Source of the DNA: a virus
Taxonomy: Duplodnaviria; Caudoviricetes
Reading direction: 5' to 3' (one strand)
IMG/VR virus record: IMGVR_UViG_3300032030_002018
Length of the DNA stretch: 64,000 nucleotides
Shown one piece after another: positions 1 through 64,000 of this stretch. Every line of letters begins with the position of its first letter. Position 1 is the stretch's first letter. A program made the position numbers and the translations under genes. The notes under the pieces are model-generated. The model did no database searches and was not told the origin of the DNA. It saw only the letters and a program-made list of their open reading frames with translations.

Positions 1-441
1 ACATAACACAACATTAACAACATTGTTGTTCAATAACGAAAAATCAGCACAATAACTACGCGAATTACGACGCTTCCAAGACCAACACTCACCAACAGAA
101 CTGAAAGATAAATCATCCAAACTACCAGACGCATCAATGTCAATACTGCGCTCAACATATATCAAACCACGCTTGTTGAACGTTAAATGACCTAAAACAT
201 CAACCTTAAAATTATGGCGAAAATATTGAAAACCATCACGTCTTACACCATCAGTACTCTTACAAGCCCAATCATAAGCAATACTAAACGCATCCTCATA
301 ATAATCAGATAACTTACCAACAAAAGAAGATAACTTACCCCTGACACCAAAACCCCTTATGTAATCCAATATAATACCTATATAATCCAAAGAAGATTCC
401 AATATCAAACCCAATTGACGCTCATTCAACCTGATAACCAT
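1..441 (-). CDS. Hypothetical phage protein (runs off window), N-terminal MVIRLNERQL motif
   Basis: Manually translated open frame from ATG at 441 to the window edge; N-terminus resembles the IRLTE/IRLNE motif family in this window. Confidence 0.75.
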   Translation of the reverse strand, partial: MVIRLNERQLGLILESSLDYIGIILDYIRGFGVRGKLSSFVGKLSDYYEDAFSIAYDWACKSTDGVRRDGFQYFRHNFKVDVLGHLTFNKRGLIYVERSIDIDASGSLDDLSFSSVGECWSWKRRNSRSYCADFSLLNNNVVNVVLC

Positions 442-444
442 ATG

Positions 445-1257
445 TCATTCACCAAATTTTTCCCTTATAATATCAATAATGTGAAACTGCTGTATCTTAC
501 GCATAGCAATACAACTCAAATAACCACACCAATCAAAATTGCATAAATAATCAATTACATCATCACGAAAAGGACAACTGTCATCTATCTTTATCTTGTA
601 CTCAGCAGAATAACTCTCACCATCAGACAATATCTTACCAGCACTGCCATCTCCCCAAGCACACATACGAATGTCATACACAAAATCATTATATCGCTTA
701 CTGTCATTCCTACATATACTAACATAAGATAACTTACTAGACGCCTTACTGTTTAACTTACCAGATAACGGACGACGATAAACATTGAAACAACAACGCA
801 ACTTCACACCACTGTATGATAACTCACCCAAATCCTCACTGTGTATCAAATCAAACTCATATAAGGACTGAACATTGCCTAACTGACTTATAGGCAATAT
901 AAACGCAATGTAATCACATATAACAACACTCTTCTTGAAAAACTTCTGAGCCAAATTCATCCTACTGCCATAAGGAGGATTACCAATCACCAAACGATTA
1001 CTCCTGTAATCAATAGGATATTCCAACCAATCAGCACGAATAATATCAATACCATTAACATTGTCAACACCAGAATCAATGTCAATACATAACATAGGCT
1101 TCCTGTTAACAATAGAATGATGAAGAAACGAACCATTACCAACAGAAGGCTCAACAATCTCATCAATATTATCCTCACCAATCAAATCAATAACAACATC
1201 ATAACAATGATTCGCAATAGATACAGGAGTGAAATACTTGTCTAATACTATCTTCAT
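445..1257 (-). CDS. N6-adenine (amino) DNA methyltransferase
   Basis: SAM-binding EPSVGNGSF motif and catalytic GNPPY motif; ATG start MKIVLDKYFT. Confidence 0.85.
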   Translation of the reverse strand: MKIVLDKYFTPVSIANHCYDVVIDLIGEDNIDEIVEPSVGNGSFLHHSIVNRKPMLCIDIDSGVDNVNGIDIIRADWLEYPIDYRSNRLVIGNPPYGSRMNLAQKFFKKSVVICDYIAFILPISQLGNVQSLYEFDLIHSEDLGELSYSGVKLRCCFNVYRRPLSGKLNSKASSKLSYVSICRNDSKRYNDFVYDIRMCAWGDGSAGKILSDGESYSAEYKIKIDDSCPFRDDVIDYLCNFDWCGYLSCIAMRKIQQFHIIDIIREKFGE

Positions 1258-1269
1258 ATATATAACCAA

Positions 1270-1995
1270 CTAATTACCATATTCACTCATAGGATGAACG
1301 TAATTCCAATTTGGAGTGTTCCTGTATATATCAACACTCTCATCAGGAACATAAATAGCAATGTGATAACTATTCAAAAACATATTCTCATCAGCACCAA
1401 CAGGAGGCGTAACAGCATATAACAATATATCTAAATCATAAGACGCATTAAACAAACCAGGACCAATACGCTCCAAAGTACTCGGCAACTCTATCTTAAG
1501 ACGACCATCAGGACGAATCATAGCAAAACAACTGTCATCAGTAAAAATAACACCCTCAGGAATACTTATACCACTTGAACATATCGAATGTATACCACCA
1601 AACGCATTCTTACCAATATTCCTTATAGTCGAAGGCAATATTATACCATATAAATCAGTACCAATAAACATATTGTCAGAAACAATCGTATCATCAATCA
1701 AATGATATACAACACGATGTATATCACTGTCATCAAAAGTGTAACCAGTTACAATACTATCCAACCTGATACCATCAACCTCCATATAAGATATGTTTGA
1801 CCTACCACCACGAAATAATATCGTCACATCACCATCCATACCTAAATATTCAGCAATTATTACACTGTCAATATACGGATTGTAATGAACATCCTCAATA
1901 TCATCACAATAACTTATATTCGGCAACTTCTTACCATCACCACTAACCCATTCCTCATAATCAGTATGAGAACTAAAACGCCTTAAATATTTCAT
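1270..1995 (-). CDS. BspA-type leucine-rich repeat protein
   Basis: ILPSTIRNIGKNAF, IPEGV..., LPSTLERIG..LF repeats and C-terminal TPP...IYVPDESVDIY; start set to MKYLRRF. Confidence 0.75.
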   Translation of the reverse strand: MKYLRRFSSHTDYEEWVSGDGKKLPNISYCDDIEDVHYNPYIDSVIIAEYLGMDGDVTILFRGGRSNISYMEVDGIRLDSIVTGYTFDDSDIHRVVYHLIDDTIVSDNMFIGTDLYGIILPSTIRNIGKNAFGGIHSICSSGISIPEGVIFTDDSCFAMIRPDGRLKIELPSTLERIGPGLFNASYDLDILLYAVTPPVGADENMFLNSYHIAIYVPDESVDIYRNTPNWNYVHPMSEYGN

Positions 1996-2101
1996 AATAA
2001 TAATACATTTTTTCTTAATAAATATAACAAAAATCCAATATTTTTTCACATAGTTTAATAATAATTATTGGCAATTATAGACAAGTTGACACGATTATAT
2101 T

Positions 2102-2130
2102 AAAAATGCAGTCGTTTCCGACTGCATTTT
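2102..2130. terminator. Bidirectional intrinsic terminator just inside the IS left end
   Basis: AAAAATGCAGTCG-TTTC-CGACTGCATTTT hairpin flanked by A and T tracts. Confidence 0.65.
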
Positions 2131-2488
2131 ATTGATTTTCAATAAACAGCCTTAATTTGTTTATTATGTTATCAATGTTAAGAAGAACGAAATGATGAAT
2201 GTTTTCCACAACTGTTAATTGAACCTCTAATATTCCGTTATATCTATATACGTTGTAACAGTCATTATTATTTTGTATATATAAAACAATAGTAGGGGTC
2301 CCTCCAATACCCACATCACCATTTATTACAAATGTGTTATTTTTTAATCCACCTCCATAATAATACTTAATCCAAACTTCTTTTCCTATGTTGCATTGTT
2401 GTGTTATGCATTTATAAAAATATGATGTTGATAATTGTAGTGCAGAACGAATGTCTGATGTTTCATAAATATAAACGAAATCTTCCAT
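2129..2488 (-). CDS. Hypothetical passenger protein of the IS
   Basis: 119-aa ORF inside the TIRs, with a TAAATTTG element upstream and a terminator downstream. Confidence 0.6.
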   Translation of the reverse strand: MEDFVYIYETSDIRSALQLSTSYFYKCITQQCNIGKEVWIKYYYGGGLKNNTFVINGDVGIGGTPTIVLYIQNNNDCYNVYRYNGILEVQLTVVENIHHFVLLNIDNIINKLRLFIENQ

Positions 2489-2554
2489 ACCTTTTTTTTC
2501 TGCAAATTTATTATTATTTTATGAAAGTATAGATATTTATTTAGAAAAACCACA

Positions 2555-3643
2555 ATGAATTCTTTAAAAACAACAATATATAAAAATTTAAAAAATGAGG
2601 GAATTGACGATATCCGAATTAAAGACATAATAAAAGAAGTAGAAGAATATTACAATTATTTGAATGACTTTAACCTTGAGCGATTAGATTATATTGGATT
2701 TTTAAGGGCAATTCAATATGGGAAATTCTTGAAAGTAAACGATGTCTATTGGAAAAATGCAAATGTTTGGAACGATACCAAAATATACTCAGATGACGGT
2801 ATCGTAATTTGGAAACCACGTAATTTCAAAGAATCAGAAACTTTGGGAAACCAAATATGGTGTGTTTCATATAGAGACTACAGATGGAATGAACACGTCA
2901 ATTATAATGGTGAAACTATTTATATGATATATAATGGATGGGTAGATGAATATTTACAATACACAAGTGCTTGTGTTGAACGGAATGGAAACATAATAAT
3001 TTATGATTGCAAACATAATCAACTATCTGGGGAAGAGAAAAAAACTTTCTTAAAAAGTTTGGGGAAAGGCTTATCAGTTTTAAAGCCAACTCCAAAGGAA
3101 AAAGATAGAGTTCCACAAAATATATCAGTTGATAATGATGGAAACTATGTATCGGCAAATGATGATGGCGCGGATTACGTATCAGAAAATAATCAATATA
3201 AATATAATAGAAATAATATGAAAAAGAGAATTAGACTAACAGAAAGTGACCTACATAGAATAGTGAACAGGTCAGTAAAAATGACACTGAATGAAATCGG
3301 TGATACAACCAAGGGACAGTATATGCTTGGAAGATTGTATGCTAAATATAAAGGGGAAAACGATGAAAAAGCAAGAGAGATAGATAAGTACGCATCTAAT
3401 CGTAGGAAAGAACAGAATAATGGTTACGATAACCTTCCGAGCTATTGGGGACTTGGTAGATGTACCAACCCTATGAGGCACGAATTCAAAGATGGTGTAG
3501 AGGAATATTGTTTAACACCGGGTACACCAGCTTTGGGATGGATAAAACATCTTGATAAGTTAATAGCAAAATCTCATCTCAATGGCGATGAATCAAGGTG
3601 GCGGTTAGAAAGAGAACTTGAAGACGGAGCTCTTAGACGCTGA
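2555..3643 (+). CDS. Hypothetical passenger protein with internal MKKRIRLTESDL motif (possible second start at 3218)
   Basis: 362-aa ORF; motif shared with 8720-9001 and 18531-18887. Confidence 0.75.
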   Translation: MNSLKTTIYKNLKNEGIDDIRIKDIIKEVEEYYNYLNDFNLERLDYIGFLRAIQYGKFLKVNDVYWKNANVWNDTKIYSDDGIVIWKPRNFKESETLGNQIWCVSYRDYRWNEHVNYNGETIYMIYNGWVDEYLQYTSACVERNGNIIIYDCKHNQLSGEEKKTFLKSLGKGLSVLKPTPKEKDRVPQNISVDNDGNYVSANDDGADYVSENNQYKYNRNNMKKRIRLTESDLHRIVNRSVKMTLNEIGDTTKGQYMLGRLYAKYKGENDEKAREIDKYASNRRKEQNNGYDNLPSYWGLGRCTNPMRHEFKDGVEEYCLTPGTPALGWIKHLDKLIAKSHLNGDESRWRLERELEDGALRR

Positions 3644-3645
3644 TA

Positions 3646-4623
3646 TTAAGCAGCCACAAATCCTGCTCTTATATCAGACCATTTCTTAACAAGTCCTATA
3701 GACTTGTTGAACATATCAATGAAGCGTTCCGTTTGGGACGCTTTTCTTGTATTCCACCTATACACAGCCTCATCAATGTAAGACTGCAAATGAGCATCAC
3801 TCACGTCGTGGTAACAACCTGTTATCATCCTTCTGAAATGACTCCAAAAACCCTCAATGCCATTCGTGAAAATGTCATCCTTGACATACTCATCAGAGCC
3901 GTGGCACACAACCTCGTGAGTATAACCAAGTTCTGACAAACCATTGTATGAATTCAACTCATCAGTGATAACCCTTGAACCATCAACAACGAACTGACCA
4001 ATGATGGGAAGCAAGGTGTCCTTGTTCGTGTTCTCAACGACAAACGCGTGAACGTATGACATAGGTTCTTCCTCACCCCTTACATTGATGAAGACATCAC
4101 GCTTTACCATACCAAAGACAGGTGTCTTCGTCTTGGTGGAACGTCCCTGAGTGTGTGGTGTGCGCATTGACTTGTGCTTCCACTTCTCCCTGCCACCGAT
4201 ATACACCTCATCACATTCAACCGTGCCGTCAAATCCCTCTGTGTCACTCTGTTGGAACAGAGCGCGTATCTTGTGAAGCATATGCCAAGCAGTCTTCTGT
4301 GATATGGCTATGTCACGAGCCAACTGACAGGATGAAATGCCTTTCTTGTGGGAAGAAATAAGGTACATAGCCACGAACCACTTGGTAAGTGGTGTCTTGG
4401 TGTTCTCAAAGATTGTTCCTACAAGGCAGGAAAAGTACTTGTTGCAATGAGTGCAATGGTATCTGCCGTTCTTGGCGGTCTGGCAGTGATGTTTGCCACA
4501 ATATGGGCAAATGATGTCTCCGTCGGCCCATCTGCTTTCGATGATTGTCTGTTTGCAGATGTCTTCGGTGTTGAAGTAAGTGGTAAGAGAGATAAGGCTG
4601 TTGAACTTGGTAAAATCTATCAT
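3646..4623 (-). CDS. IS1595-family (ISXO2-like) DDE transposase
   Basis: CPYC...CTHC zinc ribbon, KKGISSCQLAR HTH, VECDEVYIGG, ITDE, TNGIEGFWS, HLQSYIDE. Confidence 0.95.
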   Translation of the reverse strand: MIDFTKFNSLISLTTYFNTEDICKQTIIESRWADGDIICPYCGKHHCQTAKNGRYHCTHCNKYFSCLVGTIFENTKTPLTKWFVAMYLISSHKKGISSCQLARDIAISQKTAWHMLHKIRALFQQSDTEGFDGTVECDEVYIGGREKWKHKSMRTPHTQGRSTKTKTPVFGMVKRDVFINVRGEEEPMSYVHAFVVENTNKDTLLPIIGQFVVDGSRVITDELNSYNGLSELGYTHEVVCHGSDEYVKDDIFTNGIEGFWSHFRRMITGCYHDVSDAHLQSYIDEAVYRWNTRKASQTERFIDMFNKSIGLVKKWSDIRAGFVAA

Positions 4624-4731
4624 ATTATATAGTGGTTTGTTTCCACTATAAAATGTAATAAAAACTTTTTAAAAGTCCAGCCTTTATAGTGTTAAAAATG
4701 CTGGATTCGTGTTAACTCGTCTATAATTGCC

Positions 4732-4870
4732 AAAAAAATTTCCGGAAATTTTTTCACTTTATCATTTATTCACAAAAATATTCCGGAAAAATTTTTAATA
4801 TAACATTTTCAGCAAAAAATATTCACTTTATCATTTATTCACAAAAATATTCCGGAAAATTATTCGGAAA
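4732..4870. repeat. Direct repeats and TTCCGGAA palindromes
   Basis: CACTTTATCATTTATTCACAAAAATATTCCGGAAAA twice (~4755, ~4824); AAAAAATTTCCGGAAATTTTTT palindrome at ~4733-4754. Confidence 0.8.
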
Positions 4871-4900
4871 ACTGTTCGCCCAAAAAACACCATTGAAATA

Positions 4901-4944
4901 GGTGGGTAGGTGGTGGGTAAGGTAGGGAGGGGTAGGGGGAGGGG
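4901..4944 (+). other. G-rich tract with G-quadruplex potential
   Basis: GGTGGGTAGGTGGTGGGTAAGGTAGGGAGGGGTAGGGGGAGGGG, six runs of 3 or more G in an AT-rich genome. Confidence 0.7.
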
Positions 4945-5174
4945 ATGTATATCCCACAATTAACTGTTAAATAATGTTAAAATATTTCCATATCTCAAAT
5001 AAATTGTTTACATTTGTGACAGCACAGCATATACCCAAATTTTAATCCTAATTGTTAAAGAATGTTAAAATGCGCCATCATAGCAAAAAAAAATGACAAA
5101 TGTTTTGTTATATCAAATAAATTGTTTACATTTGGAATGTTCACTTAATTAATAACCTTTTAATCCCCATCATT

Positions 5175-5777
5175 ATGGAACAATTCATTAACAACATTAA
5201 GGGTGGCACATTTGGAGTGTATGTTGCCACACTCACAGAGAAGACTATGAACAAGGGTGGTCGCAAGGGTGTTGCTCCAAATCCACTCATTGGCAAGGTC
5301 TTTACACTCGCCCTCTATCAGAATGCCATCACAGGTTGTGCCTATCGCTCACTTGTCAAGAGTGAGTGCAAGCGAGAGGGTATCAATGTGGATGACTTTG
5401 ACAAGGTTTTCCCACCAAGTGAGACCTATGCAGACACAGACAACAACAAGATTTTCACCCACAAGACAAGTGGCAAGAAGTACTTTCGCCTTTACCTTTC
5501 CAATGGTAGGGAGCGCAGTAAGGTTAAGTATGATACCTTGATTTTGGATGGTGGTGTGTATCGCTACCCAACAAGTGAAGAGGCTGCCACAATCAAACTC
5601 TACACTCCAAGCAAGTCCGCAAGTGCAAAGCAAGTTGGTCTTGGAATAACCAACATTGTTGAGGTGCGCAACATCACCCTTGAAAATGTGTTGTTCATCA
5701 AGCAAGGTGACAAAGAAATAAAGAGGGATGACAATGTGACAATCCCAAGTGACTTAAAGTCATTCTTCGCAAAATAA
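5175..5777 (+). CDS. Hypothetical early protein
   Basis: 200-aa ORF with own promoter (~5127) and terminator. Confidence 0.85.
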   Translation: MEQFINNIKGGTFGVYVATLTEKTMNKGGRKGVAPNPLIGKVFTLALYQNAITGCAYRSLVKSECKREGINVDDFDKVFPPSETYADTDNNKIFTHKTSGKKYFRLYLSNGRERSKVKYDTLILDGGVYRYPTSEEAATIKLYTPSKSASAKQVGLGITNIVEVRNITLENVLFIKQGDKEIKRDDNVTIPSDLKSFFAK

Positions 5778-5793
5778 GTACTTAATTAAGTAC
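5778..5793. repeat. 16-bp palindrome GTACTTAATTAAGTAC (copy 1 of 6)
   Basis: Other copies at 8297, 12063 (one mismatch each), 27504, 27952, 28456. Confidence 0.85.
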
Positions 5794-5805
5794 TATATAG
5801 CATAA

Positions 5806-5845
5806 AATCACTCACAATTATTTTTGGTTGTGGGTGATTTTTTTT
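5806..5845 (+). terminator. Intrinsic terminator (family also at ~6409 and ~6876)
   Basis: AATCACTCACAAT...GTTGTGGGTGATT followed by a T tract. Confidence 0.75.
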
Positions 5846-6030
5846 ATGTTTTTATTTGGATATATGAAATAAATTGCTTACATTTGTGTCAGCAGAGAAG
5901 TATATTTTTGCTTTATAAAAGCATATAGAATAAGCAAAAAAAGTTTGAAAAAAGTTGTATAAATGTTTGGTAGTTTAAAACAAATTGCTTACATTTGGAA
6001 TGTTGTTAAACCTTTTAAACCTTTTAAGAT

Positions 6031-6396
6031 ATGGTAAATAGAGATTGGAATGAGATTAAGAAAAGAATCACCAACCAAGCACAAAGAGAGTACAATCTCC
6101 TTTGTGAGAAGGTGAATGGGTTGAACTTTTGTGAGGCATTGAAAACCTTGGATGGTTTCAACCTTGAAGAGGAAGTTTCTACATTTGGAGAGAACAATGA
6201 AGTAATTTCCTCAAATATGGTGTTTGACTATTCATTCAAGCACATAAGAGGTGCAGTGTTCAGTCTTGATGATGGTGGCATTGAGATTTGGGATGAGTTG
6301 TGCTATGTTGAACAAGGAGAGGAAGTTGCTTGGTTTGATATCACCTACAAAGGTGAAGTGCAATTTGATAGGTGGATGGTGGAAGGCATTGAGTAA
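6031..6396 (+). CDS. Hypothetical acidic protein
   Basis: ORF with own promoter and terminator. Confidence 0.8.
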   Translation: MVNRDWNEIKKRITNQAQREYNLLCEKVNGLNFCEALKTLDGFNLEEEVSTFGENNEVISSNMVFDYSFKHIRGAVFSLDDGGIEIWDELCYVEQGEEVAWFDITYKGEVQFDRWMVEGIE

Positions 6397-6519
6397 TATA
6401 TAGCATAAAATCACTCGCACTTTTTTTTCAAGGTGTGGGTGATTTTTTTATGTTTTTATTTGGATATTTCAGATAAATTGTTTACATTTGCGCCATAACC
6501 AATAAAAACAGATTAAGAT

Positions 6520-6705
6520 ATGACAACAAACATTAAAATCAAAGCAATGTGCGAAAAAGCATTTAAGGATTCGCACAATGTGGATGATTTTCTCTATAAG
6601 AGAATTGAATTGTGGTTACAAAAAGCCTATGACCTTGGTCACTCTGATGGATATGCACAATGTGTTTATGATACAATGGAACAACAATCAAAGAGAGGGA
6701 AATAA
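6520..6705 (+). CDS. Small hypothetical protein
   Basis: ORF directly after the consensus promoter/leader. Confidence 0.75.
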   Translation: MTTNIKIKAMCEKAFKDSHNVDDFLYKRIELWLQKAYDLGHSDGYAQCVYDTMEQQSKRGK

Positions 6706-6708
6706 GAT

Positions 6709-6870
6709 ATGTTTACATTAATTTGTCTATTATTCCTACTCACAAACTTTATATGTGATAGGGAAGAATTAAAAGACGAAAGTTGGAGTAGTGCTATCAA
6801 ATTTGTGTTGGTGTTTTGTGTGTTAATAGATGTTTTTATAGTGCTACCATATTATCTATTGTGTTGCTAA
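6709..6870 (+). CDS. Small membrane protein (53 aa)
   Basis: Manual translation MFTLICLLFLL...VLPYYLLCC with two hydrophobic stretches; followed by a terminator. Confidence 0.55.
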   Translation: MFTLICLLFLLTNFICDREELKDESWSSAIKFVLVFCVLIDVFIVLPYYLLCC

Positions 6871-6940
6871 AATAAGTCACCCACAATCAGTTTAGGTTGT
6901 GGGTGGTCTTTTTATGTATGTGGTTATATATAGGAATAAA

Positions 6941-6972
6941 AAAACCACCAATGTTTCACAACATCAGTGGTT
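6941..6972 (-). terminator. CCAC..TGTTGTGAAACA..GTGG terminator family (also ~10732, ~12811, ~15751, ~20976, ~22961)
   Basis: Conserved hairpin followed by a T tract on the minus strand, six copies. Confidence 0.8.
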
Positions 6973-7452
6973 CTAACACAGTCTTATATTTATGAACAAT
7001 GCAAATGTAAGAAATTTATTTCATATTGCCAAATAATTTGCAAAGAAAATCACATTAAAATTTGCTTTTTTCAAATTAAACATATATCTTTGCAATGTCT
7101 ATATAGATATATTAGATAATTGCAATTATTTGGGGATAATGCTTTCGATGGGGATTAGAAAGCATTATCCTCTTTTTTTATGTATATATCTCCATCTGTC
7201 ACAAATGTAAGAAATTTATTTTGCGTTTCCAAATAAATTAACATAAAAATTTCAATAAAATTATTCAAAAAAAGTGGTTGCAATATTTGGTTGTTTCATT
7301 TAAATTGCTTACATTTGTGTCAGCAAATGTTATGCAATGGTATATGAATAGATGTATTAAAAAAAATGAAAAAAAGTTACTCAAATATTTGGTTATATCA
7401 AAAAAATAGTTTACATTTGCAATGTTGTTAAACCAATAAAACCATATAGGAT

Positions 7453-8130
7453 ATGAACAGAAGAACATTTGAATTAGTTAGCAATGAATTGTCAAAGTTT
7501 GCTCCCAATGTGCCAATGTGGGGTCGCAGACAGAACTTTGAGGACAATAGTGTAATAACATTAGGTCAGTTAAATCATATATATACTTTGACTGACCTTG
7601 AGCGCGTTATGGCAACCAAAGGTTTGGATGAGGATAGCAAGAACTACCATAGGAGAAGATGGTTTCACACTTGGTGTGCTTGGATTGATGAATACCTATT
7701 CTACTCACTCCCAAATGTGACCAAGAATAGTGATGAGTATAGTCCTGATTGGGATATTGAATTTGACAATGGCGAACAATATGACATCAAGTCCACAAAG
7801 GTTCTTGCAAGGATTGAGAAGAACAAGTCCTTTGATTGGATATTGAAGAATCACACAGACATCATTGAGAGTTTGGAGAGCAATGCAAGTACAAGTCGCA
7901 AGACTGACCAAGATAGATTGTATGTGCTTACGTATAGTCACAAAGGTCACACACAGACAGACCACGATAGGGTTGCAGTTGATTGGGAGTTGAAGAAGAA
8001 GGCTTTCAAGTATGTGGCTGACCACATTGATGACATTAATGTGTTCTACCACAATGGTGTGAATGTGGTGATTCTCTATTTGATTGAGAACAATGATGGT
8101 TCAACTAAATTCTTCACCTATGAGACTTAA
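7453..8130 (+). CDS. Putative PD-(D/E)xK nuclease-fold protein
   Basis: E...DWDI...YDIKST arrangement resembling a restriction-endonuclease-like active site; inference only. Confidence 0.5.
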   Translation: MNRRTFELVSNELSKFAPNVPMWGRRQNFEDNSVITLGQLNHIYTLTDLERVMATKGLDEDSKNYHRRRWFHTWCAWIDEYLFYSLPNVTKNSDEYSPDWDIEFDNGEQYDIKSTKVLARIEKNKSFDWILKNHTDIIESLESNASTSRKTDQDRLYVLTYSHKGHTQTDHDRVAVDWELKKKAFKYVADHIDDINVFYHNGVNVVILYLIENNDGSTKFFTYET

Positions 8131-8296
8131 TAATTGTGAAATCACTTATGATTACATTGACAAGAACAATGTATATCGTGTTGAGACTGAAACAACAATC
8201 AGTTATTTCCCCACATTTGTTTGCGCCGCGCAATATGCAATGTTGACAAGTGAAATGAAGACCTTGTTTGAAGTGTGGCGTCCCTTTTTGACATAG
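8120..8296 (+). CDS. Small hypothetical protein
   Basis: ATG overlapping the end of the upstream gene (MRLNNCEITY...). Confidence 0.6.
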   Translation: MRLNNCEITYDYIDKNNVYRVETETTISYFPTFVCAAQYAMLTSEMKTLFEVWRPFLT

Positions 8297-8438
8297 GTAC
8301 TTAATTTAGTACCATATAGATTTGGATATATAAAACGTATTAATTATATTTCATTTATGAATATCTATCGTTTAACAAGAGTAAAATTTCCTGTGGTTTT
8401 TCCAAACACAAAGGAATCGTTTCAATTACAACCTTTTT

Positions 8439-8654
8439 ATGCCAAAATCAAATCATTTAAGATATATGGAGACGAATAGTGAAGATAGGTTGCTTGATTA
8501 CATTGATGAATTGGAATCAGCAAAGTGCAAATTGGTGGATAACAATGACAGATTGAGAAGAGATATAATGCGTTTAAAATCAGTCATAGTGTCAAAGAAT
8601 GTATTGATTGTATGTATGTCCATTGTTATTTTATTGCTTTTAATATTCAAATAA
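8439..8654 (+). CDS. Coiled-coil protein with C-terminal transmembrane helix
   Basis: Heptad-like stretch then hydrophobic tail; terminator follows. Confidence 0.65.
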   Translation: MPKSNHLRYMETNSEDRLLDYIDELESAKCKLVDNNDRLRRDIMRLKSVIVSKNVLIVCMSIVILLLLIFK

Positions 8655-8719
8655 ACACAAAAGAACAATCCCCACATCAGTAATATGGTGTGGGGATTTT
8701 TTGTTATTTACCAAACAAT

Positions 8720-9001
8720 TTAGCAATAAGAATGTAGTTTATATTTTTTATTTGGGTTTTTCTTTCTCAATTCCCTTAATTTATCTTCAACTTGTGCGTG
8801 CGAACTCAAATCATAAAGAACCTTATCTGTATCAGCATCAACAATAAGTTCTCCATTCTTCACCTCATAATCCTTATAATATCTCTTTTTCTTATTGCCA
8901 CTTTGGTCTTGTTTGCCATAGGCACTTTCCCTTAATATTCTTCTTACAGACCTATCAACCATCCTGTATAGGTCACTTTCAGTTAATTTAATTCTTCTCA
9001 T
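8720..9001 (-). CDS. Small protein with N-terminal MRRIKLTESDL...ILRE motif
   Basis: Motif family; ATATTTAT upstream instead of the early promoter. Confidence 0.8.
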   Translation of the reverse strand: MRRIKLTESDLYRMVDRSVRRILRESAYGKQDQSGNKKKRYYKDYEVKNGELIVDADTDKVLYDLSSHAQVEDKLRELRKKNPNKKYKLHSYC

Positions 9002-9105
9002 ATCTAATTTTTTTTATTATAAATATAAAGAAAGTTTGAAAAAGATTTGTTCATATCAAATAAATTGTTTACATTTGGGATGTAATCATTAAAATAGATA
9101 AGTAT

Positions 9106-9363
9106 ATGAACAAGAACATTGAAACATACATTGAGATTGTGCTTGGGATTATATCCAATGATTATCCCAAAGCGAATGCCATCATTGAAGGCAATGCCAT
9201 TAAGCTCTTTATTGGTAATGCCTATGTCAATGAGATTGTTGTAATCTCCAATGGTAATACATTGGTAATATCCATTGAAGAAAAACCATTCTTCTCATTT
9301 GACATTAATGATGATGATATAACAGATGCAATTATTGAACCTTTAAATTGGATATTAGGATGA
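9106..9363 (+). CDS. Hypothetical protein
   Basis: ORF after consensus promoter. Confidence 0.75.
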   Translation: MNKNIETYIEIVLGIISNDYPKANAIIEGNAIKLFIGNAYVNEIVVISNGNTLVISIEEKPFFSFDINDDDITDAIIEPLNWILG

Positions 9364-9536
9364 GTATAGAAGACATTCAAAACGAATTGGTTTCAAGGGA
9401 AAAGGATTATGACCTTGAAGGTGTTGAAATCACAGAGGAAGATGCACTCTATGTGAATTTGCTTATGAAAGGCGGATATAGTTTAGAAGTTGCCATTGGC
9501 AAATGCCTTGAGGGAATCTATGAGTGCTTGAACTAA
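9360..9536 (+). CDS. Small acidic hypothetical protein
   Basis: ATGA overlap with the previous stop; terminator follows. Confidence 0.7.
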   Translation: MSIEDIQNELVSREKDYDLEGVEITEEDALYVNLLMKGGYSLEVAIGKCLEGIYECLN

Positions 9537-9660
9537 CAACCCACACACACAAAAGAATAATCCCCACATCAGTAAAATGGTGTGGGGATTTTTTGTTATT
9601 TACATCTCTCTCTGACACAAATGTAAGCAATTTATTTTAGACTACCAAATATTTTAACAA

Positions 9661-17866: not shown

Positions 17867-18286
17867 TTAATATGGATGATTAATTTCTTTAAGATGGTCA
17901 ATGATAATCTTTGATGTCTTGCAAGCGTATTCATTTCTGCCATCATAATAGTTCTTTTCGCAATTCTCTGCGAGTTTGGATATGTATGCCATACACACCT
18001 TGAACATCTCATTTTGTAGGTATCTATGGTCGTAAGACATCTTTTCAGCGACCCTTGTCTTACTGCGCATCTTCCCATTGACAAAGTTACCAAACTGCCT
18101 TGCAAAGACATCATCCTCTGTCTCATTGTCACGTCTGCACATCCCATATTCAAACCTTTCAAGGACTTGATTCAATAGGTGTGTTTTTCCATCACTTGTT
18201 ATCAAATCTCCTTTTATCAGTGAGACAATCTCCTCATTTGTAAGTTGATAACTCTCTAATTCTCTTCCTTCTACTTTGAACTTCAT
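17867..18286 (-). CDS. Hypothetical protein
   Basis: 139-aa ORF with own promoter. Confidence 0.85.
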   Translation of the reverse strand: MKFKVEGRELESYQLTNEEIVSLIKGDLITSDGKTHLLNQVLERFEYGMCRRDNETEDDVFARQFGNFVNGKMRSKTRVAEKMSYDHRYLQNEMFKVCMAYISKLAENCEKNYYDGRNEYACKTSKIIIDHLKEINHPY

Positions 18287-18530
18287 ATCTCTATCTGTTT
18301 TTATTGGTTTAACTTAATGCAAATGTAAGAAATTTATTTGAATTATCCAAATATTTTGAGAACTTTTTTCAATTTTTTTATAGGTGCGTCCTGAGCACAC
18401 GTCTCTCTGACACAAATGTAAGCAATTTATTTTAATCTACCAAATAAATTAACAAAAAAGTGCAATCTCAATTAAGAAATTGCACTTTCCAACATAAAAA
18501 GTTATTAACCAATAAAACAACAAAGATAGA

Positions 18531-18887
18531 TTATACTAAATCGTCGTCTTCAAAATCTTCTTCATCATCCAACAGACCAAAATACTCCAAAGCGTCCTCA
18601 TCAAAGAATTCATTCAAATCATATTCGTCTGTTAATTGGTCAAGAGTGTGATAGCCGGTTGTAGCATATAGCACACTATCCAATGTATCAATAGATAATC
18701 CATTAATGTTTGTAACAAGTTGAAGCGCATCTTCTGACACAATGCCACTATCTATTAGGAAATCATAATATTGCCTTTCTACATTGCTCATACTCTCTTT
18801 AATCAATCGTTTGTTTATTGCTTTTGTAACTCTTTCTGTAATGAGTTGATTCAAGTCATTTTCAGTTAGTCTAATTCTCTTTTTCAT
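18531..18887 (-). CDS. Acidic protein with N-terminal MKKRIRLTENDL...LIKE motif
   Basis: Motif family; ATATTTAT upstream. Confidence 0.85.
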   Translation of the reverse strand: MKKRIRLTENDLNQLITERVTKAINKRLIKESMSNVERQYYDFLIDSGIVSEDALQLVTNINGLSIDTLDSVLYATTGYHTLDQLTDEYDLNEFFDEDALEYFGLLDDEEDFEDDDLV

Positions 18888-18943
18888 ATCTATATCAATT
18901 TTTTATATAATATAAATATATCAATAGAATGAAAAATACTTTG

Positions 18944-19026
18944 TGCCTACGGTGGGAATCGAACCCACAAGGGATAAATCCCAATGGATTTTAAGTCCAT
19001 AGCGTTTGCCATTTCGCCACATAGGC
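18944..19026 (-). tRNA. tRNA-Leu (TAA)
   Basis: GCCTATG/CGTAGGC acceptor, ATGGA-CTTAAAA-TCCAT anticodon arm, long variable arm, GTGGG-TTCGATT-CCCAC T-arm. Confidence 0.95.
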
Positions 19027-19121
19027 ATACATACAGGTGAGTGAATTAAAATCTTGGAACAATATTTATTATAATCAAAAATTGCTGTAACTCACCTTGA
19101 TGTAAAATTCAGCAACTATAT

Positions 19122-19145
19122 TTATTTGGGACTTGCTCTTGCCAT
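19122..19145 (-). CDS. Minigene MARASPK
   Basis: ATG GCA AGA GCA AGT CCC AAA TAA after an ACCTTTAAT leader shared with 19341-19364. Confidence 0.5.
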   Translation of the reverse strand: MARASPK

Positions 19146-19200
19146 ATTAAAGGTTAACTAATAGTCATTAATTAAAAACTAAAAATTCTTTAATATTCAA

Positions 19201-19263
19201 TTAAATGGGTCGGTCTCTTGCCATAAGTGATGGACTTGAATGTATGTGTGCTTTTGTAACCAT
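19201..19263 (-). CDS. Small ORF MVTKAHIHSSPSL-MARDRPI (internal start at 19224)
   Basis: Ends with ATG GCA AGA GAC CGA CCC ATT TAA. Confidence 0.45.
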   Translation of the reverse strand: MVTKAHIHSSPSLMARDRPI

Positions 19264-19340
19264 AATTGGATAACCCTATTATGCACTATGATGTTGGGGT
19301 TTTGTTTTTATTTAAATATCACCTACTTTTTTCCACAATG

Positions 19341-19364
19341 TTATTTCGGACCGTCTCTTGCCAT
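19341..19364 (-). CDS. Minigene MARDGPK
   Basis: ATG GCA AGA GAC GGT CCG AAA TAA in the normal first-gene position behind the consensus promoter at ~19398. Confidence 0.55.
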   Translation of the reverse strand: MARDGPK

Positions 19365-19449
19365 ATTAAAGGTGTTTTTATTGATTGTTTGACATTGCAA
19401 ATGTACACAATTTATTTTAATTATCCAAATGTTTTGAGGACTTTTTTTT

Positions 19450-19626
19450 TCAACTTTCCAAAAACAATATCAAATCTAATTCGTCTCCAAAGCCTTGTTC
19501 TTCAAGCACTTCTAATGCTCTATTGGATGCCTCACTTCCATCTGTGAGTATTGCATAGAGTCTTCCGTAGAAACCTTGGCAACTTGCCAATCCCTTAATA
19601 GCGTCTAAAATCTGTTCCTTATTCAT
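19450..19626 (-). CDS. MNKEQI family small protein (paralog 2, 58 aa)
   Basis: Manual translation MNKEQILDAIKGLASCQGFYGRLY...; own promoter. Confidence 0.8.
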   Translation of the reverse strand: MNKEQILDAIKGLASCQGFYGRLYAILTDGSEASNRALEVLEEQGFGDELDLILFLES

Positions 19627-19672
19627 ATCTGTTCTTGTTTATTGGTTGTTTGTTGATGTAAATGTAAGCAAT

Positions 19673-19885
19673 TTATTTGATATTACCAAATGTTTTGACC
19701 ACTTTTTTCAACTTTTCCAAAAAAATCATCAAATCTACTACATCACTAAAATTCTGTTCTTCAAACAACTCTAATGCTCTCTTGGATGTTTCACTTCCAT
19801 CTGTGAGCCTTGCATAGAGTCTCCCATAATATCCTTGGGAATATGATAAAATCTTAATCGCCTCTAAAATTTGTTCCTTATTCAT
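19673..19885 (-). CDS. MNKEQI family small protein (paralog 3)
   Basis: Near-duplicate of the adjacent gene; own promoter. Confidence 0.8.
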   Translation of the reverse strand: MNKEQILEAIKILSYSQGYYGRLYARLTDGSETSKRALELFEEQNFSDVVDLMIFLEKLKKVVKTFGNIK

Positions 19886-19961
19886 ATCTGTTCTTGTTTA
19901 TTGGTTACATTGCAAATGTAAGCAATTTATTCGATATTACCAAATGTTTTGACCACTTTTT

Positions 19962-20222
19962 TCAAGAAATTTGTTTGAAATGATAAGAGGTCATTTCCTT
20001 TCCCATTGATGTGGTGTGCGTTTTCTTCTCCCAAGTGAATTGATATGTCAGTACAACATCATTGCAATTGTAAGAACCAAAATTGAATGATACAAGGTCA
20101 TCATCACTATGTGTTATAGTTATTGGCATATCCTTTTCCATTTGGTCATACAAGGTCTGTTTGTCATAGACACAAGCATACAAGTACATTCTCCTTATAT
20201 ACCCTAAAAATCGCTCTCTCAT
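19962..20222 (-). CDS. Hypothetical protein
   Basis: ATGA overlap. Confidence 0.75.
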   Translation of the reverse strand: MRERFLGYIRRMYLYACVYDKQTLYDQMEKDMPITITHSDDDLVSFNFGSYNCNDVVLTYQFTWEKKTHTTSMGKEMTSYHFKQIS

Positions 20223-20500
20223 AGGGTGTATAACTCTTTTATGTAATGATAATCATAAATGATTGTAGTTGCGCCATTGATAATGCTCTCAAAGGTATCC
20301 TTGGCATCCTCATAAGAGTAAGCATTAACTTCTGCATCAACATTGATACAAAACTCATCCTCATCTTCTTCAACATCAATGTTAACGTCGATATTGAGGT
20401 TTCTCAAAGTCTCTACCAACTCATCCTTTGTCTTGGTGTCTGCGCCATTTACAAAGAATGTTGCGCCTATACCCCATCTCTTTAATTCTTTTGTCTTCAT
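20219..20500 (-). CDS. Acidic hypothetical protein
   Basis: Own promoter cassette. Confidence 0.8.
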   Translation of the reverse strand: MKTKELKRWGIGATFFVNGADTKTKDELVETLRNLNIDVNIDVEEDEDEFCINVDAEVNAYSYEDAKDTFESIINGATTIIYDYHYIKELYTL

Positions 20501-20566
20501 ATTCTTGTTTTATTGGTACATTGCAAATGTAAGTTATTTATTTGAATTATCCAAATATTTTGAGGA

Positions 20567-20803
20567 TTATTTTATGCGAATTACTAAAATTCCCTCTTCC
20601 ATAGAGCAAGAATCTTTTGTCTCACCTACTTTCATATCTTTGTATTCCTCATAGTAAAGACCATTTTTAATAAAGTCATCCTTTGTATCAAGAGCCACAA
20701 TAAAAGGCTCTCCATTTGTCCACAACTTGATGTCATTTGTTCCAATGGCAACATACTTTGAATTGATAGTGTTCAACTCTCCATTCTTTAAGGTCTTTTC
20801 CAT
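20567..20803 (-). CDS. Hypothetical protein
   Basis: Own promoter cassette. Confidence 0.8.
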   Translation of the reverse strand: MEKTLKNGELNTINSKYVAIGTNDIKLWTNGEPFIVALDTKDDFIKNGLYYEEYKDMKVGETKDSCSMEEGILVIRIK

Positions 20804-21047
20804 ATCTCTTGTTTTTATTGGTTACATTGCAAATGTAAGCAATTTATTTTAATCTACCAGGCATTTAGACAACTTTTTCAATTTTTTTTATATGTGTTCT
20901 GATTATCACATATACAGACCTTGGTCTGACACAAATGTAAGCAATTTATTTGAAACTACCAAATAAATTAACAAAAAAATCCACCAATGTTTCGCAACAT
21001 CAGTGGATTTTACCCCCCTACTTACCAACCCAACTCAACCCTATTGG

Positions 21048-21545
21048 CTAAAATGGGATTCCAAGGTTCTCACAAAGGAGTTTGTAGTCAGTGAGTCTTG
21101 TTGTGGCATCCTTGCCAAGCACCTTGCTCTTTCCCAATACATCCTCAAAGGTCTCAAAGTCACTACTAACCTTGTCGTGAAACCTCTTTATGAGGCGAAT
21201 GACCACATCACTCATCTTGCCACCCACTTTGTTATAGGCGAGGTATGCCATACCCATTTTGTACACCATAAGCACCTTTTCAGGGTCAAACTTCTTGTAA
21301 CCCTTCTCAAAGTCACACATTCTGTATGCGCCATCCCCCACTCCAACTGAAAGGACAAAGTACATCGGGATTTGCTGATTCTCTGCCATAAACTTCACAA
21401 TGGCATCGCATACATCCTTATGTGCTTGCGCCTTGAGTTTCTCATTGTGTTTCTTACCACCCTCGCAATATTGTTTGAGGTTATACTTGCCATTCAACTT
21501 CTTGTTTGCTACTTCCTCAATGAGGTTCTTGATTGTGTTACTCAT
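21048..21545 (-). CDS. Hypothetical protein
   Basis: 165-aa ORF with promoter and terminator. Confidence 0.85.
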   Translation of the reverse strand: MSNTIKNLIEEVANKKLNGKYNLKQYCEGGKKHNEKLKAQAHKDVCDAIVKFMAENQQIPMYFVLSVGVGDGAYRMCDFEKGYKKFDPEKVLMVYKMGMAYLAYNKVGGKMSDVVIRLIKRFHDKVSSDFETFEDVLGKSKVLGKDATTRLTDYKLLCENLGIPF

Positions 21546-21897
21546 ACTTGTTTGTTTTTTTATTGGTTTGACTTATTGTTTGTTTGTCTATATTGCAAAT
21601 GTAAGCAATTTATTTTATATTTCCAAATTATTTGAGGATTTTTTTAAGAAATTCTTTTGTGGATTTGGTATTCCGCATTTGGATTTTTCTCTTGTAGTTT
21701 CGCTACAACCCTCTTTGCTCTATCCATTTCATCCCTTGCGGTGATGAAAGACACTCTACCATTTGGGTAATATCTTACTACTACAAACTCTACTTCTCTG
21801 TCATAATTTCCCATATCTCTATATCTGTTTATTGGTTTGACAATGTAAATGTAAGCAATTTATTTGATATCTCCAAATTATTTGAGAACTTTTTTAA

Positions 21898-22350
21898 TTA
21901 ATTCTCCAAATAATATGTTACATAGAGATTATAGATTTCGCTATATGATGGGTATGAATATGGTGCTTTGAGGACTTCATCAATAATTTCGCCCAAGTTG
22001 CGACAAAGGATGCTAACAAGTTCGTTCTCATCCTCAATTTGCTTTGGTGTTGGATATTTCTCGCCAAACAAGAATAGATTCTTGCCATAATAGTCGTGTT
22101 CCTCCATCTTTGCGATGTCAGTCCAAGTCAGTCCACCTTTAACACAAGTGGAAAGGTCATCTTGATTGTTGAGGTCAAATATGTAGTTATTTCCATTGCC
22201 ACAAGTTTCCTCATAAGCATTGTGCGCATTCAAGACACACAAAATCATTTGTGAATCCTTGCTTCTAATGGCGGCCTCAACCCTTTCTTCAATGATGGTT
22301 GATAACTCCAAAACTAACTCTTTCAGAACGTCTTTGTCTTCGCTATACAT
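21898..22350 (-). CDS. Hypothetical protein
   Basis: Own promoter cassette. Confidence 0.85.
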   Translation of the reverse strand: MYSEDKDVLKELVLELSTIIEERVEAAIRSKDSQMILCVLNAHNAYEETCGNGNNYIFDLNNQDDLSTCVKGGLTWTDIAKMEEHDYYGKNLFLFGEKYPTPKQIEDENELVSILCRNLGEIIDEVLKAPYSYPSYSEIYNLYVTYYLEN

Positions 22351-22435
22351 ATCTCTATTCTGTTTTTATTGGTTTAACAACAATCCAAATGTAAACAATT
22401 TATTTGATATTTCCAAATATTTTTGGAGTTTATTT

Positions 22436-22786
22436 TCAATAAATTGTTTCATTTATTTCCTCTCCATTGATGTCAAGGACAAATGTAATGTGTTGTAGAG
22501 TGATATTCCCCTCTATTGTGGAATAGACACCATCATAGGTATCAATGTCGCAAAGTTGTACTTGCATTGCATTGTCTTGGCAAAAGACTTGAATGTCATA
22601 GGTAACGCCATCCAATGTGATTGAATGCCAAGGTCCATCCTCAACAAAGAAATCACCATAAGGAGCATCAAAGTTCTCCAAACCAATTCTAACCTCTTCG
22701 CCATTCATTATGATAGTAAGGTAGCAATGCTTTACTCTCACATTGTTGTTGAGGTTTTGTCTCAAAAGGATGTCTAATGTTCTCAT
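22436..22786 (-). CDS. Hypothetical protein
   Basis: Own promoter cassette. Confidence 0.8.
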   Translation of the reverse strand: MRTLDILLRQNLNNNVRVKHCYLTIIMNGEEVRIGLENFDAPYGDFFVEDGPWHSITLDGVTYDIQVFCQDNAMQVQLCDIDTYDGVYSTIEGNITLQHITFVLDINGEEINETIY

Positions 22787-23024
22787 ATCTCTTATTGTTT
22801 ATTGGTTACATTGCAAATGTAAGTTATTTATTTGAATTATCCAAATATTTGAGTAACTTTTTTTCATTTTTTTTATATGAACTCTGTTTCTCTCATACAC
22901 AGACCTTGGTCTGACACAAATGTAAACAATTTATTTTAAACTACCAAATAAATTAACAAAAAAATCCCACCAATGTTTCACAACATTGATGGGATACCAA
23001 CTTTCCCACATTATTTACTATTTT

Positions 23025-23855
23025 TTATTTAACAAATTTCCAATATTTGTCCAAATATTTTTTCTCAATTGCCCCAAAGAAACAACCACCACCACTAACA
23101 TTCACATAGGTATCCAAAACTTCATCAATTTCAACTTGATAAGGAATTCTCTTGTATTCAAGAATTGTGCCAATATCATACTTCACAACTTTCTCACCAT
23201 CCCAAAACATATCAAGTTTTGCCAATCTCTCTTTGAACTCAACAATGTCTTTGATTTCAGCGGGTCTAAAATAATCACAATGACAAATAGCATTGGTTTT
23301 AGTTGAAATGTTACCATAGTTTTCATCCTTTGAAACCCAAAACAAATTATTGAAATAACTTCTGTTTATCCTCTTGTCAAAGACAACAATGTCTCCATTA
23401 TTTGTATTGACAAGAACATCTCCACATTGGGAATGCTTAATATCCCATTTGTCCTCTATCATATCAATCAAGATATCACCCTTATTGCCATCTTGGTCAA
23501 CCACATACACTTTATCACCTTTGATATCAATGATTTTGACCAATGAATCGCAATATACAACCCAATCACCAACATTGTAGTTTGTGACTTTGAGAACTTC
23601 TTCCCAACCATCCCAAGTTCTATGGTCTTTGGAGGGCCACAGAATACAAGGTGACATTTCCCAATTGTCATAGAATGTTCCATATTCTGTTAAGGTTTCA
23701 TAATACCCATTGTCAACGCCCTTAATTGTAATCGTCATATTGGATTCATTAGTATCATCAACGCCAAGGTAGTACACCTCTCCAATCAAGTCGCACCACA
23801 TTTTGGTCTTGATTGGTAATTTGTACATAATCTCAATAAGGTTCTTCTTTTCCAT
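23025..23855 (-). CDS. Multi-module hypothetical protein related to the VGDW/GDVL/PAT family
   Basis: NVGDWVV..KWDI..GDVLV..RPAE modules resemble 33258-35093. Confidence 0.8.
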   Translation of the reverse strand: MEKKNLIEIMYKLPIKTKMWCDLIGEVYYLGVDDTNESNMTITIKGVDNGYYETLTEYGTFYDNWEMSPCILWPSKDHRTWDGWEEVLKVTNYNVGDWVVYCDSLVKIIDIKGDKVYVVDQDGNKGDILIDMIEDKWDIKHSQCGDVLVNTNNGDIVVFDKRINRSYFNNLFWVSKDENYGNISTKTNAICHCDYFRPAEIKDIVEFKERLAKLDMFWDGEKVVKYDIGTILEYKRIPYQVEIDEVLDTYVNVSGGGCFFGAIEKKYLDKYWKFVK

Positions 23856-23934
23856 ATCTCTATTCTGTTTTTATTGGTTACATTGCAAATGTAAGTTATT
23901 TATTTGATATCTCCAAACTTTTTGGAGACTTTTT

Positions 23935-24783
23935 TCAAGAAATCATAAACTTTATATCATCCACAATAGCATTGATTACATTATCATTTGTGACATCGCA
24001 ACTACTTTCGCCACACAATGGCACTCTACAAGTCAAACAAGCAATACCCCTATTGTCCAAATTCAATGTCATTGAACCCATTTGGCATTTGCCATCATAG
24101 ACAACAATTGCCATATAGTTATTAATATTGCCATCACATCCTCTTTTTCCCTCTCTTGCACTAATGTTCAAAGTTGGGAACAATGGTTTAACCATATCCA
24201 CAATGGCATTGATATCAAGTTCGCCTTTCCACTTCATAGAGTCTCTATATTTCAATTCCTCATCCACCTTTGATTTGAGTAACTTTGTAATCATTTTCAT
24301 ACCAACTACGCCAAAGTCAGTAAGATGGACAAACTTCTCCTTATATGTCCTAAAATTATAAAGTTGAATGGTGCAATTATATTCACCATCAAAAGTAGAA
24401 ATGCTATATATGGTAGGGAACTTCTTCAATTCAGAATTATCCATTTCCAACACATAGGTGTTATTATTGTATATTTTCTCCCAACTTGCAAAGTAAGAGT
24501 GAGAAATAGACAACTCTTTGCATTGGTCAAATACATTGATATATTCCTTTGCGATATCACCATACTTGGCAATGAGTTCTTTTTCTCCTTTGAGCAATCT
24601 CATTGTATCCTTGATTGTACAAGTATATAATCCCATATCTTCCAAAGCACATTGGAGTTTATAGTTATTGTATATGTTCCATTCATCTACACCACAATCC
24701 ACCAACTTCTTGGTATACTCTTTCATACCTTTGATTGTATTGAGGTTGATGCCATTTGCCATTTCAATGTACTTGTTTTCCAT
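23935..24783 (-). CDS. Hypothetical protein
   Basis: 282-aa ORF, own promoter. Confidence 0.85.
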   Translation of the reverse strand: MENKYIEMANGINLNTIKGMKEYTKKLVDCGVDEWNIYNNYKLQCALEDMGLYTCTIKDTMRLLKGEKELIAKYGDIAKEYINVFDQCKELSISHSYFASWEKIYNNNTYVLEMDNSELKKFPTIYSISTFDGEYNCTIQLYNFRTYKEKFVHLTDFGVVGMKMITKLLKSKVDEELKYRDSMKWKGELDINAIVDMVKPLFPTLNISAREGKRGCDGNINNYMAIVVYDGKCQMGSMTLNLDNRGIACLTCRVPLCGESSCDVTNDNVINAIVDDIKFMIS

Positions 24784-25194
24784 ATCTCTATTCTTGTTTT
24801 ATTGATTATATTGCAAATGTAAGTTATTTATCTGAATTATCCAAATATTTTTGAGACTTTTTTCATATTTTTTTATTGGTTGTCTGACACATAGGCATAC
24901 ACCTTGGTCTGTCACAAATGTAAGCAATTTATTTGAATTGACCAAATAAATAACGCACAAAAAGTGTTAACAGATGTTAAAAAACACCCGTTAACACTAT
25001 ATGGTACAATGGTTTGTGTTGTGATTACCTTATGATATCAATCATTGCAAGTGCAAGAATCATTAGGAAAGCGCACAACACACACACAATGTTTTGGAAA
25101 GCATTGACAACCTCATTCTCCCTATCAAGCATAGTTTCTGATGCTATCAGAATAAGAATTGCCACAATGAAAATCATAATTGCTATGTGTGCCA

Positions 25195-25422
25195 TTACTT
25201 ATATATTTTTGGTCTTATTCCCTCAATGTAGGTATCATATAGTACATCCACCCACTCCATTGCAATGGACGCATATTCATCCATTATTGGTTTGTCACCA
25301 ATGGTACACGCCTTTGGGTCATTCCCATTGGATGCCAATCTATTCATTAGGTCATTACCCTCTTTTACAAAGATGGGTGCGATTGCCTTCAAAAGGTCTA
25401 ACTTAACTTGTGTCTTTAACAT
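25195..25422 (-). CDS. Small hypothetical protein
   Basis: Own promoter cassette. Confidence 0.75.
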   Translation of the reverse strand: MLKTQVKLDLLKAIAPIFVKEGNDLMNRLASNGNDPKACTIGDKPIMDEYASIAMEWVDVLYDTYIEGIRPKIYK

Positions 25423-25502
25423 ATTTCTATCTGTTTTTATTGGTTGAACAATCCAAATGTAAACAATTTATTTTAATCTACCAAATATTTGAGTAACTTT
25501 TT

Positions 25503-26018
25503 TTAATAAATTCTCAAATATGGTGCATCCATATTCCTTCTAAATGGATAGGGCAAGTCATTGTATCTCTTTACCACACTTTCCAACTCCTCAAAGACCT
25601 TGCAATAGTCATCATAATGGTCTATTGTACTTTGGTGTTCATCAGTGTTTTTCTTAAAGTTCTCAATCCACGCTTGACCTACCTTATCATTAATGGTTGA
25701 ATCATAGTCAATCCTACCATCATTAGTAAGGTTGCATTTTACATAGATTGTCTCGCAATCTGTGTAGTTATATGGGGACACTCTAACACTAATCTCAATG
25801 TGGTCGTATTCTCTTTCCCTTACATAGAGATACTCATTCATCTTCTTGCCCTCTTCATTCAAGGCATTGATGAACCTCTTATTATAGACTTTCCCATTGA
25901 ATTTCAATGCCATCATTGGGAAATACACATTCTCAACAAAGTCAAGAATCTCTTTGCGAAGGTTAATTCTTTTCTCAATGTCCTTGACAAACTCACTTTT
26001 GATTTTCTTTTCTCTCAT
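25503..26018 (-). CDS. Hypothetical protein
   Basis: Own promoter cassette. Confidence 0.85.
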   Translation of the reverse strand: MREKKIKSEFVKDIEKRINLRKEILDFVENVYFPMMALKFNGKVYNKRFINALNEEGKKMNEYLYVREREYDHIEISVRVSPYNYTDCETIYVKCNLTNDGRIDYDSTINDKVGQAWIENFKKNTDEHQSTIDHYDDYCKVFEELESVVKRYNDLPYPFRRNMDAPYLRIY

Positions 26019-26093
26019 ATTCTTGTTTTATTGGTTGAACATTGTAAATGTAAATAATTTATTTGAATTATCCAAACTTTTGGGAGACTTTTT

Positions 26094-26300
26094 TTAAGTA
26101 TATTCAATCCATTCAAGTTCTCCTTTATCAATTGACTCCCTAACAACCATATTGAGATGTCTGATTATGTGTAGCATAATCATTGACCCCTCTGTGAGAC
26201 TTCCATCACTTTTTGTTTGTAGGTGTGATTCTATTACATTCTTTAAGTAATTTAGGTCTGTTCCTACAAACCTTAATGCTTGTTTCTCTTCTTTTGTCAT
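26094..26300 (-). CDS. Small hypothetical protein
   Basis: Own promoter cassette. Confidence 0.75.
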   Translation of the reverse strand: MTKEEKQALRFVGTDLNYLKNVIESHLQTKSDGSLTEGSMIMLHIIRHLNMVVRESIDKGELEWIEYT

Positions 26301-26648
26301 ACCTTATTATATTGTTTTATTGGTTGAACATTGCAAATGTAAGTTATTTTTTTGAAGATTCCAAATTTTTCCTAATAAAAATTAAAATAAAGTTTATAAA
26401 ATTATCAGAATCTCCGGAACAGGAAATGCAGCTTACACTCTCTACTCTGTCACAAATGTAAGCAATTTTTTTGACATAAACAAATTTTTTTGAAGAAAAA
26501 TGAAAAATTTTTCTCAAAATTGTGTCTTTTTCAATTTTACGAGATATTTATATATGATATATATTTATTATATATCAATAAGAATGTCCGGATAAATAGA
26601 TTCTTCTTTAAATATATTAACCAATAAATAATATAATATATATTATAT

Positions 26649-26665
26649 AACAAAAACCGTGCCAA
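26649..26665 (-). promoter_or_regulatory. Sigma54-like -24/-12 site
   Basis: TTGGCACGGTTTTTGTT versus consensus TGGCACG-N4-TTGC. Confidence 0.4.
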
Positions 26666-26915
26666 AGTCAATAGTTTTTGAAACTTTTTTTCATATTTTT
26701 TTATGTTAAATTATTTGGTTAATTGAGATAAATTGTTTACATTTGTGTCAGCGTGTATTATATGGCATTGATTAGGTTCAATGTCATTTTTCATACCCAA
26801 AATTTAACAGATGTTAAAATGTTAAAATCCAGCGAAATCCAGCGAATTCCAGTTCTTTATATCAAAAATAGATTGTTTACATTTGCTCTGTAATCAATTA
26901 AAAACAATATATAAT

Positions 26916-27155
26916 ATGGAAAATCAAATAATGAATGAATTAAAGAAATTTGCAAAAGTAAATGGTTTAACTATCATTACAGTAGATAAAACATTAAAAA
27001 CCAATAAGTTAGGTTTTTATATTTATATATTTGACAATCAAACAAATAAAAGAACATATAAATATATATGTGATAAATTGACTGATAATGTTATTTCTCA
27101 CATATATATTATAATATGTAGATATATTGCTGGAGTGTTAAAAATTAACATTTAA
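26916..27155 (+). CDS. Hypothetical protein
   Basis: ORF after promoter at ~26878. Confidence 0.7.
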   Translation: MENQIMNELKKFAKVNGLTIITVDKTLKTNKLGFYIYIFDNQTNKRTYKYICDKLTDNVISHIYIIICRYIAGVLKINI

Positions 27156-27239
27156 CACTCTGGTAATTTTATTTTTATATATCAAAAACTTTGATATTAC
27201 AGATATTTTGTATATATTTGCAATGTAATATTAAAGTGT

Positions 27240-27515
27240 ATGGTAGATATATTCGAAAATCGTAGTAAAGTAGCACGTAGACTCAAACAAGACAATATGT
27301 TTGGGAATTATATTCTGTCTGTTGGATATCCTTGTAATAATATTAGTAACTATAATAATATTCGTAGCTATTATAATTTTATTCTTGACCAAGATTATAT
27401 GGTGAAGAATTCGAGTTTTCAATTAGTTATAAAAAGGTTATCTCAATTGTACCAATATGATAGAAGGGAATTATATGGAATATGGGATAACTATTACAGA
27501 AAGGTACTTAATTAA
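27240..27515 (+). CDS. GDYIL family paralog
   Basis: LKQDNMFGNYILSV. Confidence 0.7.
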   Translation: MVDIFENRSKVARRLKQDNMFGNYILSVGYPCNNISNYNNIRSYYNFILDQDYMVKNSSFQLVIKRLSQLYQYDRRELYGIWDNYYRKVLN

Positions 27516-27559
27516 GTACTATATAGTATTGATAATAAAAGAAAAGTTAAAATAATAAT

Positions 27560-27820
27560 ATGACAGATTTATTTAAAAACAGACCAATCATTCCAAAGAC
27601 TATGAAAAGAATGGGTATATATGGAGATTATATACTTGAAGTCAGAGGAGATAATAGTCAAAAAGACATTATGAATGTTGTTAAACATTATGACCCCAGT
27701 CGTTATCATTATGTTATAACATCTATGAAAAACTGGATTCATACCAGATTAGGTAGAGATTGGTGGAGAAATAAAGAACGAGAATTTGAATCAACAATGA
27801 GATATTATAAACGTATTTGA
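27560..27820 (+). CDS. GDYIL family paralog
   Basis: MKRMGIYGDYILEVR. Confidence 0.75.
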   Translation: MTDLFKNRPIIPKTMKRMGIYGDYILEVRGDNSQKDIMNVVKHYDPSRYHYVITSMKNWIHTRLGRDWWRNKEREFESTMRYYKRI

Positions 27821-27976
27821 TAATGCCAATGCAAGAGATTGTGCAAGAAAAATGAAGGAAATGGGTTTCTTTGGAGATTATATCATAGCTGTGAGAAGAT
27901 TTCCCAATACAAATAAAATAATCATACGCAAACATATATAGACAATTATAGGTACTTAATTAAGTACTAATACACT

Positions 27977-28234
27977 ATGAAACAAATAGCAAAACAAATA
28001 ACAAACTCCAATCAAGTAAAATGTTCTTTAAGGAAGCTGAAGAATGCTGGTGTATATGGAGACATATTAGCTTCTGTAAGAAGCATATTAGTTACAACAG
28101 TAGACCCATATTTAATTATTGACATACTAAATAACAAACTTTTAGAAACTAGATTGACTTCGTTTCTGGGATTTCTAACTTGTAATGATACTAATAGAAC
28201 AAGGAGTAATGTAATAAGTCAAACAATATTATGA
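27977..28234 (+). CDS. GDYIL family paralog
   Basis: LKNAGVYGDILASVR. Confidence 0.7.
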   Translation: MKQIAKQITNSNQVKCSLRKLKNAGVYGDILASVRSILVTTVDPYLIIDILNNKLLETRLTSFLGFLTCNDTNRTRSNVISQTIL

Positions 28235-28455
28235 GTGTACCTGAAGTATTAAGAATGTTAAAAAACACAGGAGAATATGGAACAATTATGATGTCTATAA
28301 AGTCTCTTGGAATGGCATTAAAACTTACAATAAAAGATATTTTGCTGACGTATAAATTTCAATCAGATATTAAAAATTTTATAAATACATTATATCTATA
28401 TGAACCAAACCAAAATATAAGAACAGAACTATATAAAATTCTAAATACCCCATAG
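28231..28455 (+). CDS. GDYIL family paralog (divergent)
   Basis: LKNTGEYGTIMMSIK. Confidence 0.65.
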   Translation: MSVPEVLRMLKNTGEYGTIMMSIKSLGMALKLTIKDILLTYKFQSDIKNFINTLYLYEPNQNIRTELYKILNTP

Positions 28456-28473
28456 GTACTTAATTAAGTACCA

Positions 28474-28520
28474 ATATATCCCCTATATAGACTTACATAT
28501 TATCTATATAGGGGATATGT
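28474..28520. terminator. Hairpin at the convergence of the two paralog arms
   Basis: ATATCCCCTATATAGA...TCTATATAGGGGATAT. Confidence 0.6.
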
Positions 28521-28522
28521 AA

Positions 28523-28759
28523 TTATATATTATAGGCGGTGTCATACCAAAAATCATATCCTTCATTTGTGTCAAGCCACGATAAATATTGATTTACTAT
28601 ATCATACGAAGAAAGAGGGATTAAGCGTTTTTTGAATGGAAGAAAAGACGCCGGGTATTTTTGAGGGAGACATTGTTTATAATGTTCATAAAAGAATAAT
28701 GGGAATATATCCATACGATTCTTTAATTTCCTTAATGATTTAATGTTATCTCTTCGCAT
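28523..28759 (-). CDS. FPLFFYE / W..T.(Q/E)G..FW family paralog
   Basis: Shared motifs with neighbours. Confidence 0.75.
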   Translation of the reverse strand: MRRDNIKSLRKLKNRMDIFPLFFYEHYKQCLPQKYPASFLPFKKRLIPLSSYDIVNQYLSWLDTNEGYDFWYDTAYNI

Positions 28760-28982
28760 TGTTAAATTCTTTTTTATATATGTCGTTCCAAAAATCGTAT
28801 CCCTGTGATGTCCTTGACCAAGTTATACCCCAATCAATCACATTAAAAACGAAATCATTACATCTATCATTATCTATCACAAACAGTTTATTCCGTGGTC
28901 TTTTATAATGCTCATAAAAAAACAATGGAAAATAATCTCTCCTTTTAAATTTTTTATATGTCCTTTTTGATATTGTTATCAT
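28746..28982 (-). CDS. FPLFFYE / W..TSQG family paralog
   Basis: Shared motifs. Confidence 0.8.
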   Translation of the reverse strand: MITISKRTYKKFKRRDYFPLFFYEHYKRPRNKLFVIDNDRCNDFVFNVIDWGITWSRTSQGYDFWNDIYKKEFNNAKR

Positions 28983-29211
28983 ATCTATACTTTATTTCGT
29001 TCATATATATATCTTCCCAATGTTCAAACCCCTGTGATGTTTCTTCCCACCTAATTGAATTATCAATAATATAAGCAACATCAATGAATCTGTTGTAATC
29101 ATTCTTTACCGTAATAGAATCGTATGGATTTTGTTTATAATACTCATAAAAAAACAACGGAAAATAATCTCTACTTTTAAATTTACGATATATATTCTTT
29201 GATATTGTCAT
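28954..29211 (-). CDS. FPLFFYE / W..TSQG family paralog
   Basis: Shared motifs; start MTISK. Confidence 0.8.
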   Translation of the reverse strand: MTISKNIYRKFKSRDYFPLFFYEYYKQNPYDSITVKNDYNRFIDVAYIIDNSIRWEETSQGFEHWEDIYMNEIKYRYDNNIKKDI

Positions 29212-29444
29212 AATATGCTGTTTTTCTTTTCCTTCCACATTAAAGAAATGCGAATATCATTCCAAAAATAGCAATCCTGTGGAGTCTTATCCCACCAGAA
29301 TATCCTACTGATATCTTCTGAAGATAATCGTTCACTTGGATATGTTACATCACCAGGTTCCAATCGCTTGGCTAATATTACATCACCATATATCCCAAAC
29401 TTCTTACAATCAGATATAAAAGACGGCTTAAATTGATTTATCAT
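29208..29444 (-). CDS. GDYIL/TPQG family paralog
   Basis: GDVILAKR...WDKTPQD. Confidence 0.8.
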   Translation of the reverse strand: MINQFKPSFISDCKKFGIYGDVILAKRLEPGDVTYPSERLSSEDISRIFWWDKTPQDCYFWNDIRISLMWKEKKNSIL

Positions 29445-29656
29445 AAAAACTTATTATATATATTTAACCAAAAATCGTGTCCCTGAGGTGTTAAACTCCA
29501 TCTTATACTTCTGTTAATAACAGCTTTTACTGAACAATCATTACCAAAATAAAAATTGCACGGAAAATTAGGATGTAATCTCTTTGCTAATATATAATCA
29601 CCAAAGAAACCCATTCCTTTTATTCTTCTTGATATGTTATTGCCTATATAATTCAT
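29441..29656 (-). CDS. GDYIL/TPQG family paralog
   Basis: GDYILAKR...WSLTPQG. Confidence 0.85.
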   Translation of the reverse strand: MNYIGNNISRRIKGMGFFGDYILAKRLHPNFPCNFYFGNDCSVKAVINRSIRWSLTPQGHDFWLNIYNKFL

Positions 29657-29657
29657 T

Positions 29658-29873
29658 TTATAACTTATTATATATATCTACCCAAAATTTACTACCCTGA
29701 GGAGTCATACTCCATCTAATACTTCTGTCAATAACCATTCTTAATGTATTACTATCATCATTATAATGGAACGCATACGGATGATTATACTGTAACCTTT
29801 TTGCCAATATATAATCACCAAAGAAACCCATTCCTTTTATTCTTCTTGATATGTTATTGCCTATATAATTCAT
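29658..29873 (-). CDS. GDYIL/TPQG family paralog
   Basis: First 27 aa identical to the adjacent gene. Confidence 0.85.
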   Translation of the reverse strand: MNYIGNNISRRIKGMGFFGDYILAKRLQYNHPYAFHYNDDSNTLRMVIDRSIRWSMTPQGSKFWVDIYNKL

Positions 29874-29884
29874 TTTATAACCTA

Positions 29885-30097
29885 TTAAAATAATCTCTCA
29901 TATATATTTAACCAAAAATATTCACCCTGAGGAGTTCTTGACCATACCATACTCTTATCTATAAGGGTACGAGATAAACAAACAGCACCACTAAAACACG
30001 GATAATCAGGCTGCAACCTCTTTGCCAATATATAATCGCCAAAAATCATCTTATCTTTCATCTGTTTGGCGATAAATTTGCTAATCATTTTTTTCAT
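29885..30097 (-). CDS. GDYIL/TPQG family paralog
   Basis: GDYILAKR...WSRTPQG. Confidence 0.85.
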   Translation of the reverse strand: MKKMISKFIAKQMKDKMIFGDYILAKRLQPDYPCFSGAVCLSRTLIDKSMVWSRTPQGEYFWLNIYERLF

Positions 30098-30288
30098 ATT
30101 CTTCCTCTATATACATTATACCAAAATTGATAACCCTGGGGAGTAGTAGCCCAGTTAAGAGTAAGACTTATCAGACCCTCTATACTCGGATAATCGAATG
30201 TACGATATGGACATTTCCTTTTGGCTAATATATAATCACCAAATATGTTCTTGCCCTTTAATTTCTTAAATAATTCTTTTCCATTCAT
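30094..30288 (-). CDS. GDYIL/TPQG family paralog
   Basis: GDYILAKR...WATTPQG; start MNGKEL. Confidence 0.8.
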   Translation of the reverse strand: MNGKELFKKLKGKNIFGDYILAKRKCPYRTFDYPSIEGLISLTLNWATTPQGYQFWYNVYRGRI

Positions 30289-30290
30289 AT

Positions 30291-30509
30291 CTATAACATA
30301 ATATCGAATACTTTGCTCCAAAAATTATACCCCTGTGGAGTGCCACTCCAATATAAACCGTGCATAAGAAAACCCCTTGTATTATAATAATGACTTAAAT
30401 CAGAAATTTCCCGACAACTGCCGGAATATTTATAATTAATGATTGCCAATATAAAATCGCCAGTTATGTTATTACGCCTTAAATCCTTATGTAATTCCAA
30501 ATTAGTCAT
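30291..30509 (-). CDS. GDYIL/TPQG family paralog
   Basis: GDFILAI...WSGTPQG. Confidence 0.8.
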   Translation of the reverse strand: MTNLELHKDLRRNNITGDFILAIINYKYSGSCREISDLSHYYNTRGFLMHGLYWSGTPQGYNFWSKVFDIML

Positions 30510-30521
30510 AATTACCTTATT

Positions 30522-31439
30522 TTAAGAAGTATGTTCAACATAATCCTTATATCTTATAACAACCATATCAATGCAATTATTAACACGATTGGATATCAAT
30601 GTCTTACATTTATAAGCCTCATCCCTCGACTTGAATAAATAAGGAACTTTACCACGCTCGCATTCAAACATAAACGAAGTCAACGCACTCTTATCCTCAT
30701 TATATTTGACATTAACAAGCTTATAATCTGAATCCTTGGCATTGAATATCATATAATAATCATCATTGAGATTATTGTTGTTATCATTATTACAAGAATC
30801 AGCAAATAAAGAATATAACTCCTTTAACCTACTATAGCTTGTAGCATATACCAAAGACTGAGTAACCTCATCATAATAACAATGAGCATAACTGAATGAC
30901 TTTAACTTGTTCTTGTCAACATCTGTGATTATAATTTTCTTCTCCTCACAGAAAGAAAGAAACATATCTATAGTATAAAATATCCTTGGATATACACTTA
31001 AAACACCATTATCAATCGCATAATAACTTACATTACAATACTTACTGTTACTACTATATACAGGAGAATATGAAACACTGGTGTTCTTATAATAAGTAGA
31101 ACTGTTCTTCTCACGAGCTAATGCCTTATCCTTCTCATAACGCTCCATATGACTACGTACCAAACCAGGAATGATATTCGACATTATCTTGATACTAACA
31201 TCAATATTGCCAAAAGACATCTTATGTATCTTGAAATCACTAGGCTTTAATATCCTACCAGCAGAAAAACTATCAATGGCATATACATCACCATCAGTAT
31301 ATACAGTACTAATAGTCAATATATGACCAACATCCCAACCATAATCAAGAAAACGCTCTGTTAATAACTCAATTATATCACCACGCTTATAGTCATATAA
31401 ATCAGACTCACACCAATTGTTATATACATTTATATTCAT
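30522..31439 (-). CDS. Hypothetical protein
   Basis: 305-aa ORF. Confidence 0.8.
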   Translation of the reverse strand: MNINVYNNWCESDLYDYKRGDIIELLTERFLDYGWDVGHILTISTVYTDGDVYAIDSFSAGRILKPSDFKIHKMSFGNIDVSIKIMSNIIPGLVRSHMERYEKDKALAREKNSSTYYKNTSVSYSPVYSSNSKYCNVSYYAIDNGVLSVYPRIFYTIDMFLSFCEEKKIIITDVDKNKLKSFSYAHCYYDEVTQSLVYATSYSRLKELYSLFADSCNNDNNNNLNDDYYMIFNAKDSDYKLVNVKYNEDKSALTSFMFECERGKVPYLFKSRDEAYKCKTLISNRVNNCIDMVVIRYKDYVEHTS

Positions 31440-31443
31440 AATA

Positions 31444-32013
31444 TTAAAAAGGTAAATCTACGCCATTATATTCCATATTACCAACAATAGAAGTATCATC
31501 TATATCATCCCGTAAAGCATCATAACACTTCCAATATAAATTACCATAGCTGTAATCACTCTCCAGCCTACACTCGCCATAACGCTTTGCCACCGGGTCA
31601 ATACAACAATGTATAATGTATTCACTACGTAAAGAATTATATAAGCTATCAGATATGTGAATACCCATCATATCACAATACTCACGCAACTCCTTTAAAC
31701 TACTGAAACGCTCATCCGGGTCTTCGCCACATCCAATGTCACTGTAAAAGTATATCTCCTTTAAACCGGTATCATCTGTATCCAATACTACATCATCATC
31801 TTCATCTGGAAATAACTTTGAAACCACACCATTAACGTGATTCAAACCATAACGATTGCCAATGCCATACCAATCATCATAATAGTCATCATCATACCAA
31901 TCATCATACAAATAATTGTAATAACTACTATAAGACTTGACATTGGAAGATATATAATCACGCACTAACTTTATCAAATTAGGTCTGTGAACATTCTTTA
32001 TACAATATTCCAT
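31444..32013 (-). CDS. Tyr/Asp-rich hypothetical protein ending in DLPF
   Basis: 189-aa ORF; promoter-like TATCTTTA upstream. Confidence 0.8.
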   Translation of the reverse strand: MEYCIKNVHRPNLIKLVRDYISSNVKSYSSYYNYLYDDWYDDDYYDDWYGIGNRYGLNHVNGVVSKLFPDEDDDVVLDTDDTGLKEIYFYSDIGCGEDPDERFSSLKELREYCDMMGIHISDSLYNSLRSEYIIHCCIDPVAKRYGECRLESDYSYGNLYWKCYDALRDDIDDTSIVGNMEYNGVDLPF

Positions 32014-32176
32014 ATCTATATCATAATCTTTAAATTTCTACATAAAGATATATTCTTTTTCTTCAAAAAACAAACTTTTTAACAAATTTAACATCCGGCA
32101 CAAAAACATTATGTATATATCCAGATTATTTTTTAACCCAGAAAAACAAAGAACAGTTTTTTTCTATTTTATCCCC

Positions 32177-32246
32177 ATATTTCACCTCTAATATTTTCTC
32201 CTCAATATTTCACCTCTAATATTTCACCTATAATGTTTCTCCTTAT
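32177..32246. repeat. Five 14-bp tandem repeats (ATATTTCACCTCTA consensus)
   Basis: Units at 32177, 32191, 32205, 32219, 32233. Confidence 0.8.
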
Positions 32247-32344
32247 ATATTATCTTTCTCAATGTTTATCAGTGTTTACATATGAAATATCACACACAGC
32301 AATGTTATATGTCGTGTGTGATATCATTCATATATTTAATGTCA

Positions 32345-32421
32345 TAACTACCTGTGTATCAGTTAGATATAACTGTCTGATTATCAACGACTTATGTAAC
32401 TGTTTGATAATCAATTAGTTA
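32345..32421 (+). promoter_or_regulatory. Tandem IHF-consensus sites
   Basis: TATCAACGACTTA (32382-32394) and AATCAATTAGTTA (32409-32421) match WATCAANNNNTTR; a weaker third copy lies upstream. Confidence 0.55.
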
Positions 32422-32475
32422 CGTTTGTATATATTTATTAGCGTGTCTAGTAGTTATTAATTTCTTTAAGTTTTT

Positions 32476-32694
32476 TTATGGTTTCAGTTTGTGATAGTAA
32501 TTTATTATGATTAATGGAATTGTCTCTGGTGTATATGTTATATTATCGTTATCTTCTATTGAGTTTCCTGTTCTTATATAATATGTGCCTGCGTATATTG
32601 GATAAGTAATCAGTGTTATGAAGAATATTATTAGTGATATAAAAAAGAGTGTTATGAGTCCTATTATCCACAGTATTCTATATATGTATATCAT
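32476..32694 (-). CDS. Small membrane protein
   Basis: Hydrophobic N-terminal half. Confidence 0.65.
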   Translation of the reverse strand: MIYIYRILWIIGLITLFFISLIIFFITLITYPIYAGTYYIRTGNSIEDNDNITYTPETIPLIIINYYHKLKP

Positions 32695-32697
32695 AAT

Positions 32698-32934
32698 TTA
32701 TTTTCCTTTAATATAGTTTTCAAATTGTTTATAGTACAAGCGTGATTTATCTTGCTGATTTGAAGATAACATATTATCTTCAATATAATCCCGGGCTTTT
32801 TCAATAAATACATCAGTGCGAGTGTATTCAGTCATCCCTATCTGTTTATCCTCAAGAAAACTATATCCTTCGATACTCCAATCATCACAATTATTTTTTA
32901 TTAGATGTACTTGTATCTTCTCTGGTGCTTCCAT
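32698..32934 (-). CDS. MEAPEKI..RTD.FIEKA..KGE family protein
   Basis: Paralogs at 47003, 52070; C-terminus shared with 38321 and 41017. Confidence 0.8.
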   Translation of the reverse strand: MEAPEKIQVHLIKNNCDDWSIEGYSFLEDKQIGMTEYTRTDVFIEKARDYIEDNMLSSNQQDKSRLYYKQFENYIKGK

Positions 32935-32937
32935 AAG

Positions 32938-33255
32938 TTATTCTCCTTTCTGTGCTTTTAATCCAAGTTCAAAGAAATGTTTAGCAGTGGTTGTAAATCC
33001 TTCGTGATTCATTGATAACAAGGATTTTTCATCCCATCCAAGATTAAAATGAGGATTTCAAATATTGTCTATTTCTTTCTCCAAATCCACCGAATCCACT
33101 TTAAGTGTGCTGATTAAAGAAAGTGTGTCATTGAGGGCATCTACTTTACCTTGGTAGTAGTCGAGATTTCTTAAACCAAGCATACACTCTTTGTTTGTCT
33201 TTTTCCTTTTCTCTATCTCCGCTACTAAAGCGGATTTGTCTATATAGTGTTTCAT
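32938..33255 (-). pseudogene. IDKS..VAEIE family gene with an in-frame TGA at 33058-33060
   Basis: Frame continues NPHF...AKHFFELGLKAQKGE, matching the LKAQKGE end of paralog 52365-52712. Confidence 0.7.
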
Positions 33256-33257
33256 TT

Positions 33258-35093
33258 CTAACCTCCTAATCTTTGTTTCAGTGATTTCATCCAATTCTTG
33301 TATTCGATGGAATGTTCGTCGCCAATTGCGTTAATACTAACCATTTGGTCTAATAAAACGCATAGACTGTTCATATTTTCATAGTCTTCATCATCCAACT
33401 TGAAGTGTTCTTGTTTATTTAGCCAGTTTATACAATCTTCTTTAGTTAAACCGTTAGAACAATACCATTCCGAACATTGTTCAAATTCATTTATAATTGT
33501 TTGTCTAATTTCCTCATCCTTTTCACTCCAAGCAGGTTTATCATCGCCATAGATACATTCATCTACAATTTTGTTATATTCTTCTGAACTAATACCAAGA
33601 CTTTCCTCTGGGGTTATCATTTTAATGACAGACTTCTGCTCAATCTTTTTCAATTCTTTCTTCTCGAAGTCAAAAGTATATCCCGCATCAACCATTACTT
33701 TCATTAGAGCATCACGCTGTTCTTTGGTTGCGGGATGGACTTTCTCATTTGTCCACCAATGGTTAAATTTACTTCCACCAACGCAAAAATATCCCCCAGT
33801 GCCGATTCCGCAATATGCGACAGGTGAATCTGGGTGGTTAGGGTCAAGGCAACCTTTAAATATGAATGGGCGTTCATCATCTACAGTAAGCACATCACCA
33901 TCTTTTGCATCTTCTAAAGTCCAAAGGTGTAAGTATCTTTCATCACTAAACGATACATCAGTATTATCATTGAACAAATAACGATTCTTACTTTTGTCGA
34001 TTTTTGTTATAAGTAAAGTGTTGGAAAGTTCACACAATTCCCAAACAATCCAATCTCCTTCGTGAAACTTTGGTTCAACCTTATCAGTTGGCTTCTGCTC
34101 AATCGTCTTCAACTCTTTTTTATCAGCATCCCACTCATATCCTGCATCTCTTATTTTTGCAAATAAAAGGTCACGCCGTTCTTTGGTTGCTGGATGTATA
34201 TTATCTACACTATTTGCCCAGTTGTTTTCTAAGCAGTTATCCTTAAAAACGCCAAATTTATCTACTCCACAATACGCATAAGGCTTATTGTATAAAACTT
34301 TAGCATAAATAAAAACACCTTTGTCAGTTGCAAGTATATCACCATCCTTAGCGTCAGCAATAGTCCAAAGATGCCAACATCCATCTACATATTCAATAGA
34401 CATTTTATCGTGATACCCATCTTTACATTGCAAATTATACTTTGTTCCACTAATTGATTCTATATAAGCTACACTATTATAATCACTTACAACCCAATCG
34501 CCAACCTTGAATTTTGGCCTGTTTTTATCAACAAGTTCCCAACTATCTTGTTCTTTGATGGTAATATAACTTCCGTCGTCAAAGATATACTTCCCGTCTT
34601 TGATTTCTCTAATCCTACTACTACCATCCAATCGATAGTATATGTTGATTATAGTATCGCCAACAGTAAACTTTGGCTCGACATTAGCGTCCGACTTACG
34701 CTCACCTTGCTTTTCAAACCCTATCACTTTTGATACTTCTAAATTAGATAATGCCTCAATAGCCTTATTCTTTGCTTCTTCTGTCATCGCAGCATTCATC
34801 GACATTTGATAAATGTTATCAGCCTCTATTAGTTTATCAAATATGCTATATCTTGGGTCAGACATTTTCTTACCTTGCTTTTCAAGCCAAGCAATTATAT
34901 CTTCACCTTTAATTCCATCTATATCGATAGTAGAATTGTGAAATCTTATAAGTGCTTTCCTTATCCTCTCATCATCACTCTCTTTGAGTTCTGGGAAAAG
35001 ATAGTTTAATTCTTTTTCACTAAACATTCGTTTTGCTCTTTCTTTAGCCTCATCATATGCCTTTGCCTTTTGTTCTATTGATAATTCTTTCAT
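33258..35093 (-). CDS. Modular repeat protein (KAYDEA / PKFKVGDW / HLWT..DAKDGD / PATKE modules)
   Basis: Internal module repeats; paralogs at 43288, 49827, 52709, 60892. Confidence 0.9.
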   Translation of the reverse strand: MKELSIEQKAKAYDEAKERAKRMFSEKELNYLFPELKESDDERIRKALIRFHNSTIDIDGIKGEDIIAWLEKQGKKMSDPRYSIFDKLIEADNIYQMSMNAAMTEEAKNKAIEALSNLEVSKVIGFEKQGERKSDANVEPKFTVGDTIINIYYRLDGSSRIREIKDGKYIFDDGSYITIKEQDSWELVDKNRPKFKVGDWVVSDYNSVAYIESISGTKYNLQCKDGYHDKMSIEYVDGCWHLWTIADAKDGDILATDKGVFIYAKVLYNKPYAYCGVDKFGVFKDNCLENNWANSVDNIHPATKERRDLLFAKIRDAGYEWDADKKELKTIEQKPTDKVEPKFHEGDWIVWELCELSNTLLITKIDKSKNRYLFNDNTDVSFSDERYLHLWTLEDAKDGDVLTVDDERPFIFKGCLDPNHPDSPVAYCGIGTGGYFCVGGSKFNHWWTNEKVHPATKEQRDALMKVMVDAGYTFDFEKKELKKIEQKSVIKMITPEESLGISSEEYNKIVDECIYGDDKPAWSEKDEEIRQTIINEFEQCSEWYCSNGLTKEDCINWLNKQEHFKLDDEDYENMNSLCVLLDQMVSINAIGDEHSIEYKNWMKSLKQRLGG

Positions 35094-35100
35094 AACAATC

Positions 35101-35328
35101 TTATTCACTAGTTATATAAATCTTATTATTAGCAGTATCTACCAACCAAGGAGTAATATACTTAATAGTCTCTTCTCTTGTTAAAGCAGATTTATCAATT
35201 TTCCACTTTTTTATCAGCGGACTAAATAAACCGACATCAAAATAAATATCATAAACTTCTGGCTCTTCTCCTTCTGGATATGGACCTTTTGCAAATCGTC
35301 TTACAATCTTAATATTCATCATAATCAC
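35101..35328 (-). CDS. NIKIVRRFA family protein
   Basis: Near-duplicate of 44211-44432. Confidence 0.8.
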   Translation of the reverse strand: MIMMNIKIVRRFAKGPYPEGEEPEVYDIYFDVGLFSPLIKKWKIDKSALTREETIKYITPWLVDTANNKIYITSE

Positions 35329-35696
35329 AACAATTTAAGTTCGTGTAATTTCAATATCATTTCAAAACAAGCATCAACAAGATTATTTGTGGTTATATCT
35401 GGCAAAGTTTCATCTACCGTGCCAGAATCTAAATCATCATACCATATAGAAGAATCAATCTCACTAATATCCATTCTAAATATAGCTCGGTTTATGTGCT
35501 TTGGTATAACCTCAAGCAATGCAGTAAGTGACCAACAGGAAATACATTTTTTAGGTTTATTTATTCCGTCTTGTTTAACTTCAATATAATATTCTGTTTC
35601 TTGCCAATTCAGAGCTGTCCACCAACCATCAGCACTTTCAATTGACAATATCTCTGCTAACTTTTTACTTTGTTTTAAATCTGTATAATTTTTCAT
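35325..35696 (-). CDS. QSKKL..WSL.ALL..DAC.EMI family protein
   Basis: Paralogs at 37940 and 62015. Confidence 0.85.
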   Translation of the reverse strand: MKNYTDLKQSKKLAEILSIESADGWWTALNWQETEYYIEVKQDGINKPKKCISCWSLTALLEVIPKHINRAIFRMDISEIDSSIWYDDLDSGTVDETLPDITTNNLVDACFEMILKLHELKLL

Positions 35697-35995
35697 TTTC
35701 TTTTCTTTTTGCATATTTTATCTCCAATCTTAAATGATAATTTCATAAGAATTATAGTTAATATTGGATAAATTATTATACAATTAATAAGCATCAATAT
35801 AAAATAAACATCTGTACTTATTATACCATTTAATTTAAAATCCAATATAAAAAACATAAGCCATACAAAAATTGCTGATGCTATTATATATCCGCACGCG
35901 CCACAAATACATCCTATTGCTTCCTCATCATCGTGAGGATTTAAATCAGGAATATCATCTTTATCATAAAATGACCAAGGATTGATAAATATCAT
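35693..35995 (-). CDS. Membrane protein (2 TM)
   Basis: Two hydrophobic helices. Confidence 0.75.
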   Translation of the reverse strand: MIFINPWSFYDKDDIPDLNPHDDEEAIGCICGACGYIIASAIFVWLMFFILDFKLNGIISTDVYFILMLINCIIIYPILTIILMKLSFKIGDKICKKKRK

Positions 35996-36014
35996 TTAAT
36001 TTTCCTCCTTAATT

Positions 36015-36170
36015 TTATTTATACATTCCTTCAGGTGCTTCAATAGCAAATCCTTTCTCTTTGAGGTATTTAACATAATCTTCATAAGAAGAAAATTCAC
36101 TAGGAAAATATCCATAAGATAATCTACCACAACGGTCTTTTAACAATAAATCTTTTTCTTCTTGTTTCAT
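36015..36170 (-). CDS. Internally deleted LLKDL..AIEAPEGMYK family member (51 aa)
   Basis: Manual translation keeps both conserved ends and lacks the middle. Confidence 0.6.
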   Translation of the reverse strand: MKQEEKDLLLKDRCGRLSYGYFPSEFSSYEDYVKYLKEKGFAIEAPEGMYK

Positions 36171-36251
36171 AACTTATTCAATTTTTTAATTTTACGTTAT
36201 AAATGTACACAATTTATTTGATATATATGATATGAAATATGTTAAAAAATA

Positions 36252-36317
36252 TTAAAAAACCGTCCAAGAACCAATTATCACTGAACATATAATCGTTGTA
36301 GCACAAATTGCTGTCAT
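36252..36317 (-). CDS. 21-aa hydrophobic peptide MTAICATTIICSVIIGSWTVF
   Basis: Second copy at 42391-42456. Confidence 0.5.
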   Translation of the reverse strand: MTAICATTIICSVIIGSWTVF

Positions 36318-36324
36318 AGTATTG

Positions 36325-36759
36325 TTATTTATACATTCCTTCTGGTGCTTCAATTGCAAGACCCTTTTCAATAAGTCCGTGATAATCAAGATGATGTTTA
36401 TATAAATAGTTAAGTATATTATCCATATCTTCCACGGAACAAAATCCATCATCAGCAGCACCTACATATGCAAAATTGTCAAACTTACTAAAATTAAATT
36501 GCCAATTTATTTTTTGTAAATCTGAGATTTCTTCCTCAGTTATACTTGACATTGGACGGAGATATGGTTTAATATAGTTTGCATCTATACTGACGTGAAA
36601 TCTTCCATACCATCCATATTCAAATCTTGCAACATTTTTATCTATACAACCAAGAGTAATATCATCCTCTGCTGAACCATACTTGAAATGGCATTTCACT
36701 CCATAAGGCAATCTTGCACAAAGGTCTTTTAACAACAAATCTTTATCTTCTTGTGTCAT
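36325..36759 (-). CDS. LLKDLCARLPYG / PYLRP / DY.GLIEKGLAIEAP family (possibly YopX-like)
   Basis: One of 7 full-length paralogs. Confidence 0.85.
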   Translation of the reverse strand: MTQEDKDLLLKDLCARLPYGVKCHFKYGSAEDDITLGCIDKNVARFEYGWYGRFHVSIDANYIKPYLRPMSSITEEEISDLQKINWQFNFSKFDNFAYVGAADDGFCSVEDMDNILNYLYKHHLDYHGLIEKGLAIEAPEGMYK

Positions 36760-36912
36760 AATCTTATTGGTTTATTTTTACACATAACCCATCTTTATCA
36801 AGAAATATCCGTTCTACTGAACAATAATTTTCTTCATTATCGTATATATTTATCAAACCTTCTTCATCTGCTTTTTCAAAAAGCCGTAATAATAACTCTT
36901 TTTCTTCTTGCG

Positions 36913-37794
36913 TCATAGTTTATTATATTCCTCAATTAAATCATTATATTTTTCTGGAACAGAATCAAAATCAATATCGTCCATCTTTTCTTTATAATGC
37001 AGGCAATCGAATAATGTTAGAACAGAATAATAAGTTTTTATTGTGTAATGTGTGTCGTTATTGTATATATATCCAAATCTTAATTCATCTTTTTTCCACA
37101 CTTTTTCTAACAATATATTGAAAACTTCATCCTTACTTTTCCCATATAATTCTGATAAATCAATACAGCCGTCTGTTGAGTTAATATCTGCCCAAATAAT
37201 TGGTTCTCCTGTAATGCAATCTGTTTCTATGATTAATTCATTATTATTAGGGTGTTTAAAATCGATTCTTACATTTGAATTACATTTTTGGTGTGTTGTA
37301 TCAAAAAATGAATCGTAATTTACATAATAATCATATTTTTCCAGTATTGGTATCAAGTTATTTGTTGCCCACTCCAGTTGCTCTTTTCTTCTTGACATTA
37401 TAAATAATTCGTGTTCAAGTAGATTTGTTTTTTGGAATTCAATGCACTTTTCAAATAAATCAAGGGTATGATGATTATATTCATTTGGTTCTGATACCAA
37501 TTGAATTTCTTTTGTTTCTCCTGTAAAAAAATCAGAAACGTTGCATATAGGGGATTCAATTCTTGCGTCTACGACTATATAATTATTATAGTCTACTTGA
37601 TATTCTGTTCCTGGTTCAAGAGTATCAAGATAATCTGATAGTTCCTTAGTTTCGACGACGTATAAGTTTATGTAAAACCCATTTTTAATAAAATCGACGA
37701 CTTCGAGACGTCCGTTCAAATATGTCTGTGATAAAGATGTTTCACAATACCCTTTACTAATCAAGAAATCGCCATATTCTTTTAATGTTCGCAT
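36913..37794 (-). CDS. Hypothetical protein
   Basis: ORF behind promoter at ~37817; start MRTLKEYG. Confidence 0.85.
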   Translation of the reverse strand: MRTLKEYGDFLISKGYCETSLSQTYLNGRLEVVDFIKNGFYINLYVVETKELSDYLDTLEPGTEYQVDYNNYIVVDARIESPICNVSDFFTGETKEIQLVSEPNEYNHHTLDLFEKCIEFQKTNLLEHELFIMSRRKEQLEWATNNLIPILEKYDYYVNYDSFFDTTHQKCNSNVRIDFKHPNNNELIIETDCITGEPIIWADINSTDGCIDLSELYGKSKDEVFNILLEKVWKKDELRFGYIYNNDTHYTIKTYYSVLTLFDCLHYKEKMDDIDFDSVPEKYNDLIEEYNKL

Positions 37795-37939
37795 AGTTAT
37801 TTGTTTTATTATAGTGCAAATGTACACAATTTATTTTGATTATGCTATATGAAATATGTTAAAAAATATTAAAAAACCGTCCATTTGCAATATCCTCTAT
37901 TAATCAAGAAGTCGCTATATTCTTTTAATGTTTTCATAA

Positions 37940-38317
37940 TTATAACAAATTTGTTTCTTTAAGTTTAACAATCATTTCATAACAAGCGTCGATAGGATTT
38001 TCTTTTGTTACATCTGGCAGATACTTATTAACCATACCAAGGTTCATATCATCATACCATATAGAAAAATCCTTTTCTCCCATATCCATTCTAAGTATGG
38101 AATAGTCTTTTATTCTCTTTGGTATAACATCAAGCAATGCGACAAGACTCCAACAAGGAATTTCCTGTGACAATAATGGATTGTTGTTTTTCCATTTAAT
38201 ATGTAAAGGATAATTGTCTGGTATATCAACTCTATTGTGATAATACATATCCGCACTTTCAAGTGGCAGAATCTCTGCTAATTTCTCTGATTGTTCTAAA
38301 TCTGTATATGATTTCAG
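37940..38317 (-). CDS. QSKKL..WSL.ALL family protein, CTG at the expected start
   Basis: Frame open to CTG AAA TCA TAT ACA GAT, aligning with MKNYTD of the paralog. Confidence 0.7.
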   Translation of the reverse strand: MKSYTDLEQSEKLAEILPLESADMYYHNRVDIPDNYPLHIKWKNNNPLLSQEIPCWSLVALLDVIPKRIKDYSILRMDMGEKDFSIWYDDMNLGMVNKYLPDVTKENPIDACYEMIVKLKETNLL

Positions 38318-38320
38318 ACT

Positions 38321-38560
38321 TTATTCTCCTTTCATTTCTTCTTTAAGTTCTTCTAGTTGTTCGTCGTCAATTTGTCTAACTAATGGGCCTCCAGGATACT
38401 CTTGGTAAACTAACTTCTTTAAAAATTTACAAACCTTATCAATCATAGTTGTATCAGCCCATTCAGCACCATCAATATAAACATACTCTTTTATAAAACC
38501 ATCAGGAAACTGATTCTTATAATTATTAGCTGCTTGTTCTATTTCTTCTTTCCGTGTCAT
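38321..38560 (-). CDS. Small hypothetical protein (DGAEWAD)
   Basis: C-terminus nearly identical to 41017-41304. Confidence 0.8.
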   Translation of the reverse strand: MTRKEEIEQAANNYKNQFPDGFIKEYVYIDGAEWADTTMIDKVCKFLKKLVYQEYPGGPLVRQIDDEQLEELKEEMKGE

Positions 38561-38587
38561 AATACTCTATTTTGAGAATCATTTAAA

Positions 38588-39133
38588 TCAATTTAACTTT
38601 TCCATCGTAAAAGTATATGGAGCAACCGCGACACTATGCCACTTCGGATTGTCAATCTCCCACTTCTTGTCAGACTTGATAACATTCACGACCAATTTAG
38701 TTTCGTTTTCCTCATTCATCTTCTCAACCTCACTCTTGGCAAAATTATCAGTCAGTTCATTGCCAAGAAGAATCTGCTCCGCAAAATGACGGAAACCCAA
38801 ATACCAATTCATTGACAAGTTACAATCAGGAGATACGCCACCATTCATAACGGAAGATTCGTGTTTTCTATGCAAGTCAATAAACTTATATTTCCCACCG
38901 ACAATGAAATACTTCTCAACCTTTTTGGCAGAAGGCTTTTCCCACCTCTCAATCGTATGACGGACAATATCAATGTCCTTGTATTTGCCGCCAATTAGAT
39001 AGGAAGGCGCGGCAACATCAATATTCTCTTTCACTTTCGGATATTGGGATAACTTCTCCTCATATGCAAGACACTTCTCTTCCGACTCAAATAAACGACC
39101 ATTTGAAGCCTTATACGCTATAACCTTTTCCAT
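38588..39133 (-). CDS. Hypothetical protein
   Basis: 181-aa ORF. Confidence 0.85.
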   Translation of the reverse strand: MEKVIAYKASNGRLFESEEKCLAYEEKLSQYPKVKENIDVAAPSYLIGGKYKDIDIVRHTIERWEKPSAKKVEKYFIVGGKYKFIDLHRKHESSVMNGGVSPDCNLSMNWYLGFRHFAEQILLGNELTDNFAKSEVEKMNEENETKLVVNVIKSDKKWEIDNPKWHSVAVAPYTFTMEKLN

Positions 39134-39399
39134 ATTATAATTCTTCTAATTGTTAATAAACTCTGTTCAGCAGTATTAACATCAATCCCAAGTTCAATTA
39201 ATTTATTGGATTGCTATATTGATATGCAAATCTTACTCATAATATTACGTTTATTTTTGTTTTTATTTCACAAATTGGGCGCAAACTTCTCTTTCTATCT
39301 AATTCATATTGAATGTACTGTCTGAACCAACAGTTGTTGCAGTCATTGTTATTATAACAACTCATCCAGCACCCATAGTTTGCTAATAGGCGTTCAACT

Positions 39400-39915
39400 T
39401 CAGTCATATGGATTATTTTCTTCTGTTACTTCAATTGCAAGTCCTTTTTCAATTAATCCACGATAATCGAAATGATTAGCGTTGAGCCAATCTATATAGG
39501 AAGATGTGTTTTTTCCATCAAAATTTATCCAATGAAAAGTAAAATTACTTAATTCTTGAACTGCGTTATCTTTCTGGTCAATACTTCCATCAGACATAAC
39601 TTGAAAATACTTAGTATCTTCTTTATTACTCAGAATTGATATAAGTAATTCTTTCTTTTCTTCCTCGGTCATTGAACTTATTGGACGGAGATAAGGTCTA
39701 CAGTCAATAAGAGGATATGAAATTACGCTACTATAAAAACCATAATCCCAAACAGTAACTTGTTGCCTTAATTCAGAAGTGGCATCATTATCAATTTCTC
39801 TTAAATCATAAACCTTTGTATATTTATCTTTAGAATATTCTATTGCTACTTTTACTCCATAAGGTAACCTCGTACAGAGGTCTTGGAGTAACAATTGTTT
39901 ATCTTGTTCTGTCAT
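39400..39915 (-). CDS. LLxDLCxRLPYG family paralog
   Basis: Conserved end motifs. Confidence 0.85.
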   Translation of the reverse strand: MTEQDKQLLLQDLCTRLPYGVKVAIEYSKDKYTKVYDLREIDNDATSELRQQVTVWDYGFYSSVISYPLIDCRPYLRPISSMTEEEKKELLISILSNKEDTKYFQVMSDGSIDQKDNAVQELSNFTFHWINFDGKNTSSYIDWLNANHFDYRGLIEKGLAIEVTEENNPYD

Positions 39916-40235
39916 AGTTCATCTAATGCTTTGAAAATAAAAGTTAATATATTTTTTGTTGTTACATCTGCAACTGATGGGTAACTGCAATCGCACTCTA
40001 ACTCAGATTTAAATTTTGCAAGTTTAATAGTTTTTTTATCACATTTAGTTGTAATTTCATACAAATTTTAAGCAGTTCTTTATCTTATTTCTTCATATTT
40101 TATTTTAAAGTTATTCCTTTTATATAAAAGTATTTATATGCCATTTTGTCAGGTAAATACATAGCGTCACTTGATATAAAATTGTTGAATAGTTTTTCAA
40201 ACTCAATTTCTTGTTTTTCTGTTAGTTTTATGGTT

Positions 40236-40514
40236 TCAGTTTTTTCCATTTGTTTTTTCTTTAATAAGGTTATTGACGTATAATTCCAATTCTTGGTCGG
40301 AGAAAGTAAGTAATTCTTTTGGGAAGCAATTTTCTTCTTTTTCGAAGGAGTAATAATCGTAAAATGTTCCGTACACGTAATCGCCTTCCAGGTAAAAATA
40401 GTTAAGTTGGTTATATTCGTCGTTATATTTTCCAAGTTCCTTGCAGACTCTTGAACAATCTTTTTTAAATTGATTGTTGATATTACAATAATGAAATAAT
40501 TCTTCTTTTGTCAT
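40236..40514 (-). CDS. Hypothetical protein
   Basis: Operonic ORF. Confidence 0.7.
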   Translation of the reverse strand: MTKEELFHYCNINNQFKKDCSRVCKELGKYNDEYNQLNYFYLEGDYVYGTFYDYYSFEKEENCFPKELLTFSDQELELYVNNLIKEKTNGKN

Positions 40515-40591
40515 AACTTATTATTTATTACTCCATAAGGCAATCTTGCACTTAAATCCTTTAATAGGATTGTTTTATCTTCTTGTGTCAT
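40511..40591 (-). pseudogene. Truncated LLKDL.ARLPYG family fragment
   Basis: MTQEDKTILLKDLSARLPYGVINNKL-stop. Confidence 0.6.
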
Positions 40592-40593
40592 AG

Positions 40594-41013
40594 CTATTCT
40601 GTTTTGTACATTCCTTCAGGTGCTTCTATTGCAAGACCTTTTTTGATTAAACCACGATGGTCAAAATGATTAGCATTAAGCCAATCAAATACTGCTTGTA
40701 ATTCAAGAAATGAAAATCTTTTTCTTGAAGAGTCAACAATGTGTATAAAATCATCGGGAATTTCAGCATCTTTGCCTATTATCTCTTGAAGTTCATACCT
40801 TTCTTCCTCAGTCATACTTAACATTGGACGGAGATATGGTTTTACAACAGCTTTGTTTGCTTTAAATTCATCTATACACCAGGTGTTTAGTGTTATACTA
40901 TATCCATAAGTTTTTCCGTCTAAATCGTCTATGTATTCATAAAATACTTTTACCTTATATGGTAACCTTGCACAAAGGTCTTTTAACAATAGTTCTTTAT
41001 CCTCTGGAATCAT
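40594..41013 (-). CDS. LLKDLCARLPY family paralog
   Basis: Conserved end motifs. Confidence 0.85.
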   Translation of the reverse strand: MIPEDKELLLKDLCARLPYKVKVFYEYIDDLDGKTYGYSITLNTWCIDEFKANKAVVKPYLRPMLSMTEEERYELQEIIGKDAEIPDDFIHIVDSSRKRFSFLELQAVFDWLNANHFDHRGLIKKGLAIEAPEGMYKTE

Positions 41014-41016
41014 AGT

Positions 41017-41304
41017 TTATTCTCCTTTCATTGCTTCTTTAAATTCTTCTAGTTGTTCGTCGTCAATTTGTCTAACTAATGGTCCTCCAGGATATTCTTG
41101 GTAAACTAACTTCTTTAACCATTCGCAAGCCTTTTCAATAAAGGCATCGGTAGAATTCATTTCTTTCACTTCAAGGGTGTCAATGAATGAAAGAATCTCA
41201 CTCGCACAATCTCGATACCCCCATTCTGCGTCTTCATTTCTATAACCTTCTTCTCTGTGGGTTTTCTTTTCTACTTCTGCTCTAATTTTGTCTATCAGTT
41301 TCAT
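41017..41304 (-). CDS. MKLIDK family protein
   Basis: Paralog motifs; mosaic C-terminus. Confidence 0.8.
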   Translation of the reverse strand: MKLIDKIRAEVEKKTHREEGYRNEDAEWGYRDCASEILSFIDTLEVKEMNSTDAFIEKACEWLKKLVYQEYPGGPLVRQIDDEQLEEFKEAMKGE

Positions 41305-41307
41305 AAT

Positions 41308-41496
41308 TTATTCTCCATTTAATTTCTCATACAACATACCCCCAATCATAATTGGGGCGTAAATAGCAAGTACTAAAGATACAATGGCTAAGAATATTCT
41401 AAACCATACATTTTCTTCTTTAATCCATATTGCTAATACAAAGCCATAACAAAACATATAAATTACGGCAAGAACAATAATTTCAAATGGTGTCAT
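41308..41496 (-). CDS. Small membrane protein (2 TM)
   Basis: Hydrophobic helices. Confidence 0.7.
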   Translation of the reverse strand: MTPFEIIVLAVIYMFCYGFVLAIWIKEENVWFRIFLAIVSLVLAIYAPIMIGGMLYEKLNGE

Positions 41497-41499
41497 AAT

Positions 41500-41940
41500 T
41501 TATTCAGTTTTATATATTCCTTCAGGTGCTTCTAATGCCAATCCACGTCCTATAAGGTTGCGATAATCAAAATAATGGAAGTTGAGCCAATCAAAAATTT
41601 CAATTGATGAAATCATCTCATCATACCAAATCGTCCTTGTCTCAGTACTACAAAAACCATCGTCAACTATAACTTCTATATATTTGTCTGTTATTTTTAT
41701 TGATAGAATATCTTTAAGACCATACAAAATAGAAAACTCTTTTTCTTCTTCCTCCGTCATACTTGACATTGGACGGAGATATGGTACATCATCCCAATTG
41801 TCGTCATAATATGCTTGCTGATATTCATTTCCATCTAATGGATAATAGGTTTCTGTAAGCACCTTATTTGTCATTATTACTCCATACGGCAACCTTGCGC
41901 AAAGGTCTTGGAGTAACAATTGTTTTTCTTCTTGTGTCAT
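41500..41940 (-). CDS. LLxDLCARLPYG family paralog
   Basis: Conserved end motifs. Confidence 0.85.
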   Translation of the reverse strand: MTQEEKQLLLQDLCARLPYGVIMTNKVLTETYYPLDGNEYQQAYYDDNWDDVPYLRPMSSMTEEEEKEFSILYGLKDILSIKITDKYIEVIVDDGFCSTETRTIWYDEMISSIEIFDWLNFHYFDYRNLIGRGLALEAPEGIYKTE

Positions 41941-42311
41941 ATCTTATTCTCCTCAATCTTTTTTGATAATTCTTGAAACAGACTATCGTTTTCCATCTCC
42001 ATTGTCAGGATATTGCACAAACAACGTCTAATATGACTCATTTCCCAAGGAATCCACTCAATTATGTTTCCACGCACATCCAGAGTCATCTTCTGTTCTG
42101 GACCGGGTTTATCATTTGAATCTTGATGTCCGATAATATAGAATCTATCAAGTATAGAAATATCTTTTGTTTCAATTATATATTCAATTACCTTTTCTCT
42201 TATAACGTTAAATTGTTCAGGATTTAAGTCCCCAATATATTCCCCATCTACATAATACTTTACTGTATTATCATTTATAAGCGGAATTTTAAGTGCTTCT
42301 TCTTGTGTCAT
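41937..42311 (-). CDS. Hypothetical protein
   Basis: ORF behind promoter at ~42339. Confidence 0.8.
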   Translation of the reverse strand: MTQEEALKIPLINDNTVKYYVDGEYIGDLNPEQFNVIREKVIEYIIETKDISILDRFYIIGHQDSNDKPGPEQKMTLDVRGNIIEWIPWEMSHIRRCLCNILTMEMENDSLFQELSKKIEENKI

Positions 42312-42390
42312 AGTTATTTGTCTTGTTTTATTACAGTGTAAATGTACACAATTTATTTGATATATATGATATGAAATATGTTAAAAAATA

Positions 42391-42456
42391 TTAAAAAACC
42401 GTCCAAGAACCAATTATCACTGAACATATAGTTATTGCAACACAAATTGCTGCCAT
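42391..42456 (-). CDS. 21-aa hydrophobic peptide MAAICVAITICSVIIGSWTVF
   Basis: Paralog of 36252-36317, same context. Confidence 0.5.
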   Translation of the reverse strand: MAAICVAITICSVIIGSWTVF

Positions 42457-42463
42457 AATATTG

Positions 42464-42844
42464 TTATTTATACATTCCATCTGGTGCTTCAATTGCAAGA
42501 CCTTTTTCAATAAGGTAGTGATAATCAAAATGATGTGCATTAAGCCAATTTATAAAATTTGCTGCTCCATCAGGACTACCACTAAATGCTACCAGATGCT
42601 TATACTCTTTTACTTCTTCCTCTGTCAATGAACTCATTGGTCGAAGATATGGTTTAATTTCATCAAACTTAAATGGTGTCAAAACACTTTGAAGTTCAAC
42701 CCAATCTTTTTTCAAATTAATTACTTTAAGTGTACCAATAACGCCTCCTTCAAATGTTTTATCTATATCTGCAAGAATCTGTACATTATATTTTAGTCTT
42801 GCACAGAGGTCTTTAAGTAATAGTTCTTTTTCTTCCTGTGTCAT
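42464..42844 (-). CDS. LLKDLCARL family paralog
   Basis: Conserved end motifs. Confidence 0.85.
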   Translation of the reverse strand: MTQEEKELLLKDLCARLKYNVQILADIDKTFEGGVIGTLKVINLKKDWVELQSVLTPFKFDEIKPYLRPMSSLTEEEVKEYKHLVAFSGSPDGAANFINWLNAHHFDYHYLIEKGLAIEAPDGMYK

Positions 42845-43056
42845 AGTTCTTTTATATTATAAGATATTACAGAATAGTTTTGTAACGCTCTATCATACTT
42901 ATATTTTCTAACTTGATAATTTTTAGACTTATCAATTGTATTCCACCAATATCGTTTACCATTTTCGTCTATAATAGAACTTACGCCATCGGTATTTAGT
43001 ATGTCTTTAACCAATGACTCACCACTTAATGTTTTAGTAAATAACAATTCTATCAT
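42841..43056 (-). CDS. Small hypothetical protein
   Basis: Operonic ORF. Confidence 0.65.
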   Translation of the reverse strand: MIELLFTKTLSGESLVKDILNTDGVSSIIDENGKRYWWNTIDKSKNYQVRKYKYDRALQNYSVISYNIKEL

Positions 43057-43071
43057 AATTTTTTTACGTTT

Positions 43072-43284
43072 TTATTTCCAGGAATTTTTACACATCAGAT
43101 ATAATTCATATAGATATTCATCTGTATATGTAACATCTTTACTTATGTTATTCCATTTCCAATCGTCAACAAAACCACCGATGTAAGAACCAAGTTCTTT
43201 TGGTATATTATTCATAACAGTATAATTCGGTTTGATTCCGGTTAATAATGAAATTATATCTTCTCTGTCTAAATACGCCTTCAT
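43072..43284 (-). CDS. Small hypothetical protein
   Basis: Operonic ORF. Confidence 0.7.
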   Translation of the reverse strand: MKAYLDREDIISLLTGIKPNYTVMNNIPKELGSYIGGFVDDWKWNNISKDVTYTDEYLYELYLMCKNSWK

Positions 43285-43287
43285 AGT

Positions 43288-43677
43288 TTATTTCTCCATT
43301 TTATCTCTTAAGTCTATTAGCCATTTTTCGCAAGTTACAGAATTTTGCATATCGTTTTCATTTTTGCACCTATTAGACATTTGAAATTCTTTGATAAAGA
43401 AAAGCGTTTCATCAATCATAAGACTATCCACTTCACTCCACGTTGGTTTACGTTGCTTTTCAAGCCAATCAACCCAGGATTTACGATATACCCCAGTCTT
43501 AATATAGTTAAGAATTTCTTGTCTTGTTTTTTCATCAACACTCTCTTTGAGCGATGGAAACATTGATATCAACTCTTCCTTTATGAGTATATTTTCTCCT
43601 TTTGAAACTCTATCAAGCATATCTTTTGCTTTTTCAATGGCATTATCAAATGCTTTTGATTTTTCTTCTTGTGTCAT
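43288..43677 (-). CDS. Minimal member of the modular KAYDEA/WLEKQ/WSE family
   Basis: N- and C-terminal modules only. Confidence 0.8.
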   Translation of the reverse strand: MTQEEKSKAFDNAIEKAKDMLDRVSKGENILIKEELISMFPSLKESVDEKTRQEILNYIKTGVYRKSWVDWLEKQRKPTWSEVDSLMIDETLFFIKEFQMSNRCKNENDMQNSVTCEKWLIDLRDKMEK

Positions 43678-43688
43678 AGTTTATTTTT

Positions 43689-43961
43689 TTATTGAATACA
43701 ATAATAGTCATTTCCTCCAAGTTTCTCATATAAAGATTCCCAAAACTTTCTTCCTTGTGGTGCGTACGACCACTTGAATAAGTAAATAACATCGTATGAA
43801 AAATCCACTGAATTATAAACATAATCGCAATATTTTCTATAAGAATCCCGTGTTAAAGAATTCATATAAGCCCTAATCGCCAGAATAACATCACCATAAA
43901 TGTTATGTTGCTTTAATTCACGAAGAGACTCACAAATACATTTATTAAACAGTTGTTTCAT
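43689..43961 (-). CDS. GDVIL/PQG family paralog (dispersed)
   Basis: IYGDVILAIR...WSYAPQGRKFW. Confidence 0.8.
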   Translation of the reverse strand: MKQLFNKCICESLRELKQHNIYGDVILAIRAYMNSLTRDSYRKYCDYVYNSVDFSYDVIYLFKWSYAPQGRKFWESLYEKLGGNDYYCIQ

Positions 43962-43995
43962 TTTCTTTATGTTCTTTTTCTTCCTGTGTCATAAA

Positions 43996-44208
43996 TCAAT
44001 TCTTTTTTCTAATATTTCTACAATGCGATATGATAGCATCTTGAATAAAAGTACCGGTATCATTAATGACGTACTTAAAACCACTCACTACATCACTTCT
44101 ATATGGTGTACCGTCAATGACAGTGAACCAATAGCCACTCCATCCGCAGATAAATTCCAAATTGATGTTGGCTTGTTTTCTAATCCTGCGTAGTAATTTT
44201 GTTTTCAT
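43996..44208 (-). CDS. MKTKLLRRIRKQAN family protein
   Basis: Near-duplicate of 51219-51431. Confidence 0.8.
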   Translation of the reverse strand: MKTKLLRRIRKQANINLEFICGWSGYWFTVIDGTPYRSDVVSGFKYVINDTGTFIQDAIISHCRNIRKKN

Positions 44209-44210
44209 AA

Positions 44211-44432
44211 TTATTCTACTGTTACATAAATCTTATTATTAGCGGTATCTAGCACCCAAGGGCTAATATACTTAATAGTCTCTTCTCTTGTTAATGCAGA
44301 TTTATCAATTTTCCACTTCTTTATCAGTGGACTGAACATACCAACATCAAAGTATATATCATACACTTCTGGGTCCGTACCTTCTTCATATGACCCTCTT
44401 GCAAATCTTCTTACAATTTTAATATTAGTCAC
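44211..44432 (-). CDS. NIKIVRRFA family protein (GTG start)
   Basis: Near-duplicate of 35101-35328. Confidence 0.8.
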   Translation of the reverse strand: MTNIKIVRRFARGSYEEGTDPEVYDIYFDVGMFSPLIKKWKIDKSALTREETIKYISPWVLDTANNKIYVTVE

Positions 44433-44476
44433 AATTACAATAAATTTAATTCGTGTAGTTTAATAATCATTTCGCT

Positions 44477-44677
44477 TCAATAAAGTTTGCTAATATTTTC
44501 CCAACCTTCAACATCGAAGCCTTTACCACAAGCAGCACACGTAACACAGGGAGAATTACCGCCATCTATATCTTTATGCCACCATATATCGCCTTTTTCA
44601 AGTTCCAACTTACTTCCGCAGTGAGGACAAATGCCAACAACTGATAATTCTTTTCTTTCTAATATTTTCATAATCAA
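44477..44677 (-). CDS. Zinc-ribbon protein
   Basis: CPHC...CAAC. Confidence 0.75.
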   Translation of the reverse strand: MIMKILERKELSVVGICPHCGSKLELEKGDIWWHKDIDGGNSPCVTCAACGKGFDVEGWENISKLY

Positions 44678-44700
44678 ATCAAGTTTGGTATTGGAACACT

Positions 44701-44943
44701 TTAAAGAATCATTAATGGTCTTATATCTTCTTTTTTTGAATTAATTTGTTCATATATAGCTTTTGCAACATCATAATCAATAGCCTGTTCATATTTAGCT
44801 TTTGCAACATCATAATCAATTTTTGAACAATATCCGCATAAATAACATATACCGGCTGCATCTTTACTATATGTAAATGGTGGTAAATTATCATAATACC
44901 CACTCATAAGACGCTCATTAATTATATCTAAAGGATGTTTCAT
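44701..44943 (-). CDS. Small protein with a 13-aa internal duplication
   Basis: IDYDVAKA.YEQ twice. Confidence 0.65.
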   Translation of the reverse strand: MKHPLDIINERLMSGYYDNLPPFTYSKDAAGICYLCGYCSKIDYDVAKAKYEQAIDYDVAKAIYEQINSKKEDIRPLMIL

Positions 44944-44944
44944 A

Positions 44945-45376
44945 TTAAATAAGATTTTCCAATACATATTTCAATGCTACTTCAACAGCTTCTGAATAAG
45001 AATCAAAGTGTTGTAATGCTGGGATAACGCCCTTGTCGTCCTTATAATATATTCCTCTTTTAATTTGGCGTACTTTTGATGAACCATCTTCAAGTGGTTT
45101 ATATCTACTAATATAAGGGATATAGACTTTGACTCCTAACATACCAACCGCAGCATCAATATCAATATCAATATTATGCATTTCTCTGAACCACTTCCTT
45201 GCCATTTGATGAGTTGGAGCAGCGTATTCAAATAATCCACTATTGCTACATCTCCTTGTGCAATCCAAATGAAATTCCTTAGAACGAACTGAATATCTCC
45301 CACAACATTCCCAATCAAATCCTTTTTCTTTGAGTAACTTGGCTACTTCAAATGAGCAATAATCTTCTGTAATCAT
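44945..45376 (-). CDS. TEDY..KLLKEKGF..THQMA..ALKY.LENLI family
   Basis: Paralogs at 45397 and 48107. Confidence 0.85.
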   Translation of the reverse strand: MITEDYCSFEVAKLLKEKGFDWECCGRYSVRSKEFHLDCTRRCSNSGLFEYAAPTHQMARKWFREMHNIDIDIDAAVGMLGVKVYIPYISRYKPLEDGSSKVRQIKRGIYYKDDKGVIPALQHFDSYSEAVEVALKYVLENLI

Positions 45377-45396
45377 AATTCACTCTCCTTTCATAG

Positions 45397-45762
45397 CTAA
45401 ATCAAGTTTTCTAAACAATACTTTAATGCGACTTCAACTGCTTCTTCATAGGAGTCATAAAAATCCACTGGATAATTCCATCCTGAATTTTCAGAGTAGG
45501 TATTAATATTAAAATAGATGTTTCCACTTAAAGAAATAACAGTATCAATACTCATATAAACACCTTTCTCTTCTCTCAACCACTTCATTGCCATTTGGTG
45601 AGTTATTCTAAAATACCCGTTTTTATCATAAACACCCCAATGAATATTTCCAATTTCATCATACATACAAAATAGCCAATTCTTGCTATCAAGTGATATG
45701 TTAAATCCTTTCTCTTTGAGTAACTTGGATATCTCAAGGGATACATAATCTTCTGTCATCAT
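45397..45762 (-). CDS. TEDY..LENLI family paralog
   Basis: Conserved motifs. Confidence 0.85.
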   Translation of the reverse strand: MMTEDYVSLEISKLLKEKGFNISLDSKNWLFCMYDEIGNIHWGVYDKNGYFRITHQMAMKWLREEKGVYMSIDTVISLSGNIYFNINTYSENSGWNYPVDFYDSYEEAVEVALKYCLENLI

Positions 45763-45765
45763 ATT

Positions 45766-45948
45766 CTAATCTATTTCTATTTTATTACCACATTTAGGAC
45801 AAGTAATAGTCTTTGCAAGATATGTTTCACCTGCATACGTTCCTACCCCATACCCTCTTTCTTCTGTGGAAATATCGGAATCTGAATATTCTATATAAGA
45901 ATTACATCTATCGCATTTTGTAATATTACCTTCATATATCTTTGCCAT
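45766..45948 (-). CDS. Zinc-ribbon protein
   Basis: CDRC...CPKC. Confidence 0.75.
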   Translation of the reverse strand: MAKIYEGNITKCDRCNSYIEYSDSDISTEERGYGVGTYAGETYLAKTITCPKCGNKIEID

Positions 45949-45951
45949 AAT

Positions 45952-46404
45952 TCATTCAATTTTACTGTTATACATTTCTTCAGGTGCTTCAATTGCAATA
46001 CCTCTTTCAATCAGACCACGGTAGTCAAAATGATGAGCGTTAAGCCAATTTACAAGTAACCAAGAACTATCAAATGATATTAGTATTTCATCAAGTCTGA
46101 GTTTGATAAAATCAAACCAATCAACATCATTTTCAACGAGCCAATCGTAAATTTCTCTTTTTTCATCTTCTGTCATTGAAGAAATTGGTCGGAGATATGG
46201 TCTGACGGAATCAATGTCACAAGAATATGCTTGATAATAATATGAATCAGATATTGGAATAAGAGTTAGGCAGTAAATATGGCTTGGTTTTAGTTCATAA
46301 ATTTTACATACTTTAGTGCGTTGCCTTATATCTTTTACATAAATTCCAAATGGCAACCTTGCACATAGGTCTTTCAATAATAAACCTTTATCTTCTTGTG
46401 TCAT
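45952..46404 (-). CDS. LLKDLCARLP family paralog
   Basis: Conserved end motifs. Confidence 0.85.
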   Translation of the reverse strand: MTQEDKGLLLKDLCARLPFGIYVKDIRQRTKVCKIYELKPSHIYCLTLIPISDSYYYQAYSCDIDSVRPYLRPISSMTEDEKREIYDWLVENDVDWFDFIKLRLDEILISFDSSWLLVNWLNAHHFDYRGLIERGIAIEAPEEMYNSKIE

Positions 46405-46569
46405 ATCCAAAATATTTTTCCTGTTGGTTTGGGGAGTTTAATCTCTTTAACTTTATTACTTGGTATCGTAAGGTTATAATGAGGGATATCATATGTTTTC
46501 GGCCATTCAATACCGTATAAATGCTCTAATATATGTCCATCCTTAATCATATAAAGGTCCCCTAAAAAC

Positions 46570-47001
46570 TCAACCATTTTCTAATTTTTTTAATTCTTCT
46601 TCTTTCTTTGATAACGCGTCTTTAAGATTTATAATATCTGCTTCAATATTCTTCCTTCTAATTTCATCTAATTTACCATCATAAAGCATCTTATTCCTTT
46701 CAACGGTTTCTTTAAAGTTAAGAAGATTAATGTATCTACCAAATGTTATTCCGCAGTCTGTATAATCATCTATATGTATTTTGATAGATGTATAAGAACC
46801 ATTTATATTGGGGACCTCAAAGTCAATATAATCTTTCCAATCATCAGGATGTTCTTTAATACAGTCAAAAATTTCCTCATTACCTCCTGCTAACGGATTA
46901 AGGAAGTAATATATCCAATCTGGATTTGAATTAATATAAATTTCAATATCTCTTTTTAATTCATTAATTCTTAATACTAAATCTTTTTCTTCCTGTATCA
47001 T
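46570..47001 (-). CDS. Hypothetical protein
   Basis: 143-aa ORF with coiled-coil tail. Confidence 0.8.
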   Translation of the reverse strand: MIQEEKDLVLRINELKRDIEIYINSNPDWIYYFLNPLAGGNEEIFDCIKEHPDDWKDYIDFEVPNINGSYTSIKIHIDDYTDCGITFGRYINLLNFKETVERNKMLYDGKLDEIRRKNIEADIINLKDALSKKEEELKKLENG

Positions 47002-47002
47002 A

Positions 47003-47227
47003 TTATTCTCCTTTCATATAATTTTCAAAATCCTCGTATTTGTATCTTACCTCGTGATAATACGGTCTTATTACGTCTTTTATCCATTCTAATGCCTTTT
47101 CAATAAAGGCATCAGTGCGGATATATTCAACAGAATCTTCATTCAAAGGCTTATCAGCCCACTCTTCATCCCATTCATAACCCGCTCTATCGCTTGGGTA
47201 TAAATAAATCTTCTCTGGTGCTTCCAT
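47003..47227 (-). CDS. MEAPEKI family paralog
   Basis: Conserved motifs. Confidence 0.8.
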   Translation of the reverse strand: MEAPEKIYLYPSDRAGYEWDEEWADKPLNEDSVEYIRTDAFIEKALEWIKDVIRPYYHEVRYKYEDFENYMKGE

Positions 47228-47627
47228 AAGTTTTTCATATTTTAATTATATTGAACATTGTTGCCATAGCTTTTATTTATATGGATTGTTCCTATACTGT
47301 CGTCAAAACGATAACCACTCATTCTATTGCCAAGTTTTCGTAGCAAATCTCCAATTTTATAAATTAACCACGCTATACTTATCCATAACAAAAAGAATGG
47401 AAACAGTAAATATCTTTTCATACGCTATGATTATTTGTTTTCTAAGTTGATAACCGCTTGTGATACCCTATAAGTAAGAGTCTTCTTCCACACTCTAATA
47501 TACTCTTCCTTTTTAATTGTTTTTTTAAATTTTGCCATAATTTATCTATTTAAATTTCACAATCATTTTACGTTACAAATGTACATAATTTATTTGATAT
47601 ATATGATATGAAATATGTTAAATATAG

Positions 47628-47876
47628 TTAAAGTACTGTCCATTCGTAATTTTCTTCGTTCCAATTTATGTTTTCTTTTATTGGTAATGTTTGATATGTT
47701 TCTGACAATAGTTTACATATATCGTTATTTAGTCTTGTTTTCCATTTATTCCTATAGTGTTGTCTGATTTTCACTCTTTTTCTTTTTGATATGAATGGTA
47801 TGTAATATGGTAAGAATTTAGAGCATAAATCTTCGTATTTTGAGCGTCTATATACTTTTACTTTATTCAGATACAT
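47628..47876 (-). CDS. Basic hypothetical protein
   Basis: Operonic ORF. Confidence 0.65.
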   Translation of the reverse strand: MYLNKVKVYRRSKYEDLCSKFLPYYIPFISKRKRVKIRQHYRNKWKTRLNNDICKLLSETYQTLPIKENINWNEENYEWTVL

Positions 47877-48104
47877 TTATATTCTATCAAATTTTCTTAT
47901 AAACCAATATAAATCTTCTATTTTTTCATTCAGTTCTTCTATATCATTTTCGTTAATAATATCTAAATCTGATAATTGTGCGCAACATTCCTCGTTAATA
48001 TCAACAATATGCGTAGGTGATGTTATGTCGTTGCTATTTTTCCAGAAAGATGTCTGACTATTTATAACATCGCATATTATTTGCTGTATTTTATTTGCTT
48101 TCAT
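47877..48104 (-). CDS. Hypothetical protein
   Basis: Operonic ORF, start MKANK. Confidence 0.7.
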   Translation of the reverse strand: MKANKIQQIICDVINSQTSFWKNSNDITSPTHIVDINEECCAQLSDLDIINENDIEELNEKIEDLYWFIRKFDRI

Positions 48105-48106
48105 AA

Positions 48107-48469
48107 TCAAATCAAATTTTCTAAACAATACTTTAATGCTGCTTCAACAGATTCTTCATATGAATCATATTCAGTCATTTCTTCTATATAAATAACGTTG
48201 CCACTATATGAAGAAAGTATCTCAAAAAACCAAAAGATACGTCTATCAACTTCATTCCCATCGGTATCAATTGATATGTCATAAGAAATATTACTAACAA
48301 TATGAAATCCTTTTTCTTCTCTTAACCACTTCATTACTCTTTGATGAGTAACAGTTTTATATAAACCTGTTTTTTCATCATCAGCAAGATGATAATACTC
48401 AAAAAGTTCTTTTGCTTTTTCTTGTAAGGCTTGGGCTAAACCTGGTGAACAATAGTCTTCAGTAATCAT
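48107..48469 (-). CDS. TEDY..LENLI family paralog
   Basis: Conserved motifs; start MITEDY. Confidence 0.85.
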   Translation of the reverse strand: MITEDYCSPGLAQALQEKAKELFEYYHLADDEKTGLYKTVTHQRVMKWLREEKGFHIVSNISYDISIDTDGNEVDRRIFWFFEILSSYSGNVIYIEEMTEYDSYEESVEAALKYCLENLI

Positions 48470-48506
48470 AATCAAATTTTCTAAACAATATTTTCTTGTG
48501 TCATAA

Positions 48507-48827
48507 CTATTCAAAATTAATTAAATCCTTTTCATATGCCCATCTAAATTCTCTATGAGCATTAAATCCCAGATGCGCAGACCATTGTTCAGGAGTATAT
48601 GTGTGCGCCTCCCCTTCTATATGCCCATAAGCAGAACTAACAATGAAATCAGTAATGCCATTTGAATTATATTTAGGAACGACATTTTCACTATTCCAAA
48701 CAGCATTAGGGTTTAACTTCCTTTTAGCGGCAGCGATAATAACCCAATCAGATGCGGACATATAAGGAAAATCTATTGCCCGACTCTCAATACTTTCAAG
48801 ACCTTGTATTATTTCTTCCTGTGTCAT
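48507..48827 (-). CDS. Hypothetical protein
   Basis: Operonic ORF. Confidence 0.75.
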   Translation of the reverse strand: MTQEEIIQGLESIESRAIDFPYMSASDWVIIAAAKRKLNPNAVWNSENVVPKYNSNGITDFIVSSAYGHIEGEAHTYTPEQWSAHLGFNAHREFRWAYEKDLINFE

Positions 48828-49072
48828 ATCATTTCGGGTCTTGGATATTCCTCAAAATCACAATTACCTTGAACTCCTATAAAATTATCAGGTACTTCCT
48901 CTGTAATAATATGATTCTTAATATAATACATTGAATTTTTCGCAATAGATTTTATTTCATCTAATGCTGCCCAATCTTCCATAATTTCTCCGTTAAGTGT
49001 TTTTCTATCATCTGCAATCTGAGCAATATGATTAAACCACTGCAAAATAAGTTCTTTATCTTCTTGTGTCAT
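48824..49072 (-). CDS. Hypothetical protein
   Basis: Operonic ORF, MTQE start. Confidence 0.75.
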   Translation of the reverse strand: MTQEDKELILQWFNHIAQIADDRKTLNGEIMEDWAALDEIKSIAKNSMYYIKNHIITEEVPDNFIGVQGNCDFEEYPRPEMI

Positions 49073-49086
49073 AACTTTATTAAATA

Positions 49087-49278
49087 TTAGTTGATTTTAT
49101 TATATAATTTTATTAATGTTTTTTCTCCTAATATAATATCATCACCACATAATCTAATTGGTTTTAGTTTATATATTGGTTCATTTGAATCATAAGATAT
49201 TTCATATATCTCTATAGGTATTGTATCTCGTGTATGTTTTTTAGTGAACACGTCGCCAAGTTTAAATTTGCTTTCCAT
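49087..49278 (-). CDS. Small protein (KFKLGD)
   Basis: Operonic ORF. Confidence 0.65.
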   Translation of the reverse strand: MESKFKLGDVFTKKHTRDTIPIEIYEISYDSNEPIYKLKPIRLCGDDIILGEKTLIKLYNKIN

Positions 49279-49481
49279 TATTTCTTATTTCATTATTTTA
49301 GAATCTTATTTTTTTCTTTCTTTGTTATATAATTTTTTCGAATAATGTATACAACCACATTTGCATACAGTATCACTTTCATCATAATAATTTATACAAC
49401 CACTACACGCATAGATACGATTTAATTCACATTCTTTATCAATTTTACCAGTATCAATATTAATTGTCATATCTTTTCAGT

Positions 49482-49823
49482 TTAAATTATAATATCATAA
49501 TATTTTTCGATTTGTTTTAATGATAATACACTACCGTTTGAACACTCAAACTCATCCTCGTGGCAATCGTCAGAAATAATACTTAGAATTAAATCTGGAT
49601 TTGTCTTTGAACGAATTTTAGTTCCAATAGTAATCTTGTGGTTGTTATTTTCATTTTCTAATTCCAAGTCTACCTCTTTCACTTCAAGGGTGTTGAGGAA
49701 AGAAAGAAATTGTTCAAACCAAAATAATTTACATCTACCTTCATAAGTGTCAGTTGGACACTCTTCCTTTTTTATTCTCTCTATCTCAGCTACTACAGCA
49801 GATTTATCTATAAAGTGTTTCAT
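49482..49823 (-). CDS. IDKS..VAEIE family protein
   Basis: Paralog motifs. Confidence 0.8.
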   Translation of the reverse strand: MKHFIDKSAVVAEIERIKKEECPTDTYEGRCKLFWFEQFLSFLNTLEVKEVDLELENENNNHKITIGTKIRSKTNPDLILSIISDDCHEDEFECSNGSVLSLKQIEKYYDIII

Positions 49824-49826
49824 TTC

Positions 49827-51215
49827 TCATATTAATCTTTGTTTCAATGATTTAATCCAATTGATACAAGCATCAAGTTCTACGGTGCTCGCATAGTGTT
49901 TCTTGGCTGTCTCTATAAAATACACATCATCGTTCATTCTATGTTCATCCTCATCGCTCCAAGTAGGCTTTTGTTCAATCTTTTTCAGTTCCTTTTTATC
50001 AGCATCCCACTCATAGCCTGCTTCTTTCATTTTTTCAAAAAATCTCTCATAATGAGTTTTTTGCAAAGGATACACCAGTTCTACATTGCCTATTGGCATA
50101 TAACCATCTTGTGCAAAATCACGGCATAAATAACAATGAAAGAAGATTGTTTTATCTTTATACTCACGAAAAATTGCTTGGATTCCTTTTACTTCTGTAC
50201 TAACATAAATTAAATCACCATCTTTTGCGTCAGAAATATCCCAATTTCTGAAATAGGTATCAACGCAATAAGTTAGCATAAAAGGAACATTGCTGTTGCA
50301 CGGCGTTAAAAAACCATCTTTTTCACATAGGTACACATCTCCCTCGCAAAAGGCTCTGTTACCATAGTCATCAAGAAGATTTCTTACACACACATACCAT
50401 TTCCCGCTTTCTATCTTTAACTTTGGTTCAACCATATCAGCGGGCTCTTGCTTAATTTCACTTAACTCTTTCTTCTTAGCATCCCACTCGTATCCTGCCT
50501 CTTTCATTTTTTGTAATAACAAGTTACGCTGTTCTTTGGTTGCAGGATAAACATCTTGGTCACATAATTGTTCTTTAAGTTTGGGAAAATAAACTCCACT
50601 ATTTTCAGTGCAAGAAGCGCGAAATGCTATTGTTCCTCCTTCATCTAAATACTTAAATATAAATATAATATTACTATTAGTTACAAGCACATCACCCTCA
50701 TTGGCATCTCGGATAGTCCAAAGATGAATTTTATCATCAGACAAAAACCTACTTGAAGTAAAATCATTCCCATCAATATCAAGTCCAACATAATATTGTT
50801 CTTGTATCTCAAGAATTTGTGCAACAGTTTTACCTCTCACAATCCAATCACCAACCTTGAACTTCTGCTCGACTTTATTAGCACTATCAACCCTTTCTTC
50901 CTTTATGGCTTCAAGTGCTGACTTTCCTTGTGGTTTCTCACCCTGTTTTTCAATCCAAGCAACACACTTCTCTATTTTCATTTTATCCTCATCGAGAGTA
51001 CAATGTTGATATTCCCAATCTAGATATTTTATACAATCTTTCCTTATCTCCTCCTCATTCTCATTTTCTTTGAGTTCGGGGAAGATATTAAACAGTTCTT
51101 TTGCTTCAGAACTATTAGGATGAATTATACATCCAAGACCAATATGTTTTTTTATAAAATGTGCTACTTTATCAATAGCCTCATCATAGGCTTTTGCTTT
51201 ATCTTCTTGTGTCAT
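49827..51215 (-). CDS. Modular KAYDEA/DAKDGD/PATKE family protein
   Basis: Module repeats. Confidence 0.9.
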   Translation of the reverse strand: MTQEDKAKAYDEAIDKVAHFIKKHIGLGCIIHPNSSEAKELFNIFPELKENENEEEIRKDCIKYLDWEYQHCTLDEDKMKIEKCVAWIEKQGEKPQGKSALEAIKEERVDSANKVEQKFKVGDWIVRGKTVAQILEIQEQYYVGLDIDGNDFTSSRFLSDDKIHLWTIRDANEGDVLVTNSNIIFIFKYLDEGGTIAFRASCTENSGVYFPKLKEQLCDQDVYPATKEQRNLLLQKMKEAGYEWDAKKKELSEIKQEPADMVEPKLKIESGKWYVCVRNLLDDYGNRAFCEGDVYLCEKDGFLTPCNSNVPFMLTYCVDTYFRNWDISDAKDGDLIYVSTEVKGIQAIFREYKDKTIFFHCYLCRDFAQDGYMPIGNVELVYPLQKTHYERFFEKMKEAGYEWDADKKELKKIEQKPTWSDEDEHRMNDDVYFIETAKKHYASTVELDACINWIKSLKQRLI

Positions 51216-51218
51216 AAA

Positions 51219-51431
51219 TCAATTCTTTTTTCTAATTTTCTTACAATGTGATATGATTGCATCTTGTATAAAAGTACCAGTGTCGTTAATGACGTACTTA
51301 AACCCACTAACAGCATCACTTCGATATGTCGTACCATCAATGACAGTTAACCAATAGCCACTCCATCCACCGATAAAGTCCAAATGACCGTTGGCTTGTT
51401 TTCTAATTCTGCGTAGTAATTTTGTTTTCAT
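51219..51431 (-). CDS. MKTKLLRRIRKQAN family protein
   Basis: Near-duplicate of 43996-44208. Confidence 0.8.
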   Translation of the reverse strand: MKTKLLRRIRKQANGHLDFIGGWSGYWLTVIDGTTYRSDAVSGFKYVINDTGTFIQDAIISHCKKIRKKN

Positions 51432-51435
51432 ATCT

Positions 51436-51918
51436 TTATTCTTTATAAGGATTGTTTTCTTCTGTTACTTCAATTGCAAGTCCTTTTTCAATAAGACCTC
51501 TCCAATCTAAATGGTGAGAATGGAAAAAGTCAAAATGCTTTATATTAGCAATTTTCAAAGGAACAGGAGTCTTTACATACTTCCAAGCCTCAACATCATC
51601 ATCAAATGGCCTTATTTTACTTAGTTCCATACATTCTTCCTCAGTCATAGAAGACAAAGGACGGAGATATGGAAGAGGTAAATTATCAATATCTTTTAAG
51701 TCCCATAACCCAATAATTTTGTTTTCGCCTACAGACTTAATCATTACCCCGTAAGGCAACCTAGCGCAAAGGTCTTTTAATAATAAATCTTTATCTTCTT
51801 GTGTCATATTTAGTAAATCTATTATTTCACTTGGGTTTTTACCACTTTCTTTTGCTACGCATAAAGCAAATAAAACACCATATCCATTTAATACTTTCTT
51901 ATCTCCTTCTTGTGTCAT
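51436..51918 (-). CDS. LLKDLCARLPYG family paralog with a fused MTQE-initiated leader (second start ~51807)
   Basis: Two in-frame MTQE starts. Confidence 0.8.
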   Translation of the reverse strand: MTQEGDKKVLNGYGVLFALCVAKESGKNPSEIIDLLNMTQEDKDLLLKDLCARLPYGVMIKSVGENKIIGLWDLKDIDNLPLPYLRPLSSMTEEECMELSKIRPFDDDVEAWKYVKTPVPLKIANIKHFDFFHSHHLDWRGLIEKGLAIEVTEENNPYKE

Positions 51919-52069
51919 TTGTTATAATATTTTTTGTATATATACATTCTTACTTTTCGTGGTATGATAGAAAATAGTATTATTGGTATTCCGTATACAA
52001 TAAACCATAAAATTGGATGTTTATTACCGTTAACATACATACTCCTGCTTATTTTAATTGTACTATATT

Positions 52070-52360
52070 TTATTCTCCTTTTATATAGTTTTTGAAATCT
52101 TCAACAAAGTTGTCAATAACTTCTCCACGATGCAATCTACCTTGAAACATAAGGTTATCGTACATCAACTTCTTTAGTTTCACACAAGCTTTCTCAATTA
52201 AGGCATCAGTACGAGTATATTCAACATCCGTGTCTTTTTCTCTTGACTTATACCACTCACACAAGTATTTATTATGACAATCATTTGTTGTGTTTAAAGC
52301 TGTATTACTAGAAATATTTCTTATTAAAAATATCTTATCTGGTGCTTCATTTGTTTCCAT
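52070..52360 (-). CDS. EAPDKI..RTD family paralog
   Basis: Conserved motifs. Confidence 0.8.
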   Translation of the reverse strand: METNEAPDKIFLIRNISSNTALNTTNDCHNKYLCEWYKSREKDTDVEYTRTDALIEKACVKLKKLMYDNLMFQGRLHRGEVIDNFVEDFKNYIKGE

Positions 52361-52364
52361 AACT

Positions 52365-52712
52365 TTATTCTCCTTTCTGCGCTTTAAGTCGTTTTAACGC
52401 TTCTTGATAATAACCAATCGTTTCTCCTTGAATATCTGTCTTACAAAATTCTATCTCTGCATCAATTTCTGCAAAGATGATGTATAACTCCCTAATATCT
52501 TTCCAAGTAAGATTTTCTTTCTCCAAACCAACCTCTTTCGCTTCAAGGGTGTCAAGTAAGGAAAGAATGTGATTCAGTAATTCTATTCTTGCGTTATATC
52601 GCTGCAACTCACTTTGATTCTTTCGCCGTTCAAAAGTTCTGATGCTTTCTTCCTCATCGGTAATAATCTGCCGAATTTCATCTATCAATTTATCTTTGTC
52701 TATCAGTTTCAT
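52365..52712 (-). CDS. MKLIDK family protein
   Basis: Paralog motifs. Confidence 0.8.
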   Translation of the reverse strand: MKLIDKDKLIDEIRQIITDEEESIRTFERRKNQSELQRYNARIELLNHILSLLDTLEAKEVGLEKENLTWKDIRELYIIFAEIDAEIEFCKTDIQGETIGYYQEALKRLKAQKGE

Positions 52713-53716
52713 TTCTCACCTCCTATTCTTCCTTTAATGGATTTCAGCCAATTAATACATTTTTCTGCAAGTCCGTATGAACAAGTCTTTCTATTCTTTC
52801 CGACATATTTAATATTTGATATTACTTCTTCAAGCATCTCTCCATCCTCTTCACTCCAAGCAGGCTTCTGTTCAATATTATTCAGCTCTTTCTTATTCTC
52901 ATCCCACTCATATCCTGCTTCTCTCATCTTTTGGAATAGAAGGTCACGTTCTTCTTTGGTGGCTGGTTTTGTACTATCTATATCAAAATATAACATTGTA
53001 CCGTCATCAAAATCACCATCATCGTATAGTGTACAATATGTTTTTGCAGCAGTATTATTATCATTCAGCTTTTGAATAATAAAAATACAAGAATCTTCTG
53101 CAAGTACATCACCATCCTTGGCGTCTTCTATATTCCAAAGATGGAAAGTCTTATCAACCCATTCTATAGTAGGTCGTGATTCGCCTCCTTCTACATCTTC
53201 TAAAATGTAAAATTGATTTAGATTTCCTTTTATTTCCCAAATGTTACCACAGTTATCCACAACCCAATCACCAACATTGAATTTTGATTCTCGTGTTAAA
53301 GAATTGTCATTTTCATTATTATCAATACGTTTAACTTTTTGGATTAACAACGATGTGGCTTCAACAAACCAATCATTCAATTGCCATTTTTCTTTGTTTT
53401 CTTTTATAGCATCTTCCCAATTTTCAAGTGTTGCTAAATCATCACTATCTATACTTTTAAATTCTCCTTGTTTTTCAAGCCAAGTAAGAATATTATCAGT
53501 TGGTATTCCATTAAATGTTTCAGCCCCACAAGTGTTTTGTTCTTTGTAATTTTTGAAAAATTCAACCAATACTCTCTTTATCCTCTCGTCCTCTGACTCA
53601 CAGAGTTCTGGGAAGATGTGTTTAACTGCCCAATGACCGCTTTCATCCATATCGGTAGTCAATGCGTATTTTGCTCTTTCAATAGCGTCTTCATAAAGTT
53701 TTTTATAATCTTTCAT
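52709..53716 (-). CDS. Modular DAKDGD/PATKE family protein
   Basis: Single central module. Confidence 0.9.
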   Translation of the reverse strand: MKDYKKLYEDAIERAKYALTTDMDESGHWAVKHIFPELCESEDERIKRVLVEFFKNYKEQNTCGAETFNGIPTDNILTWLEKQGEFKSIDSDDLATLENWEDAIKENKEKWQLNDWFVEATSLLIQKVKRIDNNENDNSLTRESKFNVGDWVVDNCGNIWEIKGNLNQFYILEDVEGGESRPTIEWVDKTFHLWNIEDAKDGDVLAEDSCIFIIQKLNDNNTAAKTYCTLYDDGDFDDGTMLYFDIDSTKPATKEERDLLFQKMREAGYEWDENKKELNNIEQKPAWSEEDGEMLEEVISNIKYVGKNRKTCSYGLAEKCINWLKSIKGRIGGEK

Positions 53717-54150
53717 ACTGTGATGTTTTTAATTTCGTTTATTTCCTTTATGTAATTTTTTTCTTGTTCGATAAGGTTGGACAATTCTTTTTTAATAATA
53801 TCCATTCTTGTATCCAAAATGCTTTGTTTATTTGTTCCAATTATTCCCTTATAGAATATTATTGATTTATCCTCTCCATTTTGTACATTCCAACAGTGAT
53901 ATGGTCCGAAATCAATTGCCATTTTCTTCTTATTGACAATTGTGGATATATAGAAACGTCCTCTTGCTTGATGCCAGGGTTTTGTAATAATCAGTTCTTG
54001 AAATTCGTATTGTCCGTCTTTTGTTCTATTAAGTCTGAACAATGTATCTCCTTCTTTACATTCCCCAAATGTCTTGTCTTTAATACAATACTCTGTCTCA
54101 GGATATGTTTCATATGGAGTATAACAATCAAAAAATAAACTTGCACTCAT
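53713..54150 (-). CDS. Hypothetical protein
   Basis: ORF behind promoter at ~54177. Confidence 0.8.
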   Translation of the reverse strand: MSASLFFDCYTPYETYPETEYCIKDKTFGECKEGDTLFRLNRTKDGQYEFQELIITKPWHQARGRFYISTIVNKKKMAIDFGPYHCWNVQNGEDKSIIFYKGIIGTNKQSILDTRMDIIKKELSNLIEQEKNYIKEINEIKNITV

Positions 54151-54490
54151 ATTATTATACATTTTTCGTTTACATAGCAAATGTACATAATTTTTTTAAA
54201 ATAAACAACAGATAATACGTTAAAAAATGATAATTATTACGATATTTATATATATATAAAAAAGAGTCTCTTTATAGAGGCTCTTTTTTATTTATATATT
54301 TCTCATTATTTATGTACACTATTAGTGTAATGATTCCAAATCCTATTAGGAATAATATTGTTCCAACCATATCTTCTCAAAGAAATGTTCGTTGATTATT
54401 TGATAATTTTTTTATTGTTTGAGAGACCAATATCTGTGATGATATTACAATCCCTGATAATATTAAAAACATTAAGTTTGGCATATTACT

Positions 54491-54934
54491 TTAAAATAAT
54501 TTTTGAGGGAATAGAAAATAAGGATTTGGCGTATCAAAAATGAAGGTAGATTTCTTCTTATTTTCAATTTTTCTTTCTTCTTCGTTTGACTTTTTTTCCA
54601 ATTTTTCACTTTGTTTGTTTGATTTCTTCTTATTTTCAATTTTTCTTTCTTCTTCGTTTGACTTTTTTTCCAATTTTTCACTTTGTTTGTTTGATTCCGT
54701 ATGATTTGGTTGGTAAACTGTTTTTATTACAAGAAGAGAAATAAACATTGTAAGAAATCCAAATCCTATAATTGTTCCATATTTTCTTTTCTTTTCATCC
54801 TCATCTTTTTTTATTTTTTCTTGCTCTTCTTCTGTAGTATAATCATACAACCTTGGATAGGCGGGTATATTCACACACCCATAAAAGAAGACAATAACTC
54901 CAACCCAAAATATAGTCCAAATGAATGCACTCAT
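54491..54934 (-). CDS. Membrane protein with a 72-bp tandem duplication
   Basis: Two TM helices; SNKQSEKLEKKSNEEERKIENKKK twice. Confidence 0.75.
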   Translation of the reverse strand: MSAFIWTIFWVGVIVFFYGCVNIPAYPRLYDYTTEEEQEKIKKDEDEKKRKYGTIIGFGFLTMFISLLVIKTVYQPNHTESNKQSEKLEKKSNEEERKIENKKKSNKQSEKLEKKSNEEERKIENKKKSTFIFDTPNPYFLFPQKLF

Positions 54935-54938
54935 AATC

Positions 54939-55295
54939 TTATTTCCTATTGCTTTCTGTTACTGAATTAAGATACGCGTCTGCCGCTTCTATTACTCTAT
55001 CTGGCAGTTTTTTTAGGGTTTCATTTGATTTGATATAATCAATAGTTCCGCCAACTCCGAAAATAATTAGCATTTCCTTTTGCGTTGGAATCATTGTTGC
55101 CCCAAGCATTGCAATGATAAAAGCAACAGACCATTTTTTATACAAACTTTTTACAACTGACTTATATTTACCAGTCTTCAACGCAAATATTAGAAGAGCA
55201 ATAAATGGCACAATCATAAATAAGAGTACCCAAAACAGATAAGCGAAAATAATTTGCAATTTGCACAATGTTAAAATCCAGTAAAGTGTTGACAT
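54939..55295 (-). CDS. Membrane protein
   Basis: Hydrophobic helices; behind promoter at ~55339. Confidence 0.8.
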   Translation of the reverse strand: MSTLYWILTLCKLQIIFAYLFWVLLFMIVPFIALLIFALKTGKYKSVVKSLYKKWSVAFIIAMLGATMIPTQKEMLIIFGVGGTIDYIKSNETLKKLPDRVIEAADAYLNSVTESNRK

Positions 55296-55390
55296 AATTT
55301 TTTTCTTTTTTTAAGTTTGTAATTTAGTTTTTATATTGCAAATGTAAGCAATTTATTTGAATAATTCAAATATTTTATGTTAAAAATATA

Positions 55391-55621
55391 TTAAATGATT
55401 TTGAGTTTTGCTAAAATGAATAATGTCAGATATGAGAATAGTATAAACAATCCAATCAGTATTGTTATTGTGAGTGCAATTGCTGTTGGAATCCATAATG
55501 GTGATAATATCCATATGATATCCCATTCAATGATGTTGAATATCCGACATATAACAAATATCATTGTTATTGCGATGCTCCACCAGGATATAAGAGGTAT
55601 GTTTATCTTTGAATTACTCAT
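55391..55621 (-). CDS. Small membrane protein (W..IL.PLWIP)
   Basis: Highly hydrophobic. Confidence 0.75.
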   Translation of the reverse strand: MSNSKINIPLISWWSIAITMIFVICRIFNIIEWDIIWILSPLWIPTAIALTITILIGLFILFSYLTLFILAKLKII

Positions 55622-55979
55622 TTTCCTTTTCTTTTAATACATAAGGTGTTCTGACAAATTCCGACATTGCGTAAACATAATTGTCGATTTTGTCTTTTAT
55701 TTCTTTGACTGTCTTATTGTTGATATACTTACAAACAGCCTCAACAGTTTCAATTGAATTGCACGCATAAATCTTATGCGGGTTTGTCAACCAAGTGTCA
55801 GTAAGGAAATATAATGCTCTGAAATTATACGCTTCATTATCGAATGAGAATTCCAATACATCATTCTTCTGTGCCACAGCCAAAATCTTCTCCTTTGTGA
55901 CTATTGGCGGACGATGTATATCATTTGGGTGAACAATGTAGAGATATTCACCAGGTTTGAACTCTTGTAACAACTTCAT
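55614..55979 (-). CDS. Hypothetical protein
   Basis: 121-aa ORF. Confidence 0.8.
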   Translation of the reverse strand: MKLLQEFKPGEYLYIVHPNDIHRPPIVTKEKILAVAQKNDVLEFSFDNEAYNFRALYFLTDTWLTNPHKIYACNSIETVEAVCKYINNKTVKEIKDKIDNYVYAMSEFVRTPYVLKEKENE

Positions 55980-56028
55980 AATTAATTTACCAAGGAAACC
56001 AACGAATCTTTAGTTCGTGGGTAGTTGA

Positions 56029-56598
56029 CTAATCCCATTTCAAAGGTTTATCTGTGTGATATCTGAATATGACTCTACCTTCGTCATACAATGGTACGGA
56101 AATCTTTATATCCTTCGCTTTTTTTGCTTTGGCGATAAAGTCATTTGTATCATTGATGAACACGGTTTTTGAGTCAAGAGAGGACGATTCGGTGTAATAA
56201 TATTTCTTTACCTTCAATGAATCAAATCTGACTTCAAGATAGTTGTCTCCATAATATTCGTTGCCAAAGATTTGACCGTCACTTACCATAACCATAACAT
56301 CAAGCCCGAATCGTGGAGATTTTCTTACGGTAATTCCTGAAAATGTTTCTCCATAAGGGAAATCCTGCTGAATTGTATTGGTTGCATCAATTGTTGCAAA
56401 ATACGCCACCTTATCAGTCATTTCATCTGTGGTTGTTCTGTATTTCCAACCTTCAACAACTTCTTCCTTTTGTGGTTCTACTGATTCTTTTACTTCAGTA
56501 TTTTGTGTAGGTGATGACGATGATTTCTTTACTTTTACGCAATTAAGAAGCAAAAAGCAGAAAAATACTGTAAAAGCTGTTAATAAAAATTTTTTCAT
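56029..56598 (-). CDS. Putative lipoprotein
   Basis: MKKFLLTAFTVFFCFLLLN-C signal-like N-terminus; own promoter. Confidence 0.75.
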   Translation of the reverse strand: MKKFLLTAFTVFFCFLLLNCVKVKKSSSSPTQNTEVKESVEPQKEEVVEGWKYRTTTDEMTDKVAYFATIDATNTIQQDFPYGETFSGITVRKSPRFGLDVMVMVSDGQIFGNEYYGDNYLEVRFDSLKVKKYYYTESSSLDSKTVFINDTNDFIAKAKKAKDIKISVPLYDEGRVIFRYHTDKPLKWD

Positions 56599-56694
56599 TG
56601 TGTAAATTGTTTTAAGTTTGTGATTTAGTTTTTGATTACATTGCAAATGTAGGCAATTTATTTTATTCTACCAAACATTTTGTGTGAAAAGATG

Positions 56695-57009
56695 TTAATC
56701 TTCAAGTTTTTCTTTGTAAGCGTCTTCTTCAAGTTGTATTTCTTCCCGGAGTTCTTCTTTTGTTTTCGCCCGTACAATTCCGCTTACTTTTCGATGCCCT
56801 CCATTTGGAATTTTATGTCCTCCGTATGCTGTTGATTCTTGTAGCCAAGCTGCATTTGGACATCTGGTAGTTATATACTTGGAAGGTCTGTTCTTTGGTG
56901 CTTCGTCGAATCTATGAGGATTATGCCTTCCTGTTTTCTTCATTGCGTGTTGTACTGCTTCAAGCATTTGTTCACGCATCCATTTGTTTTTAATTCTGCT
57001 GTTACTCAT
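56695..57009 (-). CDS. Basic hypothetical protein
   Basis: 104-aa ORF. Confidence 0.75.
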   Translation of the reverse strand: MSNSRIKNKWMREQMLEAVQHAMKKTGRHNPHRFDEAPKNRPSKYITTRCPNAAWLQESTAYGGHKIPNGGHRKVSGIVRAKTKEELREEIQLEEDAYKEKLED

Positions 57010-57296
57010 CGTCGTTTAATGAATCAAAATAGAAACTGTTTTGTTTTGGGTTTAATTTAAAAGACGCGATAAATAGGGTTGGTATAAAGATGATGATATA
57101 CCAGCCCCATATCAGTATGTTTTTAAGTTTTCTAGTTAATTTCATCGATTAGGCAATGATTGCGATTTCAACTGCAAGTTTTGCAATTTGTTTATGTTCT
57201 GCTCTATCGAATAGTTTTGTCCAGAATGTACTATCTGATGACATAATGCCATTGATTACTTGTCCTGACAGATTGATTAGGTCTTCCTTATCATAT

Positions 57297-57833
57297 TTAC
57301 CTTCCATCTTCAAATCTATATGTATTATCCCAATCTTCTCTTGATATTCCGTATATATCGTTTGGATTGTTTGGGTCTTGAAGAATAAAGCCGCCTGCCA
57401 TAACATTCTCTGTGCTTCCCCAAGGGGTGTTAAATGAGATATTATGTCGTATTGGTCCGTAGGCAATCATTGTTCCTTTTGGTTTGAATACTCCATTTTC
57501 TTCGGCTCTTTCGTATTTTCTATTAAATGTAGTAGTATCAACAGACCACTTATTATCTTTATTGTGAATGTTATTGAGTACGGTTTTATAAGCGTTTACA
57601 ACATTTGTCGTTTCTTCTGTTCCATCAGAAGCGATTGTTGTTAGTGGTATACCATCTGTCAATAATTTCTCAATGGTTTCAGCGTCTGTAATTCCATTCT
57701 GTCTTACATAGTTAAGGATATAGTCCTTTCCGTCTTGTGCGTTTACTCTTTGGAACTTGGAAGCCATTCTTGGCTCAAATCCTTCTTGCCTGACGTAATC
57801 TATAAGATTGTCAATGAAAATAAAATTGTCCAT
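57297..57833 (-). CDS. Hypothetical protein
   Basis: 178-aa ORF with two F..KY/W..TY-ended half-domains. Confidence 0.8.
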   Translation of the reverse strand: MDNFIFIDNLIDYVRQEGFEPRMASKFQRVNAQDGKDYILNYVRQNGITDAETIEKLLTDGIPLTTIASDGTEETTNVVNAYKTVLNNIHNKDNKWSVDTTTFNRKYERAEENGVFKPKGTMIAYGPIRHNISFNTPWGSTENVMAGGFILQDPNNPNDIYGISREDWDNTYRFEDGR

Positions 57834-57986
57834 ATTGTTATTTTTTGAAAAAATTAAAATCAGCAGATAATTTCCTCTCTTGTATTGATACGTTTTTAAT
57901 ATCCAACCAATCAGAGAATGTAAGTGTTCTAGTTCCTTTTAATTTGGTTGTTTCTTCTTCAAACATTTGTTGTGCTTCTTCCTGTG

Positions 57987-58286
57987 TCATACTTGAATTA
58001 TTGTTAATGTTGATTTGGTAAGTCTATGATTTTCAGCGTCCCATTCGTATCCTTTGTTTTTTATTTCGTTCCAAATAATATTATTTTGTTCTATTGTTGC
58101 CTCAGATATATTGGTGTTATCTGTTTTTTCAGCTGTTGCTCCGTCAGGGAATACATTTAGAACTTCTTCCTTTGGAATGAATGATGCGTACAGATGGAAG
58201 TTATTTCCGTACATTTCATCAATAAGGATAATTTCGTTATCAATGATTGCTGTAATTGGTTTATCAGTATGTATTATGTGTTCCAT
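57987..58286 (-). CDS. Protein with an EAT..GYEWDA module
   Basis: Shares the C-terminal module of the DAKDGD family. Confidence 0.75.
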   Translation of the reverse strand: MEHIIHTDKPITAIIDNEIILIDEMYGNNFHLYASFIPKEEVLNVFPDGATAEKTDNTNISEATIEQNNIIWNEIKNKGYEWDAENHRLTKSTLTIIQV

Positions 58287-58506
58287 ATACCAACAAATTG
58301 ATTACAAATGTTATCATTGTAAGTAATGCTGCTAATGTGAATGATGGCGCAATAGTTCGTCGTATAATAAATTGTATTTTATCCCTGGCATCCTTTTCCC
58401 AGGATTTTTGAGACATATATTCCTGTATTGTTAAATAAGCTGTAATCAGGATTGTTGCAACAAACCAAAATATTGTCCAAGTTAATGCTGAATTATTTGT
58501 TATCAT
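58264..58506 (-). CDS. Small membrane protein
   Basis: Two hydrophobic helices. Confidence 0.7.
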   Translation of the reverse strand: MITNNSALTWTIFWFVATILITAYLTIQEYMSQKSWEKDARDKIQFIIRRTIAPSFTLAALLTMITFVINLLVYGTHNTY

Positions 58507-59102
58507 ACTATATCTGTTATTAATCCGTTCAATTTAGCGTCAAAAGAATCAAAGAACCAATCTTGTTTTTTCTCGTAGACATCATTTAATTTATCGTCAG
58601 GGATAGTTGTATTATCCTTATAGATACTCCATATGATATTATGCAAGCGTTTTGTTTCTTCAACATTCTCTTCAAGTTCTTTTATTTTACCAAAATTTAA
58701 TGATGATAATGTATGAATCATAAATGTTGTATTTAGTGCTGCAAACCTATGTTCTTTGTCAACGGCCAGCATAATTATTGTGGCGGCTGACATAACTTTA
58801 CCATAACAATATAGATTGACAACATATGAGTGTTGAATTCTTCTTATCATATCATATATTGACAGCATATCGTATACATTTCCTCCAAAACTGGAAAGAT
58901 ATATATTGATATCAGGATGTTTTGGTACATATTCGATTTGAAGGTTATTCATTGCTTGTTGATTATTGATATCAATTTCATTATCTGATTTCAATATACT
59001 ATCAAAAGCTTCAGCCAATTTTGTGAACATACCTTCATTAACCTCACCGGTTAATTGAATATTATGTATTTTTTTATCGTATGACCTAATAGCGATATCC
59101 AT
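58503..59102 (-). CDS. ClpP-family (S14) protease
   Basis: IYLSSFGGNV, GKVMSAATII (Ser), FMIHT (His), QDWFF (Asp), GLITDIV. Confidence 0.9.
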   Translation of the reverse strand: MDIAIRSYDKKIHNIQLTGEVNEGMFTKLAEAFDSILKSDNEIDINNQQAMNNLQIEYVPKHPDINIYLSSFGGNVYDMLSIYDMIRRIQHSYVVNLYCYGKVMSAATIIMLAVDKEHRFAALNTTFMIHTLSSLNFGKIKELEENVEETKRLHNIIWSIYKDNTTIPDDKLNDVYEKKQDWFFDSFDAKLNGLITDIV

Positions 59103-59109
59103 AATTTAT

Positions 59110-59697
59110 TTATTCGTTATAATTATTGTTGACACAGGGTATAATAATATCCATATCAGACCCCGAATATTTTGGCGCAATGAACCTAACGTAGCCATAT
59201 TCATTCATAATATAATCGAATATTTTATTTATAATTTCTTGCCGTTTTTCTTTCTGTGATTTTGTAAAATTGTAGTCTCTCACAACCAAACCATCACCTT
59301 TACCAACTACTGAAAAACCAAATAAACCATCTCTCATATATGGAGAAGTTAAAGTTAATACAAGATTATTATTCTCGTCGTAAAATCCACATTTTCCGTT
59401 GACATACTTATCGTCACTAATTCTATCAATCTTATAATCAAATATGCCTTTTTTTGAAGATATAATCATTTCTGTTTCATTAGGTAAAATAACGAATCCA
59501 AAACTATATTCCAAATTTTCTGTTACATACATTAACAATGTACGTTTTTCTAACCCTCTCAGTTCGTCTGCTTCTTCAATAGAATACACCCAAGTTGAAT
59601 GTGTTGCTTCACTCATAGGTGTAAATTTTGATAAATCCTGTCCTAAACAGTTGACAGAAAAAATCCCAAACAAAAATGCGATTAATAAATGTTTCAT
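59110..59697 (-). CDS. Exported protein (signal peptide)
   Basis: MKHLLIAFLFGIFSVNCLG-Q, typical of Bacteroidota signal peptides. Confidence 0.8.
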   Translation of the reverse strand: MKHLLIAFLFGIFSVNCLGQDLSKFTPMSEATHSTWVYSIEEADELRGLEKRTLLMYVTENLEYSFGFVILPNETEMIISSKKGIFDYKIDRISDDKYVNGKCGFYDENNNLVLTLTSPYMRDGLFGFSVVGKGDGLVVRDYNFTKSQKEKRQEIINKIFDYIMNEYGYVRFIAPKYSGSDMDIIIPCVNNNYNE

Positions 59698-59704
59698 AAA
59701 TTAT

Positions 59705-59941
59705 TTATTTTTTTTGATATTGAAATACTAACTCCATTCCTTCTCTTGCGTGCGAATCAAATTTGAATCCTTTTTCTCCTTCGTCACTTGTCTTATTACA
59801 GAACCAATCAATCAGCATAAGTATTTCGCTGTCAGTTAGTTCCCTCCTATCCCCAGTCATCATATCAGGGTGTCTCTTGCTTTGTTTGCCAATGAAAACC
59901 TTGTCCATTGCGCAACAGATTTCGTAATCCTTTGCTGCCAT
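59705..59941 (-). CDS. Small hypothetical protein
   Basis: Operonic ORF. Confidence 0.75.
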   Translation of the reverse strand: MAAKDYEICCAMDKVFIGKQSKRHPDMMTGDRRELTDSEILMLIDWFCNKTSDEGEKGFKFDSHAREGMELVFQYQKK

Positions 59942-59947
59942 TTGTTT

Positions 59948-60136
59948 TTAATATGTATTTGATTGCATTAATATTTCAAAAGCCCTTTTAAATCCGTCAA
60001 GGTAGGTATCTTCCTCATACATTGTAATTCTTCTTCCGCTTTTGTCAAGTTTTTGCCTGATATAATCTGTCAATTCTTTTTCTGCAAGATTATAAATTCC
60101 TGTTTCAGTTACTGGTAATGTTTTATCGTTTTCCAT
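59948..60136 (-). CDS. Small hypothetical protein
   Basis: Operonic ORF. Confidence 0.7.
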   Translation of the reverse strand: MENDKTLPVTETGIYNLAEKELTDYIRQKLDKSGRRITMYEEDTYLDGFKRAFEILMQSNTY

Positions 60137-60145
60137 ATGATTAAT

Positions 60146-60337
60146 TTAATTTGTATTTTTTTCAAGAAACATACATATAATTCCTATTGCTATAATTGGA
60201 GCAAATAGTATTGCTAACACATAAAATCTAAATTTATTCTTTATATACACAACACCTTTTTTGAACTCATCATTATAATGAATTGCCGTGAATATAATCA
60301 CTAAACTTATAGCATAAATAATTAAAATGTATAACAT
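60146..60337 (-). CDS. Small membrane protein
   Basis: Two hydrophobic helices. Confidence 0.7.
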   Translation of the reverse strand: MLYILIIYAISLVIIFTAIHYNDEFKKGVVYIKNKFRFYVLAILFAPIIAIGIICMFLEKNTN

Positions 60338-60340
60338 AAA

Positions 60341-60898
60341 TTAGAACAGATATTTAGTTACCTTTGATTGATATATGTCTTCTAAATTTCTTTTCATTTT
60401 TCTTACTGATTTGAAACCTTCTTCCCTTATAGCGTCAAATATATAAGATATGAGAAGTTTTGTTTCATCGTTAATTGCCTTTTCTTCCTTACAGTTGTTC
60501 CACCAATCAATTTCTTGTTCAACAGTGAAGTTCTTTCCATTATAGGTCTTTCCTGCTGCAAGCCAATCTGCAATTAGTTCAAGTACGTATTTATAAGGCA
60601 TTTGTATGTATGTGATACCTGTATCATAATTGTCAGTCCAATACTCGTAATGATGCGGATTTCTACCCTTATGATGCTGCCAAGCTAACGAATATCCTTG
60701 CTCAGATTTTGCTACTGGTATTGGTGATGATTTACCTTGCTGATAGAACCTCAAACTCTCCTTAAATTCAACCAATGAGAATTTGCTCAAATCGTGGGTT
60801 AAACCTTGCCAAGGTATTCCAAGTTTGCAACAATAAAGGAATACCCAATATTTGTGTATTAATATCGTTTTAATGTGACCAAAAAAGTTTTTCAGCAT
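60341..60898 (-). CDS. DUF5662-like HD-superfamily protein
   Basis: H...HK, HDLSKFS..EF, WQHHKGRNPHH, MP..YVLELIADW. Confidence 0.8.
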   Translation of the reverse strand: MLKNFFGHIKTILIHKYWVFLYCCKLGIPWQGLTHDLSKFSLVEFKESLRFYQQGKSSPIPVAKSEQGYSLAWQHHKGRNPHHYEYWTDNYDTGITYIQMPYKYVLELIADWLAAGKTYNGKNFTVEQEIDWWNNCKEEKAINDETKLLISYIFDAIREEGFKSVRKMKRNLEDIYQSKVTKYLF

Positions 60899-61584
60899 AT
60901 TTTCATTCGTATTTTGTTTATATAAGATGTTTTTTCATCTAGTTTTGTAAGTAACAAATCCTTCTCTTCACAAGTTGAAGGGTGAAAGCCTTCTGATTCC
61001 CACCAATCAGGCATTGTTTCCGAGCTTATGTGTAATTCTCCGTTCTCAATGTGACAATAACTATGGAATGTTGTGTCATTGTAGAAATCCTTGAACATCA
61101 CAATGCAATCCCTACAAGTTAATACGTCTCCATCTTCTGTATCTTTAATATCCCAAAGACGATAATTATGTTCAACTTCAAAGTAGATGACTGACTGCGT
61201 TTCTATACCTGATGTCACTATATATTTTCCAATATTTGGCGGTCCCAACACAACATTTATCACCTGATACACGTTATAACCATCTGTAATCCAATTACCA
61301 ATTTTAAATTGTGGTGTGAATTGTTTTTCAAGCCAATCACGATTACATTTATTGTATCCGTCATAATATGCCTTTTTATATTCAGCAGAACAATCTGACA
61401 AATTAGCGTCGCATACTTGACCTTGATATACATCCTTTCCTGTTCTCAAACCAGCATAAAACACATCTGCAACACTGTATTTTTCTTCATCTGTTGAATC
61501 GGCAAAATAATGCATTACTGCCTCATTTAGTTTTTCATCAATATATTTACCGTAACCGTTTGGCGAATTTGTTTCGTTTTCCAT
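60892..61584 (-). CDS. Modular FKIG.W/EDGDVL family protein
   Basis: Module shared with 33258-35093. Confidence 0.85.
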   Translation of the reverse strand: MENETNSPNGYGKYIDEKLNEAVMHYFADSTDEEKYSVADVFYAGLRTGKDVYQGQVCDANLSDCSAEYKKAYYDGYNKCNRDWLEKQFTPQFKIGNWITDGYNVYQVINVVLGPPNIGKYIVTSGIETQSVIYFEVEHNYRLWDIKDTEDGDVLTCRDCIVMFKDFYNDTTFHSYCHIENGELHISSETMPDWWESEGFHPSTCEEKDLLLTKLDEKTSYINKIRMKIC

Positions 61585-61697
61585 AATATTATATTTTAGT
61601 TAATCATCCATTAAACTGTTAACTAGATACATAATAATAGCCAATATAATTATAAAGGCAATTGCTGAGAATGTTTGAATAACTGATTCCATTATTT

Positions 61698-62018
61698 TTA
61701 TTTTTTTATCTTATTCACCAATATAAGTTCATCTCCGACATTGTATTTTCCAATTTCATCATAGAATGTGACGCGTTCGCAATCCACTGAATTTTGTGTA
61801 TCGTACCAAGATACAGCAGTATATTTTGCCATTCGTGTCATTTCACCTTTACTTTTGGTATACCCAAAAGTAACCTTTTCAATTGTTAGCGTTGGTTCTG
61901 ATACCTTTCCATTCCTGGTGTAGCCTTTATTTATCTTAACTCCTTCATTAGTGAGTTCTAAACAAATAACAATAACAATGGTTATTATCATACAGATTAT
62001 TGAAATAAATACACTCAT
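61698..62018 (-). CDS. Membrane-anchored protein
   Basis: N-terminal TM helix. Confidence 0.75.
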   Translation of the reverse strand: MSVFISIICMIITIVIVICLELTNEGVKINKGYTRNGKVSEPTLTIEKVTFGYTKSKGEMTRMAKYTAVSWYDTQNSVDCERVTFYDEIGKYNVGDELILVNKIKK

Positions 62019-62431
62019 ATTTTCTTATTTTCTTTTAACCAACAAATCATTCCAAATACAGCATCAAACAAGTTTTCTTCTGAATACTCTGAATGAATGC
62101 AACCATCCCAACAATTTCTATATGTGCAAATATAAAAATCAGAATGACTTTCTGTATCAACATAATTTTCATCATTTTTCTCACCATTTGGCACCAACTC
62201 CAACAATGCAGAAAGACTCCAAGCAGGAATAAAATGGACAAACTTATTTTCTCTATCTTTCAATTCTTCAAATGTATTACATCCCCAAGTAGAAAGAATA
62301 TGAAAATTATATGAATGTGTTTCTTTCTCTTTATCAAAAACATCTGCACAAAAAATATCAGCAGTTTTGGGGTCAATTCCAAGTTCAATAAGTTTATTGG
62401 ATTGTTCTAATGAGGTACAAATTTTACTCAT
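62015..62431 (-). CDS. QS.KL..WSL.ALL family paralog
   Basis: Conserved motifs; own promoter at ~62464. Confidence 0.85.
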   Translation of the reverse strand: MSKICTSLEQSNKLIELGIDPKTADIFCADVFDKEKETHSYNFHILSTWGCNTFEELKDRENKFVHFIPAWSLSALLELVPNGEKNDENYVDTESHSDFYICTYRNCWDGCIHSEYSEENLFDAVFGMICWLKENKKI

Positions 62432-62514
62432 ATTTTTTTAATTTATTTGGTTTAATAACAATCCAAATGTAAGCAATTTATTTTGTTATTCCAAATTATT
62501 ATGGTTAAAATATG

Positions 62515-62718
62515 TTAATCAGATGATTTATCATAAATCAAAGCGATATTATCATCAGTATATCCTCCAAGTGTTAGTTTCTCAATACAGTCAATGTCAT
62601 TGTATGGAAATTCATAACTAGTCTTATATATAGAAATTGCCTCTTCAATAGTATCGGCAACAACTATTGATTTATTAACCTTCCATACGTGTGTATATTT
62701 TATGTCTTCCTTTTTCAT
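62515..62718 (-). CDS. Small hypothetical protein
   Basis: Operonic ORF. Confidence 0.7.
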   Translation of the reverse strand: MKKEDIKYTHVWKVNKSIVVADTIEEAISIYKTSYEFPYNDIDCIEKLTLGGYTDDNIALIYDKSSD

Positions 62719-62957
62719 AATCTTTCAATTTCGTCATTATATTTTTTGATTTGTCTAAGAACAAATTCATACACAGTGTTATATAGTTCTTGATAGCCGT
62801 CTACAAATTTTCCAATACTGCAAACTATATCTGAAGGTGTGTGACGAAAGGATGCAACTGATATGTTGTTGTTGCTTCTTAAAGAATCCCTGAATTTCTC
62901 CCAGTATTTTCTTTTTTCTTCAATTTCGTGCAGTTTTTCAATTGTTTCCTTTTTCAT
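62715..62957 (-). CDS. Small hypothetical protein
   Basis: Operonic ORF. Confidence 0.7.
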   Translation of the reverse strand: MKKETIEKLHEIEEKRKYWEKFRDSLRSNNNISVASFRHTPSDIVCSIGKFVDGYQELYNTVYEFVLRQIKKYNDEIERL

Positions 62958-63371
62958 TTGTATATTCCTCGTTTTAATAAGTTTTCTCTTTCCCTTTCAA
63001 AATATTCCATTTGTAACGGTGTAACATTTTCAATCCATTCACTAATATATTTATAATATTTTGGATGCCAATTCATCCTGCATCTCCATTCCAAATATGT
63101 TTTCATTATAGTGGATTACTTTGAATTAAATAATATATATCCTCAACAGTAACCCCCAATGGTGCGTCACTGCCTCTCAATCCATACTTGATGATTACCA
63201 ATAAATCATCTGTTGTTAACTTATCAAGATATTCTTGTATCTTGTCTTTATCAATATTATTTTTAGACATATACATATATTTTTTTGGTTTTCATCGCAA
63301 ATGTACATAATTTTTTTTGAATAAGCAAATTTTTTGCCAAGAACTTGATATTTATATAAAAAAAAATCACA

Positions 63372-64000
63372 ATGAGAATACAAGAAAATAAGATTAGAAG
63401 GATAGTGTCAGAATCCGTCAGAAAAGTACTCAGGGAATGGGGAAATGAAGGATACGACGAACAATGGGAAGAAGAAATAGAAATGTTCCTTGACGGGTTG
63501 AAAAATGGAAGCGCAATATGTGGCGAAAATGCTGTTTATGTTAATTATGAGGATGATGAAGACAGATACATATATCTTAGACGAGGTGATAGAAGATTAT
63601 GCGACGACAACTATTATATTCAGCACAGTAGAACATTGGACAATGAGGAAATGAAAACCATATTAAATGCATTGAGTAGGTATTATGGAGAAGATTGGTC
63701 TGATGAATATTATGATATTTATGAAGATGAATATTATGAGGAAGGAAGAAGAATATCGCGTCAGCCTTTAAGCGAGGCATATGGATATCCTGAAGGAATA
63801 GATGGTTTGGTACTATGTTCAGAAAACGACAGAGAGTGTTATGACATATATTATGGCATTATCAAAATGTTGAAGAAACATTTCCAAAGAGGCGAAGAAT
63901 TGACAGTTGATAGATTGGCGAATTCTTCAATGATGAAGAAATATCAACAGTTTGTATTTAGAAAATTCAGAGGAGAACAGGAAGGTATGAATAAAACAAC
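63372..64000 (+). CDS. Acidic protein (partial) with N-terminal MRIQENKIRRIVSESVRKVLRE motif
   Basis: Manual translation open to the window end; GATATTTATA upstream. Confidence 0.8.
   Translation, partial: MRIQENKIRRIVSESVRKVLREWGNEGYDEQWEEEIEMFLDGLKNGSAICGENAVYVNYEDDEDRYIYLRRGDRRLCDDNYYIQHSRTLDNEEMKTILNALSRYYGEDWSDEYYDIYEDEYYEEGRRISRQPLSEAYGYPEGIDGLVLCSENDRECYDIYYGIIKMLKKHFQRGEELTVDRLANSSMMKKYQQFVFRKFRGEQEGMNKT

Follow-up and report, generated by a model that had tools for sequence, protein, structure and literature searches.

Tandem phage minigenes conserved as peptides around a putative ribosome-stalling core

Arrays of one to four ultrashort genes, each 6-10 codons long and built around a four-residue core of the type R-[D/A]-x-P or [R/K]PPP, are found mostly in phages of 211-435 kb, and their substitution pattern indicates that selection acts on the encoded peptide. 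Such a phage probably makes ribosome-stalling mini-messages on purpose, because these 6-10-codon genes are kept as peptides with known or predicted ribosome-jamming motifs. Judged from sequence, translation of the minigenes is very likely and pausing of ribosomes on them is likely. The best explanation, to which we give about even credence, would be arrays of ultrashort ORFs that act in trans and on which host ribosomes pause at proline. A literature search of incomplete coverage found no published description of this family.

The window, meaning the whole 64,000-nt stretch of DNA that was analysed, is part of virus record G000 (334,687 bp, 34% GC, about 96% complete, standard code, 16 standard tRNA calls). 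Since the samples of several relatives are rumen or bovine, a gut Bacteroidales bacterium is the probable host. An earlier note on this DNA had described three seven-codon ORFs, and all three are present on the minus strand where it placed them (Table 1). The minigene pattern has three matches in the window and none in each of 100 dinucleotide shuffles, and a loose MARxxPx-stop pattern has one further match only in the whole 335-kb genome. The start context that two copies were said to share is ACCTTTAAT, common to copies 1 and 3. Relative to the starts of long ORFs copy 1 lies at the 53rd percentile, copy 3 at the 32nd and copy 2, the weakest, at the 20th, and the contexts fall within the 84th-98th percentile of all ATGs. 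The promoter claimed ahead of them is real and of Bacteroidota type, and it is probably early, as had been supposed. The motif TTTG-N19-21-TACATTTG, which we take to be the Bacteroidota housekeeping promoter type, stands ahead of short genes in G000, with 61 matches genome-wide, most of them heading short genes. The ATG of minigene 1 is 33 nt from the -7 box, compared with a median of 31 nt for 40 real genes. An in-frame upstream ATG (MVTK... at 19263) was considered as an N-terminal extension; it exists but is not conserved among relatives, being out of frame in L049 and running into a stop in L056.

Table 1. Features on the minigene transcript and related promoters (window positions)
Feature	Position	Strand	Remarks
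Minigene 1, MARDGPK-stop	19341..19364 (19364-19341)	(-)	core RDGP
Minigene 2, MARDRPI-stop	19201..19224 (19224-19201)	(-)	core RDRP
Minigene 3, MARASPK-stop	19122..19145 (19145-19122)	(-)	core RASP
Bacteroidota-type promoter	19398..19429	(-)	TTTG -33 box 19429-19426; TACATTTG -7 box 19405-19398
Conserved RNA element before minigene 2	19231..19304	(-)	aligned in 12 loci
Long stem AGGTGAGT/ACTCACCT with invariant TTACAGCAA	19028..19104	(-)	inverted repeat I6; directly before tRNA
tRNA-Leu(UAA)	18943-19026	(-)	tRNA scan
118-aa acidic protein gene	18531..18887	(-)	phage's shared N-terminal leader; own strong start context
Intrinsic terminator-like hairpin	18455..18490	(-)	likely transcript end
TTTG-TGTCAG/TGACAG promoter variant	24946, 22948, 20963, 18444, 15740, 12795 and others		

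There is no terminator-like site between the promoter and the tRNA and a terminator scan finds none before 18490, so the three ORFs are probably co-transcribed with the tRNA-Leu(UAA) and the 118-aa gene, whose product matches no Pfam family. The anticodon arm of this tRNA takes six different forms among close relatives (window, L049, L056, L058, L063-L066), a variability expected under escape from anticodon nucleases (PMC10264068). An RNA ligase gene (PF09414) lies about 2.3 kb downstream of the tRNA at 15816-16607 (-). Within the stem that precedes the tRNA, TTACAGCAA is invariant in 11 aligned loci, and three to four similar units occur in the tRNA cluster. A stem-(T)ACAGCAA-loop-stem RNA unit of this kind is repeated near tRNAs (window 19028-19104; G000 311522, 310589, 310499, 309325 and 19548), one copy enclosing a tRNA-like sequence; G000 has no match to a TROVE gene. 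ARAGORN and Rfam give only tRNAs at the minigene loci at curated thresholds, with no tmRNA or other Rfam family, and identities as tmRNA, Y RNA, known ribozyme or type III antitoxin are without support from either.

Several further features of the genome were recorded. Three paralogous genes of 58-70 aa with an MNKEQI start, each with its own promoter, lie at window 19450-19626, 19673-19885 and 17071-17256 (-); the two that were scanned match no Pfam family. The promoter variant ending TTTG-TGTCAG/TGACAG drives noncoding stretches of about 60-90 nt, often ahead of a second promoter, and these could be a small-RNA family. Outside the window, tRNA-Ser(UGA) and tRNA-Arg(UCU) are interrupted by introns of 518 and 569 nt (G000 312660-313272 and 310683-311326) that look group I-like by eye, are found only with the ARAGORN intron option and have no Rfam match. 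A CRISPR-like array of about 10 repeats adjoins a TnpB-like gene at G000 306700-307350.

Relatives of the array were reached by three routes. Homologs of the 118-aa protein led to L056-L061, with two to four copies each. DNA patterns led to L040/L048 and L044/L051, which lie before tRNA-Lys, to a copy in a Bacteroidaceae chromosome (L043/L049/L053/L071) and to the 211-435 kb phages L014, L130, L141, L162, L200, L206 and L209. The third route imposed no DNA pattern: it went through homologs of the genes that precede the arrays in L130 and L209 and led to L217-L227; an array is present in all of these as far as the contigs extend, and the minigenes reached through neighbours include MEVRPPP-stop, MIRDRP-stop and MIKSRDRP-stop. 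Several of the DNA searches imposed the Arg and Pro codons. A search imposing neither Pro nor stop returned three members, about 114 of its 117 matches being chance, and in other searches 36 of 37 and 8 of 9 single matches were chance; single matches lacking array, RNA element or tRNA context were excluded as such. A BLAST comparison with 50,697 GenBank phages yielded nothing beyond tRNA or weak matches, two Lak-A2 stretches contained no minigenes, and one related-locus search with the 118-aa protein and a first viral pattern scan gave no useful match. The collection amounts to 35 distinct minigenes encoding 24 peptides, in phages of about 24-40% GC with unrelated neighbours. The cassette DNA (7.6 kb) contains 40 motif ORFs compared with 0.75 in shuffles, although it was partly selected by the search patterns.

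The chromosomal copy is a phage-like piece of about 400-500 bp in Bacteroidaceae chromosome G001 (L049:5135-5545, L043:1078-1490, L053, L071:3502-3910), found in one of 301 genomes searched. It comprises the end of the upstream gene, two minigenes, the RNA element, the stem and tRNA-Leu, near AAA-ATPase, LRR, restriction-like and Fic-like genes named by eye from sequence; its minigenes differ in sequence yet retain Arg..Pro. A second pseudoknot, of H type and showing clear compensatory changes, precedes a MKIRDST-type minigene at L014:2740-3060, L206 and L130:930-1300, and a further conserved noncoding stretch with a terminator at its end follows; the pseudoknot region has no Rfam match. In four other metagenome contigs (L042, L046, L047, L052) the DNA pattern had matched a palindromic element unrelated to the minigenes, a ATGGCAAGA...TCTTGCCAT hairpin that has a motif in common upstream.

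The invariant part of these genes is only R-[D/A]-x-P or [R/K]PPP with a stop zero to four codons later. The most common core is RDRP, that of minigene 2, with 13 of the 35, followed by RASP (9), RDGP (4), KPPP (3) and RDKP (2), with RAGP, RDMP, RDSP and RPPP once each. Arginine opens the motif in 32 minigenes and is replaced by lysine only in KPPP. The second position is Ala, Asp or Pro; the regular expression and some searches imposed Ala or Asp there, and the neighbour-derived loci agree. Proline at the fourth position is kept, also in loci found without a DNA pattern. The N-terminus, length, stop codon and tRNA neighbour all vary. The earlier note had taken a seven-codon length, ATG GCA AGA and TAA to be fixed, which does not hold beyond the window: lengths run from 6 to 10 codons, Arg is at position 3 in 27 of 35 and otherwise at 4, 5 or 6, tails have 0-4 residues, and the stop is TAA in 29, TAG in three and TGA in three. 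No copy has an internal stop, and there is no suppressor among the 16 standard G000 tRNA calls.

Conservation at the level of the peptide is seen in how the codons change. In frame, 21 DNA cores collapse to seven peptides, compared with 15.1 in a column-shuffled null (minimum 10 in 5000), and the other two frames give 16 of 16, without compression. RASP has eight DNA codings that use both serine boxes, MARASPK being written with TCN serine codons in L040/L048, L044/L051 and L221; AGA and CGA exchange, and all four Pro codons are used across the family. Between L130 and L223 the KPPP copy shows three nucleotide differences, every one of them synonymous. In 23 of 25 cases an A directly follows the Pro codon, perhaps through an RNA-level constraint or shared ancestry. 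The phage minigenes first proposed from the window are therefore borne out, as conserved genes under peptide-level selection, and the opposite outcome, a DNA motif kept while frame, Pro or stop is lost, was sought among homologs and did not occur.

The core resembles motifs known to arrest ribosomes. In mutagenesis of ApdA/ApdP the Arg was irreplaceable, Ala or Gly at the next position was fully tolerated and Ser, Asp or Pro partly, and RAGP supported arrest (PMC12992588). In the source data of that study RAGP, RDGP and RDSP are in the top 50 avoided of 160,000 bacterial tetrapeptides (Bacteroidota bias 0.134, 0.106 and 0.219), the Bacillota top 20 includes RPPP and KPPP, and the commonest cores here, RDRP and RASP, were not found in the avoidance lists (PMC12992588). 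The phage's own proteins (96,555 residues) contain four R[DA]xP motifs compared with 13.1 in shuffles (0/300 shuffles); Arg gives the lowest Poisson probability among the 20 possible first residues, and other spacings are mostly not depleted. PPP is not depleted in the phage proteome (4 compared with 3.0). The fixed Arg-Pro spacing and the free ends fit a nascent-chain motif better than a mature ligand. The proposal that an R-x-x-P core stalls ribosomes thus gains from the core and the family, stalling itself being putative; the polyproline class and the RNA element ending AAGUCCA had both been missed. Two points would speak against stalling. The third motif position of ApdP must be Pro or Gly (PMC12992588), a rule that RDRP and RASP break: Pro or Gly is present there in 9 of 35 minigenes (RDGP, RAGP, PPP) and absent from RDRP, RASP, RDKP, RDMP and RDSP. 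Known RAPP peptides also usually need an N-terminal module (PMC10951233), a part that is missing from a 6-7-mer.

On the preferred reading, translated ultrashort ORFs selected to impede the ribosome would form the payload of the transcript and not a leader for the tRNA. Each RNA would be occupied by up to two to four ribosomes, which would load and pause time after time and lose very short peptidyl-tRNAs by drop-off. The drop-off would tie up the host tRNA-Pro isoacceptors that read CCC and CCG together with rescue factors, of which the phage's own genes would be largely independent. A trans-acting payload is suggested because the downstream element varies, other tRNAs need no leader and the cores are unpaired (except in L209). 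Action in trans and its purpose are held tentatively, at even credence or somewhat below. A tie-up of host tRNA-Pro or rescue factors is a plausible lead idea for the purpose of the stall because of the codon bias, the phage tRNA-Pro, the ready drop-off of short peptidyl-tRNAs (PMC10192219) and the need for Pth in tRNA-Pro turnover in Mycobacterium (PMC9973355). Of the 35 minigenes, 27 use CCC or CCG for the final Pro, compared with 15% of Pro codons in phage genes and 49% in five Bacteroidaceae genes, counts that are not independent because the copies are related and that rest on a small host sample; the only credible phage tRNA-Pro, from a relaxed scan, is UGG. Pth, Pth2, RF-1, deformylase (PDF) and EF-P have no match in G000. 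Against the trans-stall reading, stalled ribosomes would also cost the phage. The widest version, in which ribosome-jamming RNAs of large Bacteroidota phages drain host CCC/CCG tRNA-Pro and rescue factors for codon-selective shut-off or counter-defence, is speculative and rather doubtful.

The arrays could instead act in cis as leaders or sensors, which is unlikely, though it is the strongest of the rivals. A pause that responds to host conditions (EF-P/ABCF activity, tRNA damage) would park a ribosome and so affect the downstream tRNA, noncoding RNA or gene in its folding, Rho access, decay or processing, as in SecM, TnaC and CruR. This stays alive because of the second covarying pseudoknot (L014, L206, L130) and the RNA element between copies 1 and 2 of the window, a conserved and probably structured region in a spacer that had been called unrelated. 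The element consists of an AACCC/GGGTT helix, a small CCA/TGG hairpin and a candidate GTGC/GCAC pseudoknot, followed by AAGTCCA 6 nt before the ATG of minigene 2 (5-6 nt across aligned loci). Two-sided changes occur in the helix (1/500 shuffles, a figure that kinship of the sequences can inflate), and the pseudoknot helix differs in sequence between lineages, singly non-significant (p 0.06-0.5 per sequence). Rfam has no match to the element, and a search of G000 with a model of it yields no site other than copy 1. RNA elements are interleaved with the ORFs, tRNA-Leu or tRNA-Lys follows the array in several lineages, a protein gene does so in L162 and L200, and AAGTCCA can pair with the ATGG start and with the anticodon arm of the window tRNA-Leu, a complementarity that drops when the arm changes. 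In L209 the 3′ arm of a terminator-like hairpin is complementary to the minigene (-20.1 kcal/mol, 0/200 shuffles), whereas pairing between core and downstream RNA is non-significant in the window and in 22 of 23 copies tested, and classical attenuation in the window was rejected on this ground (p 0.6-0.87). The downstream partner is not conserved either, being by lineage a tRNA-Leu, a tRNA-Lys, a structured RNA, a terminator or an unrelated ORF. In L014, L130, L141 and L209 a terminator-like hairpin follows the array with no tRNA and no ORF of at least 60 aa between them. The proposed coupling to a tRNA gene accordingly shrinks to a lineage-specific trait: no tRNA was found at L014, L130, L141, L200, L206 or L209, and these arrays speak against an obligatory link. 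Other G000 tRNAs lie directly behind the same promoter type without minigenes, and one leader would suffice where one to four copies are found.

It is less probable still that the released peptides are the effectors, as short Arg-x-x-Pro ligands directed against a host defence protein, a protease or the ribosome tunnel, or as anti-defence or microcin-like peptides. Peptide-level selection and the rapid turnover of variants among near-identical phages would suit such a role, as would an array of probable early genes beside a hypervariable tRNA and near an RNA ligase. Both termini vary freely, however, four residues make a poor binding determinant, and neither an export signal nor, in the genome, a ThiF/MccB-like enzyme is present; the PPP class, the rare-codon bias and the match to avoided motifs would be left unexplained. 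Signalling peptides, which the earlier note had also suggested, are unlikely because the termini float and an export signal is absent.

That the repeat is a nucleic-acid signal, such as a protein-binding site or a tRNA or intron mimic in which the ORFs are incidental, is improbable. Copy 1 (window 19346-19372) and positions 32-58 of the phage tRNA-Lys(UUU) align without gaps in exact tRNA register, with 21 of 27 identities (E=0.077), so that this tRNA is a possible origin of copy 1 if the likeness is not chance. The conserved A after the Pro codon and a degenerate, untranslatable L209 copy that serves as a hairpin arm point the same way. The tRNA stems cannot close in copy 1, however, and the frame-specific core counts largely refute a nucleic-acid signal, together with the synonymous codings of RASP, Arg and Pro and the three stop codons. 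Descent of the minigenes from tRNA introns was also rejected, copy 1 matching the intron 3′ cores in two tRNA genes only at E=0.66. Selectively neutral remnants of local duplications are very improbable: copies do duplicate and homogenise locally (L059, L049, L056), but conservation across phages of such different GC and neighbourhood, the excess of motif ORFs over shuffles and the synonymous-only changes between L130 and L223 refute this.

Returning to stalling in trans, known arrest peptides sense in cis and carry an N-terminal module, and minigenes of phages are familiar mainly as two-codon curiosities. Arrays of 6-10-codon genes around one stalling-type core, invisible to gene callers, suggest that host translation could be manipulated through the act of translating itself. 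If the ribosome-jamming reading is true, the family would hold several arrest classes (SecM-like RxGP, the new RDRP and RASP cores, polyproline and Pro-stop), its arrest cores would work at five to six residues, and host shut-off or counter-defence would proceed without any protein. RDRP, RASP, RDGP and RDKP would then be natural, evolution-tested candidates on the question of the minimum length of an arrest peptide, from Bacteroidota, a phylum with little-studied ribosomes.

The minigenes resemble RAPP-like arrest peptides (SecM RAGP, ApdA/ApdP RAPP, ApcA, CruR; PMC10951233, PMC12992588) in a fixed three-residue spacing of Arg and Pro close to the C-terminus, with Ala, Asp or Pro after Arg, RAGP itself in L043/L049/L053 and cores among proteome-avoided motifs. 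They differ in having two to five residues before Arg, so that there is no tunnel-spanning or force-sensing module, in a third position that is usually Arg or Ser and not Pro or Gly, and in forming tandem phage arrays without a conserved regulated gene downstream. The bar genes of phage lambda consist of two codons, and their effect is set by the last sense codon. Like bar and synthetic toxic minigenes (PMC2490762), the present genes are phage-borne ultrashort ORFs, copy 1 sitting in a normal start slot, and their lengths would plausibly allow peptidyl-tRNA drop-off (PMC10192219). Unlike bar, they have 6-10 codons, a conserved four-residue core and a variable last codon, and they lack a Shine-Dalgarno sequence and are strongly conserved across lineages. 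EF-P-dependent polyproline stalls and Pro-stop pausing are obstacles inside a protein. The [R/K]PPP copies and the Pro-stop ending of 10 of the 35 minigenes recall these, whereas here a dedicated gene seems to have the motif as its entire product. The microcin C precursor MccA has seven codons and is similar in length and in its N-proximal Arg, but its C-terminal Asn is absent from the three window copies, which end in K, I and K, the length varies among relatives, and G000 lacks a ThiF/MccB-like enzyme (PF00899). On these comparisons the minigene arrays would work like the C-terminal core of SecM and the Apd peptides packaged in the manner of bar, while belonging to neither as defined.
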